Shown here: positions 1-64,000 of the stretch, piece after piece
How positions within the stretch are numbered: the first letter of the stretch is position 1
Layout of the letters: the number at the start of each line of letters is the position of its first letter
Notes under the pieces: model-generated
Database searches by the model: none
What the model was told of the DNA's origin: nothing
Seen by the model: only the letters and a program-made list of their open reading frames with translations
Made by a program: the position numbers and the translations under genes
NCBI GenBank assembly: GCA_023666945.1
Contig: JAMPAY010000003.1
Coordinates: forward strand, 59,200 to 123,199
DNA from: Paludibacter sp.
GTDB lineage: Bacteria; Bacteroidota; Bacteroidia; Bacteroidales; Paludibacteraceae
Direction: 5' to 3'
Length of the DNA: 64,000 nucleotides

Positions 1-1612
1 TATCATGTTTACGGTTCAAATAATTATTCAGTTGCAAATAGCATGCCAACCATTTGTTGATATTGTACTGCACACCCAAGTTTAAATCTATTGTCGGGCG
101 CAGCGCAACAGATTCCCCACCCACACAAGCATATTGTCCACCGGCAAAATAGTTGTCCGAATAAAGCGATATCTTACTGTTTATCTTTGCATCCACACGG
201 AAATTTATCTCCCACGAAGGGCGATAAAACGCATAATCTATCGCATCCATCTTCCAAAATGTATAGTTACCGTCCAAATGGATATTTACAATATCCTGAT
301 AATGATAATCCACCTTTCCGCCTATCTTCCAACGCTGGTGTCCCGAGCCTACCAATGTAAAATACCCTAACGTATCCGTTTGATAAAATACATCATACTT
401 TGTCAACATATAATGGGCATAAATATCTATCAACAAATTGGCTTGCGGACGAATCTTAAAACCCAAGAACGCATCTACGGGCATATAGGTTCTATTGCAC
501 GTATCGGTCAACTCCAATTCTGGATGCAGATAACGGTTGTAATGAAAATTATCACGCACCGATGTTATCATATAGTCACCTACTGCCCCGCCATACAAGG
601 CCAACCAATCCTCTGTCAGTTTGGCCTCAAAAGTAACATTCGGCGAAGGCAAACACAGTTTACCTTTACCTATGGCAAAGTCAACATTCACACCCGCATG
701 AATACCAAATCGTTTACCCTGATATTCATAATAAGGCTCAAACTTCACCACATGATGATGCTGCAATATCGTATCATTACCCGCATCTGTGGCGATTTGC
801 CAATCAGGCGTATCTACCGAATACAACCTATTCTGCACAAGCAAGTTTCCACCGGCATGATGTTCCTCCCCACGCCATTCAAACATCGCTTGCGTATTTA
901 TCTGATGCTCTGTCGCCACATGCCCTATCACAAACGCCTCATAACCTGTTTGCACCATATATCTTATATCCGCATTCGGCAACGAACGCACTCCTATTTT
1001 TGTATCCACCTCCCAGAAGTTGCCTTTCGCATCCTTATCAAAACCTTTGTACGATTCCGTAAAATGCCCCCTTCCTTTGGCAATATCATCATAGTCAAAA
1101 TAACGCCCATAGCGAGTAAAGAACGTATTTTTGCCTGTTACACCGAAATACAAATCCGCCCCCGTAAACAATTTCGAAAAATTCAATCCTACCCAAGTGT
1201 CGCTCAACGTCTTGCGTCCCCATTGTCCCAAATGATGCGCGTCTATATCAAACAATATGTCTTTTTTTTCCGTCAAACGATACGTAAAATCAAACACACT
1301 ATTGATATGACCTATGCCCCCACGCAGAAAGCCATGCAGCGAACGGGGCTGCAAAAAATTCGTTTCCGAATAACCCAATTCATTGAAATTAAAATCCAAT
1401 GCCAACGGATCGGCATAGTCGGAGTAGCGCACCTGTATCGGTTGAAGCACAGGGGTATATACCTGTGGCTTAACGCTCAGTTTTCCCGCTTGACGCACCG
1501 TGGGTTCATATTCTCGTTCCACCGTTACCGTGCGTTCTATAATCGTATCGTTCTGCGCATATATACCCGCAGAACACAACATTAGCAATAGTATATTAAA
1601 AGTCTTCTTCAT
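1..1612 (-). CDS. Outer-membrane beta-barrel-like protein, 3' end cut by window edge. Start ATG at 1610-1612 overlaps the stop of the upstream TPR gene by 17 nt.
   Basis: Reverse-strand translation from 1612 gives MKKTFNILLLMLCSAGIYAQ (signal peptide). A long open frame follows, rich in aromatic/Gly residues in an alternating pattern typical of OM beta-barrels. Frame checked open at several internal points. The plus-strand ORF 380..1585 is a low-complexity antisense artefact. Confidence 0.55.
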   Translation of the reverse strand, partial: MKKTFNILLLMLCSAGIYAQNDTIIERTVTVEREYEPTVRQAGKLSVKPQVYTPVLQPIQVRYSDYADPLALDFNFNELGYSETNFLQPRSLHGFLRGGIGHINSVFDFTYRLTEKKDILFDIDAHHLGQWGRKTLSDTWVGLNFSKLFTGADLYFGVTGKNTFFTRYGRYFDYDDIAKGRGHFTESYKGFDKDAKGNFWEVDTKIGVRSLPNADIRYMVQTGYEAFVIGHVATEHQINTQAMFEWRGEEHHAGGNLLVQNRLYSVDTPDWQIATDAGNDTILQHHHVVKFEPYYEYQGKRFGIHAGVNVDFAIGKGKLCLPSPNVTFEAKLTEDWLALYGGAVGDYMITSVRDNFHYNRYLHPELELTDTCNRTYMPVDAFLGFKIRPQANLLIDIYAHYMLTKYDVFYQTDTLGYFTLVGSGHQRWKIGGKVDYHYQDIVNIHLDGNYTFWKMDAIDYAFYRPSWEINFRVDAKINSKISLYSDNYFAGGQYACVGGESVALRPTIDLNLGVQYNINKWLACYLQLNNYLNRKHD

Positions 1613-4600
1613 TATCTGCCACTTTTTCTGTTTCACGTTCTTCTATCTGTGCAAGACGCTGTTCTATAATATCTTGAATATTATCCTGCGTCCTATAATT
1701 ACTTTGCAAACTCAGCAAATACTGCTTGGCTTGAAAATCATCACCCCGTTTTACGTATATATCCGATAGCAGCACAAAACTCTTTGCCAACCAATACTGA
1801 TGCTGCGTATTCATACCCGCAAATTCCATTACCTCTGCTTCTGCCTTATCTAAATCATCTTGCACAAATGCTAATTCACCTAACAAATACTTCGACTCCG
1901 CCCCTTGCTGAGTTCGCACATCGGTAGCCAAGGTTTGCAAATCTTCCGCGGCCTTCTCATACTGCCCCTGCGCATAATAAGCCCTGCCCCTATTATAGCG
2001 GGCTTCCGACACCAACGTAGCCGACGATGCCACATCGTCTATTATCCGACCCGCAACATCTATCGTGGTCGCATGGTCCTCTAAATAATAACTGCAACGC
2101 AATATTCCCAACCGAGCAATATTCTCTTTATCTATCGAACCGGCCACTTCCTGCAAACGTCTGAAATAAGTCAGGGCGGTAGCATAATCCTTTTCATCAT
2201 AGGCAATCTCGGCAACACGCATACAAGCCTCTTCCATATACGGATTACCCTGTATCTCTGTTAACACCTTATAGGCTTCCGAGGCCTCTTTTCTTTGACC
2301 CAATTGATAATGGCTGTCTGCAAAATAATACTGCGCCGACGTACAATACCTACCGCCCGTACAATACTGCGATACGTATTTCCCCAAGCCTGCCACCGCA
2401 TCTTTATAATTACCCAACATATACTGACGCTCCGCTGCCACATACGTCAACGAATCTTCACGACTATCCGTTGTCATATTAATGCGACCCAACGTTTTTG
2501 TATAAGCCAAATATTCATTCACATTATTGGTTTCTATATAAGCCGACTGTAAGCCGTCCAATGCCGCATAGGCTTCCTCACTGCCCGGATAATTCTTTAT
2601 TACCTGTTTGTACGATGTTATAGCGGCATCGTAATTCTTCAGATTATAATATATCATGGCTTTTTCCAAAGAAGCCTTTCGAGCCATGTTCGAATGCGGA
2701 TAAACACTCAGCAATCGCTCATACGATGTTATGGCGGCATTGTCATTATTACGCTGCAATTCCGCACGCGCTATCTCATACAACGCATCGTCTGCATAAT
2801 CCGATTTCGGATACTGCTTCACCAATTTCTCCAGCACATTTATCTTATCCGAATAGCGTTTCAGCAAACCTAACGAACAACCGCGCTGAAACAAAGCATA
2901 ATCCACACCCGTACCACCTATCGATACCGCTTTGGCATAACACCCTTCTGCACGCACATAGTCACGGGCTGTAAAATAGCAATCGCCCTGACGGTTCAGA
3001 GCATCAATATACGTCGATACGCTCGGGTCCGCATGACTGACATAGGCTGTAAAATACTCCAATGCCGCAGCATACTGCTGCTGAGCAAACAACGCATAAC
3101 CTATTGCATAGTCCGTTACCGCATAATTCTTGCTCTTGTCCGCATTCGGCTGACGACAAAATTGTTCATAATCTGCCTGAGCCTGAGCATACGAACCACG
3201 CTTATACTCACTCTCCGCACGCCAAAAGTAACTCTCCGTCTTATAAACCGAGGTCTTCTTTTCGTTGTCAATTACGGCGGTTAAATATCGAATCGCCACA
3301 TCTGTCTTACCCTGCAAAAAAGCATCCGTACCCAACTGATAACGCAGATATTGCTTCGTTTCTTGCATCTGTGTAGTAGGATGCGCTATGCTATCCAAAG
3401 CACCCAAGGCTGCCTGATAGTTCTTCGAAGTCATAAACACATCGCACAACAATTCATACACCTGAGTCTCATATTCCGATCCGGGATACTCTTTCAAAAA
3501 ATCCGTAAATGCACTCACACTCTCACCCAATGCACTTGAAGATTTATAGGTGGTCAAAGCATAATTATACATCGCTTCTTCCCTTATCCTGGCATTCAGT
3601 TTATACCGCATGGCGGCACTATAAGCCATCTTTGCCGCCTCTATCTGACCTTGGTTTGCATAGGCATTACCCAAATGATAGCAGGTATTTTCCGATAGTT
3701 CATCCCGTTCCTTTTTCACGTTATTCAAATAACGCACCGCATTTCCCCAGTCTGAAAGACGGTAATACGACATACCCAGCAAATATATATCATTCCGCAC
3801 AAGCGACTGCTGACGCACTTTCGACAGTCTTTCATACTCACCCAAATGCTCCACTGCTTTGTCATAACGCCCCTCTTGATAATGTATCTCACCCAACATT
3901 CTATGCAACTCCCCGTTATTCTCATTCTCCGGATTACTATCCAACAAATACTCTGCACGCTCATACACCTCATCATATTGCTTCTGTGCATAATATATTT
4001 GAATGATGTAATACGGCACTATGTTCCGATACGCTTGCGTATGCTCTATCGCCAAAAAATCAGGCAATGCCTTGGCATAATTCCCTTGCGAATAATGACA
4101 GAAAGCCGCATAATACTTAGCCTGTAACGTATAGAGATTTTGTGTGCGTTTCAACTGATTAAAACAACTCAAAGCCTGTTGAGTCTCACCCATTTCCAAA
4201 TGAGCATATCCTTTATAAAACAAATAATCAGGTTGATGCTGACGAAACAATTCCTTTGGTTTCACCTGTACAAACGCTTTCAATGCCTGCTTGTACTTAC
4301 CCTTTTCCGTTTGCAGAACACCTATCATAAATTCAGTTTCCGACATGTAAGTACTATAAGGTTCCGCCGCTTTATACGACTGCAATTGTTTTAAGGCGTC
4401 CTTTTGGCGCAATTCATAGGCTATCGCCGTCTTATAAAACGTAGCCTCCGATCTATACTGCAAAGGCAACGACTGTTGCAAATACCTATCTATATATCTG
4501 TAAGCAGCAGCATACTGCCCTTGCTGATAAAGTGTTACACCATCCGTATAAGCAGCGTCCGCCGAACTGTAGATTTCTGTATGTTGAGCCGCAATGCCAT

Positions 4601-4643
4601 GTACTAACAAAGCAGCAAAAAAGAATACCATCAATCGCTTCAT
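1596..4643 (-). CDS. Large secreted tetratricopeptide-repeat (TPR) protein (~1015 aa)
   Basis: ORF 1596..4655. Likely start at second Met (MKRLMVFFFAALLVHGIAAQ signal peptide). Body is repeated A/Y/L-rich 34-aa-like TPR units (e.g. AYRYIDRYL, YYLGMSYYRL, AYYAQGQYEKA). Confidence 0.7.
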   Translation of the reverse strand: MKRLMVFFFAALLVHGIAAQHTEIYSSADAAYTDGVTLYQQGQYAAAYRYIDRYLQQSLPLQYRSEATFYKTAIAYELRQKDALKQLQSYKAAEPYSTYMSETEFMIGVLQTEKGKYKQALKAFVQVKPKELFRQHQPDYLFYKGYAHLEMGETQQALSCFNQLKRTQNLYTLQAKYYAAFCHYSQGNYAKALPDFLAIEHTQAYRNIVPYYIIQIYYAQKQYDEVYERAEYLLDSNPENENNGELHRMLGEIHYQEGRYDKAVEHLGEYERLSKVRQQSLVRNDIYLLGMSYYRLSDWGNAVRYLNNVKKERDELSENTCYHLGNAYANQGQIEAAKMAYSAAMRYKLNARIREEAMYNYALTTYKSSSALGESVSAFTDFLKEYPGSEYETQVYELLCDVFMTSKNYQAALGALDSIAHPTTQMQETKQYLRYQLGTDAFLQGKTDVAIRYLTAVIDNEKKTSVYKTESYFWRAESEYKRGSYAQAQADYEQFCRQPNADKSKNYAVTDYAIGYALFAQQQYAAALEYFTAYVSHADPSVSTYIDALNRQGDCYFTARDYVRAEGCYAKAVSIGGTGVDYALFQRGCSLGLLKRYSDKINVLEKLVKQYPKSDYADDALYEIARAELQRNNDNAAITSYERLLSVYPHSNMARKASLEKAMIYYNLKNYDAAITSYKQVIKNYPGSEEAYAALDGLQSAYIETNNVNEYLAYTKTLGRINMTTDSREDSLTYVAAERQYMLGNYKDAVAGLGKYVSQYCTGGRYCTSAQYYFADSHYQLGQRKEASEAYKVLTEIQGNPYMEEACMRVAEIAYDEKDYATALTYFRRLQEVAGSIDKENIARLGILRCSYYLEDHATTIDVAGRIIDDVASSATLVSEARYNRGRAYYAQGQYEKAAEDLQTLATDVRTQQGAESKYLLGELAFVQDDLDKAEAEVMEFAGMNTQHQYWLAKSFVLLSDIYVKRGDDFQAKQYLLSLQSNYRTQDNIQDIIEQRLAQIEERETEKVADNEEDF

Positions 4644-4689
4644 ATAACCACACAATTAGTCATTTAACTTAATTGGCTGCAAATTTACA

Positions 4690-4697
4690 ACTAATTT
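4690..4697 (-). promoter_or_regulatory. Candidate -7 promoter box for TPR/OMP operon. Plus strand reads CAAATTTA, which is TAAATTTG on the minus strand.
   Basis: Matches Bacteroidetes sigma-AB -7 consensus TAnnTTTG on minus strand, ~47 nt upstream of ATG 4643. Confidence 0.35.
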
Positions 4698-4879
4698 CAC
4701 TCAAAAGCAAATAAAAACACAACGCGAAATACCTACCACTCTCTATTCTGTTAATTGTAAACATTCATCGCAACACGAAAAGAAACAATGCAAATTTATC
4801 AAAACAACAACATTAAGCATAAAATACTATTATTTAGATACTACTATAGCATTATTCGCAAACAACATAGCACACCACA

Positions 4880-4950
4880 GCATTACGAGACCGTAACGAG
4901 ACCTTAACGAGATCATAACGAGACCGTGTCGAGATATCATTCTGTCAAAA
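4880..4950. repeat. Intergenic iteron repeat element, copy A. Tandem 11-bp units TACGAGACCG / TAACGAGACCT / TAACGAGATCA / TAACGAGACCG / TGTCGAGATATCA followed by TTCTGTCAAAA.
   Basis: Direct reading. The same element in reverse orientation sits at 15351-15426, and a degenerate copy at 38050-38130. Confidence 0.7.
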
Positions 4951-5062
4951 CCGCTTGCTCGTTCTCATTCGCCTGACACGTCCTCCATCTAAGTAGACCT
5001 CGTTTTTGATATAGTTACACTAAAAAAGCAACACCACATTGGCTCAAACGGATATTTTTCCG

Positions 5063-5070
5063 TACCTTTG
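5063..5070 (+). promoter_or_regulatory. -7 promoter box TACCTTTG for pepO-NlpC/P60 operon
   Basis: TAnnTTTG consensus, ~57 nt upstream of ATG 5127. Confidence 0.45.
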
Positions 5071-5126
5071 CAAGTCAATACGTTATTACTATAACGATAT
5101 TAATTGTATAATTACACATAAACACA

Positions 5127-7130
5127 ATGAAAACAAAATCTATTTTACTAATTGCACTAACCTGTATGTCAGTAGGATGTAAAAAAGCGCAAACCATAGG
5201 TATCCAATTGGAGAACCTTGACACAACAGCCGTTGCGCAAAACGATTTCTATCAGTACGCCTGCGGAGGATGGATGGCTGCCAATCCTCTGACACCCGAG
5301 TACAGCCGTTTCGGTTCATTCGATAAATTGGCGGAAAACAACCGCGAACAACTTAACGGACTCATTTCCGAAATCGCTGCAACACAACACAAACAAGGAA
5401 CAATCGAGCAAAAAATCGGAGACCTCTACAACCTCGCGCTCGATACCACACGACGCAACAACGAAGGCATTGAGCCGCTCAAGGCATCGTTGCAAGCCAT
5501 CGAAAACATCACCGAACGAGAACAACTCTCTCAATTCCTCGGAGAAAGCATGGAATGCGGTATTTGGGCTATGTATGTTGATGCCGATGAAATGAACAGT
5601 GCCATGAATATGCTCAAAACATATCAAGGAGGCTATGCTCTCGGTGAAAAAGAATACTATTTCGATACCGATGAACACACCACCATGATTCGCAACGAGT
5701 ATCTCAAGCATATTGACACCATGTTCCAACTCTTTGGCTATAACGATGGCGAACAACGCGCACAAACCGTGCTTAGACTCGAAACACTATTGGCAGGAGC
5801 CGCCAAAGACAATGTCGAATTGCGTGACCCCGCTGCCAACTACAACAAAATGAGCATTAACGATCTCAAGACACTTGTACCCGAAGTTAATTGGGATACC
5901 TATCTCAGTGCAATGAACATATCTACCGATAGCATCTCTGTCGGACAAATCAAGCACTTGCAAGAAGCAGGAAAAATGCTTGCAGAAGAACCGCTCGAAG
6001 ATCTCAAAACACTCTTTATCTGGCAAACCATCGACGGAGCGGCATCCTATCTCACCGACGAAATATATGCTGCCAATTTCGCATTCTACGGAAAAATACT
6101 CTCCGGACGCGAAGAACCCTCACCACTCTGGAAACGTGCCGTAAGCATTGTCAACGGAACGCTCGGCGAAGCAGTCGGACAAATGTACGTACAAAAATAC
6201 TTCCCACCGGAGGCTAAAGCACGCATGCTCACATTGGTCGGCAACCTGCAAGAATCACTCTCACAACGTATCGATGCCCTCACATGGATGAGCGACGAAA
6301 CAAAAGCCAAAGCGCAAGAAAAACTTGCCGCTTTCTATGTAAAAGTCGGATATCCTGATAAATGGCGCGACTATACCGATTTGGACATCAACCCCGCTGA
6401 CGCCTACTATACCAACCTCCAACGGGCTGCGAAATTCGAACAGGCATATAGCCTCAGTTTCCTCGACAAACCCGTTGATCGCGACAAATGGTATATGACA
6501 CCGCAAACTGTCAACGCCTACTACAATCCCTCCACCAACGAAATTTGTTTCCCTGCAGGTATACTCCAATATCCCTTCTTCGATATGAATGCCGACGATG
6601 CCTTTAACTATGGGGCAATCGGTGTCGTTATCGGACACGAAATGACGCACGGATTCGATGATCAAGGAAGCCAATTCGATAAAGACGGCAACCTCGCTAA
6701 CTGGTGGACAGCCGAAGACAAAGCCAACTTCGATGCACGTACCAAAGTAATGGCTGACTATTTCGACCATATTGAAGTTGCACCCGGTGTCTATGCCAAC
6801 GGACGCTTCACGCTCGGCGAAAACATTGCCGACCACGGAGGACTGCAGGTATCGTTCCAAGCCTTCAAAAACGCAACAAAAGATGCACCCTTGGCTACAC
6901 GCGAAGGTTTCACACCCGAACAACGTTTCTTCTTGGCATATGCCAATGTTTGGGCCGGCAATATCCGCCCCGAAGAAATTCTGCAACGCACAAAATCCGA
7001 TCCTCACTCACTCGGACGTTGGCGTGTTAATGGAGCGCTACCACACATTCAAGCATGGTACGATGCATGGAATATAACAGAGGAATCACCCCTCTATGTC
7101 GCTCCCGAAAATCGTGTTAGCATTTGGTAA
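5127..7130 (+). CDS. pepO: M13 family zinc metalloendopeptidase (PepO/neprilysin-like), lipoprotein
   Basis: Signal peptide plus lipobox (LTCMSVGC). HEMTHGFDDQG zinc-binding HExxH, downstream ENIADHGG and C-terminal W(R)VN motifs typical of peptidase M13. Confidence 0.85.
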   Translation: MKTKSILLIALTCMSVGCKKAQTIGIQLENLDTTAVAQNDFYQYACGGWMAANPLTPEYSRFGSFDKLAENNREQLNGLISEIAATQHKQGTIEQKIGDLYNLALDTTRRNNEGIEPLKASLQAIENITEREQLSQFLGESMECGIWAMYVDADEMNSAMNMLKTYQGGYALGEKEYYFDTDEHTTMIRNEYLKHIDTMFQLFGYNDGEQRAQTVLRLETLLAGAAKDNVELRDPAANYNKMSINDLKTLVPEVNWDTYLSAMNISTDSISVGQIKHLQEAGKMLAEEPLEDLKTLFIWQTIDGAASYLTDEIYAANFAFYGKILSGREEPSPLWKRAVSIVNGTLGEAVGQMYVQKYFPPEAKARMLTLVGNLQESLSQRIDALTWMSDETKAKAQEKLAAFYVKVGYPDKWRDYTDLDINPADAYYTNLQRAAKFEQAYSLSFLDKPVDRDKWYMTPQTVNAYYNPSTNEICFPAGILQYPFFDMNADDAFNYGAIGVVIGHEMTHGFDDQGSQFDKDGNLANWWTAEDKANFDARTKVMADYFDHIEVAPGVYANGRFTLGENIADHGGLQVSFQAFKNATKDAPLATREGFTPEQRFFLAYANVWAGNIRPEEILQRTKSDPHSLGRWRVNGALPHIQAWYDAWNITEESPLYVAPENRVSIW

Positions 7131-7142
7131 TCACCCTCGGTA

Positions 7143-7934
7143 ATGAAAGGCATTGTTTTACATAGTATTGTTCCGGTTCGCTCCGCTGCCGCGGAGGAAT
7201 CGGAACAACTTACCCAACTGCTTTTTGCCGAAACTTGCGATATTCTCGAAGAACTCCCTCGCTGGAAACGCATACGCAACCATACCGACGGAGAAGAAGG
7301 ATGGGTCGATTTCAAAATGATAACACCCATGACAGAAGAAGAGTATCACAATTTCAGCAAAGCCGATCTATCCGCTCTTGTACGAATGCCCATGGCATTT
7401 GCTGTCAGTGAGAACAACGGACAAACCATACCGCTCACAGCCGGTACCCGACTACCCGACTACAAAGACGGACAGTTTCAAGTGCTTGGAGTACGGTTCC
7501 GCATCGACCCCTCAATGGTCACCACACCACTGTCACTCACTAAAGACAATTTCCTTAGTGTCACCCGTTTCTTGCTCAACACCCCCTATCTGTGGGGAGG
7601 AAAAAACGCGTTAGGAATGGACTGCTCCGGCTTTACCGGAATTGTCATGAGTATCTTCGGACATCAACTTCCTCGCAATGCACGCCAACAAGTAGCCCTC
7701 GGCAATGAAGTTCCTTTCTTGCAAGAAGCACAATGCGGCGACCTTGCCTTTTTCGATCATCGCAGCCGAAACGCTGCTTCAACCAATATCTCACACGTAG
7801 GTATTTTGTTAGACAACGAACATATTATACACTGTTCGGGTAGAGTAAAAGTGGAGCGTATCGATGCTACCGGTATCATTTCTTCTGAAACCGGTGAACA
7901 TACCCACGACTTGCGCATCATCAAACGCCTTTAG
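7143..7934 (+). CDS. NlpC/P60 (C40) family cell-wall peptidase
   Basis: Catalytic Cys in GMDCSGF, His in HVGILLD..H. 13 nt after pepO stop, so co-operonic. Confidence 0.75.
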   Translation: MKGIVLHSIVPVRSAAAEESEQLTQLLFAETCDILEELPRWKRIRNHTDGEEGWVDFKMITPMTEEEYHNFSKADLSALVRMPMAFAVSENNGQTIPLTAGTRLPDYKDGQFQVLGVRFRIDPSMVTTPLSLTKDNFLSVTRFLLNTPYLWGGKNALGMDCSGFTGIVMSIFGHQLPRNARQQVALGNEVPFLQEAQCGDLAFFDHRSRNAASTNISHVGILLDNEHIIHCSGRVKVERIDATGIISSETGEHTHDLRIIKRL

Positions 7935-7957
7935 GAAGGAGAGAAAAATAATATATA

Positions 7958-8000
7958 TACTACAGAGCGGACTTGCGCAATGCAAGTCCGCTCTGTAGTA
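7958..8000. terminator. Bidirectional rho-independent terminator: 19-bp perfect stem TACTACAGAGCGGACTTGC / GCAAGTCCGCTCTGTAGTA, 5-nt loop
   Basis: Perfect inverted repeat between convergent genes. T-run on minus-strand side (TATTTTTCTC), CTTTTAG on plus side. Confidence 0.75.
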
Positions 8001-8023
8001 TAACTCTTTTAGTAAGAAGCTTC

Positions 8024-9967
8024 TTACAAAACAATCTTGAACGATTGTCCCGCTACACTCACCACATACACACCCGCTTGCGATAAGCGAGCCGGAGAAA
8101 CGGCAGAGCCACGGCCACACAAACGCCCGGTTGCATCATACACCATATAAACGTCATCCGTTCCAATTATCACAACCTCGCCATCCGAACGTACATAAAC
8201 CGACACTGAAGTATCCGACACTACCGACTCAACACCACTTGCTGGAACATAGTTCAACCGACGGTCTAACCACGCAATACGATTCGTTACATACTGCTTC
8301 AAGGCATCAACATATTGCTCATACGTTGCATACGTTACCGGATTCATATGCACCCCCGTCTGAAGCATCTTCCAACGCATAAAGTTCAAACGTTGGGAAG
8401 CGTCCAAATCGGCAGCAATACTATCTATGTATGCGCAGAACGAGTTCTCACTAAAGCCTTGCTTATCGCGCAAAGTCTGCCAAAGTTCTTGTAGTTGCGT
8501 TGTTACCTCCGGACGATTAATAACCCTCGTAACCAAAGCACTCATAGATCCTGCGGAAGAACCTCCCGAACGATATACATAGTCTGTTTTATTGTTAATG
8601 GGATATGTGCGATAGTCGTTATCAAACGCAATATCGAAGTCCCATACCGGACCGAAATACATCTTCTTATCGGAGCGTTCCTTATAGATATACGTACTCC
8701 AATAGGTATCGGTATTTCCCGAAAACTCTCCAATCAGGAATAAGCGTAAGAACGAAGGAAGATCTAATATATCATCGTACGTTTCACCGTTCCCGTTAGC
8801 ATATACCAACGATTCCATCTTATTGAAATAGTCTGCAATGTATTGTTTCTGTTGTGGAACAATCTCATCGTCTTTAGGCGACTTAATGGTAACAGGGATT
8901 CCCCTTGCCGAATTAAACCACGACAGTTCTTGGTCGGCATACCCATCCACCTCTAAAAAGTAACCGCCCGTGAGTTCTTCCCCTGCGATATCGGTAGGAG
9001 CCATTTCTACAACAGACACCTTGTTCTTATTAACCTCCACTTGGTCGCACAGTTGATAATTCCCCTTATACTCTCCATTGAGCACTACATCCACCGATTG
9101 ACAGAACGGTGTATATGTAAGCCCGCTGCGACGACTTGCTTCAAATGCAACAATGTTACGCATAAGGGTCTTATCACCATAGTTATTGATAAGCGTCCAC
9201 TTCTTTGCCGTTGCAGGCGCATCCAACAACGACTGCTTCTTATCAAACTTAATACGATACGGTTTCTTCTCAAACTGCATGGAGGCATTGCCTCGCAAAC
9301 GTGATGTTCCCTGCTTTTCAAGCACATCGCTTCCCTCCTTAGAGATAACAATGATATTAGATACAATATCGTGTTCCTTGTCATAAGGTGCTTCTGCATT
9401 GTGTGTATTGATAATCACTGTGGGCAAGTTAGTAAGTTGATAGAGATGCGTATCATCGCCATTTCCTTCAACACCATAAAACTCCACCTCTGCGATATTG
9501 CACCGCGCATTAGCAGGCCCTACATAACGCACATAGCGGAATCCTCTGGAACAATCGACATCTGCATACGACATTTGCCCGATAGTCCCTCTCTCCGTAA
9601 TCATAAAGATAGGAACGGCATCCATAAAGTCTTCTTGATTGGCCCCCTCAAAGATACCGAGAACAACTCGTTCCGGTCCGACTCCGTCGTTGCGCGGCGA
9701 CCACCCTACCTTGGATATAATGTATTTAGCCCCCAAGTCAAGCCCCGTCCATGTATACTGTCGGTCGTACGATGCGAAATAAGTAGACAAATCACCATCA
9801 TGCGCCATGGCTGCCGTATTTATAGTAGTAGACACCGCTCCCGTAGCGTAATCGACCGATTGTTGTGTTCCGATGACAGTACCTGTCAGTTTATCCTGCG
9901 CCGGCAAAGGCATCAGAGAAAAACCTCCCAGCAACGCCACACACACTCTAAAGAATTGTTGTTTCAT
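8024..9967 (-). CDS. Secreted protein with N-terminal F5/8 type C (discoidin) domain, CotH-like central region and T9SS C-terminal sorting domain
   Basis: Signal peptide MKQQFFRVCVALLGGFSLMPLPAQ. Discoidin-like segment (AAMAHDGDLSTYF...YTWTGLDLG..YIISKVGW). WDFDIAFDND motif resembling CotH. C-terminus GVYVVSVAGQSFKIVL resembles Por/T9SS CTD. CotH assignment is tentative. Confidence 0.55.
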   Translation of the reverse strand: MKQQFFRVCVALLGGFSLMPLPAQDKLTGTVIGTQQSVDYATGAVSTTINTAAMAHDGDLSTYFASYDRQYTWTGLDLGAKYIISKVGWSPRNDGVGPERVVLGIFEGANQEDFMDAVPIFMITERGTIGQMSYADVDCSRGFRYVRYVGPANARCNIAEVEFYGVEGNGDDTHLYQLTNLPTVIINTHNAEAPYDKEHDIVSNIIVISKEGSDVLEKQGTSRLRGNASMQFEKKPYRIKFDKKQSLLDAPATAKKWTLINNYGDKTLMRNIVAFEASRRSGLTYTPFCQSVDVVLNGEYKGNYQLCDQVEVNKNKVSVVEMAPTDIAGEELTGGYFLEVDGYADQELSWFNSARGIPVTIKSPKDDEIVPQQKQYIADYFNKMESLVYANGNGETYDDILDLPSFLRLFLIGEFSGNTDTYWSTYIYKERSDKKMYFGPVWDFDIAFDNDYRTYPINNKTDYVYRSGGSSAGSMSALVTRVINRPEVTTQLQELWQTLRDKQGFSENSFCAYIDSIAADLDASQRLNFMRWKMLQTGVHMNPVTYATYEQYVDALKQYVTNRIAWLDRRLNYVPASGVESVVSDTSVSVYVRSDGEVVIIGTDDVYMVYDATGRLCGRGSAVSPARLSQAGVYVVSVAGQSFKIVL

Positions 9968-10008
9968 GATATAGTATTTCGTTTGTAATTATTTCTCTTA
10001 AACAAAAG

Positions 10009-10016
10009 CAAAGGTA
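10009..10016 (-). promoter_or_regulatory. -7 promoter box (plus strand CAAAGGTA = TACCTTTG on minus) for the CotH-like gene
   Basis: 42 nt upstream of ATG at 9967 on minus strand. Confidence 0.4.
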
Positions 10017-10079
10017 CAACAATTTACGCCGATGAGCAAACCTATGCACAAGAACATATCCATACTCTACAAAAACACA

Positions 10080-10108
10080 ACAAGAGAGAACCCGAAAGGC
10101 TCTCTCTT
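10080..10108 (-). terminator. Hairpin terminator downstream of pckA (stem CAAGAGAGAACC / GGCTCTCTCTTG, loop CGAAA)
   Basis: 12-bp stem with one mismatch, 29 nt after pckA stop, T-rich tract on minus strand. Confidence 0.5.
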
Positions 10109-10136
10109 GCATATATTCCACTGTAAGGAACTGATA

Positions 10137-11747
10137 TTATTTTTCCAGCGAAGGACCGGCAGCAACGAGTGCCTTACCTGCTTCATTGCCTTCGTACTTA
10201 GCAAAGTTCTTAATGAAACGACCTGCCAAATCTTCAGCCTTTGTGCTCCATTCTTCTGCATTCGCATAAGTATCGCGAGGATCAAGAATCTTAGGATCAA
10301 CTCCCGGCAACTCTGTAGGAACTTCGAAATTGAAATAAGGAATAGTCTTGGTGGGAGCAGACAGAATTGCGCCATCAAGGATAGCATCGATGATACCACG
10401 TGTATCGCGGATAGAGATACGTTTGCCTGTTCCGTTCCAACCGGTATTAACGAGATATGCCTTAGCACCTGATTGTTCCATTTTCTTCACCAATTCTTCA
10501 GCATACTTTGTAGGATGCAACTCCAAGAAAGCCTGACCGAAGCAAGCAGAGAAAGTAGGAGTAGGTTCTGTAATACCACGTTCGGTACCTGCCAACTTAG
10601 CAGTGAAACCACTCAAGAAGTAGTATTTAGTCTGCTCTGGAGTCAAAATACTTACCGGAGGCAATACACCGAAAGCATCGGCCGACAAGAAGATTACATT
10701 CTTGGCAGCAGGACCTGCAGAAACGGGGCGTACAATATTCTCAATATGATTGATAGGATACGACACGCGTGTATTCTCGGTAGTACTCTTGTCGGTGAAA
10801 TCGATTTTACCGTTCTCGTCAACTGTTACATTCTCGAGAAGAGCATCGCGACGAATAGCATTGTAAATATCAGGCTCCGACTCTTTATCAAGATTGATAA
10901 CCTTTGCATAGCAACCGCCCTCGAAATTGAAAACGCCATTATCGTCCCAACCGTGTTCGTCATCACCAATAAGCAGACGTTTAGGATCGGTAGAAAGAGT
11001 AGTTTTACCCGTACCGGACAAGCCGAAGAAGATAGCGGTATTCTCACCATTCTTATCGGTATTTGCAGAGCAGTGCATAGAAGCGATACCTTGGAGGGGC
11101 AGATAGTAGTTCATCATAGAGAACATACCTTTCTTCATTTCGCCACCATACCAAGTGTTGATGATTACTTGCTCGCGGCTGGTAGTATTGAATGCTACGC
11201 AAGTTTCTGAGTTAAGACCTAATTCTTTGTAGTTCTCTACTTTCGCTTTGGAAGCGTTGTAGATTACAAAGTTAGGTTCGAAGTTTTCCAACTCCTCAGC
11301 CGTAGGTTGAATAAACATGTTGGTAACAAAGTGTGCTTGCCATGCCACCTCAACGATGAAACGTACAGCCATGCGTGTATCTTTGTTTGCTCCGCAGAAA
11401 GCATCAACAACAAAGAGACGTTTGTTGCACAACTCTTTCTTTGCGATTTCTTTAACGACAGCCCATGTTTCTTCCGACATCGGGTGATTGTCGTTTTTGT
11501 ATGCATCGGATGTCCACCACACGTTATTGTGGCTCTGAGCATCGTCTACGATGTATTTGTCTTTAGGTGAACGACCTGTGTAAACACCGGTCATAACATT
11601 TACTGCACCAAGTTCGGTGAGTTGTCCTTTGTCAAATCCGGTCAATCCTTCTTTGGTTTCTTCTGCAAACAGAACCTCATAAGACGGATTGTGCAGGATT
11701 TCAGTGGTACCAGTGATACCATACTGAGTCAAATCTAAATTCTTCAT
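10137..11747 (-). CDS. pckA: Phosphoenolpyruvate carboxykinase (ATP)
   Basis: [13 protein letters not shown]...[16 protein letters not shown]-terminus, [11 protein letters not shown] kinase-1a motif, throughout PEPCK-ATP-like. ORF extends to 11810, but the internal Met at 11747 matches the conserved N-terminus. Confidence 0.9.
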
Positions 11748-11857
11748 ATCCTTTAAATAATTAAATAGGTTTATATGCTTAATCCTTGCCTTATCCGTGA
11801 TATTCGTCACCGCAACTTCGTTTCTTATTTACTCAAAAACCACTTCTTAAGGCGATA

Positions 11858-11865
11858 CAAAAGTA
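11858..11865 (-). promoter_or_regulatory. -7 box (plus CAAAAGTA = TACTTTTG on minus) for pckA
   Basis: Consensus match in divergent intergenic region, ~110 nt upstream of pckA ATG. Confidence 0.35.
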
Positions 11866-12055
11866 CAATTATTATTTCAATCCCACAAATAGCATTACAG
11901 ATTTATTTCCGTAATATTTCCGTTTGCCAATTCCGCCCGTCAAGTTATTCGTAATTTTGCAAAGCAGATGTTACAAAACAGAGAAAGTTACGTGTTTTTA
12001 TGCTAAAAAGCATATTTTTCTACACATAACTATTGCGTATATGAAAAAAGTGCCG

Positions 12056-12063
12056 TACTTTTG
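12056..12063 (+). promoter_or_regulatory. -7 promoter box TACTTTTG for lipoprotein-rSAM operon
   Basis: TAnnTTTG consensus, ~125 nt upstream of ATG 12189. Confidence 0.4.
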
Positions 12064-12108
12064 CACCGTGTTTTTCATGGTATTAGATTTAAGGTTAAGT
12101 AAAGATTG

Positions 12109-12138
12109 GGTTGTCGGGATGACAACCTTTCTTTTTTT
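12109..12138 (+). terminator. Intrinsic-terminator-like hairpin inside the 5' leader (GGTTGTC-GGGAT-GACAACC followed by TTTCTTTTTTTAT)
   Basis: Perfect 7-bp GC-containing stem plus 11-nt T tract. Lies between the candidate promoter and the start codon. No upstream plus-strand gene to terminate, so it is a possible attenuator or leader sRNA. Confidence 0.45.
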
Positions 12139-12188
12139 ATATACATGTCTTAACAGACACATATAGTATACACACAATCTATATCAAT

Positions 12189-12746
12189 ATGAAACAAACA
12201 GGATATAAACTCAAGAACAGACTACTAACTAAGATAAATCTGCTATTAGGTACTCTTATAGCATTATTGGGCATTGGTTGCAAAAGTCAGAAAGTCGTTA
12301 TAGAGAAACAAGAGATCGGAGATACAGTATCCGTAATAGAAGAGAATAATCGTATTGTAGCCATGTATGGTATTCCCAGTGCAAAATATGTAATAGAAGG
12401 TGCTATTACCAATCGTTCCAACGAACCCTTAGAGGGCAAGCAAGTGATTGTGCATACCAATACCTATAGCATAGATACACTCTACACGAATAATGACGGT
12501 CGTTTTGAGAGTAGTTCCTACGGATTCCCGACCGACAGTGTAACCATAGAAGTAAACGATCCCGAGCACCTCTATGAATCCACTCAAAAGAAAGCCGCAG
12601 TTGTTTACGACGACAAAAAAGATACTTGGAACTACGGAACAGGCAAGGTTTCCGTAAATATACATTTACAGAAAACAAAGTCGGACATGTCGCAAATAAG
12701 AGTAAAATACGGCATTCCACATTCGTCTGTACCCACAAAGGAGTAA
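12189..12746 (+). CDS. Radical-SAM-associated putative lipoprotein (resembles the TIGR04133-type family from memory) with CarbopepD_reg-like beta-sandwich segment
   Basis: Lipobox LLGIGCKS. EGAITNRSNEPLEGKQVIVHTNTYSIDTLYTNNDGRFE resembles the carboxypeptidase-regulatory-like domain. YGIP motif appears twice (MYGIPSAKY and KYGIPHSS). Stop is 2 nt before the rSAM start. Confidence 0.55.
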   Translation: MKQTGYKLKNRLLTKINLLLGTLIALLGIGCKSQKVVIEKQEIGDTVSVIEENNRIVAMYGIPSAKYVIEGAITNRSNEPLEGKQVIVHTNTYSIDTLYTNNDGRFESSSYGFPTDSVTIEVNDPEHLYESTQKKAAVVYDDKKDTWNYGTGKVSVNIHLQKTKSDMSQIRVKYGIPHSSVPTKE

Positions 12747-12747
12747 G

Positions 12748-13824
12748 ATGTATATGAATATAAGACTGAAAATTGCCCTTGAACTGGAGCGTCTCAGACG
12801 TAATAATCTGAAGACACTACATCCGTTGCAACAATTGTTTTGGGAATCGACCCTTCGTTGTAATGTAAACTGTCTGCACTGTGGCAGCGACTGCAAGAGT
12901 GCTCCCACCCACAAGGACATGCCGGCAGAAGATTTTCTGCGCGTAATAGACAGCATTATGCCTCATGTCAATCCGAACGAGGTGATGATAGTAATCTCCG
13001 GTGGCGAACCACTGATGCGCAATGATATAGAAGAAGTGGGACATGCACTGCATAAACGCGGTTTTCCTTGGGGCATGGTTACCAATGGGCTTGCCCTCAC
13101 TCCCGAACGTTTCAGACGCCTACGTCAAGCAGGATTATGCTCCATGACCGTAAGTTTGGACGGTTTGGAAAAGGAACATAATTGGATGCGCGGTAATCGT
13201 CTTAGTTTTTCCGCTACCAGCAGAGCCATACAACTTGCCGCTGGTGACCCTACGCTGGTGTGGGACGTAGTAACTTGCGTAAACAAGCGAAACTTAAAAC
13301 AGTTGCCTGCCTTGCGCGATTATCTATGGAGTATAGGGGTAAGGAATTGGCGACTATTCGGCATTGACCCCATGGGACGTGCCAAAGATAATCCGGAACT
13401 ACTATTAGAGAACTCCCAATTTGTAGAACTACTTGAATTTATCAAAGCAGAGCGATTGGCAGGCAGACATGTATCGTATAGTTGCGAAGGCTTTTTAGGC
13501 ACTTATGAGGGCGAAGTACGCGACCACTTGTATCAGTGCGCTGCCGGCATCAGTGTTGCTTCCATATTGATAGACGGAAGTATCTCTGCCTGTACCTCCA
13601 TACGCGGAAAATACTACCAAGGAAATATCTACAAAGATGATTTTTGGGACGTGTGGGATAATGGTTTTCGCAATTATCGTGATCGCAGTTGGATGAAAAA
13701 GCAAGAGCCTTGCAATAGTTGTAAACTATTCCGCTATTGTGAGGGCAACGGTATGCATCTGCGAGAAGAGAACGGTGAACTAATGCTTTGCCATCTGCAA
13801 CGCATAGAACACGAACGACAGTAA
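12748..13824 (+). CDS. Radical SAM / SPASM-domain protein (peptide- or protein-modifying maturase-like)
   Basis: CNVNCLHC (Cx3Cx2C) near N-terminus. Cys-rich C-terminal region (CAAGISV..SACTS...CNSCKLFRYCEGNG...C) typical of a SPASM auxiliary cluster domain. Confidence 0.8.
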   Translation: MYMNIRLKIALELERLRRNNLKTLHPLQQLFWESTLRCNVNCLHCGSDCKSAPTHKDMPAEDFLRVIDSIMPHVNPNEVMIVISGGEPLMRNDIEEVGHALHKRGFPWGMVTNGLALTPERFRRLRQAGLCSMTVSLDGLEKEHNWMRGNRLSFSATSRAIQLAAGDPTLVWDVVTCVNKRNLKQLPALRDYLWSIGVRNWRLFGIDPMGRAKDNPELLLENSQFVELLEFIKAERLAGRHVSYSCEGFLGTYEGEVRDHLYQCAAGISVASILIDGSISACTSIRGKYYQGNIYKDDFWDVWDNGFRNYRDRSWMKKQEPCNSCKLFRYCEGNGMHLREENGELMLCHLQRIEHERQ

Positions 13825-13845
13825 CCATCGTAACAGAGTATTCTT

Positions 13846-14751
13846 ATGCATATTCATATAATATCGCCCTCCGGTGCAATAGAACCCCAATACATAGACA
13901 ATGCTTATTCCGTACTACGCCAACAAGGTTATCGTGTTAGCATGAGCCCCCATGCCAAAGGACGCTACGGGCGTTTTTCCGGCACAGAGGAAGAACGTCT
14001 TGCAGACCTGAATGCAGCATTAGACAATCCTGATATTGATATTATACTATGTAGCAGGGGGGGCTACGGAATGGCACAAATAGTTGACAGCATACAATTG
14101 CCGAAAACACATCGTCCGATGGTGATTGGTTTTAGCGACATTACGTGTCTGCACAATCTACTGGGACAAAAAGATATTCCGTCGTTACACGCCATTATGA
14201 CCAAGCATATTGCCACACTCCCTAAAGACGCTCCCGCCCTACAAAGTCTGTGGCAATGTCTGCGAGGGGAAGATATCGACTATAGACTTCCATCTCATCC
14301 GCTAAACAAAACAGGTGTGACACAAGGCATATTGCGCGGCGGGAATTTATCGGTTCTCTACGGTTTGCAAGGAACCCCCTACGCCATCAATACGAAAAGG
14401 GACACTATTCTGTTTATAGAAGATATTTGCGAACGCCATTACCATGTTGACCGAATGCTGCAGAACTTACGCTTGAGCGGTGTATTGAGCAAACTGAAAG
14501 GACTTATTGTCGGTCAATTCACTGATTGCGATGATGACCCCAGCATGCGAGAGAGTCTTCAAGAGAGTATAATGAAAGCCGTGAGTGAATATGATTACCC
14601 TGTTGTATTCGACTTTCCTGCCGGGCATGTAGAGTATAATTTGCCCTTACTGATGAATCAGAGTTGCCAACTAAGCATAACACCCGATGAGGTGCATTTC
14701 AGACAAGAAGCAGTACTATATCAATCAACAAATAATAAACATATTGTATGA
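13846..14751 (+). CDS. ldcA: LD-carboxypeptidase (peptidase S66, muramoyltetrapeptide carboxypeptidase)
   Basis: CSRGGYG motif, GFSDITCL nucleophile motif, C-terminal FPAGH(V) motif. Confidence 0.75.
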   Translation: MHIHIISPSGAIEPQYIDNAYSVLRQQGYRVSMSPHAKGRYGRFSGTEEERLADLNAALDNPDIDIILCSRGGYGMAQIVDSIQLPKTHRPMVIGFSDITCLHNLLGQKDIPSLHAIMTKHIATLPKDAPALQSLWQCLRGEDIDYRLPSHPLNKTGVTQGILRGGNLSVLYGLQGTPYAINTKRDTILFIEDICERHYHVDRMLQNLRLSGVLSKLKGLIVGQFTDCDDDPSMRESLQESIMKAVSEYDYPVVFDFPAGHVEYNLPLLMNQSCQLSITPDEVHFRQEAVLYQSTNNKHIV

Positions 14752-15185
14752 AAAAGACTATTTTAGCATTGGTCGCACTAATAGTCGGCTCTATAGCCGG
14801 CTCTGCGCAAATCAACGAGATTGTAGGGGAATGGTATACAGTGGACGACAAGACCGGGGAGAGTTATTCTGTAGTAAGTATCTACAAAGGAAGCAACGGA
14901 AAATACTACGGTAAAATTACCGAGATGTTACTTCCCGGAACCGAAGATGAAATCTGTACCGCCTGCAAAGATGAGGACAAGAACAAACGCATCTTAGGCA
15001 TGGTAATAATACGCGACATGGTTGAGAAAGACGGTGTATTGAGCGGAGGCAAAGTATTAGACCCTGACAATGGTAAATTCTACTACGGGAAAATCTATAT
15101 TGAGAATGGCAAACTCGCTTTGCGCGGTTCGTTAGACAAGTGGGGAGCCTTAGGACGTACCCAATTTTGGAAAAAGAAGAAATAA
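14748..15185 (+). CDS. Secreted DUF2147-family protein
   Basis: Signal peptide. GEWYTVDD...YKGSNGKYYGKI...GKIYIENGKLALRG pattern. ATGA overlap with ldcA. Confidence 0.5.
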   Translation: MKKTILALVALIVGSIAGSAQINEIVGEWYTVDDKTGESYSVVSIYKGSNGKYYGKITEMLLPGTEDEICTACKDEDKNKRILGMVIIRDMVEKDGVLSGGKVLDPDNGKFYYGKIYIENGKLALRGSLDKWGALGRTQFWKKKK

Positions 15186-15350
15186 GAAAAGATCTATTTA
15201 TTATCTTATGAAAGGTAGCATAGTTTGTATAAAACCATGCTACCTTTTATATTTACTGCTCACCATGAGCGACATTTAGCAATGTACGGCTCTCTACAAA
15301 AAAGATGAAAACACTATTGAGATTTCCATTCTATTTGCTCAAGCAACCGA

Positions 15351-15426
15351 TTTTGTCAGAATGAAAGGTCGACGAGATCTCGTTACGGTCTCGTTACGGT
15401 CTCGTAATGATCTCGTACACCTGATT
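15351..15426. repeat. Intergenic iteron repeat element, copy B (reverse orientation relative to copy A). Contains the palindrome ACGAGATCTCGT and tandem CGGTCTCGTTA units.
   Basis: Reverse complement aligns with 4880-4950 across the iteron array and the flanking TCATTCTGNCAAAA. Confidence 0.7.
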
Positions 15427-15641
15427 ATGCACAAGTTGTAAGCACATAATGCATAAAGAATAAGAAAAAGTATTGCAATTTACAAAAAAGACTATCATTT
15501 AGCCAAACTCCACAAGAAGGTATACACGGAAGATAGAAAAATATCTTACAGAAAATACTGAGCGCCAAGAAATTACACAATACAAGAGAAAAAATATCGC
15601 ATTTCATAGAACAAGTAGTTGTATGATTAAAAAAATAAGTA

Positions 15642-15649
15642 TACCTTTG
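15642..15649 (+). promoter_or_regulatory. -7 promoter box TACCTTTG for fur/perR-rubrerythrin operon
   Basis: 43 nt upstream of ATG 15692. Confidence 0.45.
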
Positions 15650-15691
15650 CCAAGGAATTAGAATGATTCTAAAGTTTAGAATGATTACTAT

Positions 15692-16126
15692 ATGATAAAT
15701 AATACCTCCATAGATTTTAACGCACGGGATTACCTCCAGACCCATGGCATAAGTCCTTCGTTGGCTCGTATAGCGATAGCGGAAGATTTGCATCGTCATC
15801 GTCAGCATGCCACTGCGGAGGCTATTTATGAGCGTATCAGCAAGCAGAATTTAAATCTATCGCGTGCAACGGTATACAATACCCTCAACCTATTTGCAGA
15901 AAAAGGAGCGATACGCAGTATCAACATAGACGGCAAATATACCCGCTATGATTTTGTGACCGATTTTCATGCCCATTTTCGCTGCAGGATATGCGGAGCA
16001 ATAGAAGACATCGCCATAGCCAATCGTCCGCTATTCTCCAACATGCCGGCGGCAACCATAGAAACAGAAGAATACTACATCAGCGGCATTTGCCCAAGAT
16101 GCAAGCAAAACATCATAAAACAATAA
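15692..16126 (+). CDS. Fur-family metalloregulator (PerR/Fur-like)
   Basis: N-terminal winged-HTH region ([15 protein letters not shown]), HAHF..CxxC and C-terminal CPRC metal sites. Sits upstream of a rubrerythrin, which suggests a PerR-like role. Confidence 0.75.
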
Positions 16127-16146
16127 CTTATAAAAAACAAACAACT

Positions 16147-16695
16147 ATGCAAAAAAAATGGATGTGCAGCGTGTGCGGTTATGTACACGAAGGTGCCAAC
16201 CCACCAGAGTTCTGCCCTCAGTGCAAACAACCCGCTTCTAAATTTGTAGAAGTAAACGAAGAGAAACTGTCTTTCGCTACAGAGCACGTAATCGGCGTAG
16301 CCAAAGGTTGCGATGAAGAAATGATTAACGACCTGAATGCTCACTTTATGGGCGAAGCGACCGAAGTAGGAATGTATTTGGCAATGAGTCGTCAAGCCGA
16401 TCGTGAGGGTTACCCTGAAATAGCCGAAGCCTTCAAACGCTACGCTTTTGAAGAAGCAGAGCATTGTGCTAAATTTGCAGAATTGCTCGGTGATGTAGTT
16501 TGGGATACGAAGACCAATTTAGAGAAACGTATGATGGCTGAAAATGGTGCTTGCGCAGATAAGTTCCGTATTGCCAAACGTGCTAAAGAACTGAACCTTG
16601 ACGCTATTCACGACACTGTTCATGAGATGGCTAAAGACGAGGCTCGTCATGGTCATGGTTTCGAAGGACTCTTTAACCGCTACTTTGGCAAATAA
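16147..16695 (+). CDS. rbr: Reverse rubrerythrin (N-terminal rubredoxin-like CxxC...CxxC, C-terminal ferritin-like di-iron domain)
   Basis: [12 protein letters not shown]...CPQC followed by EATEVGMY...EEAEHCAKF...EARHGHGF E/ExxH di-iron motifs. Domain order is inverted relative to classical Rbr. Real start at 16147, not ORF start 15991. Confidence 0.8.
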
Positions 16696-16723
16696 ACCCG
16701 ACGCAGCGATATATTACAACAGA

Positions 16724-16762
16724 AAACAGACTGCCCAACTTTCGTTGTCAGGCAGTCTGTTT
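16724..16762. terminator. Bidirectional terminator hairpin (AAACAGACTGCC ... GGCAGTCTGTTT)
   Basis: 12-bp perfect stem between convergent rbr (+) and the TonB_C gene (-). T-rich flanks. Confidence 0.6.
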
Positions 16763-16768
16763 CTGCAT

Positions 16769-17224
16769 TTAATTCAGCCGGAAATCAACGGGTAAAGCGA
16801 AACTCACCCTTACAGGCTTCCCGTCTTGCATTCCCGGTGACCAATCGGGCATTGTGGCAACAACCCGCAAAGCCTCTGCATCCAACTCTTGGTTTCCCGA
16901 TGATTGTGCGATAGCAGCATCTTGGACATCACCGTCTTTACCAATAACAAAACTGCACACCACACGCCCTTCGATACCTGCCCGAGAGGCACTATCGGGA
17001 TAAGAGAGCATTGAAGACAAGTACTGAAATAAGGCGATTTGCCCTCCCGGAAACTCCGGCATGGTTTCGCACACCATCAGTATGGGTTCTGACTGTTCGG
17101 TTGCCACAACAATCGTTGAATCTGCATTGTCAGCAGCAACCGTTTTGTCGGCAGCCTTAGTACATCCGAGCAAGATGAGACATGCAGACATACATGCAAA
17201 ATAATACGCTTTCATTGTTTTCAT
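16769..17224 (-). CDS. TonB C-terminal-domain lipoprotein
   Basis: Lipobox LLGCTK. MPEFPGG...GIEGRVVCSFVIGKDGDV...KPVRVSFALPVDF matches the TonB_C fold signature. ATG abuts the stop of the upstream regulator, so it is an operon. Confidence 0.6.
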   Translation of the reverse strand: MKTMKAYYFACMSACLILLGCTKAADKTVAADNADSTIVVATEQSEPILMVCETMPEFPGGQIALFQYLSSMLSYPDSASRAGIEGRVVCSFVIGKDGDVQDAAIAQSSGNQELDAEALRVVATMPDWSPGMQDGKPVRVSFALPVDFRLN

Positions 17225-18220
17225 TTAATTTATGGTTATTTGTATGAGTTTATGACGTAATTCGGCAGCAGTGGTACCAAACTTTGCCGCAGTACGTGTT
17301 TTCTTATTCGATATACTCTGAGGACTTAAATGCATCATCCCAGCAATTTCTTTTGCTGAAAAACCGAGCATCACCAAGACACAGAAACGCACTTCCGATT
17401 CGCTCAAGTCGGGACATTCCTCTCCTATCTTATCGACCGCCTTATATAACCAAGCGTTGACAAAATCCTTCATCCGCTCGTAATCTTTCCAACAGATACA
17501 TTCCTCTATATCGGCTTGAGATAGGAGCGTTCGGATATTCTTTTCGACATCTTCCTCGGTAATTGATACAGGTATTGTACGCCCTCTTCTATAATATCCC
17601 ACCATCCACAGAACACCAATAGCCAACAGAACAAGTGCAGAGGCAAGACCGATCCACACCCCACTATATGCCCGCGATGTTGTTTGCCACGTGATTTCAT
17701 CTTGCAGATGGCGAATGACAGACAGATAGACATCGGACTCGGTGGTATGTTGCAATTGCTCTGCCAACAATGCCGTTTCTACCAATGCAAGCGGGAAATA
17801 GACAGAATCGCGTGCTGCAAGTAAATGGTCTGCCGCTTGCCTATAAGATACTAATGCCAAAGAGTCTTTGCATTGCCACTTATAAACACCGGCTTTATGC
17901 AAACTACTATGCCCCAACAATGAAAAATCGCTCGTCAAACTATCGACACGACCATAGAACTGCACAGCCTCATCGTACCGACAATGTTTTTCCGCATCAC
18001 GCCCCAACCAATAAAGAGCCTTAGCGTGCCAAGCCGCCAAATGCGGTTCATCCAATAGTGCAACGATATTGTACAACCTTGCAGAATCCAACGAAGTATC
18101 GGTTTCATAATTAGCACTTATCGAATCTACTGTAGCGATAGCCTCTCTAATATTTGCAGGACGACAACAACCCAACATCATCAAGCCTAAAAAATATACA
18201 CCCGTGCGTTTCATACTCAT
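17225..18220 (-). CDS. Membrane-anchored one-component regulator: periplasmic helical/TPR-like N-domain, single TM, cytoplasmic LuxR-type HTH
   Basis: Signal/lipobox-like N-terminus (LGLMMLGCC). TM segment VWIGLASALVLLAIGVLWMVGYY. C-terminal LSESEVRFCVLVMLGFSAKEIAGMMHLSPQSISNKKTRTAAKFG is LuxR/GerE-like HTH. Confidence 0.6.
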   Translation of the reverse strand: MSMKRTGVYFLGLMMLGCCRPANIREAIATVDSISANYETDTSLDSARLYNIVALLDEPHLAAWHAKALYWLGRDAEKHCRYDEAVQFYGRVDSLTSDFSLLGHSSLHKAGVYKWQCKDSLALVSYRQAADHLLAARDSVYFPLALVETALLAEQLQHTTESDVYLSVIRHLQDEITWQTTSRAYSGVWIGLASALVLLAIGVLWMVGYYRRGRTIPVSITEEDVEKNIRTLLSQADIEECICWKDYERMKDFVNAWLYKAVDKIGEECPDLSESEVRFCVLVMLGFSAKEIAGMMHLSPQSISNKKTRTAAKFGTTAAELRHKLIQITIN

Positions 18221-18449
18221 ATATAAGATAACTATTATTAAGGTTATTTTCGGAGCAATACCCTCATCGAATTAGCGATTATAGGATAAAGCATGGCAAA
18301 GATACAACATTAAGTGCATGCCGAACAAATTTAAGCATACGACAAACAGATTTATAAAGCACTGATAATCTGCATTAGTCAAACAAAATAAGCGACAACA
18401 GTACATTTTAGAACGACATTGAAAGAAAACTACCCGACATAAAAAGAAC

Positions 18450-18480
18450 AAAGGCTGCCTGCAAAATGCAAGCAGCCTTT
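18450..18480 (-). terminator. Terminator hairpin downstream of gldJ-like gene
   Basis: AAAGGCTGCCTGCA / TGCAAGCAGCCTTT stem (one mismatch) followed on minus strand by TTCTTTTTATG. Confidence 0.55.
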
Positions 18481-18499
18481 ATAATTTATACGAACCAAA

Positions 18500-20125
18500 T
18501 CAGTTAGCCGATTGTGTGGGGTTAATTTGATTGCCCACCGTAGACATTGCGCAACGGAAACCGATAGTGCTTGAGCACTTATCTTGGTCGAGATAACGAC
18601 GTGTAGACGGATTCAGCCAATAGATACGATCGCGCCACGAACCACCTTTGTAAACACGTGTATTCTTTGTAATTTTGGGAGCAAGAATATCTGTCGGATC
18701 GTGTTTCGGCTCCGTCAGATTCTCTACGGCCACTGTATCCAACGGATAGTCGGTATTGATAAGCGATGCGAAATCACCATCTTTATAATCGCGTTTATCG
18801 TCAGACCCCTTATATTCGACAGCGATAGCACCTATAGAGTCGATAACAAAGGCTTCCACGCTCGTTCCGTCTTCGTAGGTAACCATAGTTTTTTTGGCTC
18901 GTGTATAGATATTACCACGGAAAGAGTTGTATTCGCTTGTTTCTTGGTTCGTAGTTTCACGATAAACATCCATAACCCACTCGTTGACATTACCTGCCAT
19001 GTTGTACAATCCGTAATCGTTCGGATAGTATTCATCAACCGGTGCAGTGATTACATAACGGTCGTTCAATGCTCCGCTAACACCCATCATATCGCCTCGC
19101 CCACGCACAAAGTTGGCTTGCAGCTGCCCCTGCTGTTTAGCAGTGAGGTTGCGCGGATGATAGCCTGACCAAGGATAGACTTTTCCTTCAGTTGTAAATC
19201 CATCTTCTCCTGCAATAGGTGCATAAGCAGCGAACTCCCATTCAGCCTCTGTAGGCAAACGATAGCCCACTACCAAGATTCCATCCGCACGATTCACCTT
19301 ACGCTCATTACCATAACTATCCAATTTAGGGCTTTTTCCCATTTCGGGGGAATAGTCTGCTAAAGTAAGGTATTTTTGCGTATTGAATACGAATTTATCG
19401 CGAATATATTCGTAAGGCGGACGATACATAACGATAGTATTCTCGGGGTCATCGGGATCGGGAACTTCGAATTCGTCCATTTCATAGCCCGTCATAGTTT
19501 CCCATTCGTCTTTGAATGCCTCATCGTCGGTAGGTTGCAATTCTGCGAAAGGCGGATTAACGATTGCTCCCGCACGCACCAACGCCAACTCGTTTACACG
19601 GTCGGTACGCCATTGGCTATATGCCATAGCCTGTTCCCACGTAACTCCCACCACTGGATAGAAACTGAAAGCAGGGTGACGGTAGTAGTTATCCAAATAA
19701 GGCTCGTTGTATGCCATTTCTTCGCGCCATACGAGCGTGTCAGGCAAAACTTTTTTCACCAATTCAGGAGCCACCGGACCAAACACGATGCTCATCCAAT
19801 GTTCATATTCTCTCCAGTTAAGGTTGCTGACCTCGTACTTATCCATATAGAAAGAACTAACGGTGAGATTACGTTGCGAATTATTACGCGGAGCGGTAAC
19901 AAACTCATCTTTTTCACCAATCATAAACGTACCGCCCTGAATAGGAACCATTCCGATAGGTGTCAGATTGGTAACTCCGGCAAGTGCCTCAAAATTGGTT
20001 GTGTTTCGATCATAGTAATTCCACCCCGTAGTATTTGACACTTTGGTGTTCAAATCACGGTTGTTTGAGCATGCGGCGAACAGCACAACTAATGAAAGAA
20101 ATGCGATCTTTGTTGGGTTATTCAT
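18500..20125 (-). CDS. gldJ: GldJ-like lipoprotein (sulfatase-modifying-factor/FGE fold; gliding/T9SS associated)
   Basis: MNNPTKIAFLSLVVLFAACS lipoprotein signal (Met at 20125 preferred over ORF start 20152). GGTFMIGE..., YKGGSWRDRIY...GFRCAMS C-terminal FGE-like motifs. Length ~540 aa is typical of GldJ. Confidence 0.6.
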   Translation of the reverse strand: MNNPTKIAFLSLVVLFAACSNNRDLNTKVSNTTGWNYYDRNTTNFEALAGVTNLTPIGMVPIQGGTFMIGEKDEFVTAPRNNSQRNLTVSSFYMDKYEVSNLNWREYEHWMSIVFGPVAPELVKKVLPDTLVWREEMAYNEPYLDNYYRHPAFSFYPVVGVTWEQAMAYSQWRTDRVNELALVRAGAIVNPPFAELQPTDDEAFKDEWETMTGYEMDEFEVPDPDDPENTIVMYRPPYEYIRDKFVFNTQKYLTLADYSPEMGKSPKLDSYGNERKVNRADGILVVGYRLPTEAEWEFAAYAPIAGEDGFTTEGKVYPWSGYHPRNLTAKQQGQLQANFVRGRGDMMGVSGALNDRYVITAPVDEYYPNDYGLYNMAGNVNEWVMDVYRETTNQETSEYNSFRGNIYTRAKKTMVTYEDGTSVEAFVIDSIGAIAVEYKGSDDKRDYKDGDFASLINTDYPLDTVAVENLTEPKHDPTDILAPKITKNTRVYKGGSWRDRIYWLNPSTRRYLDQDKCSSTIGFRCAMSTVGNQINPTQSAN

Positions 20126-20293
20126 ACTAATACAATTAATTGCAAATGACATTCAGCCCGCAAAGTTACATTTTTTTCTCAACCTTACCAACTTTCTGCA
20201 GAAAATCTTCAAAAAAAAGCGTATTTTCAGTTAATCACGTTCTCTACAGGAAAGGTTTTCAGGCAGTATCGCGAATATATCGGCATTTTTTCG

Positions 20294-20301
20294 TACCTTT
20301 G
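20294..20301 (+). promoter_or_regulatory. -7 promoter box TACCTTTG for folP-cdaA
   Basis: 35 nt upstream of ATG 20336. Confidence 0.45.
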
Positions 20302-20335
20302 TAGTCGGTTTGCATACAAAAACAATCACCCGACA

Positions 20336-21169
20336 ATGTATTCATTAAACTTGAACGGCAAATTATTATCGTTGGAGCATCCCATCGTAATGGGGATTAT
20401 AAATATAACTCCGGACAGTTTTTACGACTCCTGTAAAAGTCTTACAGAACAGGAAGTGACAGATTATGCAGCAAAAGCCTTGGAAGAGGGTGCAACCCTA
20501 TTGGACATAGGCGGCTACTCATCGCGTCCTAATGCGCAAGAAGTAAGTATGGAAGAAGAATGGCGCAGAGTAGATATGGCGGCAGGATGGATAAGAAAAC
20601 ATTTCCCCGATGCCATTTTGTCGGTAGATACATTTCGTGCAGAGATTGCACACCGAGCCGCTTGCAGCCACGGTGTACAAATAATCAACGATATTTCGGG
20701 AGGAGAACTTGACAAAGATATGTTCCGCACCATTGCACAAGAACATACCGCATACATACTCATGCACATGCGAGGTACACCGCAAACCATGCAACAACAT
20801 ACCGACTACACCTGTTTAACCGCTGAAATAATCGATTACTTCCAACAAAAGATAGCAACATTGCATCAACTCGGTGTAGCAGATATCGTCATTGACCCGG
20901 GATTCGGCTTTGCCAAAACATCAGAACAGAACTACGAACTACTGCGCAAACTATCTTATCTGACGATACTTGAGTGTCCCATATTAGCAGGTATTTCGCG
21001 AAAATCGATGATATACAAAGCATTGCATTGTTCCCCACAAGAAGCCCTTAACGGCACGACTGCCCTTCATATGCTCGCTTTACAAAACGGTGCCAACATA
21101 CTAAGAGTGCATGATGTAAAAGCAGCCGTTGAAGCCATCACCCTCTACCAATTATACACCAACGCCTAA
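20336..21169 (+). CDS. folP: Dihydropteroate synthase
   Basis: IMGIINITPDSFYD, DIGGYSSRP, VDTFRAEIA, INDISGG pterin-binding motifs. Confidence 0.85.
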   Translation: MYSLNLNGKLLSLEHPIVMGIINITPDSFYDSCKSLTEQEVTDYAAKALEEGATLLDIGGYSSRPNAQEVSMEEEWRRVDMAAGWIRKHFPDAILSVDTFRAEIAHRAACSHGVQIINDISGGELDKDMFRTIAQEHTAYILMHMRGTPQTMQQHTDYTCLTAEIIDYFQQKIATLHQLGVADIVIDPGFGFAKTSEQNYELLRKLSYLTILECPILAGISRKSMIYKALHCSPQEALNGTTALHMLALQNGANILRVHDVKAAVEAITLYQLYTNA

Positions 21170-21181
21170 TACACGAACGAT

Positions 21182-21952
21182 ATGGGATTTCAAATAAGTT
21201 TCAAAGATATTATAGACATCTTTCTTGTAGCCGTAATTCTTTATGAGATGTTCCGCATTCTCAAACGCTCGGGTGCCGTCAACTTATTTTGGGGCATTTT
21301 AGCCTTTATTATAGCATGGTTTATAGCCTCTTATGTTTTAGCATTAGAACTAACAGGAGCGTTATTCGACCGTATTATAAACGTAGGAGCGTTAGCCCTT
21401 ATCGTTATTTTTCAAGATGAGATTCGTTCATTCTTTGCCCATATAGGTTCGCGTTTCAGTATCAGTTCGTTACACAAAAATCTACACACAGACAAAGTAC
21501 AAGCAGCCATTGAGCACAATGTAAATGAGATAGTAACAGCCTGCCGACACATGGCAAGAACAAAAACGGGGGCTTTAATCGTTATAACGCGCTCTCAAGA
21601 TCTTACCAAATATATAGCCACCGGAGAGAAAATAAACTCTATTATCAGTGCCCGATTAATAGAAAACATATTCTTTAAGAATACACCACTGCACGATGGA
21701 GCACTCTTTATATCGAACGGACGCATTGACAGTGCCGCCTGCATTCTGCCCGTATCTAAAAATCTTCATCTTCCGCAACAATACGGACTACGTCATCGTG
21801 CCGCACTCGGACTCACAGAAATAACCGATGCAGTTGCCATTGTTGTATCGGAAGAAACGGGACACATATCGGTAGCCATTGGCGAAAAAATAAGAACCGT
21901 CAAAAGCGATGAGTTAGAGCAAATACTCTCATTATCGCTCAAAAGTAAATAA
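21182..21952 (+). CDS. cdaA: Diadenylate cyclase CdaA (c-di-AMP synthase)
   Basis: Three N-terminal TM helices, DAC domain motifs DGA(LFI) and RHRAALG. Immediately downstream of folP, as is common. Confidence 0.8.
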   Translation: MGFQISFKDIIDIFLVAVILYEMFRILKRSGAVNLFWGILAFIIAWFIASYVLALELTGALFDRIINVGALALIVIFQDEIRSFFAHIGSRFSISSLHKNLHTDKVQAAIEHNVNEIVTACRHMARTKTGALIVITRSQDLTKYIATGEKINSIISARLIENIFFKNTPLHDGALFISNGRIDSAACILPVSKNLHLPQQYGLRHRAALGLTEITDAVAIVVSEETGHISVAIGEKIRTVKSDELEQILSLSLKSK

Positions 21953-22059
21953 CACCAAACAGATTCACTTAGACATACGTTTAAGAAACGTCCGACGGTT
22001 CGATTAGAATAACATATAGAAGATCCCTACAAAGAAAATAGGGTTCTAAGAAAATACCA

Positions 22060-22965
22060 TCAGTCCTTACAGATTACACAATTTCCCCGTTCCGGCAAAC
22101 GGAAGAGCACTGTAAACTTAACCCCGACCATCAGATTATTCACCGCCTTAGCAGCCACAGAGGTAGACAACACATCGGTCATTTTCATTTGGTTAACGGT
22201 ATTTTCATCAATCACAGGCATGTCCTCTTTCCATGTAAAGGGTTCGGCATAACCACGACGATGAAGATCCAACAACCCATAATCGGCAAAAAGAGACAGT
22301 CGGTAAATGGTTTTGGGATTGGGGACATCGTATCCCGTTCCGCGGGCTATTTCTCCCAAACGCCAACCAATTTCTGCCGATGCCATTACATTGGGATTAA
22401 ACGTAACCTTCCCTTTATTAACGAAAGTGGCATTATCGTAGAAACCATGTTCAGGCATATGCTCAAAAGGATCGATAAATTGAGGGTAATCGCCTTTTGT
22501 ACTAATTTCCGCCTTTACTTTGGAAGCACAATAAGCGCTCAAATCCACCTTTGCCCCCAACAAGAAGAAGAAACGATTAAACTGTCCTCCCAACATCAGC
22601 GGGATTTGTACCGATGTATTGGTGTACATATCTTTTCGGTTATCGGCAGAAACAATATATGTCAACGGATCGGATTCCGTATCTATAGCCTCAAAAGCAT
22701 ATTCAGCGCCACTAAGGTCAAATGCCGAATGAGCCACATTAGCACTCACACCCACCGTAAATAAGAAATGGTTTGCTTGTAATTCGTATCCGAATCCCAC
22801 ACCGGCACCCACTCCCATAGAAGATCCCGATAGTGTTCCCTGAAAATCGGTCAGCAATGACGATTCCCCCAAATCGCCCCACACACTGATATAGTTCTTC
22901 ACCTGTGCCTGTAAAACACACGCACACAGCAACAATCCGATTAAATATACAAAACGCCTTTCCAT
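22060..22965 (-). CDS. Outer-membrane beta-barrel protein (porin/OmpA-like barrel family)
   Basis: Signal peptide (LLLCACVLQAQ). Gly/aromatic-rich alternating strands. Unassigned family. Confidence 0.4.
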   Translation of the reverse strand: MERRFVYLIGLLLCACVLQAQVKNYISVWGDLGESSLLTDFQGTLSGSSMGVGAGVGFGYELQANHFLFTVGVSANVAHSAFDLSGAEYAFEAIDTESDPLTYIVSADNRKDMYTNTSVQIPLMLGGQFNRFFFLLGAKVDLSAYCASKVKAEISTKGDYPQFIDPFEHMPEHGFYDNATFVNKGKVTFNPNVMASAEIGWRLGEIARGTGYDVPNPKTIYRLSLFADYGLLDLHRRGYAEPFTWKEDMPVIDENTVNQMKMTDVLSTSVAAKAVNNLMVGVKFTVLFRLPERGNCVICKD

Positions 22966-23020
22966 CCTTAATTGAGAATTATTCTATTTGCACAATTGCA
23001 AAACTTGCATTACCTTTGCA

Positions 23021-23028
23021 CAAATTTT
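23021..23028 (+). promoter_or_regulatory. -7 promoter box TACCTTTG upstream of metG
   Basis: Consensus match ~120 nt upstream of ATG 23149. Confidence 0.35.
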
Positions 23029-23148
23029 TCAGACCACAAAAATACAACAAATAGTTGATGAGCGCAAACAACTTGTAAAAAATCTGCATTTTCTGCTCAT
23101 TTTTACACCTTTCATCCCCACGCCCACCAACGCAAAACAAGTTGAATT

Positions 23149-25203
23149 ATGAATTACAAACGCACCCTTGTTACTTCCGCCTTACCGTATGCCAATGGTC
23201 CCGTACACATAGGTCACCTTGCGGGAGTTTATGTTCCGGCAGATATTTATGTCAGATACCTTCGTTTGCGCGGTGAGCAAGTCCTTTTTGTAGGTGGTAG
23301 CGATGAGCACGGAGTACCTATCACCATTAAAGCACGCAAAGAAGGCGTTACTCCCCAAGATATTGTTGACCGTTATCATACACTCATCAAAGATTCGTTT
23401 GCCGAATTTGGCATCTCATTTGATGTATATTCGCGTACAACATCTCAACAACATGCACAAACTGCATCCGATTTTTTCAAGACGCTATATAACAAAGGCG
23501 AGTTTATAACCAAAACCTCCCAACAATACTACGACGAGGAAGCGAAAACTTTTCTTGCCGACCGCTATATTACCGGTGAATGTCCACATTGCCATGCCCA
23601 AGGTGCTTATGGTGACCAATGCGAGAAATGCGGTTCATCACTTTCTCCCGATGAACTTATCAACCCCAAATCTGCCATTTCAGGTGGTAATTTGATTAAG
23701 AAAGAAACGACACATTGGTATCTGCCACTTGACAAACACGAAGATTGGCTACGTCAATGGATTCTGGAGGGGCATAAAGAATGGCGTCCGAATGTTTACG
23801 GACAATGCAAATCGTGGCTTGACCAAGGCTTGCAGCCTCGTGCCGTAAGTCGTGACCTTGACTGGGGCATCCCCGTCCCCGTAGAGGGTGCTGCCGGGAA
23901 AGTTCTTTACGTATGGTTCGATGCTCCTATCGGATACATTTCCAACACTCAAGAACTATGTGCTGCACAGCCTGATAAATTCGGCAATTGGGAAACATGG
24001 TGGAAAGACAACGACACACGCCTGATACATTTTATCGGTAAAGACAATATTGTTTTCCATTGTATCATATTCCCTGCAATGCTCAAAGCAGAAGGATCTT
24101 ATATTTTGCCGGACAACGTACCGTCCAACGAATTTCTGAACTTAGAAGGAGACAAAATATCGACATCTCGCAATTGGGCCGTATGGTTGCACGAGTACCT
24201 GCACGATTTTCCGGGCAAACAAGATGTGTTGCGCTATGTGCTTACAGCCAATGCTCCGGAAACCAAAGACAATGATTTCACCTGGGGTGATTTTCAGGCA
24301 CGTAATAACAACGAACTGGTTGCCATTTTCGGTAATTTCATCAACCGCGCCATGGTGTTAACACACAAATACTTTGCAGGGAACGTACCACAATCGGCAG
24401 AACTTACCGAATACGACCGACAAACCATAGCAGAATTCAGCGATATTAAAACACGTGTAGAAGAATATCTCAATAATTTCAGATTCCGCGAAGCGCAAAA
24501 AGAAGCCATGAATCTTGCGCGCATCGGTAACAAATATCTTGCCGATACCGAACCCTGGAAATTAGCGAAAACCGACATGGAGAGAGTAGGCACCATTCTT
24601 AATCTCAGTCTGCAAATTGCAGCCAATTTGAGTATTGCCTTTGAACCTTTCCTACCTTTCTCTGCAGCAAAATTGCGCGATATGCTCAATATCAGCGAAG
24701 CAGGTTGGGAACGCCTCGGTAATACAGACCTACTTGAAGCGGGGCATCGACTCAATCAACCGCAATTACTTTTCGAAAAGATAGAAGATGATGCCATACA
24801 AGCACAATTAGATCGCCTCGCACGCATCAAAAAAGAGAATGAAATAAAAGCCTTCCAACCGGCAGCCATCAAAGCCGCCACTACTATTGATGATTTCGAC
24901 AAAACCGACATCCGTGTCGGTACTGTATTGGAGTGTCAGAAAGTAAAGAAATCGGACAAACTTCTCCAATTCCGCATTGATGACGGTATGGGCGGACGCA
25001 CTATTCTCTCCGGTATTGCACAGAGTTATCCCAATCCTGAAGAATTGGTAGGCAAACAAATATTGTTCATTGCCAATTTCCCGCCACGCAAGATGATGGG
25101 TATAGAGTCGCAAGGTATGATTCTTTCAGCCGTCAATGCCGATGGAAAATTAGTCTTGATTACTCCCAGTAAAACTGTTATCAACGGAGTTTCGGTAGGC
25201 TGA
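23149..25203 (+). CDS. metG: Methionine--tRNA ligase with C-terminal tRNA-binding (EMAP/Trbp111-like) domain
   Basis: [13 protein letters not shown] (HIGH), zinc knuckle CPHC...CEKCG, KISTSR (KMSKS-like), C-terminal ...GMILSA tRNA-binding domain. Confidence 0.9.
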
Positions 25204-25248
25204 ACTAAAGAAAAAATGCAAAACATTTGCAAGTATCAAAAACTTGTT

Positions 25249-25256
25249 GTACTTTT
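25249..25256 (+). promoter_or_regulatory. -7 box TACTTTTG upstream of tRNA-Met
   Basis: Consensus match ~120 nt upstream of the tRNA. Confidence 0.3.
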
Positions 25257-25378
25257 GCACCCGCTTTGAAAATATTTTCAGAGTATAATTCCACAGAACT
25301 CGTTTCTTTGGAATCAGAGGAGGAATCGAAAGGTAAGAGAATACTGAAAAAGTAGAATTGCCCAACAGATTCCGACAA

Positions 25379-25452
25379 GGCGGGATAGCTCAGCCGGTTA
25401 GAGCGCATGATTCATAATCATGAGGTCCCCGGTTCAATCCCGGGTCCCGCTA
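25379..25452 (+). tRNA. tRNA with CAT anticodon, elongator type (tRNA-Met; tRNA-Ile2/lysidine not excluded)
   Basis: Hand-folded cloverleaf: acceptor GGCGGGA/TCCCGCT, D arm GCTC-AGCCGGTTAG-AGC, anticodon arm CATGA-TTCATAA-TCATG, T arm CCCGG-TTCAATC-CCGGG. No encoded CCA. Confidence 0.75.
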
Positions 25453-25460
25453 CAAAAAAA

Positions 25461-25500
25461 AAGACGTAGTCTCCGCGAGGAAAGACACGTCTTTTCTTTT
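25461..25500 (+). terminator. Terminator hairpin after tRNA (AAGACGT...ACGTCTT then TTCTTTT)
   Basis: 7-bp outer stem plus inner GTCT/AGAC pairing, followed by T tract. Confidence 0.45.
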
Positions 25501-25711
25501 ATCCATACTTTGACCACCAACACAGCCCATGCAAACCAAAACTTGTCCACGTTGCGGAATTTCTTTCTTGTGCAACCACCAAGACATTGCACACTGCCAA
25601 TGTGCATCGGTTCAACTATCTGCCAACGCCCGCCAATACATACAAACACATTATACCACTTGCCTCTGTTGCAAGTGTTTGCACGAACTCAATCGCATCT
25701 GTCAGTAGAGT

Positions 25712-26005
25712 CTATTCTACCACCAACTGCTGCAAATCGGGGAACTTACTTATGTAAGCCCGTGCAAAAGAACAGAGTGGCCTTATTCTCATATTATTGT
25801 TTTTTGCATAAGTGATCCCTGCCTCTACCAAACGCCTGCCAACACCTTTACCTTCAAAACCCCGAAAAGTCTGTGTGTGATCTATAATCATTATATCGGG
25901 AGATTGACGCACATACGTCATCTCCCCCATCGGACGATACGGTTCTTCTGTTTCAAAAGCTCTAAACAGACCACCCGACTCCGTTTTTACATAACTGATT
26001 TTCAT
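25712..26005 (-). CDS. Small GNAT-family N-acetyltransferase (YjdJ-like)
   Basis: ~97 aa. RGFEGKGVGRRLVEAGITYAKNNNMRIRPLCSFA resembles the acetyl-CoA binding segment of minimal GNATs. Confidence 0.45.
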   Translation of the reverse strand: MKISYVKTESGGLFRAFETEEPYRPMGEMTYVRQSPDIMIIDHTQTFRGFEGKGVGRRLVEAGITYAKNNNMRIRPLCSFARAYISKFPDLQQLVVE

Positions 26006-26110
26006 TTCAAAATTACTTATATTGTCAATTCAAACGCCGGCTATCCACCTTATTATCCATCTACAAATGCCGGGCTACCCATGTATAATCCATACGTTTT
26101 GATAATAACA

Positions 26111-26668
26111 TCAAAACGTATATCTAACCGTTATAGCCAGTGCCCAATCGAACATATTAGCAACAAAGCCGTTCCCGAAAAGCATTCCGTATCCCGGACG
26201 AAAATCCAAACCGATAGTAAGCGGAGCATCGTCCAGCCCAAGTTCCAAGCCAACTATACCATTCAATCCCCATTTTCCATAAGTGCTCGTTCCTGCATAG
26301 CCTTGCGCCAGTCCCAAACTCACACCACCACCGGCAAACCAACTTAAACCACCCCAATCCCAACCATCGATCAACGATTGATATACCATATTGGGATTCG
26401 CCTCAAAAGTCCAATAATTAAAGGCTTCTGTTCCCATTCGATATCCATCCAAACGCAAACTTCCCTGCGTAGCGAGCATGCGGAATCCCAAATCAGCCTG
26501 CACCGCCCACTTATCCGTCAAGAAACGTTTATAACTTACGCCATCAAAACTACCGACCGCCACACCCAACGAGTGCTGATAACTACGCTGCGCTGACATA
26601 GGCATTGCTATCGCCATTAACAAAGCAGCCACTGCAGCCACTTTGCCCATTTGTTTAGATACTTTCAT
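26111..26668 (-). CDS. Small outer-membrane beta-barrel protein
   Basis: Signal peptide, Gly/Trp/Tyr-rich alternating pattern, C-terminal ...TVRYTF terminal Phe typical of OM barrels. Confidence 0.5.
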   Translation of the reverse strand: MKVSKQMGKVAAVAALLMAIAMPMSAQRSYQHSLGVAVGSFDGVSYKRFLTDKWAVQADLGFRMLATQGSLRLDGYRMGTEAFNYWTFEANPNMVYQSLIDGWDWGGLSWFAGGGVSLGLAQGYAGTSTYGKWGLNGIVGLELGLDDAPLTIGLDFRPGYGMLFGNGFVANMFDWALAITVRYTF

Positions 26669-26794
26669 ACTATTCTTTTTTTATATCTGTTACTATTTTC
26701 TTCTACATAAAACGCAGGTGCTTCTGCCTCCACTATTCTCTTACAAAGACCGAACCAATTACGCACTCCAATACGCTACTTTTAGCATCTCTAC

Positions 26795-27376
26795 TCACAA
26801 CTGCCCCGATTCTACAAGTAGGATAATGCGCTCCACTATTTGATCTTTGTCAGCACCGTCATATTCCGCCTTCAAGTCGTTTCCTACCATTTTTGCTACA
26901 GTTTGCCAAAAAGAAGCCGCAAAACCGCCTTTATAAAACTTGATTACCTCATACGATGTCCTGCCACACTCTCTATCCACCAACTTCATGAGCATCTGCC
27001 CTTGTGCTGCCGTCATTTTGCGGAACGAATCTTCATACTGCGCAAACAGCACCTTCTCGTATTGCTTCCAGAACTTGCGTTGTTCTTTGCGATTCATCTT
27101 ACTCATCACTGCATCCGTCTTTTCCATCTCTTTTGTCAGTATCTTTGCTATGGGCAGTGTCTTCTTCACATCACGCACCGTTTTCCAATAGAAACGCTCC
27201 TGCTTCTTGTTCTTAAAACGCATAGGAGGAAATACATACACATCACGCAGATAAGCCAAATATAAGGTATCGCCATTCTGCACCTGCACCAACAGTGAAT
27301 CAGAACGCTCCGCAGCGCCTACCGACAAAGCAAACATCAGACAAAAGAAGACCATATAAAGCAATCGTTTAAGCAT
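26795..27376 (-). CDS. Secreted hypothetical protein (DUF4294-like, Bacteroidetes-restricted)
   Basis: Signal peptide MLKRLLYMVFFCLMFALSVGAA. Basic helical protein. Family assignment from memory only. Confidence 0.3.
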   Translation of the reverse strand: MLKRLLYMVFFCLMFALSVGAAERSDSLLVQVQNGDTLYLAYLRDVYVFPPMRFKNKKQERFYWKTVRDVKKTLPIAKILTKEMEKTDAVMSKMNRKEQRKFWKQYEKVLFAQYEDSFRKMTAAQGQMLMKLVDRECGRTSYEVIKFYKGGFAASFWQTVAKMVGNDLKAEYDGADKDQIVERIILLVESGQL

Positions 27377-27415
27377 CTTTTCCGCAAAGGTACAAATTTT
27401 ATGCCGAAAAAGTAT

Positions 27416-27423
27416 TATCTTTG
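27416..27423 (+). promoter_or_regulatory. -7 promoter box TATCTTTG for cca
   Basis: 18 nt upstream of ATG 27441. Very short spacing, so this may be a leaderless or short-leader transcript. Confidence 0.35.
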
Positions 27424-27440
27424 CAAGCGAATAGACATTT

Positions 27441-28850
27441 ATGATTATCGATTCGGATAAAATAGAGACACCACTCTTTCATCTCATAGGAGAGGAAGCC
27501 GACCGACTCGGGCTGGAATGTTACGTTATAGGCGGTTGGGTGCGTGATTTGTTCTTACATCGGCATAGCAAAGATATTGATGTTGTCGTTGTAGGTAGCG
27601 GCATTTCTCTTGCCAAAGCAGTAGCCAACGCCTTAGGGAAAGGCACACACCTCTCTGTATTCAAAACCTACGGAACCGCACAAGTGAAACAAGGGGATAC
27701 AGAAATAGAGTTTGTAGGAGCACGCCGTGAATCTTATCACCGCGATTCGCGCAACCCCATCGTTGAAGACGGTACCCTTGAAGATGACCAGAACCGACGT
27801 GACTTTACGATTAACGCACTCGCTATCTGTCTTAACAAGGAACGTTATGGAGAACTGCTTGACCCCTTTGACGGTTTGCATGATATGGAAGAATGTATCA
27901 TCCGAACACCACTTGACCCCGACATCACGTTTTCCGATGACCCGCTCCGCATGATGCGCGGTATTCGTTTTGCATCTCAATTGGGATTCTACCTAAACCT
28001 TACCACTTTCGAGGCCATAGAGCGCAACCGCGAACGCATACAAATCATCACCAAAGAACGTATTGCGGACGAACTTAACAAGATAATGTTATCACGCCGC
28101 CCGTCCGTAGGTTGGCAATTATTAGACAAGACCGGATTGCTTCCAATCATCTTCCCCGAACTGGCTGCACTAAAAGGAGTAGAAACCAAAGACGGACGCG
28201 GGCATAAAGATATTTTCCAACACACCTTACTGGTGCTTGACCACTTGGCAGCCACTTCCGACAATCTATGGCTACGCTGGGCGGCACTATTGCACGACAT
28301 CGGGAAACCACGCTCCAAACGTTGGGAACCTGCTATCGGTTGGACATTCCACAATCACAACTACATAGGAGCAAAAATGATACCGCGCATCTTCGCGAAG
28401 ATGAAACTGCCACAAAACGAGAAGATGAAGTACGTCATCAAAATGGTAGACCTTCATATGCGCCCTATCAACCTGATCGAAGATACGGTTACCGACTCCG
28501 CTGTACGCCGACTGCTCTTTGAGGCAGGTGATGACATCGAAGACTTAATGCTACTCTGCGATGCCGATATCACATCGAAAAACGAAGAGAAAGTACGACG
28601 TTATCGACAGAACTACCAATTAGTACGGCAAAAACTGAAAGAGATAGAGGAAAAAGACCGCATCCGCAATTTCCAACCACCTATACGAGGCGAAGAAATT
28701 ATGCAACTGCTCAATCTGCAGCCTTGCCAAGCAGTGGGTGACTTGAAGACTGCCGTGAAAGACGCTATTCTTGATGGTATCATTCCGAACGAATATGAAG
28801 CAGCAAAAGCCTACCTCCTGCAATTGGCAGGAAGGCAAGGCTTAATCTGA
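27441..28850 (+). CDS. cca: CCA-adding tRNA nucleotidyltransferase / poly(A) polymerase family with HD domain
   Basis: GGWVRD..DID.. head domain. RRDFTINALA. HD domain HDIGK...HNHNYIGA. Confidence 0.8.
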   Translation: MIIDSDKIETPLFHLIGEEADRLGLECYVIGGWVRDLFLHRHSKDIDVVVVGSGISLAKAVANALGKGTHLSVFKTYGTAQVKQGDTEIEFVGARRESYHRDSRNPIVEDGTLEDDQNRRDFTINALAICLNKERYGELLDPFDGLHDMEECIIRTPLDPDITFSDDPLRMMRGIRFASQLGFYLNLTTFEAIERNRERIQIITKERIADELNKIMLSRRPSVGWQLLDKTGLLPIIFPELAALKGVETKDGRGHKDIFQHTLLVLDHLAATSDNLWLRWAALLHDIGKPRSKRWEPAIGWTFHNHNYIGAKMIPRIFAKMKLPQNEKMKYVIKMVDLHMRPINLIEDTVTDSAVRRLLFEAGDDIEDLMLLCDADITSKNEEKVRRYRQNYQLVRQKLKEIEEKDRIRNFQPPIRGEEIMQLLNLQPCQAVGDLKTAVKDAILDGIIPNEYEAAKAYLLQLAGRQGLI

Positions 28851-28872
28851 ACTTTGCGATGGTTTTCTATTG

Positions 28873-29262
28873 TTATTTCCTGTGCAGATGTGCTGCCAAC
28901 TCATCCCTGAATGCAAGCGGATTATCGCACAAGATGTACACTTCTTCGCGCTTTTTGCCCGACTTAGGCAGTAACACCACTCTGCCCCATGGGGCAAATT
29001 TATCCACCTTTACATCCTTAAAATCAGTCCAATAGAAGACTCTTCCAAAAGGATATTGCCCCGTCCGTACTTTTATAGTGTCTTCCGTCAGTTCATATCT
29101 GCAAGCAAGCACATCATATAAAAGGAACAACCATGGCAGGACCAGTAGGAACAACAGCCAATGCCGCATCCATATAATAACACCGGAAATAACCAACGTT
29201 ATTAACACAAGTACAAAGGCACTCCAAAAACGTACCTTACGAGATAAAGTGTAGTTTTTCAT
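28873..29262 (-). CDS. Bacterial PH-domain membrane protein (bPH_2/YdbS-like)
   Basis: Two N-terminal TM helices, then a ~80-aa region of the YdbS type. Confidence 0.45.
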   Translation of the reverse strand: MKNYTLSRKVRFWSAFVLVLITLVISGVIIWMRHWLLFLLVLPWLFLLYDVLACRYELTEDTIKVRTGQYPFGRVFYWTDFKDVKVDKFAPWGRVVLLPKSGKKREEVYILCDNPLAFRDELAAHLHRK

Positions 29263-29433
29263 GGCAATATATATTATCTACAAAATACACTTTTTTTACT
29301 CTTTTATACAAATTTTCAATATGAGATAATACCTTTATCATAGTATCTAACAATACAATAAAAATCAATGATTTATGAATTTTATTTAGAAGTTCAATGT
29401 GATATAATCAAAAAACTCTCCGTCTTATTACGC

Positions 29434-29441
29434 TTTTTTAT
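29434..29441 (+). promoter_or_regulatory. -7 promoter box TACCTTTG for the split LuxR-type gene
   Basis: 30 nt upstream of ATG 29471. Confidence 0.4.
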
Positions 29442-29470
29442 GTACCTTTGTAAATAAAATACTTATATCC

Positions 29471-30042
29471 ATGTATCACATCTTTCTTTTTCTTATTGTC
29501 AGTCTATGCACCGAAACAATCGTCATTGCCTGCCTAATATATCTGCTTCATAAAGTAAAATTACAATTACGCCATACGAATCTACTAATTCGCCAAAACG
29601 ATCTTTTTACATCTCATCAACGATATAACCATCAGCAAAAAATAAAGAACAAAATACAACTCACAAAAAGAAGAAATCTAAAACAATCACACGAAGCCGA
29701 CTGTGTCAACTTTGGTACTTATTCAAAAAAAAAGAGCTGTTGAAAGATCTACAGCAACTCTATAACCCGCAAATTGTGCAACTACAAGAAACTACCCCAA
29801 CTCTCTCACAAACAGAGATTATCATTCTGATTTTGTTAGGTATGGGGTATAGCAACCACGACCTAATGTCGATACTTGATTATTCGCAACGAACCATCTA
29901 TAAGTACCGGCAACTTATTGCCAAACAACTCAACATTTCATCTTCCATGCTTGAGCAATACGCTACTCATCTCATCCATTCACCTCACTCCACTACCTCG
30001 CCGATGAGTGTGGCAGCGGAACATGACAAGATACGCACCTGA
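29471..30042 (+). pseudogene. Membrane-anchored LuxR-HTH regulator interrupted by a frameshift at an A9 homopolymer (29725-29733). ORF 29471..29743 is TM helix plus linker. ORF 29740..30042 in the next frame is the LuxR-type HTH.
   Basis: One extra A in the run fuses the two ORFs: ...YSKKK|ELLKDLQQ...LSQTEIIILILLGMGYSNHDLMSILDYSQRTIYKYRQLIAKQLN. Architecture mirrors gene 17225-18220. 3' end overlaps miaB convergently by 58 nt. Confidence 0.55.
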
Positions 30043-31304
30043 ATCAGTTCGCCTATACGACGTCCTTTCCGTGGGAAGACCACCGTCTTATAGCCCGATG
30101 TACGCCCATAGAGTTGTTCATTCGATCGTTTGGAAAAACCCTCTACCAACACCTCAAAAGTTTTTCCCACATCCCTTTGGTTGCTCTCCAACGACAGTTG
30201 GTTTTGCAGTGCAATAATCTCGTTCAGCCGCCGTATCTTCGTTTCTTCCGATATATCGTCCGGCAGATGCTTGCTTGCATAGGTACCCGGGCGTTCCGAG
30301 TATTTGAACATGAAGGCAGTATCAAACCCCACTTTACGCATCAAGGAAAGAGTTTGCCGATGGTCCTCCTCCGTCTCACTATGGAATCCGCAGAACACAT
30401 CCGTGCCTATAGTTGCATCCGGCAATATACGCCTGATTGCCGCTATGCGTTCCAGATACCATTCCCGCGTGTATTTCCGGTTCATCAACGACAATATCCT
30501 ATTGCTGCCGCTCTGCACCGGCAGATGGATGAATTTACACAGATTCTTATGTTGCGCAATCACCTCTAACGTTTTGTCTGACATATCTTTCGGGTGGGAA
30601 GTAGTGAAACGGATACGCATATCCGGCACCGCCTCGGCCACCATCTCCAACAATTCAGGAAAAGCCAATGTCATGCCGTCACGCTCAAAACGATAGGAAT
30701 TTACATTCTGCCCCAAGAGCGTTACCTCTTTATAGCCGCGTGCCTGCAAATCGCGCACCTCCGCCAATATGCTTTCTACGTCACGGCTGCGTTCACGACC
30801 TCTTGTATAAGGCACTACGCAATACGAACAAAAGTTATTACAGCCTCGCATGATACTCACAAAACCCGATATGGGATTACCTATGCGCGAAGGAATAATA
30901 TCTCTATATGTCTCTGTTTTAGATAATTCCACATTGATAGCAGGCATACCCTGTTCACATTGTGCCAACAAATTAGGTATATCCAGATAAGCATCCGGCC
31001 CTGCTGCAAAATTCACCCCATGTTTCTCTATCAGTTCCTGCCCCACACGTTCTGCCATGCAACCTATCACTCCTACGATACGCCCGGCATGCTTCTTGCG
31101 CTGCGAACCGAAATACTGCAAACGCGACAATATCTTCTGCTCTGCATTGTCACGAATAGAACATGTATTCAGCAACACCACATCCGCATTCGCCTCTTGT
31201 TCTGTCAGTTCATAATCTGCCGTCTGCATAATAGCGGCTACCACCTCCGAGTCTGCCACATTCATCTGGCAACCGTAAGTTTCTATATAAAAACGCTTGC
31301 TCAT
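29985..31304 (-). CDS. miaB: tRNA-2-methylthio-N6-dimethylallyladenosine synthase (radical SAM methylthiotransferase)
   Basis: MTTase N-domain (YIETYGCQMN), radical SAM CNNFCSYC, TRAM C-terminal domain. Confidence 0.9.
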   Translation of the reverse strand: MSKRFYIETYGCQMNVADSEVVAAIMQTADYELTEQEANADVVLLNTCSIRDNAEQKILSRLQYFGSQRKKHAGRIVGVIGCMAERVGQELIEKHGVNFAAGPDAYLDIPNLLAQCEQGMPAINVELSKTETYRDIIPSRIGNPISGFVSIMRGCNNFCSYCVVPYTRGRERSRDVESILAEVRDLQARGYKEVTLLGQNVNSYRFERDGMTLAFPELLEMVAEAVPDMRIRFTTSHPKDMSDKTLEVIAQHKNLCKFIHLPVQSGSNRILSLMNRKYTREWYLERIAAIRRILPDATIGTDVFCGFHSETEEDHRQTLSLMRKVGFDTAFMFKYSERPGTYASKHLPDDISEETKIRRLNEIIALQNQLSLESNQRDVGKTFEVLVEGFSKRSNEQLYGRTSGYKTVVFPRKGRRIGELIQVRILSCSAATLIGEVVE

Positions 31305-31333
31305 TCTTTTTTATAACACTGAAATCTTTGGGG

Positions 31334-31341
31334 CAAAGATA
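31334..31341 (-). promoter_or_regulatory. -7 box for miaB (plus strand CAAAGATA = TATCTTTG on minus)
   Basis: 30 nt upstream of ATG 31304. Confidence 0.4.
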
Positions 31342-31457
31342 CAAAAAAAACACAACAAACAATCCGGCAATAGAGATTCGCACCTTAAAATACCTTGTTT
31401 TTCAATAAAAATACACGTTTTATACAGACTATGCTTGTACATTCAAAAGAATAAGCG

Positions 31458-31465
31458 TACCTTTG
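31458..31465 (+). promoter_or_regulatory. -7 promoter box TACCTTTG for greA leader
   Basis: Consensus ~175 nt upstream of greA ATG. Confidence 0.4.
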
Positions 31466-31513
31466 CCTGCGAAAACAAAATAAAATTTTCATAGTTAAGG
31501 TTTAGGTTTAATG

Positions 31514-31546
31514 GCAACGAGAGGCTGGGAAGTTTCTCGTTGTTTT
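31514..31546 (+). terminator. Terminator-like hairpin in greA 5' leader (CAACGAGAG...TTTCTCGTTG + TTTTT)
   Basis: 9-bp stem with T5, between candidate promoter and greA ATG. Analogous to the E. coli greA leader terminator (GraL sRNA). Confidence 0.45.
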
Positions 31547-31638
31547 TCAGTTGTATCGCATTGTACATAACTACAAAAAACCAATCTTGCTATTATTTTG
31601 ATAAAGAAGAATTATAAATTATATAAAACACTAATACT

Positions 31639-32109
31639 ATGGCTGTTGTTTATATGACTGCAGACGGACTGCAAAAAATCAAAGATGAACTCGTCTATCT
31701 CGAAGGCGTTGAAAGACCGCGCGTTATCCAAGCGATTCAGGAAGCACGCGACAAAGGTGACTTAAGTGAAAACGCCGAATATGATGCCGCCAAAGAAGAA
31801 CAAGGCAAACTCGAATCAAAAATTGCCATGCTCAAAGCCAAAATAATGGAAGCACGCATCATTGACGACTCACGCATCAATACCAACGAAGTACAAGTGC
31901 TTACACGTGTCAAAATCAAAAATACGAAAACAGGGGCTGTAATGTCCTACCAACTTGTCACTGAGAGCGAAGCCAATTTCAAAGAAGGCAAACTCTCCGT
32001 CACTACCCCCATCGCCAAAGGATTACTTGGAAAGAAAGTGGGTGATGTAGCCACCATCAGCGTACCATCGGGTACTATGCAATTTGAAATACTTGAAATA
32101 TCGCTCTAA
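31639..32109 (+). CDS. greA: Transcription elongation factor GreA
   Basis: N-terminal coiled coil (LSENAEYDAAKEEQ), C-terminal FKBP-like domain. Confidence 0.85.
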   Translation: MAVVYMTADGLQKIKDELVYLEGVERPRVIQAIQEARDKGDLSENAEYDAAKEEQGKLESKIAMLKAKIMEARIIDDSRINTNEVQVLTRVKIKNTKTGAVMSYQLVTESEANFKEGKLSVTTPIAKGLLGKKVGDVATISVPSGTMQFEILEISL

Positions 32110-32114
32110 CAACC

Positions 32115-32525
32115 ATGACTATCTTCACACGCATCATTAATGGCGACATACCTTCTTACAAGGTAGCGGAAAATGATCGTTTCTACGCCTTCCTTGATAT
32201 TAATCCGCTTGCAAAAGGGCATACACTCGTTATCCCTAAATTAGCAGAACCGGAAGCCGACTACATCTTCGATCTCGATGACCAAACACTGGCCGACCTC
32301 AGCGTATTCGCCAAACAAGTAGCCATCGCCATGCGAAAAGTTATCGACTGCAAACGCATCGGAGTAGCCGTACTCGGCATGGAAGTAAACCATGTGCATA
32401 TTCATCTTATTCCGCTGCAAAAAGAAACCGATATGCTTTTCTCCAATCCAAAACTTCAACTCAGCAGTGAGGAAATGGCAGAAATAGCCAATTCCATTGC
32501 CGTAGCTTTCGATGGAGAAGAATAA
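32115..32525 (+). CDS. HIT-family nucleotide hydrolase (Hint-like)
   Basis: Histidine triad HVHIHLIP. 5 nt after greA stop. Confidence 0.8.
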   Translation: MTIFTRIINGDIPSYKVAENDRFYAFLDINPLAKGHTLVIPKLAEPEADYIFDLDDQTLADLSVFAKQVAIAMRKVIDCKRIGVAVLGMEVNHVHIHLIPLQKETDMLFSNPKLQLSSEEMAEIANSIAVAFDGEE

Positions 32526-32565
32526 ACACGCGTACCGATCAGAAGTACATAAACATTACTATAGC

Positions 32566-32602
32566 AGAAAGGTTTCCCGCATGGGAAACCTTTCTTGTTT
32601 TT
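32566..32602 (+). terminator. Rho-independent terminator (13-bp perfect stem AGAAAGGTTTCCC/GGGAAACCTTTCT, loop GCAT, then TGTTTTT)
   Basis: Direct reading, downstream of greA-HIT. Confidence 0.75.
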
Positions 32603-32734
32603 ATACACATATATTTCCGCCTTCATCGGTGATTATTGGCAAGTCACGATATTCGGAATACCCAATTACCCTATTATTCCCTATCTTGAAAGTGTTTCTA
32701 TGATATGCAATACTTTCCCATTGAAAAAAAAGTA

Positions 32735-32742
32735 TTACTTTT
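32735..32742 (+). promoter_or_regulatory. -7 promoter box TACTTTTG for sufB
   Basis: 65 nt upstream of ATG 32807. Confidence 0.4.
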
Positions 32743-32806
32743 GCATTTGGAAAAGAAGCAATATCACCAACATACTTGGTAGTATACACATATCCGATAT
32801 ACAACT

Positions 32807-34237
32807 ATGGCAGACATTATAGAAGACATCACATCCGGTGAATACAAATACGGATTCCATACCGACATCGAGACCGAAATCATTCCCAAAGGATTGAACG
32901 GAGATGTCGTGCGTCTCATTTCAGCAAAAAAGGGGGAACCCGAATGGTTGCTCCAATTCCGTCTGAAAGCCTACAAACATTGGAAAGAAATGAACGTTCC
33001 GACTTGGGCACACCTCTCCATTCCGGAAATCGACTTTCAGAACATATCCTATTACGCTGCCCCACGCACCAACGCCCCCAAAGATGAAAGCGAAATAGAC
33101 CCCGAACTTATCAAAACGTTCAACAAATTAGGTATTCCTCTTGAAGAGCAGAAAGCATTATCGGGCATGGCGGTAGACGCCGTAATGGATAGCGTAAGCG
33201 TGAAGACCACATTCCGCGAAACATTGGCAGAACAAGGCATAATCTTCTGCTCCATATCCGAGGCTGTGCGTGAACATCCCGACTTGGTAAAACGCTACCT
33301 CGGATCTGTCGTTCCCAGCACCGACAATTTCTATGCCGCGCTCAATTCGGCTGTATTCTCCGACGGCAGTTTCGTATATATACCCAAAGGAGTACGATGC
33401 CCCATGGAACTATCCACCTATTTCCGCATCAATGCCGGCAATACCGGACAATTTGAGCGCACACTGCTCATAGCCGATGAAGGAGCATACCTCAGTTATC
33501 TTGAGGGATGTACAGCCCCTATGCGCGATGAGAACCAACTCCATGCTGCCATTGTCGAAATAGTGGTAATGCAGGATGCCGAAGTAAAATACTCCACCGT
33601 ACAGAACTGGTATCCGGGCGATAAAGACGGCAAAGGAGGTATCTACAATTTTGTTACCAAACGCGGCATTTGTCACGAAAATGCACGACTCAGTTGGACA
33701 CAAGTAGAAACAGGCTCCGCCATTACCTGGAAATACCCTTCCTGCATTCTGAAAGGCGATAACTCTACTGCCGAATTCTACTCTGTGGCAGTCACCAACA
33801 ATATGCAACAAGCCGATACAGGAACCAAGATGATACACTTGGGAAAGAACACGCGCTCGCGCATTGTATCTAAAGGTATCTCTGCAGGACGTAGCCAAAA
33901 TTCCTACCGCGGCTTGGTAAAAGTGGTCCCCGGAGCAGAAAATGCACGTAACTACAGCCAATGCGACTCACTGCTATTAGGTGACAAATGCGGAGCACAC
34001 ACCTTCCCCGATATGCAAATAGCCAACCCGACCGCAGTGGTAGAACACGAAGCCACAACTTCAAAAATATCCGAAGAACAACTCTTCTACTGCCAACAAC
34101 GCGGCATCGGAACAGAAGACGCCGTCGGGCTCATCATAGGAGGTTATGCCAAAGAAGTGATCAACAAACTGCCTATGGAGTTTGCCGTAGAAGCACAGAA
34201 ACTATTGCAAGTAAGCCTGGAGGGCTCCGTCGGATAA
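32807..34237 (+). CDS. sufB: Fe-S cluster assembly scaffold SufB
   Basis: [10 protein letters not shown]..., [13 protein letters not shown], conserved C-terminal ...[10 protein letters not shown] core of SufB. No sufC/sufD/sufS follow. Confidence 0.8.
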
Positions 34238-34260
34238 AACCAACCACAAAATCACCACTC

Positions 34261-34488
34261 ATGAACGACAAAATCATCACATTCCGAACCTACGCCACAC
34301 TGCCCGAAGCAGCACGCGTCAAAGATATGTTGGAGCAAAACGATGTGCAATGTTTCCTCGCAAACGAGTGTTTTGCCCAATTATATCCCCTATACGGCAC
34401 TTCATCAGTAGGAGGAGTGCAACTCCATATCTTCGAGAAAGACAAACAGTTAGCCGAAGAAATTATACAAACATTCGAAGAAAAATAA
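34261..34488 (+). CDS. Small DUF2007-family protein (76 aa)
   Basis: Internal Met of ORF 33988..34488 preceded by the sufB stop. Pattern I.TFRTYATLPEAARVKDML...V.LHIF.KD...A fits DUF2007. Confidence 0.45.
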   Translation: MNDKIITFRTYATLPEAARVKDMLEQNDVQCFLANECFAQLYPLYGTSSVGGVQLHIFEKDKQLAEEIIQTFEEK

Positions 34489-34528
34489 CTTTTTTACTTC
34501 AAAGACTTGCACAGTTCGAAGAAAAGCC

Positions 34529-34536
34529 GTACCTTT
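34529..34536 (+). promoter_or_regulatory. -7 promoter box TACCTTTG for tRNA-fMet
   Basis: 27 nt upstream of tRNA 5' end. Confidence 0.45.
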
Positions 34537-34562
34537 GCAGCCGATTTCAACAAGAAATAACA

Positions 34563-34634
34563 TCGCGGAGTAGAGCAGTGGTAGCTCGTCAGGCTCATAA
34601 CCTGAAGGCCGGTGGTTCGATCCCATCCTCCGCA
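34563..34634 (+). tRNA. Initiator-type tRNA-fMet (anticodon CAT)
   Basis: CGCGGAG...CTCCGCA acceptor with C1xA72 mismatch. Strong identity to E. coli tRNA-fMet (CGCGGGGTGGAGCAGCCTGGTAGCTCGTCGGGCTCATAACCCGAAGG...). Anticodon stem has 2 of the 3 canonical G:C pairs (A29:U41 replaces one). Confidence 0.8.
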
Positions 34635-34642
34635 ACTCAGTA

Positions 34643-34670
34643 AGTCGCTCCTTAAGGTAGCGGCTTTTTT
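34643..34670 (+). terminator. Terminator after tRNA-fMet (GTCGCT-CCTTAAGGT-AGCGGC + T7)
   Basis: 6-bp stem with one G:U pair, then 7 T. Confidence 0.6.
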
Positions 34671-34746
34671 TATGCCCATATCTATCACTCTACTATCTTT
34701 TTATGCAAAAATAGGAGTGTTGTTTTCCGATTCAAAAAAAATGTAG

Positions 34747-34754
34747 TATCTTTG
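34747..34754 (+). promoter_or_regulatory. -7 promoter box TATCTTTG for secDF
   Basis: ~75 nt upstream of ATG 34831. Confidence 0.4.
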
Positions 34755-34830
34755 CGCACTATTTGTGTAATTCTTTACAGAAGAATACACTAACGACAAC
34801 GAATAATTAATCATCTAAATAACAGATAAC

Positions 34831-37800
34831 ATGCAAAACAAAGGACTTGTTAGAATTTTGGCTGTGTGCCTTACCTTGGTCTGCGCGTTCTACCTGTCGT
34901 TCAGCATCGTAACCAGCCACTACAACAAAAAGGCTGTTGAATATGCACAAGGCGACAAAGCACGCGAATACCAATATCTTGACTCCGTTGCGAGCAAGAA
35001 AGTTTATTTCGGGTACACGCTCAAACAATGCCGCGAAAAAGAAATTAATCTTGGTCTTGACTTGAAAGGCGGTATGAACGTAACCATGGAAGTGTCGGTG
35101 CCCGACATTCTGAAAGCACTTTCCGGATACAACACTTCGGAAAACTTCACCAAAGCAATGGCATTGGCGCAAGAGAAGCAGAAAAACAGCACCGGTGATT
35201 TCGTTACACTATTTATCCAATCATACAAAGAAATAGACCCTAACGCTCAATTGGCTTCCGTATTTTCTACTTTTGAACTCAAAGACAAAGTAACCCTAAA
35301 CTCGACCAACGATGAAGTTGAGAAAGTAATACGCGAAGAAGTAGACGGTGCTATTAACAACTCGTTCAACGTGTTGCGTACACGTATCGACCGTTTCGGT
35401 GTAGTACAACCCAATATACAGAAACTCGACCAAGCCGGACGTATTCTTATCGAACTTCCGGGTATAAAAGAACCCGAACGTGTGCGTAAATTGCTGCAAG
35501 GTACTGCCAACTTGGAATTTTGGGAGACCTATGATTTTGGTGAGATTCTGCCGCAAATGATGCAACTCAACCAAGCCATCGCTCAAATAAATGCCACCAA
35601 CGAAGCCGTTGCGGAAGAAGATACCATCGATGAAACCGATGACACTACCGTATCAGAACTTGACAGTCTGCTCCAAACAGCACAGACCGATGAGGCTGAC
35701 CAAAAGGAAGCCTTGGAAGCCTATACCAAACAGAATCCGCTCTTCGCTGTGCTCAATCCCAGTGTCAATCAAGCAGGACAAGCCTATCGCGGTCCTGTTG
35801 TCGGAACAGTTATCTATACCGATACCGCTAAGGTAAACAGCATGCTCAACTCGCAATTGGCTAAGAGTATACTCCCGCGTGACTTGAAACTTTGCTGGAC
35901 TGTTAAAGCCATTGACGAAGCAGGTGCCTACTACCAACTCGTAGCACTCAAAACCGTTAATCGTGACGGACGTGCTTCATTGGAAGGCGATGTTATAACC
36001 GACGCACGTGCCGACTTCTCACAAACAAGTGCCTACGCCAACGTATCGATGTCAATGAACGCCGAAGGTGCTAAAACATGGGCACGTATTACCAAAGAAA
36101 ACATAGGCAAATCGATTGCCATCGTTCTTGACGGATATGTTTATTCTTTCCCCACCGTGCAAAACGAAATCACGGGAGGCAACTCACAAATTACAGGTAA
36201 CTTCACCGTAGAAGAAGCAAAAGACCTTGCCAACACACTCAAGTCGGGTAAGATGCCTGCCCCCGCGCGCATTATACAAGAAGACGTAGTTGGTCCTTCA
36301 CTCGGACAGAAAGCCATTCATGACGGACTCATCAGTTTCATTATTGCCTTCTGCCTTGTATTGCTCTACATGATTTTCTACTATGGCTTTATCCCCGGAC
36401 TTGTAGCCGATGTGGCATTGCTTTGCAACGTCTTCCTGCTATTTGGTATATTGGCTTCGTTCAGTGCCGTGCTCACCCTTTCGGGTATTGCCGGTATCGT
36501 ACTGACCATGGGTATGGCCGTAGATGCCAACGTACTTATCTACGAACGTATACGCGAAGAGATGGCTGCCGGAAAGAACATGAAGAAAGCCATTCAGGAC
36601 GGTTACTCCAATGCTATCTCTGCCATTATTGACGCCAACGTTACCACTTTCCTTACCGGTGTCGTTCTTGCCGTATTCGGTACAGGACCTATCCGCGGTT
36701 TCGCCGTAACACTGATGATAGGTATCATATCTTCGTTCCTTACCGCCGTATTTGTAAGTCGTCTTTTGCTTGAACGCTATGCTGAAAGCAAACGCGCCAA
36801 AGAACTCCCCTTCACAACCAAACTCACCAAAAACTGGTTCCGCAACACCCATATTGATTTCGTTGGAAAACGCTTCTGGGGCTATGGTATATCGGGAGTG
36901 CTCATCATCTTCTGTATCTTGGGTCTGATTCCGGGAGCATTGCAGAGCGAACTTAATTTCGGTATCGATTTCTCAGGAGGACGTAACTATATCGTGCGTT
37001 TTGCACAACCCGTCAATACTGAAGAGATAGAAGCATCGCTGGATAACGTATTCAAAGAGACGCTGCAAACCAACGAAACCTATTCGCTCACTGTTATCAC
37101 CATCGGTGACAACAATCAGGTACGTATCTCGACCAACTATCGTATACACGAAAACGGAGAAGAACTTGACGACCAAATAGAAGCATTGCTCTACGAAGGA
37201 TGCAAGCCGTTCTTGGCAGACAACGTCACTCCCGAACAGTTCCTCTCTACACAAGTAGACGATACTATCGGTATCATGCAGAGCCAAAAGGTAGGTCCGT
37301 CTATTGCCGACGACATCAAAGTTGCCGCCATCTGGTCGATCCTCATCGCTTTGGTTATCATTGCGCTCTATATCTTTATCCGTTTCCGCAACCTCTCATT
37401 CTCGGCAGGTGCGCTTGTCGGATTGGCACACGATACCGTCATCATTCTCGGTTTGTATGCCTTGCTTTGGAAGATTATGCCTTTCTCCATGGAAATTGAC
37501 CAATCTTTCATCGCTGCCATACTGACCATTATCGGTTACTCCATCAACGATACTGTTGTCGTATTTGACCGTATACGCGAATACAACACACTCTATCCGA
37601 AACGCGACCGCAGAAGCAAAATCAACGAAGCACTAAATGCTACACTAAGCCGTACATTCTCCACTTCGATGTCGACCTTTGTCGTACTGCTCGCTATCTT
37701 CATCTTTGGTGGAGAAACCATTAGAGGATTCATCTTCGCCCTGATGCTCGGTGTTATTATAGGTACATACTCAACACTATTCATTGCAGTACCTATATCG

Positions 37801-37860
37801 TTCGATATACAAGACGCCATAGCACGCCGCAAAGAGAAGAAAGCCGCGCTGAAGAAATAA
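34831..37860 (+). CDS. secDF: Protein translocase subunit SecDF (fused SecD-SecF)
   Basis: 1009 aa. Large periplasmic P1 domain, 12 TM, two GxxDAN.LIYER / xxDxxVVVFDRIRE SecD and SecF signature blocks. Confidence 0.9.
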   Translation: MQNKGLVRILAVCLTLVCAFYLSFSIVTSHYNKKAVEYAQGDKAREYQYLDSVASKKVYFGYTLKQCREKEINLGLDLKGGMNVTMEVSVPDILKALSGYNTSENFTKAMALAQEKQKNSTGDFVTLFIQSYKEIDPNAQLASVFSTFELKDKVTLNSTNDEVEKVIREEVDGAINNSFNVLRTRIDRFGVVQPNIQKLDQAGRILIELPGIKEPERVRKLLQGTANLEFWETYDFGEILPQMMQLNQAIAQINATNEAVAEEDTIDETDDTTVSELDSLLQTAQTDEADQKEALEAYTKQNPLFAVLNPSVNQAGQAYRGPVVGTVIYTDTAKVNSMLNSQLAKSILPRDLKLCWTVKAIDEAGAYYQLVALKTVNRDGRASLEGDVITDARADFSQTSAYANVSMSMNAEGAKTWARITKENIGKSIAIVLDGYVYSFPTVQNEITGGNSQITGNFTVEEAKDLANTLKSGKMPAPARIIQEDVVGPSLGQKAIHDGLISFIIAFCLVLLYMIFYYGFIPGLVADVALLCNVFLLFGILASFSAVLTLSGIAGIVLTMGMAVDANVLIYERIREEMAAGKNMKKAIQDGYSNAISAIIDANVTTFLTGVVLAVFGTGPIRGFAVTLMIGIISSFLTAVFVSRLLLERYAESKRAKELPFTTKLTKNWFRNTHIDFVGKRFWGYGISGVLIIFCILGLIPGALQSELNFGIDFSGGRNYIVRFAQPVNTEEIEASLDNVFKETLQTNETYSLTVITIGDNNQVRISTNYRIHENGEELDDQIEALLYEGCKPFLADNVTPEQFLSTQVDDTIGIMQSQKVGPSIADDIKVAAIWSILIALVIIALYIFIRFRNLSFSAGALVGLAHDTVIILGLYALLWKIMPFSMEIDQSFIAAILTIIGYSINDTVVVFDRIREYNTLYPKRDRRSKINEALNATLSRTFSTSMSTFVVLLAIFIFGGETIRGFIFALMLGVIIGTYSTLFIAVPISFDIQDAIARRKEKKAALKK

Positions 37861-37883
37861 TACTTCAAGCATAAATGTATTGT

Positions 37884-37929
37884 CAACGCTGTTGCGCAAC
37901 GCTGTTGCGCAACAGCGTTCTTTTTTTTA
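37884..37929 (+). terminator. Strong rho-independent terminator (palindrome AACGCTGTT-GCGC-AACAGCGTT with duplicated left arm, then T8)
   Basis: Direct reading. CAACGCTGTTGCGC occurs twice in tandem before the right arm. Confidence 0.8.
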
Positions 37930-38049
37930 CATAATGCCTCACACATTCCGTAGCACCCCAACAGATAGCGAACATATACCGAGAGCACAAACACAACACA
38001 TAACGACAAAACGACTACGCCCGCGCTGAAGAATCGGAACAAACAACCA

Positions 38050-38130
38050 ATTATGATAAAACGAAAGTTCGACGAGACCTCGTTGATATCCCGTCGAAAT
38101 CCCGTAACCCTCTCGTACAAAAAACACCTG
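38050..38130. repeat. Intergenic iteron repeat element, copy C (degenerate; same orientation as copy B)
   Basis: AAAGTTCGACGAGACCTCGTT...CTCGTACAAAAAACACCTG aligns with copy B (AAAGGTCGACGAGATCTCGTT...CTCGTACACCTG). ACGRGAN units recur about every 11-12 bp. Confidence 0.6.
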
Positions 38131-38297
38131 CAAATAAACACCCCTATCAGCAACTAATTCCCTTAAAACAAGAAAAGTGTCGCAAATCTACACAATATAC
38201 TATGATTTAGATATTTACAACATAAATACCAACGGAGGAATACGGTATATTCAAAAAAATACACTATTTTTCAGTATTATGTATTGCATAGTATTAT

Positions 38298-38305
38298 AAA
38301 TTATA
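38298..38305 (+). promoter_or_regulatory. -7 promoter box TACCTTTG for ABC efflux operon
   Basis: 55 nt upstream of the preferred start 38360. Confidence 0.45.
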
Positions 38306-38359
38306 CTACCTTTGCCAACGAAAATAACACAAGACATTTATACAGAACCGATACGCTAC

Positions 38360-39025
38360 ATGATTCAACTCAACAACATTCATAAAACATACAACCCCAA
38401 TACGCCCAATGCCATGCACGTACTAAAAGGAGTTGATTTGCACATAGCAGAAGGCGAATTTGTTTCCATTATGGGCGCATCGGGGTCAGGAAAATCCACA
38501 CTGCTCAATATCTTGGGCATTCTTGACAACTACGATAGCGGAGATTACCATTTGGCCGGACGGCTCATAAAGAATCTGTCGGAAACACAAGCGGCACGCC
38601 TACGAAACGAACTAATAGGATTCGTATTTCAGAGTTTTAATCTCCTCAACTTCAAAAATGCCCTCGAAAATGTGGCACTTCCGCTCTACTATAAAGGTGT
38701 TTCACGCAGAAAACGCAACCTACTTGCCATGGAGCAACTCGAACGTATGGGACTGAAAGATTGGGCTCATCATCTGCCTAACGAAATGTCAGGAGGACAA
38801 AAACAACGTGTTGCCATAGCAAGAGCCATCGTAGCCAATCCGAAAATACTGCTCGCTGACGAACCCACCGGAGCATTAGACTCCAAAACAACCGACGAAG
38901 TAATGCAAGTATTCAAACAACTTAATCAAGAAGGGATTACTACGATCATCGTCACACACGAACAAAACGTTGCCGAACAAACCAAACGCATCATACGCAT
39001 CAAAGACGGAACAATCATTGAATAA
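38360..39025 (+). CDS. ABC transporter ATP-binding protein (MacB/LolD-like)
   Basis: Walker A GASGSGKST, signature LSGGQKQR, Walker B LLADEPTGALD. Internal Met chosen because the ORF start 38312 overlaps the promoter box. Confidence 0.85.
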   Translation: MIQLNNIHKTYNPNTPNAMHVLKGVDLHIAEGEFVSIMGASGSGKSTLLNILGILDNYDSGDYHLAGRLIKNLSETQAARLRNELIGFVFQSFNLLNFKNALENVALPLYYKGVSRRKRNLLAMEQLERMGLKDWAHHLPNEMSGGQKQRVAIARAIVANPKILLADEPTGALDSKTTDEVMQVFKQLNQEGITTIIVTHEQNVAEQTKRIIRIKDGTIIE

Positions 39026-39028
39026 TAC

Positions 39029-40267
39029 ATGGGAATGCTTGCTGAAATATGGGACTCCATCGCGCGTAACCGATTCCGTACCGCCATGACCGGATTTGCC
39101 GTAGCATGGGGTATCTTTATCTTGATTGTACTATTAGGTGCAAGCAGCGGATTGCAAAATGGTATCAGCCGTTCGTTTGGCAACACCATCAGCAACAGTA
39201 TGGAAATATGGACCGGTTGGACCTCCATGCCCTACAACGGGCTCAAATCGGGAAGATACCTGCAGTTCTCCCCAAAAGAAGCACACCTCATACAACAACT
39301 GCCCGAAGTAGATAAGTTCTCTGCCGTTTGCTCATACTATGGAAAAGAAATCGCCTACAACGGTAACTACTCCAACATTACACTCAAAGGTGTCAACGGA
39401 GATTACCAGGACATCATGCGAAAAAACATCATAGCCGGACGATTTATCAACCAATTGGATGACAATCAACAAGCAAAAGTTGTTGTGCTTGACATACGTG
39501 CAGTTGAAGAAATCAACAACGGCAACACAAATATATTAGGAAAATATATCAAAATAGGCGGCATCAACTTCCGAGTGATAGGTATCTGCCAGAAAGGAGA
39601 ACGATGGGAGGGAGCGACTGCGCACATTCCTCTATCGACACATCAGGCCATCTACAGTCCCAGCAAGCAATTCGACCACATAAACCTATCGCTCAACGGA
39701 ATAGAGACGTTGGAACAATATACCCTATTTGAGAATAAGGTGCGGCAACTCTTGGCAGGCAGTATGCAATTTGCTCCTACAGATACGCAAGCCGTAGGCA
39801 CATGGTCACAGATGAAAGGTTACGAAGACCAATCGAAGGTGATGTCTGCCATACGTCTGTTTGTACTGATTATTGCGCTCTGTACTTTAGTTTCGGGGGC
39901 TGTTGGTGTGAGCAATATCATGTTGGTATCGGTAAAGGAACGCACACGCGAGATAGGTATCCGCAAGGCACTTGGGGCATCTCCGCGTACCATACTGCTT
40001 TCGATAGTGGGGGAGTCACTGCTCATCACTACGCTTTTCGGCTACATTGGCATGTTTGCCGGAATAGGATTGGTAGAACTCATTGACATGCTTATCCCCT
40101 CTACCGATGACGGACCGGGAGCAATCTTCTACCAGCCAAGTGTAGACATACCCTCGGTATTGACAGCCACACTGATACTTGTTATTGTAGGAGCAATAGC
40201 CGGATTTATGCCTGCCCGTAAGGCGGTTAACATAAAACCTATCGAAGCCATGAACGCAGACAAATAA
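39029..40267 (+). CDS. ABC transporter permease, FtsX/MacB family
   Basis: N-terminal TM, large periplasmic domain, C-terminal 3-TM FtsX module (RTREIGIRKALGA). Confidence 0.8.
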   Translation: MGMLAEIWDSIARNRFRTAMTGFAVAWGIFILIVLLGASSGLQNGISRSFGNTISNSMEIWTGWTSMPYNGLKSGRYLQFSPKEAHLIQQLPEVDKFSAVCSYYGKEIAYNGNYSNITLKGVNGDYQDIMRKNIIAGRFINQLDDNQQAKVVVLDIRAVEEINNGNTNILGKYIKIGGINFRVIGICQKGERWEGATAHIPLSTHQAIYSPSKQFDHINLSLNGIETLEQYTLFENKVRQLLAGSMQFAPTDTQAVGTWSQMKGYEDQSKVMSAIRLFVLIIALCTLVSGAVGVSNIMLVSVKERTREIGIRKALGASPRTILLSIVGESLLITTLFGYIGMFAGIGLVELIDMLIPSTDDGPGAIFYQPSVDIPSVLTATLILVIVGAIAGFMPARKAVNIKPIEAMNADK

Positions 40268-40276
40268 CACCGTAGC

Positions 40277-41518
40277 ATGGATTTTTTAAATGAAATATGG
40301 ACAACTATCACCAAGAACCGCTCACGCAGTTTGCTGACGGCCTTCGGTGTGTTTTGGGGCATGCTTATGCTTGTTGTCATGGTAGGATTGGGGCAAGCAC
40401 TAAAAAACGGCATCTTCTCATCGATTGACGGTTTTACCATGAATACCACCATCATGGGTACCGGCTATACAAGCAAACCGTACAAAGGTTTCCAACGGGG
40501 TAGACATTGGGATATCCTAACCTCCGATTTTCCTGTATTGCGCCAACAAGTGCAAGGATTGGATGCGCTTGTTCCCATGGTATTCAGCAACACCGAAGAT
40601 AACAATGTTTCTCATGCCGATCGTTATGGCACTTACAGTGTAGTGGGGGTTACCCCCGAATTTACACAAGTGCTGCGTACCGAACTTGCATACGGACGGT
40701 TCATTAACAGTATTGATATTCGCGAAAAGCGCAAGGTATGCGTTATCGGACAAGAGGTCTATAAAGTGCTCTTTCCGCAGGGCGGCAATCCTATTGGAAC
40801 AAGTATTCGTGCCAACGGAATATGGTATCAGGTGGTTGGTGTGAAACAACTTTGCACGACCGATGTATACATTGGCGGGCATCCCGACAAACAGGTGCAA
40901 GTGCCGCTTACTGCCTTGCAGCAAGCCTACAACTTAGGGGATGTCGTACACATACTGCTTGCATCCACCCAGCCCGGCGTACGGGTAAGTCAGGTAGAAA
41001 AAGGCATTAAAGACGTACTACGCCGACAGCATCAAGTGGCTCCGGACGATGAGCGTGCCATGTTTTCACAAAACGTAGAGGAGACTTTCAAGGCTATGAA
41101 CTACCTGACAATAGGGCTCAGCGCGCTCATTTGGATAATCGGATTAGGCACACTCTTTTCCGGTGCGGTAGGTGTTAGCAATATCCTGCTTGTCACGGTG
41201 CGAGAGCGTACCAAAGAAATAGGCATTCGACGTGCCATCGGAGCACCTCCATCATTGATTGCCATACAAATTTTGGCGGAGAGCACTCTCCTCACAGCCT
41301 TGGCAGGTACGATAGGCATCGTCACCGGAGTAGGACTGCTGCAACTCATCTCACCTATTCTCGACCACTCCGATGTTTTCATAAAAGACCCTCAAATAAC
41401 ATTTCCGATAGCCGTTAGCGCACTCATTATCATCATTATCATTGGTATAATTGCGGGATTATTGCCGGCAATGAGAGCATTAGCGGTAAAACCCATAGAA
41501 GCACTGAGCGAAGAATAA
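40277..41518 (+). CDS. ABC transporter permease, FtsX/MacB family (second copy)
   Basis: Same architecture (RTKEIGIRRAIGA). Confidence 0.8.
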   Translation: MDFLNEIWTTITKNRSRSLLTAFGVFWGMLMLVVMVGLGQALKNGIFSSIDGFTMNTTIMGTGYTSKPYKGFQRGRHWDILTSDFPVLRQQVQGLDALVPMVFSNTEDNNVSHADRYGTYSVVGVTPEFTQVLRTELAYGRFINSIDIREKRKVCVIGQEVYKVLFPQGGNPIGTSIRANGIWYQVVGVKQLCTTDVYIGGHPDKQVQVPLTALQQAYNLGDVVHILLASTQPGVRVSQVEKGIKDVLRRQHQVAPDDERAMFSQNVEETFKAMNYLTIGLSALIWIIGLGTLFSGAVGVSNILLVTVRERTKEIGIRRAIGAPPSLIAIQILAESTLLTALAGTIGIVTGVGLLQLISPILDHSDVFIKDPQITFPIAVSALIIIIIIGIIAGLLPAMRALAVKPIEALSEE

Positions 41519-41534
41519 GATAAACGATACAGAT

Positions 41535-42635
41535 ATGAAAAAAGCACTGAAATGGATAATCGCGGCTCTCGTAGCAATAGCCGTAGTATGGACTTTTATC
41601 TTCTTATGGAAGAAGTCGCAACCCAAACCTATAGTGTACGAAACTCACACCGTAGTACGAGGCGACATAGAGAAACGCACTGTGGTTACCGGCAAAGTAG
41701 AGCCACGCGATGAAGTGGAAATCAAACCGCAGATTTCGGGTATCGTGTCAGAACTCTACAAAGAGGCGGGGCAAACGATACGCAAAGGCGAAGCCATAGC
41801 CAAAATAAAAGTCATACCCGATATGGCGACCCTCAACAGTGCCGAATCGCGCGTACGATTGGCAAAATACAATTTGGAAAACACACGCCGTGTTTTCGAG
41901 CGCGATTCCACATTAGCCGCCCAAGGTATTGTTTCTGCGGAAGAGTACGAAAAAAGTCGCCTGCAATACCGAGCCGATCAAGAAGAATTTCAAGCAGCCG
42001 AAGATAACCTCAGTATCACCCGTGACGGAGTGGCCCAAAAGATGGACCAAGCCGGCTATTCCAATACATTGGTAAAATCCACTATTGCCGGCACCATCCT
42101 CAACATCCCCGTAAAGGTTGGAAACTCGGTCATTCTCAGCAATACCTTCAACGACGGTACTACCATTGCCACCGTTGCCGATCTCAGCGATATGCTCTTT
42201 GTCGGACAAATGGACGAAACGGAAGTAGGCAAACTGCGCGAAGGAATGCCTATGGAACTCATCATCGGTGCCATGAACGAACAGCGGTTTAGTGCCGTAT
42301 TGGAGTATATATCTCCCAAAGGCACCGAATCGAACGGGGCTATGATGTTCGAAATAAAAGGAGCGGCACATATTCCCGACAGCGTGCATATCCGTGCAGG
42401 ATATAGTGCCAATGCCGAAATAGTGCTCAATCGACGTGCCGATGTACTTACGTTGGCGGAAGCGGCTATCGCCTTTGAGGGCGATAAAGCCTATGTAGAA
42501 TATATAACCGACACCCTTACGCAAGCATCCGAACGCCGTGAAGTTGAGATAGGATTATCCGATGGCATCAATATCGAAATCAAAAGCGGACTTGCAGAAG
42601 GCGACCGCATACGAGGCAATGCCAAAGCCGAATAA
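41535..42635 (+). CDS. Efflux periplasmic adaptor subunit (HlyD/MFP family)
   Basis: N-terminal TM anchor, coiled-coil and lipoyl/beta-barrel segments typical of membrane fusion proteins. Confidence 0.75.
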   Translation: MKKALKWIIAALVAIAVVWTFIFLWKKSQPKPIVYETHTVVRGDIEKRTVVTGKVEPRDEVEIKPQISGIVSELYKEAGQTIRKGEAIAKIKVIPDMATLNSAESRVRLAKYNLENTRRVFERDSTLAAQGIVSAEEYEKSRLQYRADQEEFQAAEDNLSITRDGVAQKMDQAGYSNTLVKSTIAGTILNIPVKVGNSVILSNTFNDGTTIATVADLSDMLFVGQMDETEVGKLREGMPMELIIGAMNEQRFSAVLEYISPKGTESNGAMMFEIKGAAHIPDSVHIRAGYSANAEIVLNRRADVLTLAEAAIAFEGDKAYVEYITDTLTQASERREVEIGLSDGINIEIKSGLAEGDRIRGNAKAE

Positions 42636-42665
42636 GCATCACCATCCATTACATCATCTGTCGCT

Positions 42666-43973
42666 ATGAAACATACCGCACTAATCATCCTTTTGGCAGG
42701 CGTACTACCTTTGTTTGCCTCAGCGGAAACATATACGCTTGAGCAATGCATTGATATTGCCATTCGCAACAACAACGAACGGCAACGACAAGACAATCAG
42801 TACAATGCATTACAACTTGAATATGCACAAGCCCGACATAACCTTCTTCCGTATGTCAGCGGTTCGGTGGGTCAAAGTTGGGTATTCGGACGCAGTATCG
42901 GTGCCGACAATATCTCCCACACCCAAAACTCCTCACAGACATCTTTCAATCTCTCCGCCAATCTCACGCTCTTTGACGGGCTACGCATGAAATTTCGTAT
43001 TGATGAAGCACGTGCCGCCATGCAAGCATCGGCACAAGATGTAAAAACCCTTGAAGCCGACATCACCATGAACATTTCTGCCATGTTCCTGCAAGTCTTG
43101 CTCAACAAAGAATTGCTCCTTGTGGCGCAAAATCGGCTCGAAGACACACGCCGCAAAGTAGAAAAAACGGAAGCACTCATTGCTGCCGAACGTATGGCAC
43201 AAGGAGAAATCTATACCTTGCGGGCACAACAAGGAAAAGAAGAACTGGCCTGCACACAAGCAGAAAATGACTTGCGCCTCTCTCTGCTTGATTTGGCACA
43301 AGCCATGGAATTGGAAGATTTTGCATCGTTTGACATTGTTCAGCCGTCAAGCGATAAATTGGAAGGGCGTCTATTGCCCGATAAAGACGAAATCTATACA
43401 TTGGCACTACAAAATCGCCCCGAACTCAAATCAGCACAACTGACTTTGCAAGCTAACCAAAGTGCACTCAAAGCCGCCAAAGCGGCTTATTCACCCACTA
43501 TAGCAGCAGGAGCCAATCTCGGTACGGGGTATTACAACATGAACGGAGCAGAAAACGACAAATTCGGTAAGCAATTGGGCGACAACCTCAGTACCGCTGT
43601 CGGGCTCACGCTCAATGTTCCTCTTTTTACACAGATGCAAACCACTAACGGTGTACGTCGGGCCAAGTTGAATATCCAAGATTCACAACTGAGACTCGAA
43701 CAAGTAAAAAAAGAACTGCGGAAAAATATAGACCAAGCCTATTATAACGCCTTAGCAGCACAAACAAAACAAATAAGTGCACAAAAAGCATTGCAAGCAG
43801 CAGAAGAGGCACTACGCTATGCCGAACAGAAATACGAAAGCGGAAGAGCATCGGTATACGAACTATACGAAGCCAAAAACACATATATCCAAGCACAATC
43901 CGAACAACTACAAGCACAATACGACTATCTCTTCAAATACGAAATACTCAATTATTATACCGCATTACGTTGA
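42666..43973 (+). CDS. TolC-family outer-membrane efflux channel
   Basis: Signal peptide. Two repeats of coiled-coil/beta-strand OEP modules (TLEQCIDIAIRNNNE...). Confidence 0.8.
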   Translation: MKHTALIILLAGVLPLFASAETYTLEQCIDIAIRNNNERQRQDNQYNALQLEYAQARHNLLPYVSGSVGQSWVFGRSIGADNISHTQNSSQTSFNLSANLTLFDGLRMKFRIDEARAAMQASAQDVKTLEADITMNISAMFLQVLLNKELLLVAQNRLEDTRRKVEKTEALIAAERMAQGEIYTLRAQQGKEELACTQAENDLRLSLLDLAQAMELEDFASFDIVQPSSDKLEGRLLPDKDEIYTLALQNRPELKSAQLTLQANQSALKAAKAAYSPTIAAGANLGTGYYNMNGAENDKFGKQLGDNLSTAVGLTLNVPLFTQMQTTNGVRRAKLNIQDSQLRLEQVKKELRKNIDQAYYNALAAQTKQISAQKALQAAEEALRYAEQKYESGRASVYELYEAKNTYIQAQSEQLQAQYDYLFKYEILNYYTALR

Positions 43974-44039
43974 TTCTGCCGCTCAGATTATATTCATATA
44001 GATAAGATTCAGTAGCCACCGCTACAAAACACCTCTATT

Positions 44040-44075
44040 CAACCGCTTTGTATGTATAATCATACAAAGCGGTTG
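44040..44075 (+). terminator. Terminator hairpin (15-bp perfect stem CAACCGCTTTGTATG/CATACAAAGCGGTTG, loop TATAAT)
   Basis: Direct reading downstream of the TolC gene. Confidence 0.65.
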
Positions 44076-44199
44076 CTTTAATTTTCACACAACCGAATGC
44101 AAAATGTAAGTATCCGTTATTTGCCGATTCATGCACCTATCAGGACATTGAAACGGCTTTGTAATACATACAGACTCTATTCCGTTTCAAAAAAAAGTT

Positions 44200-44207
44200 G
44201 TAACTTT
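44200..44207 (+). promoter_or_regulatory. -7 promoter box TAACTTTG for chrA pair
   Basis: 38 nt upstream of preferred start 44245. Confidence 0.4.
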
Positions 44208-44244
44208 GCGCCCGCTTAACAACCGACTTTACAATCAGTTAATT

Positions 44245-44802
44245 ATGCGTGAACAACTAAGGATTTACCGACAACTATTTTGGACTTTTCTAAAAATAGG
44301 AGCCTTCACCTTAGGCGGAGGATATGCCATGATACCTTTGGTACAACGGGAGGTGGTTGATCGCCAACACTGGATTGAAGAAGAAGAATTCCTCAACATG
44401 TTGGCATTGGCTCAGTCAGCCCCCGGCGTCATGGCCGTCAATACAGCCATCTTTATCGGGTATAAGATTCGAGGTTGGAAAGGAGTTATTGTTACCACAT
44501 TGGGAAGTATACTGCCCTCTTTTGTCATCATTCTACTCATTGCCACCGTTTTTATGCGCTTCAAAGAATATCCCGCTGTGGAAGCCATCTTCCGCGGAAT
44601 ACGACCTGCAGTTGTTGCACTCATTGCCGCACCGCTCTACAAAATGGCAAAAACCGCCAAAATAACATGGCTTACAGCCATCATTCCCGTGGCAGCCGCA
44701 TTACTCATCCGGTTCTTACACCTTTCACCCATATGGGTCATTCTAATAACCATAGTAGCCGGCATACTATACGCTAAGATGAAAGAGAAAAACAACCAGT
44801 AA
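44245..44802 (+). CDS. chrA: Chromate transporter ChrA, short-chain (N-half homolog)
   Basis: FLKIGAFTLGGGYAMIPL CHR signature. About 185 aa, so half-size. Confidence 0.75.
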   Translation: MREQLRIYRQLFWTFLKIGAFTLGGGYAMIPLVQREVVDRQHWIEEEEFLNMLALAQSAPGVMAVNTAIFIGYKIRGWKGVIVTTLGSILPSFVIILLIATVFMRFKEYPAVEAIFRGIRPAVVALIAAPLYKMAKTAKITWLTAIIPVAAALLIRFLHLSPIWVILITIVAGILYAKMKEKNNQ

Positions 44803-44804
44803 TC

Positions 44805-45329
44805 ATGATATACCTCCAACTCTTCCTTTCCTTCTTCAAAATAGGTCTCTTCGGTTTCGGAGGGGGATATGCAATATTGAGCCTCATACAACATGAGATA
44901 GACCGTTATGGTTGGATGACATCCGATGAGTTCGTTGATATGGTGGCTGTCAGCCAAATGACCCCCGGTCCCATAGGCATCAATTCGGCCACCTATGTAG
45001 GATATACCGTTACCGATAGTGTTTTGGGAAGTGCCGTAGCCACCTTTGCCATCATACTTCCCTCACTCATTATTATGCTTACACTTTGCCGTATCTATTT
45101 TCGGCTGAAAGACAATGTTTATGTAGCCACCGTCTTAAAGGGTCTGCGCATGGTCGTTATCGGACTCATTGCCGCAGCAGCCCTTTCACTCATGACACCC
45201 GACAACTTCATTGACTATTTCAGTTATCTGATTTTTGCCGCAACATTCATCGCAACACTCTGCTTCAATCTTAACCCCATACTACTCATATGCCTCTGCG
45301 GAATAGCAGGATATATAATCTATAACTGA
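44805..45329 (+). CDS. chrA: Chromate transporter ChrA, short-chain (C-half homolog)
   Basis: FFKIGLFGFGGGYAILSL CHR signature. Stop/start 3 nt apart from the first half. Confidence 0.75.
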   Translation: MIYLQLFLSFFKIGLFGFGGGYAILSLIQHEIDRYGWMTSDEFVDMVAVSQMTPGPIGINSATYVGYTVTDSVLGSAVATFAIILPSLIIMLTLCRIYFRLKDNVYVATVLKGLRMVVIGLIAAAALSLMTPDNFIDYFSYLIFAATFIATLCFNLNPILLICLCGIAGYIIYN

Positions 45330-45331
45330 AA

Positions 45332-46114
45332 TCAACCCGCAACCAAACAACTTATCTCCATCGATTTCAAACGACTCTTTATCTCACTCGGTATCGCCTT
45401 ATCGGTAACCACAGTTTGAATTTGGTCAACATTCGCGATGTGAACCAAACTGCGCTTATTGAACTTACTGTAATCGCACACGGCAATCACCTCCCTTGAT
45501 ATACTTATCATCGTCTGATTTATACTCGCCTCCTCAATATCCGGAGTTGATATGCCGCGCTCTATACTGAAACTATCCACCCCCAAAAATAACTTGTCGC
45601 AATACAAGTTCTTCAACGTTGCTTCCGCAAACGGTCCAACCATACTCTGAGAGGCACTACGTATGTAACCTCCCAACAATATAACCTTAAAACGATTATA
45701 TTGCAGCACCTCCGCTGCTATATTCAAGGCATTTGTTATAATGGTCAGATTAGTGAACTTATCTAAATTTTTCGCAATCTCTAAGGTGGTAGTACCCGAA
45801 TCTATCAATATCGTCTCCCCCTCTTTTATCAACGCAGCAGCCAACCTGCCTATAGCACGTTTCTCCTGAAAGTTATATAACTTCTTATGTGCTATAGGAG
45901 TATCTGTCTTGTTATTCAACACAGGTATACGCATAGCACCCCCACGCGTACGAAGCAACAAATTACGCTTTTGCAACGTTGTCAGATCCTTACGGATGGT
46001 AACCTCCGATATGGCAAATCGGTCGCTTAATTCTTTCACCGAAATCTCTTGCCGCTCACTCAACAAGTTAATGATTTTCGCATGTCGTTCACGCGTTGAA
46101 GCACTCTGATCCAT
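45332..46114 (-). CDS. DeoR/GlpR-family transcriptional repressor (AgaR-like)
   Basis: N-terminal HTH (RHAKIINLLSERQEISVKELSDRFAISEVTIRKDL), C-terminal DeoR sugar-phosphate-binding domain. Divergent from the aga-like operon. Confidence 0.8.
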   Translation of the reverse strand: MDQSASTRERHAKIINLLSERQEISVKELSDRFAISEVTIRKDLTTLQKRNLLLRTRGGAMRIPVLNNKTDTPIAHKKLYNFQEKRAIGRLAAALIKEGETILIDSGTTTLEIAKNLDKFTNLTIITNALNIAAEVLQYNRFKVILLGGYIRSASQSMVGPFAEATLKNLYCDKLFLGVDSFSIERGISTPDIEEASINQTMISISREVIAVCDYSKFNKRSLVHIANVDQIQTVVTDKAIPSEIKSRLKSMEISCLVAG

Positions 46115-46145
46115 AATATCACACATTAGATACTGATTATTGTTA

Positions 46146-46269
46146 CTTTCGAAACACAAAACAACCTTTCGTTAAAAAGGTTTCGAAACGTTTCGCAAAG
46201 ATACTGTTTTATTCCTTTTCCACCAACTTTCACCTCAAAAAAGCACGCTTTCGAAACACTCCGAAAGCG
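46146..46269. promoter_or_regulatory. Candidate DeoR operator array: palindrome (C/G)TTTCGAAAC at 46146, 46180 and 46247, plus inverted repeat CGCTTTCG-N8-CGAAAGCG at 46246-46269
   Basis: Direct reading. Also contains a -7 box for the DeoR gene (CAAAGATA on plus, 46196-46203). Confidence 0.45.
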
Positions 46270-46315
46270 TTTTTCACATATTACACAATATATAATATAT
46301 TGATTACAAGTATAT

Positions 46316-46325
46316 TACCCCCCCC
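46316..46325. repeat. Homopolymeric C10 tract
   Basis: TATTACCCCCCCCCCGGAAAAG, ~60 bp upstream of the agaS -7 box. Confidence 0.9.
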
Positions 46326-46382
46326 CCGGAAAAGTATGTTATACAACATAAGTTTTCGTTCTTCTACCGATTGCTGGTTTCA

Positions 46383-46390
46383 TAATTTTG
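46383..46390 (+). promoter_or_regulatory. -7 promoter box TAATTTTG for agaS operon
   Basis: 64 nt upstream of ATG 46454. Confidence 0.4.
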
Positions 46391-46453
46391 TAACGCACCA
46401 AAGTGCCATTAAAGCATAATCAACTTTTTGTAAGAACATATACTTGTTTATCT

Positions 46454-47575
46454 ATGCAATCGAACACTTATAGAGAAATCTTGCAACAGCCACGTATGTG
46501 GCTCGAAGAATGGAACAACATGGTGAGCCAAAAAGACACCATAGCCCGTTTCATGCACACCTATCTCACCCCTGATACCGACATTATTCTCACCGGAGCA
46601 GGAACATCGGCTTTTATTGGCGATACATTGGAAGCAATACTGCATCAAGGACCTTTTAGAAATGCCCGCGCCGTCGCCACAACCGATCTTATTACACATG
46701 CCGCCGACTATCTGCGTCCCGATAAGCCGTTATTGCTTATCTCTTTCGCACGTTCGGGAAGTAGCCCGGAGAGTGTCGGTGCTATTAATATAGCCAACAA
46801 ACTATGCTCCAACATCGCACACATATTCATCACATGTAACCAACAAGGCGAATTGGCACACATGGCAGAAGGACACCCTAACAGTTTATTACTCCTTCTT
46901 CCACCTGAAACCAACGACAAAAGCCTGGCTATGACCAGTAGTTTCAGCACCATGTTGTTGTCATGTGTACTCCTTGCGCATATTGATGAAATAGAGACAC
47001 AACAATCTGTTGTCGGTGCACTTGCCCAAAACGCTACCGCCATTATCAACAACTGCCAATCGGCACTGCAACAAATCGCAGAACAACATTTCGAACGAGC
47101 AGTGTTCTTGGGCTCCGGGCCCATGAAAGGCATTGCCGAAGAATGCCACCTCAAGTTGCAAGAACTCACGGATGGCATGGTTGTATGCAAATTCGATTCT
47201 TTCCTCGGATTCAGACACGGTCCTAAAGCGGTCATAAACGACAAAACAGTTGTCGTCTATCTCTTATCCGACAACGAAGATGTATTGCGTTACGAGCGTG
47301 ACCTTATTGCACAAATCAACTCAAACAACCAACTCGTGGCGCAGATTGCCGTTTCTTGCGGAACACCCGTCGATATACCCGGTGTTACTTACGATTTGCA
47401 AGCCGTACTGCCCAACACATCCGCTACCGCAGGCGAAGCCGTATGTCTTCCCTACGTATTGGTAGGACAACTTCTTGGTTTCTACAAATCAAAAGCAGTC
47501 GGACTAAGTCCTGACAGCCCCTCCGTATCCGGTAATATCTCACGCGTAGTAGAAGGAGTTACCATTTACGAATAA
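46454..47575 (+). CDS. agaS: SIS-domain sugar-phosphate isomerase/deaminase (AgaS/GlmS-C-like; galactosamine-6-P to tagatose-6-P)
   Basis: Two SIS domains (ILTGAGTSAF..., LLISFARSGSSPES, VFLGSGPMKGIAEECHLKLQEL). Confidence 0.7.
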   Translation: MQSNTYREILQQPRMWLEEWNNMVSQKDTIARFMHTYLTPDTDIILTGAGTSAFIGDTLEAILHQGPFRNARAVATTDLITHAADYLRPDKPLLLISFARSGSSPESVGAINIANKLCSNIAHIFITCNQQGELAHMAEGHPNSLLLLLPPETNDKSLAMTSSFSTMLLSCVLLAHIDEIETQQSVVGALAQNATAIINNCQSALQQIAEQHFERAVFLGSGPMKGIAEECHLKLQELTDGMVVCKFDSFLGFRHGPKAVINDKTVVVYLLSDNEDVLRYERDLIAQINSNNQLVAQIAVSCGTPVDIPGVTYDLQAVLPNTSATAGEAVCLPYVLVGQLLGFYKSKAVGLSPDSPSVSGNISRVVEGVTIYE

Positions 47576-47599
47576 TCATCACATTAACAACTTACAACT

Positions 47600-48826
47600 A
47601 TGGCTAAAACCGAAAATATCTTACACCGAATGGAGCAACTCAAAGAGGCAACAGGCGTTTCCCGTACTTTGTTTGCCGCTTGCCCCAATTCCATATCAGT
47701 TATAAAAGCCTCATTTCGTGCTGCCAAACGCAATAACGCCCCCATTTATTTCGCCACAACACTCAATCAGGTAGATTGCGACGGAGGATACACAGGCATG
47801 ACGCAAGCCGAATTTACACGCATCCTCGCACGCGAAGCCGAAGCCGTAAACTATACAGGTCCCTATGTGGTTGCCATTGACCACGGAGGACCATGGCTCA
47901 AAGATATACAAAGTATCGAACGTTGGAATACAGAACGTGCCATGGAGGGCGTTAAAAAGTCTTACGAAGCCGCCATACTTGCCGGATACGACCTCATCCA
48001 TGTTGATCCTACTGTAGATATTTTTCTGCCTAAGGGCGAAATAATTAACATACATACCGTAGCCCAACGCACCGTAGAACTCATCAAACATGCCGAAGAT
48101 TTCCGCAAAGCCAATGGAATGGCACCTATCAGTTACGAAGTAGGCACCGAAGAAGTACACGGAGGATTGGCTGACGAAACAACTTTCGATACATTCCTCT
48201 CCGACCTTAAAAAAGGATTGACCGAAGCAGGTTTGCCCGACATTTGGCCCATATTCATTGTCGGGAAAGTCGGCACCGATCTCCACACCGCCACCTTTGA
48301 CCCCGAAGTAGCGAAATCGCTCACCGCCAAAGTACGTCCTTATGGCAGTTACATCAAAGGACATTACACCGACGGAGTTACCAATCCGGAAGCATACCCG
48401 CTCAGCGGAATGGGAGCCGCCAACGTAGGTCCTGAATTTACCATGAGCGAATACGATGCATTGGCAGAATTGGAGCAGGTTGAGCAACGTCTCTTTGCCG
48501 AAGGAAAGATTGCCCAATGCTCACACATCACCCATGTATTGTGGCAAATGGTGTACGCGTCAGGACGGTGGAAAAAGTGGCTGCACGGAGAAGAAGTAGG
48601 ACACGACCTCAAAGAAGTATCGCCCGAACGACAACTCTGGTTAGTGAAAACAGGATGCCGCTATATATGGCAAAAACCCGAAGCATTAGTCGCACGCCAA
48701 CTCCTCTATGACAATCTGCAACATTTTGGCATACAAGCAGAAGATATTGTACTCATGCGTATCGAACACGATATGGACAAGTACTACAACGCTTTCAATA
48801 TTGTCAATCTTAACGATGCTTTATAA
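47600..48826 (+). CDS. kbaZ: Tagatose-bisphosphate aldolase accessory/non-catalytic subunit, GatZ/KbaZ family
   Basis: ~408 aa. TLFAACPNSISVIKASFRAA, VAIDHGGPW motifs of the GatZ/KbaZ family. Confidence 0.65.
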   Translation: MAKTENILHRMEQLKEATGVSRTLFAACPNSISVIKASFRAAKRNNAPIYFATTLNQVDCDGGYTGMTQAEFTRILAREAEAVNYTGPYVVAIDHGGPWLKDIQSIERWNTERAMEGVKKSYEAAILAGYDLIHVDPTVDIFLPKGEIINIHTVAQRTVELIKHAEDFRKANGMAPISYEVGTEEVHGGLADETTFDTFLSDLKKGLTEAGLPDIWPIFIVGKVGTDLHTATFDPEVAKSLTAKVRPYGSYIKGHYTDGVTNPEAYPLSGMGAANVGPEFTMSEYDALAELEQVEQRLFAEGKIAQCSHITHVLWQMVYASGRWKKWLHGEEVGHDLKEVSPERQLWLVKTGCRYIWQKPEALVARQLLYDNLQHFGIQAEDIVLMRIEHDMDKYYNAFNIVNLNDAL

Positions 48827-49773
48827 TGAAAACAATCGATATACTCGCACTCGGTGAACTGAACGTTGACTTGATTTGCAATCGTATTGACGGAATGCCC
48901 GAAATAGGCAAAGAAAAGTTCTGCCAAGACATGACCGTTACGCTCGGTTCTTCTACTGCCATTTTTGCTGCCAACGCAGCAGCACTCGGGGCTAAAGTTG
49001 CCTTTTGCGGCATGATAGGTAACGATGCTTTCGGCAAATTGGTAGAAACATCTTTACAACAGAAAAAGGTAGATACACATTGGCTCATACATACCAACCA
49101 ATATGCCACAGGGGCTACCATTGTCCTTAGTTACGATGAAGACCGTGCCAACATTACCTACCAAGGGGCTATGGATTATATGGGAATTGACACTATCGAC
49201 AAAACCCTTTTTAACGAGGTGAGACACATTCACATCTCATCCATCTTTATGCAATCGGCACTCAAGCGCGATCTCATGCAAATACTGAAGTTGGCACAAG
49301 TGAATGGTATAACCACATCACTTGATACACAATGGGATCCTACCGAAACATGGGATTTAGACTACCAACAGATTCTGCCACTCGTTACTGTGTTCATGCC
49401 TAACGAAACCGAACTCCGTTTCCTTACCGGATGTTCCACCACCACAGAAGCCGTTGAAACCATACGTCCTTATGTAAACAATGCCGTTATCAAGCAAGGA
49501 AGCCATGGTTCACTGCTCATGCGCAAAGGGTATAGCGATCTGCAAATACCTGCATTGCTCAACGATAACGTTGTGGATTGCATCGGTGCAGGCGATAGTT
49601 TCAACGCAGGATTTATCACACGCTTCGTTGCCGGTGATACACTTGAAGAATGCCAACGCTACGGCAACATGACGGGAGCAGTATCTACTACCGCAGCAGG
49701 AGGTACAGGAGCATTCTCTTCAAAACAAGACATCGAAAACATAGGTAAACAACGCTTCGGGTGGAACGCTTAA
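48826..49773 (+). CDS. PfkB-family carbohydrate kinase (tagatose-6-phosphate kinase-like)
   Basis: N-terminal GE.NVD, C-terminal GAGDSFNAGF anion hole. Start overlaps the kbaZ stop. Confidence 0.7.
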   Translation: MKTIDILALGELNVDLICNRIDGMPEIGKEKFCQDMTVTLGSSTAIFAANAAALGAKVAFCGMIGNDAFGKLVETSLQQKKVDTHWLIHTNQYATGATIVLSYDEDRANITYQGAMDYMGIDTIDKTLFNEVRHIHISSIFMQSALKRDLMQILKLAQVNGITTSLDTQWDPTETWDLDYQQILPLVTVFMPNETELRFLTGCSTTTEAVETIRPYVNNAVIKQGSHGSLLMRKGYSDLQIPALLNDNVVDCIGAGDSFNAGFITRFVAGDTLEECQRYGNMTGAVSTTAAGGTGAFSSKQDIENIGKQRFGWNA

Positions 49774-49788
49774 ACACATCTGCAAACC

Positions 49789-50610
49789 ATGAAACTTCAA
49801 GAACAATTACATATCTGTCAGACACAGCAAAAAGCCATCTTGGCTACCAATTTCTATAATTTCGAAACGCTCAGTGCTGTTATGAGGGCTGCGCAGAAAA
49901 TGTCTGCACCGGTTATTCTACAACTCACCAAAAGTTCTATCGACTATATGGGACTGCAACAAGCCGTTGCCATGGGACGACAAGCCCTCGACGATTATGG
50001 ACTCACAGGCTGGATTCATCTCGACCACGGACCATCGGTTGAACTCGTGCAACGTTGTCTTGATGCCGGTTTTGATTCTGTTATGATTGATGCCAGCGAA
50101 AAACCGCTCGAAGAAAACATCGCTATCAGTCATCATGTGGTGGAGTTGGCACGTCCCTACGGAGCCAATGTAGAAGCCGAATTAGGATACGTAGCCAAAC
50201 TCGGACAAGAACAAGGAGGCGGATTCACGACACCGGAAGATGCCACCCGCTTTGTTGCCGAAACAGGTGTTGATGCGCTTGCTGTCGCCATCGGTTCGGC
50301 ACATGGATTCTATAAGCAGGCTCCTCATCTTGACATCCCGCGCCTTGCCGCCATACATGCCGCTACTCCTGCAGTACTTGTCTTGCATGGCTCATCCGGC
50401 ATTCCTGCCGAAATGGTGCAAGATGCCATTTCCAACGGAATCTGCAAAGTAAATCTCGCTACCGAAATAAAAGACAATTTCATGCGAGCACTCAAACGCA
50501 TTCTCAGCGAAACCGATGAAATAGACCTGCGCAAAGTTTTCCCATCTGCCATCGAACCTGTGGTTGAAATGCTTTGCCGAAAATACCAAATGGTCAATAA
50601 CAACAAATAA
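49789..50610 (+). CDS. kbaY: Class II ketose-bisphosphate aldolase (tagatose-1,6-bisphosphate aldolase KbaY/GatY-like)
   Basis: HLDHG zinc site, GSAHG, LVLHGSSG motifs of class II FBA/TBP aldolases. Confidence 0.75.
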   Translation: MKLQEQLHICQTQQKAILATNFYNFETLSAVMRAAQKMSAPVILQLTKSSIDYMGLQQAVAMGRQALDDYGLTGWIHLDHGPSVELVQRCLDAGFDSVMIDASEKPLEENIAISHHVVELARPYGANVEAELGYVAKLGQEQGGGFTTPEDATRFVAETGVDALAVAIGSAHGFYKQAPHLDIPRLAAIHAATPAVLVLHGSSGIPAEMVQDAISNGICKVNLATEIKDNFMRALKRILSETDEIDLRKVFPSAIEPVVEMLCRKYQMVNNNK

Positions 50611-50634
50611 CGCAACCGCTTAAACGCTAACAAT

Positions 50635-51720
50635 ATGAACAAACGTTTTTATCTAATCGCTGCTGCCATGCTCACAACCATGGGCATTATCGCACAAAAC
50701 ATCACGGAAACACTCTTGCTCAAAGATTTCCGCCCGGAATCTGTATGCAATATCCCCGTCACTAATGTAGAGAAAGCCAAATATCCCGTCATTGATATGC
50801 ACTCGCACGACTATGCCGAAACGCCCGAAGAAATCGATGAATGGGTAAAAACAATGGACGCATGCGGCATCACGCAAACACACCTCATGAGTTGCAGTTG
50901 GATAGGACAACCGTTCTTTGAGTTTGTCAAGAAATATGAGGCGCACAAAGACCGATTTGCTTTTTGGTGCAGTTTCGATTACACAGGTATTGACGAGCCG
51001 GATTTTGCACAGAAATCAATTGCAGCCTTAAACGAATGTCATCGGCTTGGCGCAGTCGGAGTAGGCGAAATGGGCGATAAAGGAGAAGGCGACCTCTATG
51101 CATATCCTGTAGAAGGACAAGACATTCACCTCGACGATCCCCGCATCCAACCGCTCATTCGTCGTTGTGGCGAACTCCACATGCCTATCAGCATTCATAT
51201 TGCCGAACCCTATTGGATGTATCTCCCCATGGACGAGCATAACGACGGACTCATGAACGGAGTCGTTTGGCATGTCGATACCACTGCAGCCAACTGCTAT
51301 GGATACGACCGCCTCATCAATTCTTTCGAGAATGCCGTACGCCAAAATCCGGGTACAATCTTCATAGCATGCCACTATCTCAATATGAACCAAGACCTTG
51401 TGCGCTTGGGGGCAATGCTCGACAAATACCCCAATATGTATATCGATATCGCTGCACGCGTTGCCGAAGCCGCATGTACACCACGCGCAACACGCGAGTT
51501 TATCATCAAGTATCAAGACCGCATACTCTTCGGTACCGACAACGGTATGTCCGCAGGTATGTATCATAACATCTTCCGTGTTTTGGAAACCAACGATGAG
51601 CATTTCTACGTACACGATTTCAACTACCATTGGTATCTCAACGGATTCAACCTGCCCGACAAAGTCCTCAAGAAGATTTATTACCAAAACGCACAACGTA
51701 TTCTCAACAAATACAAGTAA
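50635..51720 (+). CDS. Secreted amidohydrolase-family metal-dependent hydrolase (TIM barrel)
   Basis: Signal peptide. IDMHSHDY (HxH metal site), later HIAEP and D residues. Possible deacetylase. Confidence 0.5.
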   Translation: MNKRFYLIAAAMLTTMGIIAQNITETLLLKDFRPESVCNIPVTNVEKAKYPVIDMHSHDYAETPEEIDEWVKTMDACGITQTHLMSCSWIGQPFFEFVKKYEAHKDRFAFWCSFDYTGIDEPDFAQKSIAALNECHRLGAVGVGEMGDKGEGDLYAYPVEGQDIHLDDPRIQPLIRRCGELHMPISIHIAEPYWMYLPMDEHNDGLMNGVVWHVDTTAANCYGYDRLINSFENAVRQNPGTIFIACHYLNMNQDLVRLGAMLDKYPNMYIDIAARVAEAACTPRATREFIIKYQDRILFGTDNGMSAGMYHNIFRVLETNDEHFYVHDFNYHWYLNGFNLPDKVLKKIYYQNAQRILNKYK

Positions 51721-51810
51721 GATCACCTTACCCAGAGCATACCTCATTGAGTTATCACTTGGCAATTCTGCAGGTAAGAAGTACACAATAAGCACCTACA
51801 AATCAACAAT

Positions 51811-53835
51811 ATGAACAACATCAGTCGTAGCACACTACTGCTTACAACTATCCTGGCACTACTCACAGGATGTCGTAATACCGTCATCACTACGGGAGAC
51901 TTGCGTATGGAGATTAACCGACACATGCAAGTAACTCTTTTGTCTGAAGCCGATGGCGCAGCAGCACTCATGCGCACACCGCAATCCACCGATGCCTTGT
52001 TTGCCTCCGAACAGGCGTTCTGCGATTTCACTACCAAGCAAGTAATTTGGTTGGCTGACACTGCTTGCACTATCATCGGAGAAGCCGGGAACAATGGATT
52101 CTGTGTTGAAAAACATCAAACCCTTTGTTGGTCACCCGCTTGGGAGAACATGGTCACACAAGCAACCTTCTATGTAAACAAGGGGAAAACACTTACCGTC
52201 ACAGGTTACCAAAGCAATGCTCTCGCACTTCAAGCCAACGACACAGTGGTTTGGTCTTTCCAACCCTCCTCTACCAGTGCACGTGCCGATTGGATGTTGC
52301 CCATCACCGAAGGATTCTCACAACGCAATTACCTCGGTATGAACAACTGTGACTACGGTGGAGGCATTCCCATGATAGACCTTTGGAGACGTGATGCCGG
52401 CATCACTATCGGTATTACCGAGCCTACACTTCAATTGGCATCAATGCCTGTTGTATGGACACGTTACGATGATTGTGTACGCTTCTCTTTGCAATACACC
52501 TTCGAGGATCAACTCCTCATGCAAACTAACGACACCGTACACACGTTCGGCACTTTCATGGCCATTCATCAAGGCGATTTCTATAACGCCTTACAACTTT
52601 ATTCCAACTATATGCAAGCGCAGCAAAATGTTCGTTTTCAGCCTTCTGAGCCGGAAGCATTTGAGCCTGTATGGTGCGCATGGGGCTACGAACGTACTTT
52701 CACGCTCAGTGAAGTTATAGGGACACTCGATAAAGTTGCAGAACTCGGCTTTCGTTGGGTTGATGTAGACGATGGTTTCCAAATTGCGGAAGGTGACTGG
52801 GAGACCAACTCTCGATTCCCCGGAGGCGACAATGATATGAAACGATTGGCAGACGAAATACACCGTCGCGGTATGTATGCCAAACTTTGGTGGGCACCAC
52901 TCGCTGCAGACCCCGGAACACAAGCACTGCTCCAACATCCCGAGATGCTCTTGCGTACTAAGGAATATGCGCCTGAATACATCACCTGGTGGGATAGTTG
53001 GTATCTCTCACCCGTCAATCCGGTAACATGGCAATACACGGCAGACCTGGTCGACCGATTCCTCAATGTATGGGATTTCGATGGACTTAAGATTGACGGA
53101 CAACATCTCAACTGCTGTATGCCCGACTACAATGACGCCAGCGGATTGGACTATCCGGAGCAGGCGGTCGAACAAATGCCGCTATTCTTTAAGAATATCT
53201 ACGAACAAGCCCGACAACTCAAACCGCATGCTGTAGTGCAGGTATGCCCCTGCGGATGTGCTGTCAATTTCTTCCATTTGCCCTACTTCAACCAAAGTGT
53301 GGCTTCCGACCCAACAAGCAGCGCGCAAGTACGTATGAAGCGTAAGGCTTACGCAGCCATGTGCCCGCAGTTGGCTTACTATGCCGACCATGTCGAACTC
53401 ACCGACGGAGGCGATGATTTTGCTACGCAAATAGGTATCGGTGGTGTCATCGGAACCAAGTTCACCTATCCAAAAGATAATCCCAACGCAAGTGAAAGTT
53501 TCTTGCTTACGCCCGAGCGCGAACAACTCGTACGCAAATGGATGAACATCTATCAAACACATCGGCTCTCTACCGGCGATTATCTCAATTTGTACGACTT
53601 AGGGTTTGACTACCCCGAAGCACACGTTATACGACAAAACGGGTCTGTATACTACGCTTTCTATGCACCGGAGTTTGACGGTGAAATCTGTCTAAGAGGA
53701 TTAGACCCCGACAAGCGTTATGCAGTATGTACCTATACGGACGATTGCCCCACAACTACAGAAATAGACGGTAGTCATCCCTACATACAGGTCGCCTTCC
53801 AACGAAACCGGCTCATAAAAGTAACCGAATTATAA
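51811..53835 (+). CDS. Lipoprotein glycoside hydrolase, clan GH-D-like TIM barrel (alpha-galactosidase/alpha-N-acetylgalactosaminidase candidate)
   Basis: Lipobox LLTGCRN. FRWVDVDDGFQ...GDWETN resembles the xDDGW motif region of GH27/36/129 enzymes. Family not certain. Confidence 0.4.
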   Translation: MNNISRSTLLLTTILALLTGCRNTVITTGDLRMEINRHMQVTLLSEADGAAALMRTPQSTDALFASEQAFCDFTTKQVIWLADTACTIIGEAGNNGFCVEKHQTLCWSPAWENMVTQATFYVNKGKTLTVTGYQSNALALQANDTVVWSFQPSSTSARADWMLPITEGFSQRNYLGMNNCDYGGGIPMIDLWRRDAGITIGITEPTLQLASMPVVWTRYDDCVRFSLQYTFEDQLLMQTNDTVHTFGTFMAIHQGDFYNALQLYSNYMQAQQNVRFQPSEPEAFEPVWCAWGYERTFTLSEVIGTLDKVAELGFRWVDVDDGFQIAEGDWETNSRFPGGDNDMKRLADEIHRRGMYAKLWWAPLAADPGTQALLQHPEMLLRTKEYAPEYITWWDSWYLSPVNPVTWQYTADLVDRFLNVWDFDGLKIDGQHLNCCMPDYNDASGLDYPEQAVEQMPLFFKNIYEQARQLKPHAVVQVCPCGCAVNFFHLPYFNQSVASDPTSSAQVRMKRKAYAAMCPQLAYYADHVELTDGGDDFATQIGIGGVIGTKFTYPKDNPNASESFLLTPEREQLVRKWMNIYQTHRLSTGDYLNLYDLGFDYPEAHVIRQNGSVYYAFYAPEFDGEICLRGLDPDKRYAVCTYTDDCPTTTEIDGSHPYIQVAFQRNRLIKVTEL

Positions 53836-53881
53836 TCATACGGAAGAAACAACAAATACTAATCATAAAAAACACACTACC

Positions 53882-56836
53882 ATGTGCAAAAAACATTCAT
53901 TCCTAACAACATGTCTACTCTTGTTGGTATCTGTGGCTTTTGCTCAGAACATCAGAGTACAAGGTGTTGTAATCTCGGCTGAAGACAAAGAACCTTTACC
54001 GGGTGTAAGTATTCTGGTTAAAGGAACCACCGAAGGAACTATCTCCGATTTCGACGGTAACTTCGAATTATCGACCGCCCAAGGAGCCACATTGCAATTT
54101 TCTTTCATGGGCTACAAAAGCCAAGAGTTGCAGGCAGCAACTTCCATGAAAGTCGTTATGCAATCCGATGCTATTGAAATCAACGAAGTGGTGGCATTAG
54201 GTTATACTTCAGCAAAAAAAGCCGAACTTTCGTCGGCGGCGGTTGTTTTGGCTGCCGATGCCTTAAGCGACGTCACAACCTCCGACCTGGAAACTATGCT
54301 ACAAGGTAAAGTTGCCGGTCTGAATATCTCGAGTGCCAGCGGACAACCCGGTGAAGCCGCCACTATTCGTATTCGTGGTACAGGGTCTATTACTGCATCT
54401 TCCGACCCCTTATATGTAGTTGACGGTGTTGCAGGCGGAACATTCAACGTTAACGATGTTGAGAGTATCACAGTTCTAAAAGACGCAGGTGCTACAGCCA
54501 TCTATGGTGCGGCAGCAGCAGGCGGTGTCATTGTCGTTACGACCAAATCAGGTAAGAGCGGACAAGGTACGCATGTCGATTTCAAGGTTACTGCGGGTAT
54601 GAATGCCCCACTCTTCGGCAACTTCCGTATGATGAATTCCGAAGAACTCTACTATGCACATAAGCAGATGTATAGTAAAACCTTGTTCAATACCCTGCGC
54701 CCAAAGACACTACTTGACCAGGATTTCAACTGGCAAGACGCCTATTTCTCCAAAGGCTGGACACAAGACTACTATGTTTCTGCCAGCGGTAATCTTGGCA
54801 AGGCTAATTATTTTGCCAGTTTCAACTACTACAAGGAAGACGGTTCACTCATCGGTACCGGCTACGACCACATGTCCGGACATATCGATCTCAATGCCGA
54901 ACTCTTCAAGAACTTCCGCATGGATATACGCATGAACTTGGAGCATTCCAATACCGACCAACCCTATAGTTGGCTCGTACTCAACGATGCTTATACCAAA
55001 ATGCCTTGGGATAATCCGTACGACGAAAACAACGAATTGGTCACCGACTGCTCCAACTGGTATTCGCAAGAGAAATGGAACTCTTTGCAAGGAGCACAAT
55101 ATAACTACGCAAAATCCAAGTCTTTCGGCTTCCAGGCTGACGCCAACTTCTCCTACCAAGTTTTGCCTTGGCTCTCTATCAACTCCAACAACCGCTTTGC
55201 ACGCAGCATGTGGCAATATACCAACTATTTGGATACACGTACCTATAGCGGTGACTATATCTACAAAAGCAATGGCGTAAGTCAGTCTTTTGGAACTACC
55301 GAAACCATCAAAGCCAGCGGTCAATTCGGACAACATTCTGTCGGAGGTATCATCGGCTTTGAATTTGGCACATGGCAAACCGAAACCATGGGCGTAACAG
55401 CCTCTAATACACTCCCCGGTAAAGATGCCTTGGATGTATTTGCCAAAGCACAAGGTGTAGAGGGAGAACTACTTCCGGAAAAGAGTTGGTCGGTGTTTGC
55501 ACAAGCACAATACGATTATGCCAAACGCTATTTCCTGACAGCCTCTTTCCGTGCCGATGCAAGTAGTGTTTTCCCGAAAGATAACAGAGTAGGCTATTTC
55601 CCCTCCGTGGCTGCAAGTTGGTTGATGTCCAACGAAGAATGGCTCAAGAAAAACGAGGTACTTGATATGCTGAAGATTCGTGCAAGTTATGGTCTCACCG
55701 GTAATAACAATATACCTAAGTACAAATATCTGGCTTATTATTCACTATCTTCCAATTATCAAGGCTCTACAGGTGCTATCCTTGCCAACATGGCAAACGG
55801 ACAATTGCGTTGGGAAACGGCGTATATGGCAGCCGTAGGTGTTGATGTAGAACTGCTTAAAGGACGATTGGGAATGACCTTTGACTTGTATAATACCGAC
55901 AACAAAGATCTTCTACTTGCAGTTGTTCAAGCACCCTCTACAGGTTTCGATACACGCTTGGAAAACCGAGGAAGTGTACGCAACCAAGGTATCGAGTTTC
56001 AAGCCAATACAGTACCCGTTAAGGTGGGCGACTTTAAGTGGGATTTAGGCTTCAACATAGCATTCAATCGCAACCGTGTTACCGAATTGCCCAACCACGA
56101 GGCATTCCTGCAAACACGCAATAACGTATCACAGATTGTGCAAGAGGGTGAAGATATCTACTCGTGGTACATGCCCAAATGGCTCGGTGTTGACCCCAAA
56201 AATGGTAACCCGCTATGGGAAACCATTATTTACGACGAAAACGGCAATGAAACAGGACGTGAAGCAACAAGTGATTACACCCAAGCACAAAGCCAAATAG
56301 TAGGCAAAGCCACGCCGCTCTTCAATGGCGGACTCTTCACTGCATTCAGTTGGAAAGGGTTGTCGCTCTCCATCAACACCATGTTCACCTACGGCAACAA
56401 GATTTACAACTTCAATCGTGCCCGTCTTGATTCCGATGGTGCCTATATGGGTATGAACCAACTATCTATCGACTACAATAAACTCGGATGGTCGCGTTGG
56501 GAAAAAGAAGGCGACAATGCCACACACCCCAAATACGTACTCAATGGTAACAACGGTAGTAATAACATATCGTCACGCTACTTGGAAGACGGCAGTTACT
56601 TCCGTATCAAGAATATCACGCTATCCTACTCACTCCAACCCGATGTATTGGCCAAGGCGCACATGACGCACTGCCGTTTCTACATCTCTGCCGACAATCT
56701 CGCCACTGCTACCAAGTATTCAGGCATGGACCCCGAAGTAGGAATGAGTACCACCGACTATTCGCTCGCAGGTATGTCAGCCGACCAATATCCCGGTAAT
56801 CGCCAATTCCTTATCGGCTTCGAAATCGGATTCTAA
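53882..56836 (+). CDS. susC: SusC/RagA-family TonB-dependent outer-membrane transporter
   Basis: N-terminal carboxypeptidase-regulatory-like domain (GVVISAEDKEPLPGVSILVKGT...DFDGNFEL), TonB box region, plug, and 22-strand barrel ending ...GFEIGF. Confidence 0.9.
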   Translation: MCKKHSFLTTCLLLLVSVAFAQNIRVQGVVISAEDKEPLPGVSILVKGTTEGTISDFDGNFELSTAQGATLQFSFMGYKSQELQAATSMKVVMQSDAIEINEVVALGYTSAKKAELSSAAVVLAADALSDVTTSDLETMLQGKVAGLNISSASGQPGEAATIRIRGTGSITASSDPLYVVDGVAGGTFNVNDVESITVLKDAGATAIYGAAAAGGVIVVTTKSGKSGQGTHVDFKVTAGMNAPLFGNFRMMNSEELYYAHKQMYSKTLFNTLRPKTLLDQDFNWQDAYFSKGWTQDYYVSASGNLGKANYFASFNYYKEDGSLIGTGYDHMSGHIDLNAELFKNFRMDIRMNLEHSNTDQPYSWLVLNDAYTKMPWDNPYDENNELVTDCSNWYSQEKWNSLQGAQYNYAKSKSFGFQADANFSYQVLPWLSINSNNRFARSMWQYTNYLDTRTYSGDYIYKSNGVSQSFGTTETIKASGQFGQHSVGGIIGFEFGTWQTETMGVTASNTLPGKDALDVFAKAQGVEGELLPEKSWSVFAQAQYDYAKRYFLTASFRADASSVFPKDNRVGYFPSVAASWLMSNEEWLKKNEVLDMLKIRASYGLTGNNNIPKYKYLAYYSLSSNYQGSTGAILANMANGQLRWETAYMAAVGVDVELLKGRLGMTFDLYNTDNKDLLLAVVQAPSTGFDTRLENRGSVRNQGIEFQANTVPVKVGDFKWDLGFNIAFNRNRVTELPNHEAFLQTRNNVSQIVQEGEDIYSWYMPKWLGVDPKNGNPLWETIIYDENGNETGREATSDYTQAQSQIVGKATPLFNGGLFTAFSWKGLSLSINTMFTYGNKIYNFNRARLDSDGAYMGMNQLSIDYNKLGWSRWEKEGDNATHPKYVLNGNNGSNNISSRYLEDGSYFRIKNITLSYSLQPDVLAKAHMTHCRFYISADNLATATKYSGMDPEVGMSTTDYSLAGMSADQYPGNRQFLIGFEIGF

Positions 56837-56875
56837 TCAACATATCTAACCACTAAACACAAATACAATACGATT

Positions 56876-58564
56876 ATGAAACGCAATATAATCATAGCAT
56901 TGTCAGCGACACTCGTAGCAATGACATCATGCAAAATGGATTTGTTTCCATCAGGCTCCATGACGCCCGATGAAATGGCGCAAGACCCGGGAGGTGCAGT
57001 CTATGCCACCGACGGCAACTATTCCATGTTCAAAGATCAAGTTGAATATGTCGCCTATGCCAACGGCAACTCCTATGTACGCCACTATTTCCAGATGGCG
57101 GAATTCCCTGCCGATAACTGTACTCTTTCCGGTCGTACAGAAGACCCCTTGTATGAAGCCAACTGCTATAAGAACGATTATACCAAGAAAAACGTACAGA
57201 CACTTTGGTATCTCTCGTATAAGATTATCTATGGGGCTAACGCCGTTATAGAAGGTGTACAAGACGGGGCTTCTGTAGAGTCCGACCATATCAAGGGAGA
57301 AAACTATTTCCTACGTGCCTTGTGCCACTTCAATCTGGTAAACCTTTATGCAAAACCTTATTGCTTAGGACGCGATAATATGGGCGTTATACTCCGTACA
57401 AGCACTTCGATTACCGAAACCTCACGCGCTTCTATCGGACAAGTATACGACCAAATAGTAGATGACCTGAAAAACGCCATTCGCCTTATGGACAGAGGTT
57501 CACGCCGAGGTAATGCCGGATATGCCTGCAAAGAATCTGCACAAGGTCTTCTCTCGCGCGTATATCTCTATATGGGAATGGATCAAGAGTGCATCGATCT
57601 TGTTACCGAAATGCTCAGTGGAGCCGAACCTTCCTCCAAACTCGAACCCACTGCCACTTACCCGCAGTATTTCGCCAACGCACTCACATCCAACGAAACT
57701 CTGTGGGCTATTGCTTATACCATAGAAGATTATAAAAGTATGGACATGGGGCAGGGCACTATCGGTTCTATGTTCTTAAGCGATGGCAAAGGATGGGGCG
57801 AAATCTATTGTAGCGATCCGCTCTGCAACCTCTACGAACGCTATCCTTCCGATATTCGTTACACAGGATATGTACTACCGCAGTACATCGAAGGTGGAGA
57901 ACTCACTGCCTATTTTCCTATCACCAACCTCAATGATGCCGACGGACGTCCGGAGGCTATCACTGCCGCTACCAAAACGACCGACGGCAACTACACTTTC
58001 ACTTACGAGGGAAAGAATTACACCACTACCACCGAACTTATCAATGGCGAATATCCGCAGCACTACATCACCTACAACGGCGAGAAGACCAACGTTCGTA
58101 TCCACCCAAAGATGCAAAACCGCAACACATTCCCCAAATACTATGTGTCAAAGTTCAGTTATCAAGACGGCGAACCCATGCTTTCTTCTCCTGTCATGTT
58201 GCGTTGGGCGGAAGTGATACTCAACCGTGCCGAGGCCTATGCTAAACGAGGACAAGTCAAGGAAGCATTGGATGATGTAAATGTTATTCGTCGTCGTGCA
58301 GGTATTCCGGAAGAAGGAATGTTTGCCGAAAACAATATGCACGGTTATACCGAAGCCTTGGATATTGTGTTGGACGAACGCCGTATGGAATTGGCATTTG
58401 AGGGACACCGTATGTTCGATGTTTATCGCAACCGCCGCAATATGGATCGCCGCTTTGCCGGTGTACATCCTTGGGAAATTGTAGACTACACTGCCGATAA
58501 AATTCAATATCCGATCCCCTACAACGAAATAACCGTATCGGGAATTCCACAAAATCCACAGTAA
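56876..58564 (+). CDS. susD: SusD/RagB-family starch-utilisation-like outer-membrane lipoprotein
   Basis: Lipobox MTSCK. TPR-like helical body. Conserved C-terminal RWAEVILNRAEAYAKRG...RRAGIP...ERRMELAFEGHRMFD. Confidence 0.9.
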   Translation: MKRNIIIALSATLVAMTSCKMDLFPSGSMTPDEMAQDPGGAVYATDGNYSMFKDQVEYVAYANGNSYVRHYFQMAEFPADNCTLSGRTEDPLYEANCYKNDYTKKNVQTLWYLSYKIIYGANAVIEGVQDGASVESDHIKGENYFLRALCHFNLVNLYAKPYCLGRDNMGVILRTSTSITETSRASIGQVYDQIVDDLKNAIRLMDRGSRRGNAGYACKESAQGLLSRVYLYMGMDQECIDLVTEMLSGAEPSSKLEPTATYPQYFANALTSNETLWAIAYTIEDYKSMDMGQGTIGSMFLSDGKGWGEIYCSDPLCNLYERYPSDIRYTGYVLPQYIEGGELTAYFPITNLNDADGRPEAITAATKTTDGNYTFTYEGKNYTTTTELINGEYPQHYITYNGEKTNVRIHPKMQNRNTFPKYYVSKFSYQDGEPMLSSPVMLRWAEVILNRAEAYAKRGQVKEALDDVNVIRRRAGIPEEGMFAENNMHGYTEALDIVLDERRMELAFEGHRMFDVYRNRRNMDRRFAGVHPWEIVDYTADKIQYPIPYNEITVSGIPQNPQ

Positions 58565-58622
58565 GCAATTTTTGAGGAAACTCAACCATAAAAACACCTA
58601 TTTATTAACAACTAACACTTTT

Positions 58623-59414
58623 ATGATCATGAAAAAGAATTTTAAGTATGCCCTCATGGCATTTGCAGCATTGGCTATGGTAGCCTGCAATGGCAATGAC
58701 CCCGACAACAAACATAATAATAACGATGGCGACGATGAAGAACCTGCTTTCGTTTCTCCTATCACATTGGATGGTCTGACCTCTGATTGGGATGCTTTGG
58801 ATGCCTCCAAGGTAGCCGTAGCAACTTGCCCCGAAGGAGCCCTCTTTACAGGCTTGAAGACACTGAAAGTATATGCCGACGAAATGTACATCAACCTCCT
58901 TGTTGAGTTCGATGAAGCACAGATTATAGACAAAGATTGGACTCCTTTCCACATCTATTTGGATGCTGACAACAGCGATGCTACAGGTGGTTATGGCGAC
59001 CAATATGCTGATGCCAATGCAGAATGGTGCTTGGAAGGTCCTGTATTCTCTGAAGGTGCTGCTGCTGATTTTAACCCCGCAGTATTCAAATGGTGGGGCG
59101 AAGCAGGTACCGACGGTTGGTTGTGGACCGACCCCTCTGTCGAACATGACGATGCCGACTATTGGGGGGCCATCATCGGCACAGGTTTGGGCAACGTAGG
59201 TCATAGCGCTTGCGTAGGCAACATCATCGAAATACAAATCCTCCGCGAAGGTATGCCTTCCGGTGCTACTTTTGCTGAAACATTCGGTATCGGTGTAGAT
59301 ATCCAACAAGCATGGACTTCTTGCGGTATTCTTCCTCAGTTGCCACAAACAGAAGATGGTACACAAGGTAAGGCTGCCAAACTCAAAGTTACTATTGACC
59401 GCACCGCTGAATAA
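58623..59414 (+). CDS. PUL-encoded surface lipoprotein of unknown function (SusE/F-position)
   Basis: MIMKKNFKYALMAFAALAMVACNG lipoprotein signal. Asp/Gly-rich, Trp-rich body. No recognisable catalytic motif. Confidence 0.45.
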   Translation: MIMKKNFKYALMAFAALAMVACNGNDPDNKHNNNDGDDEEPAFVSPITLDGLTSDWDALDASKVAVATCPEGALFTGLKTLKVYADEMYINLLVEFDEAQIIDKDWTPFHIYLDADNSDATGGYGDQYADANAEWCLEGPVFSEGAAADFNPAVFKWWGEAGTDGWLWTDPSVEHDDADYWGAIIGTGLGNVGHSACVGNIIEIQILREGMPSGATFAETFGIGVDIQQAWTSCGILPQLPQTEDGTQGKAAKLKVTIDRTAE

Positions 59415-59575
59415 GCGAAACACCCTATACAAACAATTGCAATATTGTAAAATAAATTAGGTGTTTGTAGGGAGGTGGCAATCATGCCGACAACAGTTGC
59501 CACCTCCCTTTTTATTAAACCCGTCTACCATAACCTTAACTACTTTTATAGTACTATCTCTCATACTATTACATC

Positions 59576-60985
59576 ATGAAAAGAAGCCTGTTTCTATATC
59601 TTTCATTGGGCAGCATAGTTGCCTTATTAGGAGCGTGCAATACGCCGTCTAATCCTGACGAACCCCAACCGGTAAAAGACAAAGAAGGTACAATCTATTA
59701 TACCGAATCCGATGACCTCTTCCCTAATCCCGAAAGAGGTATGTATACACAAATCAACTACGACTCCGAAAATCTGACAAAAACACTTGCGGAAAGTTCT
59801 TTACAAGCACTCCGCGAGGACAATATAACCCTCGTCTTCAATTACTACTATCTTAACGCCTATCGCGATAAAGATATTGATGACGAATACCTCCAACGAT
59901 TGGAAAAGAACATGCAGGTACTGCGCAAATTCGGTGCAAAAGCCATACTCCGATTCGCTTACACCAACAACTACCGCGAAATTGACAAACCATGGGATGC
60001 ACCGGTCGATCAAGTATTACGTCATGTCGCACAAATAGCCCCCTACTTGCAAGAATATGCCGATGTTATCTTCTGCCTGCAAGCAGGCTTTGTCGGCTCA
60101 TGGGGCGAATGGTACTATACCTCCCATTTCGGTTATCCCATACAAGACGTCGAAGCACGCAACACACTCCTCGAAGCATTACTCGAAGCCCTTCCGCAAC
60201 GCCGTATGCTCTGTGTACGTACTCCCGAGTACAAAACAAACGTACTTCATACAGACTTTACTGATACGCTGACCTATGCTGAAGCATATAACGGCTCTGA
60301 CAAAGCCCGTTTAGCATGTCATAACGACTGCTTTGTAGCATCACAAAACGATGTGGGAACATTCTCAGGAACACCTGCCAAAAACTATTGGGCAAAAGAA
60401 ACCCGTTTTACACTAATGGGAGGTGAAACCTGCGGAACTTCCTATTACTCCACTTGCGATAATGCACTGCAGCAACTTCAACGTTTCCACTGGACATATC
60501 TTAATCGCAGTTATCATCCTGATGTGCTCAATAGTTGGCAACAAGACGGATGTATGAACGAAATTAAAGCACGACTCGGCTATCGTTTCGTATTGGATAA
60601 GGCATGGTTCACTCCGGAACCCAAAGCAGGGGAATCGTTTGTCGCCGAACTGCAAGTACGCAACGTTGGTTTTGCAGCCCCATGCAACCCGCGAGATGTA
60701 CAACTCGTCTTCGTTTCTGCCGAACAGACCGACCAAACCATAGTTATTCCCTTTGCCGACATCGATCCGCGTACATGGTACGCCGATGGAAACGGAACGC
60801 ATGCCGTTAATCTGCAATGCACACTGCCCGCCAATATGAATGGTACTTATACCCTCTATCTCAACCTACCCGATCCGGAGCCCACATTGGCGGCTAATCC
60901 GTTCTGCAGTATTCGTTTGGCAAACGAAAATATATGGGAAGCAACCACCGGATACAACAAACTCACAACCATTACTCTGCAATGA
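59576..60985 (+). CDS. Lipoprotein, putative TIM-barrel glycoside hydrolase (DUF4874/DUF4832-like)
   Basis: Lipobox LLGACN. GFVGSWGEWYY and NEP-like acidic motifs reminiscent of GH-A clan barrels. Assignment tentative. Confidence 0.35.
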   Translation: MKRSLFLYLSLGSIVALLGACNTPSNPDEPQPVKDKEGTIYYTESDDLFPNPERGMYTQINYDSENLTKTLAESSLQALREDNITLVFNYYYLNAYRDKDIDDEYLQRLEKNMQVLRKFGAKAILRFAYTNNYREIDKPWDAPVDQVLRHVAQIAPYLQEYADVIFCLQAGFVGSWGEWYYTSHFGYPIQDVEARNTLLEALLEALPQRRMLCVRTPEYKTNVLHTDFTDTLTYAEAYNGSDKARLACHNDCFVASQNDVGTFSGTPAKNYWAKETRFTLMGGETCGTSYYSTCDNALQQLQRFHWTYLNRSYHPDVLNSWQQDGCMNEIKARLGYRFVLDKAWFTPEPKAGESFVAELQVRNVGFAAPCNPRDVQLVFVSAEQTDQTIVIPFADIDPRTWYADGNGTHAVNLQCTLPANMNGTYTLYLNLPDPEPTLAANPFCSIRLANENIWEATTGYNKLTTITLQ

Positions 60986-62556
60986 AACGACTCCTCATCT
61001 GTATACTAACCGCCTATACTCTTACCGTTACGGCAACCACAACGTCCGTACAGCCTCTCACCAACGAACACTGGTGGGGATGCTCTGTCGGCAACGGAGC
61101 ACTAATGCCCTTTACCGACAATGTTCCACGCTTCGATTTGGCAACCGAAGATGCCAACAACCAACTCGTACCCCTATTGTTATCCGATTGCGGACGATAT
61201 ATATGGAGCGATACACCTTTTGCATTCTCCGTTACTGATGGTATTATCACCATCGAAGCCGAACAAACCGTAGAGGTTATGCAAACAGGCAATACGCTGC
61301 GCGATGCTTATCTGCAAGCCGCCAAAACCTACTTTCCGCCATCGGGAACAATACCCGAAGAAATCTTCTTTACAAAACCGCAATACAACACATGGATAGA
61401 ACTCATGTACGACCAGACACAAGAAGATATTCTCCGTTATGCTCATAGCATCATCAATAATGGTTTTCCTGCCGGCGTACTCATGATTGACGACAACTGG
61501 CAACGCTATTATGGCAATTTCGATTTCAAAGCCGAATGTTTTCCCAATCCCAAAGCCATGGTGGACGAGTTGCATCAACTCGGTTTCCGTGTCATGCTCT
61601 GGATTTGTCCTTTCGTTTCACCCGATAGCCCCGAATACAGATGGTTAGAACAAAAAGGTTGGTTGCTGCGCAATCAATACGGTAATCCTGCCATCTTACC
61701 ATGGTGGAACGGACAAAGTGCTTGCTACGATCTCACCAACCCCGAAGCCGCAGCATATTTCTGCAACATACTCAAAAACATGCAGACACAGTACGGCATC
61801 GACGGGTTCAAGTTCGATGCAGGTGACAATCATTGCTACAATCAGCCCGGTCTCAATGCATGGCAGGCGGATGCTACCACTGTCGACCATACCCTATCTT
61901 GGGCAAATATCGGACTGCAATTTCCCTATAACGAATATCGTGCCTGTTGGAAAATGGGCGGACAACCTTTGGTTCAACGACTTGGTGATAAAGACTATTC
62001 TTGGGAAGCCGTACAATCGCTCATACCATGCATGACGCTCGCCGGACTATTAGGCTATGCTTACACTTGCCCCGACATGATAGGAGGCGGACAATTCACC
62101 TCTTTCCTGAATATCAATGCCGATGAGTTTAATCAATCGCTTATTGTTCGTTCCACACAAGTGCATGCGCTCATGCCCATGATGCAGTTCTCTGTTGCCC
62201 CCTGGAGAATACTCAATGCAGAGAACCTCAATACAGTACGCAATATGGCCAACCTGCATGTACAAATGGGAGAATACATCCTTAGCCTCGCACACGAAGC
62301 AGCATGCACCGGCGAACCTATTGTGCGACACATGGAATACGTCTTTCCACACCAAGGATTTGCCGCTTGCAACGACCAATTCATGCTCGGAAATCGAATC
62401 TTGGTCGCACCCGTTACCAACGAGGCTGCCACACGAACAGTGCTATTGCCTAAAGGAACATGGCGCGACGAACAAGGCAAACGCTACAAAGGCGGACATA
62501 CTATCACTATTGATGTACCATTGTCACGACTACCCTATTTCGAACGAATAAAATAA
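60982..62556 (+). CDS. Glycoside hydrolase family 31-like enzyme
   Basis: FPAGVLMIDDNWQ...FDF...FPNPKAMVDELHQLGFRVMLWICPFV matches the GH31 catalytic-domain block. GIDGFKFDAGD candidate nucleophile region. ATGA overlap with the previous gene (start 60982). Confidence 0.55.
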   Translation: MKRLLICILTAYTLTVTATTTSVQPLTNEHWWGCSVGNGALMPFTDNVPRFDLATEDANNQLVPLLLSDCGRYIWSDTPFAFSVTDGIITIEAEQTVEVMQTGNTLRDAYLQAAKTYFPPSGTIPEEIFFTKPQYNTWIELMYDQTQEDILRYAHSIINNGFPAGVLMIDDNWQRYYGNFDFKAECFPNPKAMVDELHQLGFRVMLWICPFVSPDSPEYRWLEQKGWLLRNQYGNPAILPWWNGQSACYDLTNPEAAAYFCNILKNMQTQYGIDGFKFDAGDNHCYNQPGLNAWQADATTVDHTLSWANIGLQFPYNEYRACWKMGGQPLVQRLGDKDYSWEAVQSLIPCMTLAGLLGYAYTCPDMIGGGQFTSFLNINADEFNQSLIVRSTQVHALMPMMQFSVAPWRILNAENLNTVRNMANLHVQMGEYILSLAHEAACTGEPIVRHMEYVFPHQGFAACNDQFMLGNRILVAPVTNEAATRTVLLPKGTWRDEQGKRYKGGHTITIDVPLSRLPYFERIK

Positions 62557-62565
62557 TAACCTGTC

Positions 62566-63444
62566 ATGATGAAAAACAAACTCTGGTTTATATTTGCCCT
62601 CATTACTGTTTGTACATGGGGTGTATGGGGAGCCTTCAGCGGCTATCAAATCGAACATGGTATTCCCGATACTGTTATCTATATTGTATGGGCATTATCA
62701 ATGTTGCCTTGTGCATTAGTGGCACTTATCATCAATAAAGGACATCTCAATGCTGATTGGCATTCTGTCTTACTCGGTTGTGCGGTCGGTTTCCTCGGAG
62801 CAGGAGGTCAACTCATACTCTTCAAAGCACTTAGCATGGGACCCGCCTATATCATCTATCCTTTCATCTCCATGTCACCCATTGTGGTTATCACCCTTGC
62901 CGCCATCTTCTTGCGTGAACGTGCATCGCGGTGGCAAATAGCCGGTATTATTACTGCCTTGGTGGCCATTTTCTTCTTCTCGTGGCAATCGGGCGAAGGC
63001 AACAACACCGCTTCCGGATGGTTATGGTTGCTCTTGGCGGTCGGAGCATTGTTTGCATGGGGTGTACAAGGCTTCTGCATGAAGTTCGCCAACAACTCCA
63101 TGGATGCCGAATCCATCTTTATATGGATGGCTATCACGGCTGTCTTACTCATTCCCGTAGCCTATTTCATGAATGCGGATGCCGCTACATTTTTCGCACA
63201 ACCCGACATCGCTGAGCAAGTTTGGTCCTCTTTCGGAATACAGATACTCAATTCAATCGGTGCACTCACACTTGTCTATGCTTATCGCTATGGCAAAGCA
63301 GTGGTAGTCTCACCTATGGAAGGACTCTCTCCCATGGTTACCGTCGTACTCTCTTTGCTCATTTCGCAAGTGATTCCCGATGCTTTCCAAATTACAGGCT
63401 TCTGCTTTGCCGCATTCGCCATGTTTGCCTTGTCTAAAGGATAA
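62566..63444 (+). CDS. DMT-superfamily (EamA/GRP-like) sugar permease
   Basis: 10 predicted TM helices in two 5-TM repeats. 292 aa. Confidence 0.55.
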   Translation: MMKNKLWFIFALITVCTWGVWGAFSGYQIEHGIPDTVIYIVWALSMLPCALVALIINKGHLNADWHSVLLGCAVGFLGAGGQLILFKALSMGPAYIIYPFISMSPIVVITLAAIFLRERASRWQIAGIITALVAIFFFSWQSGEGNNTASGWLWLLLAVGALFAWGVQGFCMKFANNSMDAESIFIWMAITAVLLIPVAYFMNADAATFFAQPDIAEQVWSSFGIQILNSIGALTLVYAYRYGKAVVVSPMEGLSPMVTVVLSLLISQVIPDAFQITGFCFAAFAMFALSKG

Positions 63445-63507
63445 CGAAAGAACGCCCCTATCGTTCGGTAGAGGCGTTCCGATATTATATACGTTGTTTT
63501 GATTTTT

Positions 63508-64000
63508 TCACTCTGCTACCGTATGGGAACACTCCCGTACGGTAGTTTCCATTTCTGCGTATCGGCGTTCCTGTTCTTCCAACAAACGCAACTGCGCACG
63601 CGTACGTACCAAATTATGCTCCGGATACCTGATTTTATAGTACGTGTCACCATTCAACCAATCGGTATAGAAACGTACAGTCTGCATATAACTCATCAGT
63701 GTGACCCCAAACGGCAACAACTCCCGTTCTGAGGTCGTCAAGAAAGTAGCGGTTTCCAAATAACCTTTTGTATATGCCCTGAAGATATCCATATTCACCC
63801 CTATCGTATTCAGGTTTGGGGAATCCTCCGCTCCGGTGTTAGCGGCAGTACGCATAAAATCACCAAAATCGGATAATACATATCCGGGCATCACCGTATC
63901 TAAATCTACAATGCAAAGCGGAGCACCATCGGCATCAAACAATATATTGTTCACTTTCGTATCGCAATGATTGATACGCTTGGGCAATTTACCTTCACGA
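63508..64000 (-). CDS. APH/choline-kinase-like phosphotransferase (N-acetylhexosamine kinase-like), C-terminal part. N-terminus is off-window.
   Basis: HCDTKVNNILFD...LCIVDLDTV catalytic loop and DFG-equivalent of the aminoglycoside-phosphotransferase fold. Frame stays open to the window end. Confidence 0.55.
   Translation of the reverse strand, partial: REGKLPKRINHCDTKVNNILFDADGAPLCIVDLDTVMPGYVLSDFGDFMRTAANTGAEDSPNLNTIGVNMDIFRAYTKGYLETATFLTTSERELLPFGVTLMSYMQTVRFYTDWLNGDTYYKIRYPEHNLVRTRAQLRLLEEQERRYAEMETTVRECSHTVAE

Follow-up and report, generated by a model that had tools for sequence, protein, structure and literature searches.

The repeat in its genomic setting

Three intergenic spacers of the window, by which the whole analysed stretch of 64 kb is meant, carry copies of a non-coding repeat of approximately 80-90 bp. 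Copy A is located in the divergent spacer between the gene of a 1015-aa TPR protein (minus strand, ATG at 4643) and the M13 peptidase gene pepO (5127). The spacer of copy B is bounded by a DUF2147 gene, which ends at 15185 and has a terminator hairpin, and by the gene of a Fur-family PerR protein, followed by rubrerythrin. Copy C is found between SecDF, whose gene ends at 37860 and has a terminator, and an ABC efflux operon of the MacB type. The host spacers are 451-506 bp long, all three copies are intergenic, and both orientations occur. These regions and a set of sequence features within them had been named in the original prediction; all of the features are present, and the placement of copy A in the divergent region of the TPR operon is confirmed.

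The copies are flanked by housekeeping genes, and no rep, par, integrase, phage or transposase gene was found near any of them in 82 kb. A profile built from the three copies detected no further one in the window, nor was any present in 18 kb of additional flanking contig, which gives three copies in 82 kb. Copies A and B were also considered as the termini of a transposon or invertible segment of 10.4 kb; this was rejected, since housekeeping genes lie between them (pepO, PEPCK, FopS and others) and copy C would be a solo end.

Structurally, each copy consists of four ACGAGA-N5 units repeated at exactly 11 bp, a fifth degenerate unit and a non-repetitive tail (Table 1). The fifth hexamer is TCGAGA in copy A, TCGACC in copy B and TCGAAC in copy C. 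The number of units is 4+1 in all three copies, and none has been gained or lost. At copies A and B, TRF reports arrays of period 11 with 0% indels. As the spacing of the units is exactly 11 bp, all hexamers are placed on one face of the helix. The hexamer CAGGTG precedes the array in copies B and C, and there is no other conserved leader; the dinucleotide TA precedes every array and is too short to count as a target-site duplication. In copy B the units are followed, on the minus strand, by CATTCTGACAAAATCGGTTGCTTG. Copies B and C have two inverted hexamers on the tail side (ATGAAAggtcgACGAGA, ACGAAAgttcgACGAGA), and these give rise to a palindrome at the junction. In copy B it is perfect, as had been predicted; copy C has ACGAGGTCTCGT at this site, and copy A, in which the palindrome is lost, has none. 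A candidate sigma-54 promoter in the tail (TGAC-N-TTGCT) was dismissed on visual inspection, since it lacks the GG and is wrongly spaced.

Table 1. Positions of the three copies, their parts and the promoter boxes that they face
Feature	Position	Strand	Sequence or remark
Copy A	4883-4970	+	
Copy A, iteron array	4883-4937	+	five 11-bp units: TTACGAGACCG / TAACGAGACCT / TAACGAGATCA / TAACGAGACCG / TGTCGAGATAT
Copy A, hexamers	4885-4890, 4896-4901, 4907-4912, 4918-4923; 4929-4934	+	ACGAGA (first four); TCGAGA
Copy A, conserved end after array	4937-4950	+	TCATTCTGTCAAAA
Copy A, tail	4938-4970	+	CATTCTGTCAAAACCGCTTGCTCGTTCTCATTC; non-repetitive part common to A, B and C
Copy A, faced -7 box	4680-4687	-	TAAATTTG
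Copy B	15340-15419	-	
Copy B, iteron array	15367-15419	-	units (minus strand): TGTACGAGATCA / TTACGAGACCG / TAACGAGACCG / TAACGAGATCT / CGTCGACCTTT
Copy B, hexamers	15411-15416, 15400-15405, 15389-15394, 15378-15383; 15367-15372		plus-strand reading: TCTCGT (first four); degenerate fifth GGTCGA
Copy B, perfect palindrome	15372-15383	.	ACGAGATCTCGT; array/fifth-unit junction
Copy B, conserved end after array	15351-15364	-	TCATTCTGACAAAA
Copy B, tail	15340-15366	-	minus-strand reading: CTTTCATTCTGACAAAATCGGTTGCTTG
Copy B, faced -7 box	15642-15649		TACCTTTG
Copy C (degenerate)	38031-38118	-	
Copy C, iteron array (degenerate)	38067-38118	-	hexamers ACGAGA, ACGGGA, ACGGGA, ACGAGG, TCGAAC
Copy C, hexamers	38111-38116, 38100-38105, 38089-38094, 38078-38083, 38067-38072		plus-strand reading: TCTCGT, TCCCGT, TCCCGT, CCTCGT, GTTCGA
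Copy C, tail (degenerate)	38031-38066	-	minus-strand reading: CTTTCGTTTTATCATAATTGGTTGTTTGTTCCGATTC
Copy C, faced -7 box	38307-38314		TACCTTTG

Homology of the copies and the promoters they face

The relationship among the copies extends beyond the arrays. By BLAST, copies A and B match over 76 nt with 80% identity (E=5e-15), and copies B and C over 45 nt, comprising the tail and the last units, again with 80% identity (E=2e-6). The tail of copy B alone finds copy A with E=4e-4, and the direct match of A and C is weak (65.5% identity, E=0.6). Judged by these alignments, the copies are homologous as whole units and not only as similar arrays. The homology is confined to a core of ~77-90 bp, and neither local alignment nor 7-mer diagonals revealed any extension of it beyond the core in copies A, B and C. 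The helically phased 11-bp repeat family of the original prediction is genuine.

Conservation is distributed unevenly within the core. Across the three copies, 5 of the 30 hexamer columns are variable, as compared to 18 of 25 in the spacers and 9 of 22 in the tail, and the difference between hexamers and spacers is significant (Fisher p=4e-5). A kept hexamer next to a free 5-nt spacer is the pattern that multimeric DNA-binding protein sites, with which the iterons had been compared, would show; it fits sequence-specific, cooperative recognition by a protein on one helix face, and the array is probably read by a protein. The presence of a short conserved core and a free spacer once per helical turn justifies the word "iteron" to that extent. 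The spaced pair ACGAGA-N5-ACGAGA, with up to two mismatches, occurs 15 times in the window against 3.45 expected, a count reached in none of 100 shuffles; 13 of the 15 matches fall within the three copies. No isolated site of this kind was found at other promoters of the window.

If tandem repeats of 11 bp arise easily by slippage in this bacterial family, the copies might be regarded as old duplications of a neutral minisatellite without a binding partner. The identity of unit number (4+1) in all copies indicates that the array does not behave as a dynamic minisatellite. The same point counts against that origin more generally, since the number has remained fixed, without indels, in three diverged copies, and the conservation of the non-repetitive tail shows that the element was dispersed as a whole.

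A small RNA gene or a cis-acting RNA element transcribed from the repeat was also considered. The BrickBuilt element of Porphyromonas gingivalis, with which the repeat is compared below, is transcribed and has promoter activity (PMC4596501), and on the minus strand of copy C a TAGATTTG box is located ~70 nt 5' of the array. However, no TAnnTTTG box is conserved in register in copies A and B, and the variable spacers show no compensatory pattern. When both strands of all copies were folded, z-scores ranged from +1.35 to -1.87, with a structure that differs from copy to copy and none that is common to them. Rfam, at the gathering threshold and at E<=1, returned nothing at the elements; its only matches in the window are a FopS sRNA and two tRNAs. 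An RNA function is judged very improbable.

With regard to the promoters, 188-223 bp separate each array from the -7 box of the Bacteroidota type (TAnnTTTG) that it faces, and the tail of copy A ends 93 bp from the box of pepO (5063-5070). If copy A is assigned to the TPR gene, all copies follow the same order, that is, tail, iterons, 188-223 bp, TAnnTTTG and gene; otherwise the copies are not all oriented alike towards the downstream gene. The original prediction placed each element 130-250 bp upstream of the promoter box of a plus-strand operon. From the ends of the elements as drawn there, the next plus-strand TAnnTTTG is 113 bp away for copy A (pepO), 216 bp for copy B (perR) and 177 bp for copy C (ABC operon), so that the figure is roughly right. 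The functional tie to these promoters is a different matter and is not supported. Orientation is uniform only with copy A assigned to the TPR gene, 188-223 bp is far for a classical activator, no isolated sites lie at other promoters, and little can be concluded from three copies where three long spacers were all that was available.

These observations bear on the reading of the repeat as a host regulatory or architectural platform, which is regarded here as rather unlikely. According to it, a host protein would bind four to five phased hexamers cooperatively upstream of the TPR/pepO, perR-rbr and ABC-efflux promoters, and the repeat would have been copied because it carries the site. Candidates would be a winged-helix response regulator of the OmpR/PhoB type, a ribbon-helix-helix protein or a nucleoid protein. 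ArcA sites are known to be built from three to five successive hexamer-N5 direct repeats of 11 bp (PMC3798270), and conserved hexamers, free spacers and the order that becomes uniform when copy A is given to the TPR gene all speak for such a platform. The orientation argument, however, has a chance probability of ~0.5. Moreover, the copies have in common a tail of 25-35 bp, unlike independent binding sites; the arrays are remote from the -7 boxes; simple two-unit sites do not occur elsewhere in the 64 kb; and the three operons are without obvious common physiology. Further evidence on both sides comes from the relatives.

The same loci in relatives and the wider class of 11-bp arrays

Logan SRR18716857, another strain of the species, has copy A at the same site with the same 4+1 units and a single SNP, the comparison of unit number between strains being with this one other strain. 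The assembly of that strain breaks inside the array (L095/L096), as is expected of a multi-copy repeat.

At the perR locus, a relative with a syntenic block of radical-SAM, S66 peptidase, DUF2147, PerR and rubrerythrin genes has a DUF2147-perR spacer of only 126 bp. A terminator, a TAcCTTTG box and Per boxes are accommodated there, with neither the element nor any tandem repeat. The PerR proteins have 69% aa identity, and the locus is too diverged for insertion boundaries to be seen. The absence of the element from the syntenic spacer indicates that copy B is a lineage-specific addition and not part of an ancestral perR control region. It also weakens the host platform, since the relative's perR promoter fits into 126 bp without an array. 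A promoter-distal regulator site is thus made less likely by four observations, namely the common tail, the absence at the syntenic perR locus, the distance from the promoters and the lack of isolated sites.

The other two loci give a different picture. Upstream of pepO, the spacers of relatives can be aligned only in the promoter. In an 82% relative (L022), five units of another 11-bp repeat (AATCACCCACT) lie 160 bp upstream of pepO, and in an 89% relative (L024) the contig upstream of pepO starts inside an array of that family (AATCACC), in the opposite orientation to that of L022. Two other relatives have no long spacer there. Upstream of the ABC operon of a 76% relative, four independent assemblies all start inside a GGTGATT (= AATCACC) array, and the flank CAGCATACCTTGNGCATA is common to these arrays and to L024. 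Five independent Logan assemblies of relatives (L024, L098-L101) are broken at arrays. The sister species thus has its own dispersed family of "array plus flank" upstream of the same two genes. In sister species, arrays are found again at these two positions but are built from another unit; the pepO and ABC spacers may be either insertion hot spots or places where arrays are selected. The occurrence of another 11-bp family at these positions is a hint of selection, which favours a host function, and on this account the regulator reading keeps some probability.

The tail itself is narrowly distributed. A tail-only HMM run against all 106 loci matched the same species only, and a 22-base pattern of the invariant array-end and tail positions gave 0 matches in JGI metagenomes and IMG/VR, which indicates that the family is not in these collections. 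The preference for the alternative that had been offered in the original prediction, a small MITE/REP-like element, rests on this confinement to the species, on the common tail and on the absence of copy B from the relative's perR spacer.

Related arrays are more widespread. The pattern ACGAGAY-NN-TW, required three times, was found at 20 loci in GTDB genomes, of which 14 are in rumen/gut Paludibacteraceae/Bacteroidales MAGs, and at 68 metagenome loci; the GTDB scan did not recover the species itself or its tail. The flanks of the arrays differ between genomes, while leaders and tails are common to copies within one genome. For example, L019 and L020 have the leader AAAAAGACGGCA and the tail GCCGTTCT in common. 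A family from soil and rhizosphere Bacteroidota is composed of a leader, 8-12 units and a conserved tail, on a host contig that encodes T9SS and hybrid two-component genes. Many related arrays start 10-30 bp past a stop codon, and two are inside genes (murB and an ABC-F ATPase), where they are read as ...RDT(Y/N)ETLTRQ... and are kept in orthologues. Such positions of ACGAGAC arrays in other MAGs, directly past stop codons or within coding sequence, are a further argument against both the host platform and the predicted link with promoters. Arrays inside genes had been listed in advance among the findings that would speak against the prediction, and they do occur, in other MAGs; of the others so listed, no target-site duplications were found and a loss of spacing is not seen, the 11-bp period being strictly kept.

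The distinction between core and spacer recurs in part of this wider set. Mismatch was compared between the core and equally pattern-constrained spacer positions in units outside the searched match. Overall it was 0.197 in the core and 0.344 in the spacer (p=2e-12), and in the soil family 0.152 and 0.288 (p=1e-5). The rumen set showed no significant difference (0.307 vs 0.307, n=38), and for this reason core constraint is not claimed for rumen arrays.

Among the remaining arrays of these loci, a period of 11 is the commonest and is represented by many unrelated units; those of relatives include AATCACCCACT, TTACTTGGTGA, TATCCCTAAAG, TACCGAGTGAT and CGTGCGGACAG. In L004, four adjacent arrays fill a 240-bp spacer, and a composite array holds both ACGAGACCGTA, the unit of the window, and AATCACCTAAT, the unit of relatives. 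Arrays of 7 bp are also present in these MAGs. The diversity of units, the crowded spacer of L004 and the equal mismatch in the rumen units agree with a neutral minisatellite. Against it stand, in addition to the fixed unit number and the tail, the strong asymmetry of hexamer and spacer within the family of the window and in the soil family, and this origin is considered improbable.

When 742 ORFs around 88 arrays were compared all against all by BLASTP, only duplicates of orthologous loci came up and no protein family, transposase or regulator recurred beside the arrays; a literature search on the unit sequences, or on tandem repeats in Paludibacteraceae and Bacteroidales, found nothing. A bolder interpretation, in our judgement unlikely, is that a Bacteroidota-wide class of 11-bp, one-helical-turn arrays is kept by a trans-acting protein and that the element of the window is one local form of it. 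Arrays would then stay at the same sites (pepO, MacB-type efflux) while the unit is swapped, with ACGAGACCGTA here and AATCACCTAAT in relatives. Were this true, the class would represent a targeted insertion system for array-bearing elements or a co-evolution of arrays and binding proteins, and with it a level of genome architecture or regulation that has not been described so far in Bacteroidota.

A possible MITE-like element and its place among known systems

The element is best described as a new, species-restricted repeat, MITE-like and BrickBuilt-like. That it is a small, non-coding, species-specific dispersed repeat with this architecture is the explanation adopted here, at about even confidence. 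The element would spread, or would once have spread, as a unit into intergenic DNA. Its body is the five hexamer sites 11 bp apart, the last degenerate, followed by the unique tail of 25-35 bp. The hexamers may be kept through cooperative recognition by a protein oligomer, for which a transposase or recombinase by which the element is mobilised would be the most likely candidate. As a lead, multiplied end-sites of a transposase may be what the hexamers represent. Effects on the pepO/TPR, perR-rubrerythrin and ABC-efflux promoters would then be incidental, exerted by the bound protein or by the added spacer DNA.

In common with MITEs, the repeat is a short non-coding element with several homologous copies (three, of ~77-90 bp), has AT-rich surroundings, occurs in both orientations between genes, is restricted to one species and is absent from the syntenic site of a relative. 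It differs from them in the defining features. No terminal inverted repeats are present at the outer ends (TACGAGA... / ...GGTTGCTTG) of copies A, B and C, where the only inverted hexamer is internal, and no direct repeats that would be target-site duplications flank the core of any copy. Pairs of inverted repeats of the IS5 type (GAGACY-N-TT-K-C) were likewise not found in any locus, three isolated single matches apart. As a search of the three copies gave neither terminal inverted repeats nor target-site duplications, and the 82 kb contained no candidate for a partner transposase, membership of the MITE class is not shown.

In plasmid R1, two sets of five 11-bp iterons make up the centromere parC. 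Tandem 11-bp direct repeats also form the "bind" locus of RepB in plasmids of the pMV158 type, with four in pGL2 (PMC3387028). In these plasmids, such repeats are bound cooperatively by one protein, and the repeat of the window could in principle descend from a replication or partition site of a plasmid or phage (an iteron origin, a centromere-like array or a rolling-circle "bind" locus). Here, in contrast, three dispersed chromosomal copies lie among housekeeping genes without rep or par genes. No match was obtained in 72,556 plasmids (PLSDB) or 50,697 phages (INPHARED) by blastn in "distant" mode, nor in IMG/VR. A plasmid or phage origin is accordingly judged extremely unlikely.

Sites of the OmpR/PhoB family are the closest parallel on the regulatory side. 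Those of ArcA consist of three to five direct repeats, mostly 11 bp from centre to centre, and multiple repeats are also found at OmpR- and PhoB-regulated promoters (PMC3798270). The likeness extends to the four to five direct repeats at 11 bp on one helix face, the conserved core and the variable spacer. The sites of these regulators, however, adjoin or overlap promoters and have only the motif in common, whereas the present copies also have a common tail, are ~190-220 bp from the -7 boxes and are not accompanied by a regulon of simple sites.

Among lineage-specific intergenic repeats, REP and ERIC sequences are palindromic and act as RNA or DNA hairpins. The cyanobacterial STRR are short tandem arrays of 7-bp units, scattered between genes and without a common tail. 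REP/BIME, ERIC and STRR resemble the present repeat in being lineage-specific and intergenic, and STRR are scattered in the same manner as the 7-bp and 11-bp arrays of these MAGs.

The local finding is ordinary repeat biology; the 11-bp arrays found across the phylum and their positional persistence are worth following. Cis-regulatory DNA of Bacteroidota is poorly mapped, and arrays of 11-bp period with a conserved short core are common across the phylum, including inside genes. For annotation, knowledge of an unnamed, species-restricted repeat of an uncultured rumen/gut Paludibacter is useful, as arrays break short-read assemblies. If a protein partner exists, either an IS5-like transposase or a host regulator, the arrays would offer a tractable handle on mobile-element biology or promoter-distal regulation.

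The original prediction knew of no such element named in Bacteroidota, which has to be corrected in view of BrickBuilt. This is a named intergenic element of Bacteroidales, described in P. gingivalis, with a leader, a spacer-less tandem array (unit of 23 nt) and a tail, in 19 copies (Klein et al. 2015, PMC4596501). Its copies measure 84-991 nt, with 1-23 units and long leader and tail segments, and some have target-site duplications (PMC4596501). Its 12-bp terminal inverted repeats, GAGACCTTTGCA / TGCAAAGGTCTC (also TGAAAGGTCTC), match those of the IS5-family elements ISPg1/ISPg9, GAGACCATTGCA (PMC4596501).

The likeness to these tips is also seen in the window. The iteron core CGAGACC(N)T(T/A) is similar to the outermost positions of the IS5-family inverted repeats of Bacteroidales (ISPg1 GAGACCATTGCA; BrickBuilt GAGACCTTTGCA). 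Read from its G, the iteron is GAGACCGTAAC or GAGACCTTAAC, with 8-9 of 11 positions identical to the ISPg1/BrickBuilt tips, and its GAGACC is the tip of their inverted repeats, GAGACC(T)TT, used here as an iteron and not as a terminal pair. In copy B, the 9-mer GACCTTTCA is identical to the BrickBuilt 3' inverted-repeat consensus. When rotations, strands and several published repeat variants are allowed for, the likeness has an estimated p~0.1, or ~0.01 for the 9-mer of copy B, and can be called suggestive but not significant.

In its general plan, BrickBuilt differs from the present element in the unit (23 nt in 1-23 copies, against 11 bp in a fixed 4+1), and the latter has no conserved leader beyond the CAGGTG of copies B and C, no outer inverted repeats and no target-site duplications; overall sequence homology between the two is not established. 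Both are nevertheless multi-copy intergenic elements of Bacteroidales in which a spacer-less array is joined to a unique flank, and in both the unit has conserved and non-conserved positions (for BrickBuilt, PMC4596501). Elements of the "array plus flank" type are thus not confined to Porphyromonas.

Promoters, an sRNA and a probable terminator in the window

Seven 33-nt sequences in the window (D1; see the table) were considered as a repeat family and rejected as such, as TTGC-N19-GTACCTTTGCA is the Bacteroidota -33/-7 promoter consensus; the sites are likely transcription starts. A FopS-family Bacteroidota sRNA lies directly 3′ of one of them (TTG...TAcTTTTG, 12033-12065) and is followed by a small carboxypeptidase-regulatory-like gene. 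The perR promoter combines its -7 box with two palindromes, a layout which is the same in the perR locus of a relative (L097, 2622-2660), and by this layout the PerR-rubrerythrin operon looks autoregulated. The 13-bp tandem repeat 3′ of SecDF doubles as a GC-rich hairpin followed by T8 and is probably an intrinsic terminator.

Features and their positions in the window and in loci from other genomes and metagenomes
Feature	Locus	Position	Sequence or remark
perR promoter region	window	15642-15689	TAcCTTTG -7 box, then two Per/Fur-box-like palindromes
First palindrome	window	15658-15672	TTAGAATGATTCTAA
Second palindrome	window	15676-15689	TTTAGAATGATTAC
FopS-family sRNA	window	12068-12141 (+)	RF04319, 79.8 bits, E=4e-10
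D1 sequences	window	5040-5072, 12033-12065, 22988-23020, 25227-25259, 32713-32745, 34507-34539, 38284-38316	TTGC-N19-GTACCTTTGCA
13-bp tandem repeat	window	37884-37925	CAACGCTGTTGCG x2.3
AATCACC-family arrays	L022	9789-9843, 3343-3377	
AATCACC-family array	L024	1-21	
AATCACC-family arrays	L098-L101	1-20	
AATCACC-family array	L004	4811-4887	
ACGAGAC array in murB	L009; also L053	5285-5330 (L009)	
ACGAGAC array in ABC-F ATPase gene	L012; also L065, L080	6101-6149 (L012)	
ACGAGACCGTA array	L006	5360-5421	JAFPWZ010000101.1, MAG labelled Methanomicrobium sp.
Soil/rhizosphere element	L034, L035, L038, L047, L051, L056, L082, L090, L094		Ga0105239
Soil/rhizosphere element	L037, L058, L087		Ga0307513

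Related 11-bp arrays

Sister Paludibacteraceae carry a second dispersed 11-bp array family (unit AATCACC[C/T]A[C/A]T, with a GCTG boundary in every case), which precedes the same pepO and ABC-efflux genes as the ACGAGA element of the window. The two kinds of unit are combined in L004, where four arrays make up a 240-bp composite.

In soil and rhizosphere Bacteroidota, the dispersed element is about 250 bp long and consists of a leader (TTTTTAGTATATTACATTAGGTTAGCG), an array of 8-12 N5-ACGAGA units, often with ACCTGA units at the end, and a tail (...AAAGGCTATTTAATGCGGTTC). Its spacer is far less conserved than the hexamer.

The ACGAGAC arrays inside coding sequences belong to other rumen Bacteroidales. 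They are in frame within murB and ABC-F ATPase genes, where they encode ...RDT(Y/N)ETLTRQ..., and are kept among orthologues at 97-99% identity.

Assembly breaks, binning and heptamer arrays

Short-read contigs of the window's species (starts of L095 and L096) and its relatives (starts of L024 and L098-L101) are repeatedly broken within 11-bp arrays, which are thus one practical reason why the contigs of Paludibacteraceae MAGs are fragmented. An array with a unit identical to that of the window occurs on the L006 contig, which is also rich in other short tandem repeats typical of Bacteroidales loci and may be mis-binned.

Intergenic 7-bp tandem arrays are plentiful in eight rumen MAG loci (L001, L005, L007, L009, L011, L017, L018, and L019), with AAGTACA, CTTTGTA, TGATTGC, CAATTAC, ATTTATG, and others as units, and recall the STRR heptamer repeats of cyanobacteria.

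Follow-up and report, generated by a model that had tools for sequence, protein, structure and literature searches.

The window, i.e. the whole stretch of 64,000 nucleotides that was analysed, comes from a gut/rumen Bacteroidales bacterium (Paludibacter sp.) and carries a radical SAM gene adjoining a fast-evolving lipoprotein gene. Both belong to a set of four tightly spaced ORFs, all on the + strand, between positions 12189 and 15185. These encode a lipoprotein precursor of 185 aa, the proposed substrate (12189-12746), a radical SAM/SPASM enzyme of 358 aa (12748-13824), an S66 LD-carboxypeptidase-like protein (LdcA) of 301 aa with N- and C-terminal Peptidase_S66 domains (13846-14751) and a secreted protein of 145 aa matching DUF2147 (14748-15185). 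The ORFs and their arrangement, with the lipoprotein gene directly upstream of the radical SAM gene, are those described in a first-pass annotation of this DNA, except that the spacer between these two genes is 1 nt and not 2 nt. The S66 peptidase gene follows after 21 nt and overlaps the DUF2147 gene by 4 nt. As that annotation had pointed out, no small precursor peptide ORF is present: the gaps (1, 21 and -4 nt) leave no intergenic room for one.

The interval had been made to start at 12056, but its first ~90 nt (12056-12141) consist of a promoter box and an sRNA gene. The box, a Bacteroidota -7 element (TACTTTTG, 12056-12063, + strand), matches TANNTTTG and is correctly positioned for the 5' end of a FopS-family sRNA gene (12068-12141, + strand; Rfam RF04319, 79.8 bits for a gathering threshold of 56, full-length match 1-71/71). 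FopS genes carry canonical sigma-ABfr promoters. Only one other -7 box (11952-11959) occurs on the + strand upstream of the operon. The FopS gene has its own intrinsic terminator, a hairpin (12108-12128) followed by a T run, and no FopS gene was found upstream of the lipoprotein gene in six close relatives. FopS is an independent neighbour gene and not a part of the radical SAM/lipoprotein system; alternatively, its region is possibly a leader through which the operon must be read.

The enzyme matches TIGR04133 over its full length (2-350/350) with 545.9 bits for a cutoff of 425, and contains the Pfam domains Radical_SAM (PF04055) and SPASM (PF13186), in agreement with the first description. 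Its CX3CX2C cluster motif, C38/C42/C45 (12859-12882, + strand), is invariant in the family alignment. The SPASM region (13537-13791, + strand) contains C264, C282, C322-x2-C325-x5-C331 and C348; an invariant glycine, G335, stands where the canonical CX2CX5CX3C has its fourth cysteine, and an extra cysteine, C246, lies upstream. The protein has no signal peptide and is therefore cytoplasmic. It has no N-terminal RRE domain and begins with a conserved helix (aa 5-21). The folds nearest to its AF2 model (pLDDT 74, pTM 0.83) are SuiB (top), anSME (TM 0.66), PqqE and SkfB, which places it by prediction among SPASM enzymes that modify peptides or proteins.

No characterised family reaches its cutoff with this enzyme: the NCBIfam matches listed other than TIGR04133 all stay at or below 122 bits, far under their cutoffs, as the first-pass annotation had anticipated. 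The best of them is the splicease family TIGR04103, followed by AhbD, NirJ2 and TIGR04053 (116, 115 and 112 bits respectively). Membership of the splicease family (TIGR04103/IPR026482) is rejected, with 121.9 bits for a cutoff of 725. An anaerobic sulfatase maturase is likewise rejected, no anSME family being among the best 25 NCBIfam matches; the anSME PDB-profile match is just 43 bits, and no cognate sulfatase bearing C/S-x-P-x-R is among the neighbours (lipoprotein, S66 peptidase, DUF2147). At profile level the enzyme resembles the characterised families only weakly throughout, so that homology does not fix the chemistry.

The lipoprotein matches TIGR04134, "radical SAM-associated putative lipoprotein", with 58.4 bits for a cutoff of 39.8, and an identical database protein bears the title [quoted passage not shown]. 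With both genes above the curated TIGR04133/TIGR04134 cutoffs, the family name given in the first-pass annotation proved right. The signal peptide (12189-12281, + strand; …LLTKINLLLGTLIALLGIGC) is specific to the family. Read from the sequence, a K/R-rich n-region and a hydrophobic h-region precede the lipobox L-G-I-G-C31, at whose cysteine the signal peptide ends. Its HMM matches only lipoproteins linked to the radical SAM gene in ~0.9 Mb of six-frame translations. The model of the protein contains a helix at aa 4-28, and the signal peptide may double as a recognition or leader helix. A central beta-sandwich-like domain (12339-12674, + strand) corresponds to the TIGR04134 match (aa 51-162). 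The CarboxypepD_reg similarity reported for it does exist in the window protein, as a sub-threshold match (aa 69-123; 22.3 bits for 32.3, E 1.6e-4), but the domain is not conserved in the system.

The window pair does not differ from the TIGR04133/TIGR04134 "rSAM/lipoprotein system", a pair of NCBIfam hypothetical equivalogs, and database homologs of the enzyme are named "radical SAM enzyme (rSAM/lipoprotein system)". To our knowledge no chemistry, substrate site or function has been assigned to it since the families were defined. The one paper found to cite TIGR04134 does so by mistake, the family meant being that of the T9SS type-B CTD. TIGR04133-like enzymes abound in gut and rumen metagenomes, which account for over 7,900 of the cluster representatives among the matches listed at E ≤ 1e-20.

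The adjacency of the two genes is conserved, as had been supposed. Of 80 related loci, 59 have a same-strand lipoprotein with the family signal peptide; the distance from its end to the radical SAM start is at most 30 nt in 37 of these 59 and at most 110 nt in 47. Among nine sampled relatives with 37-54% enzyme identity the pairing is kept in five, at 54% (L086), 52% (L088), 49% (L092), 42% (L083) and 40% (L093). No adjacent lipoprotein is found in ~15 related loci with sufficient flank, nor in L081 and L082. In a relative with 48% identity (L089/L090) the enzyme adjoins Cys/Asp-rich peptides instead, which indicates that the substrate, and perhaps the chemistry, shifted within the wider clade.

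The two partners evolve at very different rates: in the nearest relatives the lipoproteins are 29-33% identical, against 74-77% for the enzymes, and a word-seeded search with the lipoprotein returned no match beyond the protein itself. Such faster evolution is what one would expect if the lipoprotein were a substrate or core peptide. The partner lipoproteins vary in domain content, motif copy number and length (59-194 aa). Of the 61 distinct ones, 42 are at most 115 aa long (59-112 aa), rich in P, V and E, and without beta-sandwich, a domain that is therefore dispensable in most TIGR04134-type partners. These short forms are a signal peptide and motifs with little else. Their mature regions contain 1.0% Cys and 0.2% Trp, which disfavours thioether or Trp chemistry.

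What the 61 partners share is the lipoprotein signal peptide followed by one to four copies of a [K/L/M]-Y-G-[V/I/P]-P motif, the sole conserved feature of the mature protein. The duplicated YGIP noticed at first in the window protein corresponds to two copies: M59-Y60-G61-I62-P63 (12363-12377, + strand; context IVAMYGIP), directly N-terminal of the beta-sandwich, and K173-Y174-G175-I176-P177 (12705-12719, + strand; context IRVKYGIP), whose Tyr174 lies 11 residues from the C-terminus. Most members of the family have their last motif 6-13 aa away from the C-terminus. The 5353 mature residues of the 61 proteins, taken from related genomes, contain 139 YG dipeptides for 15.3 expected, the maximum over 2000 shuffles being 27. 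Gly follows 53.5% of the Tyr of the partners, against 6.6% in the other ORFs of the same loci. At least one copy is present in all 61 partners and at least two in 53. Over the 139 motifs the composition is K70/L29/M18/E11, then Y and G, both invariant, then V88/P15/I11/T7/A4/C4 with also L and S, then P95; some lineages (L088, L060) have Y-A in place of Y-G. What is new here is that the beta-sandwich is dispensable and that conservation narrows to the signal peptide and an X-Y-G-V-P repeat, which gives a formerly "uncharacterised co-occurrence" a defined candidate site. Nothing else in the mature lipoprotein being conserved, the YG motif agrees well with the proposal of the first-pass annotation that the enzyme acts on the KYGIP region.

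The same data bear on a different reading, in which the lipoprotein is not the substrate. The enzyme would have a small molecule or some other protein as its substrate, e.g. in AhbD/NirJ-like tetrapyrrole chemistry, the lipoprotein being co-regulated and chemically unrelated, and the four genes would form an envelope/peptidoglycan operon in this lineage. The nearly equal scores of AhbD, NirJ2, TIGR04053 and the splicease family, the loci without adjacent lipoprotein, a gene spacing in the window that suggests co-transcription with LdcA and DUF2147, and the presence of LdcA near the radical SAM gene in ~17 of 80 loci all speak for it. We nevertheless consider it quite improbable. A functional partner should keep a fold or an interface, and this lipoprotein keeps only a five-residue repeat and a signal peptide. 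Moreover, the enzyme and the exported lipoprotein occupy different compartments, so that any interaction between them precedes export. LdcA is missing from most loci and lies on the other strand in six, and DUF2147 is found in just 13. Although the S66 peptidase and DUF2147 genes are probably co-transcribed with the radical SAM gene in the window, neither is a conserved partner. Their linkage is confined to the closest relatives, with a shuffled gene order, LdcA being convergent or missing elsewhere; it is lineage-local synteny outside the system. The cell-envelope role once drawn from these two genes can therefore hold only for the closest relatives.

The lipoprotein is probably the substrate of the adjacent enzyme, because its repeated YG motif resembles the sites where known spliceases excise tyramine; the motif is probably the site of modification. 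In spliceotides X-Y-G, with X variable, defines the splice site, sites may be multi-copy, and MYG and LYG sites are documented. The proven PlpXY cores AVAAMYGVVFP and PIRPLYGLPI contain AAMYGVV and IRPLYGLP, to be compared with IVAMYGIP and IRVKYGIP in the window. The co-encoded window substrate likewise has two X-Y-G sites, Tyr-Gly is invariant across the 61 partners, often in several copies, and an aliphatic residue and Pro follow. The best overall explanation is therefore a splicease-type radical SAM enzyme acting on the YG motifs of the lipoprotein, to which we give a probability of roughly 0.45; the chemistry itself, tyramine excision giving alpha-ketoamides, would be a little below an even bet.

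The first-pass annotation had expected a cross-link, and the main rival is indeed a Tyr-centred C-C (or C-O/C-N) bond within the same pair. This could be a three-residue cyclophane joining the Tyr ring to C-beta of Val/Ile/Pro at +2 (a triceptide-like Y-G-V) or a Lys-Tyr link. Each motif would lose 2 Da, and the lipoprotein, at the surface or in the periplasm, would acquire rigid knots that resist proteases. In favour of this rival, 88 of the 139 motifs have Val at +2 after Tyr, and SuiB, the top structural neighbour, forms a Lys-Trp cross-link. Triceptide synthases, too, are radical SAM/SPASM enzymes, and their targets are repeated aromatic-X-X motifs, Tyr included (YxdB, YhhB). But in triceptides X3 is the conserved specificity residue and X2 is free, while in the window family X2 is an invariant Gly and X3 varies (V/P/I/T/A/C/L/S); the triceptide (3-CyFE) motif is rejected on this ground. 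A Lys-Tyr link, for its part, cannot apply generally, since only 70 of the 139 motifs have Lys before Tyr. An N-terminal RRE domain is lacking in the enzyme, and the only cyclophane-synthase family among its best 25 NCBIfam matches is WgkB, with 59 bits. A cross-link appears rather unlikely, the invariant X-Y-G pointing instead to splicease-type excision of tyramine; if it did occur, it would define a new class of Tyr-Gly-Val cyclophanes on lipoproteins.

Other modifications of the same motif seem less likely still: L-to-D epimerisation of Val/Ile (YydG/PoyD-like), beta-hydroxylation, or a Tyr C-alpha-C-beta lyase reaction leaving a glycyl residue. Each of these reactions on peptides is known from radical SAM/SPASM enzymes, 99 of the 139 motifs have Val/Ile after Gly, and the weak profile similarities are compatible with them. 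None accounts for an invariant Tyr and Gly amid variable neighbours, however, and PoyD-like epimerase families are absent among the NCBIfam matches listed.

With tyramine splicing as the preferred reading, the cytoplasmic enzyme would act on the unfolded preprotein prior to Sec export, at every [K/L/M]-Tyr-Gly-[V/I/P]-Pro motif, most likely by removing from the Tyr the equivalent of a tyramine (C8H9NO, -135.07 Da). After export and attachment of lipid to Cys31, the modified lipoprotein would be held in the envelope. With Met (site 1) and Lys (site 2) as P1 residues, its tethered ketoamides could inhibit serine or cysteine proteases in a covalent-reversible manner, or trap them. Inhibition of Ser and Cys proteases is known for the ketoamides of spliceotides, yet such a role for the lipoprotein is a speculative proposal that we hold to be unlikely as it stands. 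The same doubtful standing is given to a broader idea, that TIGR04133 enzymes are an unrecognised Bacteroidales-wide branch of tyramine spliceases with lipoprotein substrates, the signal peptide as RiPP leader and an anchored array of Lys/Met/Leu alpha-ketoamides directed against trypsin-, chymotrypsin- or elastase-like proteases, for the protection of abundant gut and rumen bacteria or for trapping. On that idea, the splicing of backbone beta-amino acids would for the first time have a natural physiological role in a structural cell-envelope protein.

If splicing takes place, backbone beta-amino-acid/ketoamide chemistry would reach envelope lipoproteins of dominant host-associated Bacteroidales, beyond secreted cyanobacterial and proteobacterial peptides. 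It would offer a plausible way of shielding the cell surface from proteases of hosts and microbes and, for protein engineers, a compact five-residue splice site with Lys at X. Radical SAM enzymes would also join the logic of RiPP-lipoprotein hybrids (DAG-RiPPs).

Compared with known spliceases, the window enzyme resembles PlpX by its SPASM domain and the lack of a fused RRE. The type I spliceases PlpX and PcpX work with a Y protein; binary systems without it exist (RhaX/RcsX/RasX), and the two-component layout of the locus, with the substrate encoded next door, is like theirs. No PlpY-like ORF is found at the locus, where the candidate activating helices are the signal peptide and aa 5-21 of the enzyme, the latter missing in PlpX. 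PlpX, a verified TIGR04103 member (824 bits), is only 28% identical to the window enzyme (BLASTP E 7e-34), and its SPASM domain is CX2CX5CX3C where the TIGR04133 family has CX3G and an extra upstream Cys. Its reciprocal match to TIGR04133 is 147.6 bits, against 168 for AhbD and 152 for TIGR04053; PlpX being no closer to TIGR04133 than to these families, homology gives splicing no preference over other chemistries. The substrates differ as well: a lipoprotein signal peptide stands in place of the Nif11/NHLP-type leader of spliceotides, the proposed product is membrane-anchored and not released, and Lys is the commonest X.

Triceptide synthases share with this system radical SAM/SPASM enzymes and repeated aromatic-X-X precursor motifs; the window enzyme differs from them by the absence of an RRE domain, and no profile similarity is reported. 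In the anSME system, too, a radical SAM/SPASM enzyme modifies a short protein motif in the cytoplasm before export, that of Sec-exported sulfatases, whereas the window locus has neither sulfatase nor C/S-x-P-x-R motif. The DAG-RiPPs of Bacteroidota are RiPP-lipoprotein hybrids modified by MNIO enzymes (PNAS 2026, PMC13056109). All their described maturases are MNIO, radical SAM goes unmentioned in that paper, and their motif is a C-terminal CPACGMG in place of XYGVP repeats. They nevertheless have the same organisation, i.e. a short precursor with SPII signal and lipobox beside a cytoplasmic maturase (42 of the 61 partners here measure 59-112 aa), a short recognition motif in a highly variable remainder, a two-gene cluster and Bacteroidota hosts, and thus set an example, in this phylum, of lipoprotein precursors that undergo RiPP-type modification in the cytoplasm (PMC13056109).

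Scans against NCBIfam and Pfam assigned four co-directional ORFs on the + strand of the window, separated by spacers of 1 and 21 nt and then by a 4-nt overlap. ORF1 (12189-12746, 185 aa) belongs to TIGR04134, “radical SAM-associated putative lipoprotein” (58.4 bits, cutoff 39.8), with a further sub-threshold match to CarboxypepD_reg in the Pfam scan. ORF2 (12748-13824, 358 aa) belongs to TIGR04133, “rSAM_w_lipo” (545.9 bits, cutoff 425), and carries Radical_SAM and SPASM domains. ORF3 (13846-14751, 301 aa) has both Peptidase_S66 domains and reaches 140 bits with the NCBIfam equivalog for E. coli-type LdcA, whose cutoff is 378, and ORF4 (14748-15185, 145 aa) is a DUF2147 protein. The upstream gene, pckA (10137-11810, - strand), is divergent. 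The family pair named in the first-pass annotation is thus correct, both members being over their cutoffs. A characterised rSAM family such as the anaerobic sulfatase-maturating enzymes (anSME) was rejected for ORF2: only TIGR04133 approaches its cutoff in NCBIfam, all other rSAM families staying at or below 122 bits, far under theirs. Sequence and fold searches of the PDB with this protein retrieved generic rSAM/SPASM relatives only; the nearest solved folds of its AlphaFold model (pLDDT 74, pTM 0.83) are SuiB, anSME, PqqE and SkfB, all of them SPASM enzymes that modify peptides or proteins.

In this Paludibacteraceae-like genome, a gene for the sRNA FopS (12068-12141, + strand) lies between pckA and the lipoprotein operon, inside the interval that the first-pass annotation had given to the operon. 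It is a full-length match to Rfam RF04319 (79.8 bits, gathering threshold 56), preceded by a canonical sigma-ABfr -7 box (TACTTTTG, 12056-12063, + strand) and ending in an intrinsic terminator hairpin with its T-run (12108-12141, + strand). RF04319, the FopS family, consists of paralogous Bacteroides sRNAs that are trans-acting repressors of PUL susC mRNAs (PMC11697453). FopS was found upstream of the lipoprotein in none of six close relatives, so its adjacency to the operon is incidental; for this reason, and because the family is known to act in trans, FopS was rejected as a leader or riboswitch conserved with the operon. The stretch from the FopS terminator to the ATG at 12189 has no further TAnnTTTG box, so the operon may owe its transcription to read-through of this terminator. 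Just downstream of the operon we noted by eye a Fur/PerR-like regulator ORF (15692-16126) that overlaps a rubrerythrin-like ORF (15991-16695) in the 5' extension of the latter, whose true start is probably at an internal Met; together (15692-16695, + strand) they would be a PerR-rubrerythrin oxidative-stress pair.

A Paludibacter sp. MAG has a recorded lipoprotein identical to that of the window, and the closest homologs of the rSAM come from Paludibacteraceae and from rumen and gut Bacteroidales. A word-seeded homolog search with the window lipoprotein returned only the protein itself, and the partner lipoproteins were therefore gathered from rSAM neighbourhoods. The genome-collection scan returned 80 loci (rSAM identity 66-77%), 59 of which keep a lipoprotein partner on the same strand (58 detected by a signal-peptide HMM and one by motif); five or six of the loci with no detected partner are truncated at a contig end. 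The 3' end of the partner is at most 30 nt from the rSAM start in 37 of the 59 loci, and at most 110 nt in 47. The adjacency first seen in the window is thus maintained among relatives. Among sampled 50%-identity cluster representatives from an exhaustive HMMER search, which beyond Paludibacteraceae-like MAGs cover a handful of metagenomic contigs, the pairing is kept at rSAM identities of 54% (loci L086/87), 52% (L088), 49% (L092), 42% (L083) and 40% (L093). No lipoprotein lies beside the rSAM at L081 (46%) or L082 (37%), and at L089/90 (48%) small Cys/Asp-rich peptides take the place of the lipoprotein.

The LdcA and DUF2147 genes are on the same strand as the rSAM only in the ten nearest of the 80 loci, in the order ldc-lipo-rSAM-DUF2147 or lipo-rSAM-X-ldc-DUF2147. 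Another six loci have LdcA on the opposite strand, in convergent orientation, and most of the 80 have neither gene within 6 kb of the rSAM. With this restriction to the nearest relatives, the variable order and the opposite strand, the two genes were rejected as core components: their linkage is decaying synteny and not a conserved operon. The cell-envelope role that had been drawn from them is therefore weak.

Some TIGR04133-like proteins have other contexts or architectures. The small Cys/Asp-rich peptides (L089:887-1443 and L090:3-1498) flank the 48%-identical rSAM P0124, have a VSELIFL-type N-terminus in common and resemble a RiPP precursor family of their own. On the contig of P0129, the gene 15 nt upstream of a 42%-identical rSAM encodes a 663-aa protein without a Pfam match, which may be a large protein substrate. 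Five distant representatives (P0162, P0196, P0206, P0249 and P0158) are natural fusions, including tandem rSAM-rSAM proteins of 736-854 aa, a protein carrying a weak Peptidase_M50 region and another carrying a TrmK-like methyltransferase domain. P0166 (33% identity, alignment A3) is devoid of the CX3CX2C cluster cysteines and may be a pseudo-radical-SAM paralogue.

The nearest ortholog lipoproteins are 29-33% identical, versus 74-77% for their rSAM enzymes. The 61 distinct partners span 59-194 aa, and 42 of them, of at most 115 aa, have P/V/E/A/Q/T-rich mature parts without beta-sandwich. This domain, which the first-pass annotation had described in the lipoprotein, was consequently discarded as the conserved or recognised element. 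The partners share a family-specific signal peptide, K/R-x-x-L-x-R-[IV]-N-x-L-L-G-…-L-A-G-C, whose HMM had no match outside partner lipoproteins in a six-frame translation of about 0.9 Mb, and they carry one to four copies of a short Tyr-Gly motif. At least one copy is present in all 61 partners and at least two in 53, with the logo [I/V]-[M/V]-[V/A/C]-[K70/L29/M18/E11]-Y-G-[V88/P15/I11]-[P95]-P; in most partners the final copy is 6-13 residues from the C-terminus. We counted 139 Tyr-Gly dipeptides in the 5353 mature residues, versus 15.3 expected (2000 shuffles: mean 15.6, sd 3.7, maximum 27), and Gly follows 53.5% of Tyr in partners versus 6.6% for the remaining ORFs at these loci. The window lipoprotein has two copies, IVA-M59-Y-G-I-P (12363-12377, + strand) and IRV-K173-Y-G-I-P (12705-12719, + strand); its two other YG dipeptides (SYGFP and NYGTG) are at domain positions and their Tyr is not conserved in homologs. 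A single-sequence AlphaFold model of this protein was uninformative (pLDDT 37.5). At four loci (L023, L024, L032 and L069) a single rSAM gene is accompanied, 2-4 kb upstream, by two or three paralogous YG-motif lipoproteins; a subfamily of these paralogues ends in QDFQLKKK and has both motif copies N-terminal to the beta-sandwich.

Since signal peptide and motif are shared and the domain is variable, the first two, and not the domain, are the selected features. Such a pattern marks an enzyme substrate (a RiPP-like core) and not a structural partner, and it makes a lipoprotein that is not a substrate very unlikely. We estimate at about 0.8 the probability that the lipoprotein is the substrate of the rSAM, modified at its YG motif.

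As to the chemistry, we tentatively favour tyramine splicing. An invariant Tyr-Gly after a variable residue (XYG) is the defining site of spliceotides, and the experimentally proven splicease cores are AVAAMYGVVFP (PlpA3) and PIRPLYGLPI (PlpA2). When aligned on YG, PlpA2 and the second window site have 5 of 8 residues in common (IRPLYGLP / IRVKYGIP), and PlpA3 and the first site 4 of 8 (VAAMYGVV / IVAMYGIP). It is also documented for spliceases that one precursor can hold several sites, that a splice tag of about 10 residues is recognised independently of the leader, and that binary systems do without the Y protein. Repeated aromatic-X-X motifs, Tyr included, are also acted on by triceptide synthases, which would fit a Tyr cross-link; however, in triceptides the conserved cross-link partner is the third residue (X3), with X2 free, whereas here X2 (Gly) is invariant and X3 variable. 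A Lys-Tyr link cannot hold generally, Lys preceding Tyr in just half of the motifs, and we consider a cross-link unlikely. Another modification of the lipoprotein is quite unlikely: epimerisation or hydroxylation, for example, would leave the invariance of Tyr and Gly unexplained. Thioether (sacti- or ranthipeptide) chemistry was set aside as unlikely, Cys being 1% of mature regions and none conserved. The motif is C-Y-G-M-P in the partners at L064:5486-5701 and L092:70-459, the lipobox Cys itself being residue X; if the chemistry is splicing, their lipidated N-terminal Cys would be the converted residue. Y-A takes the place of Y-G at L088:2024-2985 and L060:933-1175 (FLYASP, SLYAPL, MYAPP), beside a 52%-identical rSAM. 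With these variants and the Cys/Asp-rich peptides, the chemistry may be non-uniform in the wider clade.

The splicease PlpX, recovered from the Pleurocapsa PCC 7319 locus via its precursor PlpA3, is a bona fide member of TIGR04103 (824 bits), the best non-self family of the window rSAM (121.9 bits). PlpX scores 147.6 bits against TIGR04133 and is 28% identical to the window rSAM over 277 aa (pairwise BLASTP, E 7e-34). As AhbD (168 bits) and TIGR04053 (152 bits) both score slightly above TIGR04133 for PlpX, we counted this homology as weak support only: the relationship is real but does not discriminate against these two families. At the first auxiliary cluster PlpX has the canonical CX2CX5CX3C, whereas in TIGR04133 the fourth Cys is an invariant Gly and an extra upstream Cys246, missing from PlpX, is found; each enzyme thus has only three obvious Cys ligands. 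TIGR04133 also has a conserved N-terminal helix (aa 5-21; L13, E14, R17, R18, N20 and H25 invariant) that PlpX lacks. PlpX depends on a helix that PlpY provides in trans, and RhaX on one from its precursor leader; setting the TIGR04133 helix beside this PlpY/RhaA-leader requirement is speculation only.

The rSAM has no signal peptide and the lipoprotein has an SPII-type signal, with a lipobox (L-G-I-G-C31) that fits the usual pattern; modification would therefore have to precede Sec export. The rSAM would act on the lipoprotein precursor, as anSME does on sulfatases. The unusually conserved signal peptide could be a leader or activating helix, or could delay export. Once exported and lipidated, the product of splicing would carry ketoamides bearing Met/Leu or Lys side chains. 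Because spliceotides with a ketoamide inhibit both serine and cysteine proteases, a role of the modified lipoprotein as a tethered protease inhibitor or trap is a reasonable hypothesis for gut and rumen bacteria.

The TIGR04133/TIGR04134 gene pair is already catalogued. In the literature searched, we found neither a substrate motif or chemistry assigned to this pair, nor a radical-SAM example of a RiPP-lipoprotein hybrid, nor a Bacteroidota splicease. However, Scott et al. 2022 (Chem 8:2659) reportedly mined all rSAM-SPASM neighbourhoods for YG-rich ORFs, with 27 systems characterised and 939 predicted across 189 genera; TIGR04133 may be among the 939. In the DAG-RiPPs of Bacteroidota, an MNIO modifies lipoprotein precursors before export, the same timing as we infer for the rSAM/lipoprotein pair; the authors state that further families of RiPP enzymes could follow this concept, radical SAM not being mentioned (PMC13056109). 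The pair may thus be likened to spliceotide systems or to DAG-RiPP systems.

Follow-up and report, generated by a model that had tools for sequence, protein, structure and literature searches.

Known phase variation in the Bacteroidales is dominated by invertible promoters. Elsewhere reading frames can be toggled by SSR contingency loci (defined here as in PMC11868660), which switch 100-10,000 times faster than the basal rate (PMC11868660). Single-base runs can also be misread: nine consecutive A or T residues are a slippage-prone length for the RNA polymerases of many bacteria, the precedents being mxiE and the Thermus dnaX gene (PMC1088944). In Buchnera and Blochmannia, genes frameshifted within poly-A tracts are partly rescued by transcriptional slippage, the rescue coming from a minority of slipped transcripts, with about 30% of the transcripts of such endosymbiont genes being full length (PMC3017870).

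We compared these systems with a locus in the window (the whole 64-kb stretch of DNA analysed, which is 44.7% GC), where a gene predicted to encode a membrane-anchored LuxR-type helix-turn-helix (HTH) regulator is split at a run of nine A residues (A9). The original prediction had offered two candidates for this layout, a phase-variable gene and a sequencing frameshift. The likeliest reading of our results, to which we give a probability of about 0.7, is an ordinary allele of lost or reduced function, generated by slippage, in a new regulator family.

Results

Layout of the split gene

The features of the site and its surroundings are as follows.

Nucleotides 29443-29450, plus strand: TACCTTTG, a putative Bacteroidetes-type -7 promoter box, 20 nt 5' of the ATG.
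Nucleotides 29471-30042, plus strand: the whole gene, as read with A10 (190 aa) or with A7 (189 aa, the sister-strain allele).
Nucleotides 29471-29743, plus strand: ORF1, ATG start, 90 aa, the N-terminal half of the gene, comprising a membrane helix at about residues 3-27 followed by a basic linker.
Nucleotides 29725-29733, plus strand: the A9 run, TCA AAA AAA AAG in the ORF1 frame, the frameshift site.
Nucleotides 29740-30042, plus strand: ORF2, TTG start, 100 aa, the C-terminal half, with a helix, a four-helix LuxR/GerE-type HTH and a non-conserved tail.
Nucleotides 29985-31304, minus strand: miaB, the 3' end of which is overlapped by ORF2.
Nucleotides 29985-30042: a convergent overlap of 58 nt between the non-conserved C-terminal tail of the gene and the 3' end of miaB.

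The A9 run, ORF1 and ORF2 lie where the original prediction had placed them, with the two reading frames one frame apart. ORF1 closes with TAT TCA AAA AAA AAG AGC TGT TGA, its TGA stop codon (29741-29743) beginning 8 nt past the run. The ORF2 frame is the ORF1 frame plus one base or minus two bases, such that addition of one A (A10) gives a single open reading frame of 190 aa and loss of two (A7) gives one of 189 aa. Restoration by one added A, as originally proposed, does yield the 190-aa protein, although the restoring allele that was seen in nature is A7 rather than A10. Because the ORF2 frame is open upstream to about nucleotide 29629, position alone did not fix the site of the shift, which was fixed by the profile junction described below.

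The gene's own promoter box and the 58-nt convergent overlap with the miaB 3' end were likewise found as predicted. The TAnnTTTG motif is enriched in the window (78 occurrences versus 54 +/- 7 in shuffled sequences), and the same TACCTTTG variant lies just 5' of several other genes, for example at 20294, 38307 and 5063, consistent with a promoter function. Runs of A just 5' of TAnnTTTG boxes are common in the window. A search for an intrinsic terminator at the gene found none.

Two reading frames, one gene

A word-indexed homology search with the restored 190-aa protein gave no match. An exhaustive phmmer search with the ORF2 product alone found 50 homologues, mostly of 150-195 aa, that were matched in their C-terminal halves. 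ORF1, which had been left out of that search, aligned colinearly to the N-terminal halves of its two best matches (P0003 and P0004; BLASTP E values of 2e-6 and 1e-6, respectively). We then used a family profile made from 39 homologues with the query left out. ORF1 residues 4-87 aligned at profile positions 5-88 (E 1.7e-6) and the ORF2 frame, from the sequence KKELLKDL, at positions 90-174 (E 4.9e-21). The 88/90 junction falls at the run and therefore the frameshift lies inside the A run. A colinear match of both reading frames to one family with the junction at the run is far beyond what chance would give, and by this homology ORF1 and ORF2 are the halves of one real gene, split exactly at the A run as the original prediction held. 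Three residues, K61, I62 and Y84, are invariant in the 40 sequences and all three are within ORF1. It had also been suggested that orthologues might lack the N-terminal reading frame altogether; all of the homologues carry the N-terminal part. The 100-aa 'hypothetical protein' annotated in seven metagenome-assembled genomes (MAGs) is on this evidence half of a gene.

The predicted protein and its family

An AlphaFold (AF2) model was built on the natural intact A7 allele and gave a mean pLDDT of 82. The model has one long helix (residues 2-73) composed of the membrane anchor and linker, a low-confidence loop (73-83), a helix at 86-107 and then four short helices (113-123, 128-135, 139-153 and 157-169) that form the HTH. 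The A run encodes K86-K87 at the start of the 86-107 helix, and ORF2 alone would, according to the model, be a complete soluble HTH module. In Foldseek searches of the PDB nearly all of the top 50 matches were LuxR/GerE-type DNA-binding domains (CviR, VraR, DosR, LiaR and ComA), with rmsd values of 1.6-2.2 A over 57-64 residues and target TM-scores of 0.71-0.82; the E values were weak (0.05-0.5) because the HTH domain is short. The GerE model (PF00196) matched residues 111-159 with 20.9 bits (E 2.7e-4), below the Pfam gathering cut-off of 23.5, and reached E < 0.01 in only two of 27 family members. The LuxR/GerE assignment made in the original prediction stands by predicted fold; the sequence score falls short of the cut-off.

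The sensor-TM-HTH plan that had been proposed for the protein was not borne out. The membrane helix starts at residue 3, with HKVKLQLRH directly after it. The protein therefore lacks a sensor domain on the outside, and the predicted topology places the HTH in the cytoplasm. Nor did the 331-aa protein encoded at 17225-18220 on the minus strand prove to be the intact paralog that it had been taken for. BLASTP gave no alignment between the 331-aa protein and the product of the split gene, and hhalign of the family against the C-terminus of the 331-aa protein detected only a distant HTH module (76% probability, E 2.3e-5); we therefore rejected it as an ordinary paralog. No further family members were found within the 64-kb window.

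The homologues appear, from their sequences, to form an unnamed and undescribed family of small (150-195 aa) membrane-anchored LuxR-type HTH proteins, here called the TM-HTH family, for which neither Pfam nor NCBIfam holds a model. Members are mostly from Paludibacteraceae and from rumen metagenomes (rumen Bacteroidales) and share an N-terminal TM helix, a helical linker with K-I..T and Y motifs, and a C-terminal HTH with the pattern YPxLT...KRTxYxRRQ. The family gave weak matches to the HTH ends of MctR, PedR, SusR and BT3442 (the last two being NCBIfam models). The restored protein aligns end to end with the family and has the invariant residues Y144 and R147. It deviates in having Tyr at R146 and TPTLS for YPxLT, and its C-terminal tail, modelled with low pLDDT values (56-58), is about 15-20 aa longer than those of other family members.

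Neighbouring genes

A profile-based metagenome scan provided 60 homologous loci, in 37 of which the TM-HTH gene directly adjoins a gene on the same strand encoding a two-TM protein with a weak bPH_2 signature. At one locus (L153) three HTH genes and four bPH-like genes are arrayed just downstream of GT2 glycosyltransferase genes, and at another (L149) one HTH/bPH-like pair follows an EpsG gene and four GT2 genes. In the window a bPH-like partner gene was absent by sequence (best E 0.78). Two features lie upstream of the split gene.

Nucleotides 28873-29262, minus strand: a divergent neighbour of 129 aa with two TM helices and possibly a PH-like C-terminal domain.
Nucleotides 29291-29297: a run of T7, read as A7 on the minus strand, between the two divergent genes and 29 nt 5' of the ATG of the 129-aa gene.

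The 129-aa protein had no Pfam match and no relatives in a word-indexed search. Its single-sequence model (pLDDT 66) gave top PDB matches that were nearly all PH domains, these matches being weak (E 0.15-1). Comparison with the bPH-like partner family (A3) by hhalign gave 0.6% probability and, together with the blank Pfam result, did not support homology to the partner. The low-confidence model suggests that the 129-aa protein could be a diverged counterpart of the bPH-like partner.

Length of the A run in natural strains

The window is 100% identical to contig JAMPBY010000004.1 (GCA_023666475.1, a MAG labelled Paludibacter sp. or Bacteroidales). An identical MiaB is encoded on eight contigs. 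The 100-aa ORF2 product is found on seven NCBI MAG contigs under at least four NCBI protein accessions, and the eighth contig (L002), from the independent Logan assembly SRR18716857, is 99.8% identical, has A7 and carries an intact 189-aa gene. The identical 100-aa product suggests that all seven MAG contigs carry A9, because A8 would open a longer reading frame from an upstream GTG and yet the 100-aa call is the same throughout. Tract length varies in nature, the two known alleles being A7, in frame, and A9, out of frame. These differ by 2 nt rather than 1, which needs either two slippage steps or selection for frame. The L002 gene also has one SNP, which changes Thr142 to Ala. At least 90% of family members have this Thr142, which is kept by the split allele and lost from the intact A7 allele. 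The split allele is moreover open throughout both halves but for the shift, and thus which of the alleles is the 'functional' one is not obvious.

We compared the strains over 16.7 kb by use of Logan contigs L002 and L147. The differences were 10 SNPs and three indels, nine of the 13 being within 28231-30102. All four coding SNPs in the gene pair (the split gene plus its 129-aa neighbour) are non-synonymous, the neighbour alone having three non-synonymous and no synonymous changes. The 16.7 kb hold nine runs of at least 7 bases, of which two differ between the strains, A9/A7 and T7/T5. The latter is the run at 29291-29297, about 430 nt upstream of A9, which is T5 in the sister strain and might affect a promoter. 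In L002 the A8 runs at 31343 and 32724 have the same length as in the window, and L147 differs from the window by one SNP and no indels over 8.2 kb, with the other A9 of the window and three further runs identical. Given that the other A9 and most runs agree between the assemblies, a systematic homopolymer error in either is unlikely.

The window also served to ask how unusual such a run is. Its 64 kb contain two A9 runs versus 2.8 expected from shuffles, and hence the A9 run by itself is not unusual. In about 55 kb of genes, however, no coding-sense run other than that of the split gene reaches 9 bases. Across the window genes Lys-Lys is encoded by AAAAAA in only 12 of 51 cases, though 70% of Lys codons are AAA. 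Where other genes of the window contain runs of 7-8 (T8, A8 and G7), their reading frames are intact. The second A9 is non-coding:

Nucleotides 25454-25462: the second A9, directly 3' of tRNA-Met (25379-25453).

The reading frame that overlies this run is spurious and we rejected the run as the site of another split gene.

Scans of GTDB species genomes and JGI metagenomes with single proteins found no orthologue, the species being absent from both collections. A search anchored on miaB covered 80 Bacteroidales loci, the closest at 79% identity, and none had the gene or shared the synteny downstream of miaB. The linkers of the 60 homologous loci contained no run of A8 or longer, and family members that were not cut by contig ends were intact at 150-185 aa. 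A second family member (L138) is split just past its membrane helix at an A7 run, which in our reading of the sequence shows the same kind of accident elsewhere and not a conserved device.

Interpretation of the split allele

We propose that an A run encoding Ser-Lys-Lys(-Lys) changed length to A9 by replication slippage in the MAG lineage. The ancestral form would have been A7 or A10, a direction drawn from two alleles with no nucleotide-level outgroup. The A9 length puts the HTH half one frame off the anchor half, and the polymorphism between the strains would then be an on/off one at a mutational hot spot, with the window containing the allele that is genetically 'off'. Function is probably lost, although strong reduction, short of a complete 'off' state, is also plausible. 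If the A9 allele yields full-length protein at all, this would be unprogrammed leakage for which there are two plausible routes: RNA polymerase might add one A on the nine-A run to give the 190-aa product, or the ribosome might slip -1 on A_AAA_AAG to give the same product. By analogy with known slippage sites, A9 and the in-phase A_AAA_AAG could both give such a leaky full-length product; the original prediction had raised neither possibility.

The strongest competitor is a true contingency locus, in which the A run would be kept as a hypermutable switch for bet-hedging that flips frequently within populations, on with A7 or A10 and off with A8 or A9. Part of the phase-variable proposal stands: a tract inside the reading frame does differ in length between strains that are 99.8% identical, one allele being in frame and the other out of frame. 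The strain differences clustered at the locus, and the uniformly non-synonymous coding SNPs of the gene pair, are as expected of a locus under diversifying selection. The run is also the longest coding-sense run of the window, against the general avoidance of AAAAAA for Lys-Lys, and L138 provides another family member split at an A run. However, the tract is not conserved in at least 60 homologues, A9 is no commoner than chance, and the in-frame allele seen is only A7, a length that also occurs in ordinary intact genes of the window. The seven MAG consensus sequences share the out-of-frame product, which argues weakly against fast switching. Moreover, the mutability of SSR switches is usually higher than that of poly-A runs of 7-9, which lie at the lower limit of its range. 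The unconserved tract, its chance-level frequency and the shared off state argue against a maintained high-rate switch, and we consider a contingency locus unlikely.

Programmed recoding would make A9 the normal form of the gene, with RNA polymerase slippage or a -1 ribosomal frameshift producing the full-length protein, so that the 90-aa anchor-only product and the 190-aa regulator would be made in fixed proportion. The site has several of the expected attributes. Exactly nine A residues lie at the junction of overlapping reading frames that one added base would fuse, an arrangement with precedents (PMC1088944). The heptamers A_AAA_AAA and A_AAA_AAG are both in ORF1 phase within the run. ORF1 occupies frame 2 (coordinate mod 3) and ORF2 frame 1, such that a -1 shift passes from the one to the other, and the 0-frame stop is two codons on. 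The split allele is also the commoner (seven of eight contigs). Against recoding, the out-of-frame layout is not conserved, since the gene of the sister strain is in frame and almost every complete homologue is encoded in a single reading frame. There is no stimulatory RNA structure 5-9 nt downstream, the region folding no better than shuffled sequences (z = -0.24). The sole hairpin (9 bp with one mismatch) begins with the final A of the run and so leaves no spacer, and no Rfam element matched the site. Finally, Bacteroidetes make little use of the Shine-Dalgarno pairing that dnaX-type sites exploit. Taken together, programmed recoding seems quite improbable.

An assembly or sequencing artefact, in which the true run is in frame and the gene simply intact, is the least probable explanation: although homopolymers are classic sites of indel error, the seven MAGs may share one project and pipeline, and at both run-length indels the MAG has 2 nt more than the Logan contig, the same product is encoded on seven contigs of different assemblies, the T8, A8 and G7 runs leave the reading frames of other window genes intact, the other A9 and three more runs are reproduced by the independent contig L147, and L002 keeps the A8 runs at 31343 and 32724.

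Discussion

A frameshift of this kind is by itself a common event, of the sort in which slippage in a homopolymer inactivates a non-essential regulator of one lineage. What the present case adds is documentation of a natural pair of on/off alleles from strains that are nearly identical, a firmer basis than one assembly would provide. The follow-up also led to a widespread unnamed TM-HTH family, whose members mostly occur together with a bPH-like protein and, in some genomes, stand in arrays next to glycosyltransferase clusters. In other Paludibacteraceae the TM-HTH/PH-like module forms tandem arrays by clusters of glycosyltransferase genes for surface polysaccharide. We doubt that the A run is a working switch, whether by phase variation at the DNA level (A7/A10 versus A8/A9) or by mxiE-like slippage at the RNA level. 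If the tract were a switch it would be a rare instance of repeat-based, not invertase-based, variation in the Bacteroidales, and its target would be a regulator from an undescribed two-gene module composed of a TM-HTH protein and a PH-like membrane partner.

Comparison with known systems

The mxiE product is an AraC-type soluble protein and not a membrane-anchored protein of the LuxR type. In sequence layout the Shigella flexneri gene is nonetheless close to the present one, as in both a regulator is encoded in two overlapping reading frames at a 9-base A/T homopolymer and fusion needs one base (PMC1088944). The two differ in that the split mxiE layout is conserved and functional, whereas here the sister strain and the homologues have single reading frames. 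The frameshifted genes of Buchnera and Blochmannia share with the split gene a single indel in a run of Lys codons in an otherwise intact gene (PMC3017870). Tracts of this kind are numerous in those AT-rich endosymbionts, where some of the frameshifts are conserved; in contrast, the host here is a free-living gut member of the Bacteroidales with 44.7% GC, and the 55 kb of genes contain no other coding run of A9 or longer.

SSR contingency loci, such as the poly-G/C tracts of Campylobacter, Neisseria and Haemophilus, resemble the split gene in that a homopolymer inside the reading frame toggles the frame and varies between close strains. Unlike them, the tract described here is short, poly-A, unconserved and not over-represented, and its target is a cytoplasmic regulator and not a surface structure. 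The -1 sites of E. coli dnaX and of the IS3 family have the same A_AAA_AAG in phase, with the -1 frame entering the downstream reading frame and a 0-frame stop nearby. The present site differs in being unconserved, with no stimulator at 5-9 nt and no upstream enhancer seen.

At the protein level the closest relatives in design are Bacteroides SusR, the BT3442 family and the 331-aa protein of the window, all of which have a C-terminal cytoplasmic LuxR-like HTH that follows a TM helix. These proteins have large periplasmic sensor domains or TPR domains, whereas members of the TM-HTH family have only 2-5 residues outside the membrane and are usually paired with a separate bPH-like membrane protein.

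Local divergence between the two strains

When 16.7 kb of the window was compared with the sister strain (Logan assembly SRR18716857), nine of the 13 differences were found concentrated at window 28231-30102, the two sequences being ~99.9% identical outside this segment. The segment, which contains the split HTH gene, stands out as a local hot spot of strain divergence. Within it the HTH gene carries one substitution (T142A, window versus sister strain), and its divergently transcribed neighbor has three, all of them non-synonymous (A123T, Y70F and G27S, with no synonymous change). This pattern could result from diversifying selection, relaxed constraint or recombination import. The neighbor is described from its sequence and a low-confidence structural model:

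28873-29262, minus strand: orphan gene encoding a 129-aa protein with two TM helices

No sequence relatives of the protein were found. The model (pLDDT 66) places 6-7 strands before a C-terminal helix, and nearly all of its best PDB matches were PH domains, at E values of 0.15-1.

The divergent intergenic region also differs between the strains. A run at 29291-29297 is T7 in the window and T5 in the sister strain, a length difference of exactly 2 nt, as at the A9 coding run of the HTH gene (29725-29733; A7 in the sister strain). Read on the minus strand the window run is an A7 located 29 nt 5' of the 129-aa gene's ATG start codon, and the T7/T5 difference may change promoter geometry. Farther along, a single-base indel between the strains at 31635 lies 4 nt 5' of the greA start codon (CACTAAT-ACTATG aligned with CACTAATGACTATG).

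Homopolymer runs elsewhere in the window

Runs of A7-A8 were repeatedly observed 3-6 nt 5' of TAnnTTTG -7 boxes (window 15629, 32724, 34734 and 44189), and the 29291 run, read on the minus strand, is a further case. This recurrence suggests that promoters of this organism regularly include an A-tract element.

The only other A9 run of the window (within 25379-25462) is directly 3' of a tRNA-Met (CAT) gene and is followed by a hairpin-like sequence; a 131-aa ORF spanning it (25420-25815) was rejected as spurious.

A C10 run at 46318-46327 is very unusual for a sequence of 44.7% GC. It is situated between a DeoR-type regulator gene (45332-46114, minus strand) and a divergent SIS-domain gene, which leads an operon (46454 onward) that also includes genes for GatZ/KbaZ, PfkB and aldolase. 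The C10 tract is a candidate for length variation at the promoter level.

The TM-HTH family and its partner gene

A second split family member was found in a metagenome locus (L138:~570-1113, Ga0247610_10507474). Its upstream ORF ('MYRVIIIIGAFELITFGILSIYLSLLIQKNKGITM*') encodes the membrane helix, the remaining protein being encoded downstream in the +1 frame. The junction falls at an A7 run (GATTCAAAAAAATAAAGGG), and either A6 or A9 would restore a single ORF.

In 37 of the 60 metagenome loci homologous to the family, the TM-HTH gene adjoins a gene encoding a two-TM protein with a weak bPH_2 signature, on the same strand and only a few nt away. Two further loci have such genes beside glycosyltransferase genes:

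L153:2756-6664: tandem array of three HTH and four bPH-like genes, just 3' of GT2 glycosyltransferase genes
L149:4455-5537: single HTH/bPH-like pair, preceded by EpsG and four GT2 genes

The pair appears to be a previously undescribed membrane regulatory module of two genes, with a possible link to loci for surface polysaccharides.
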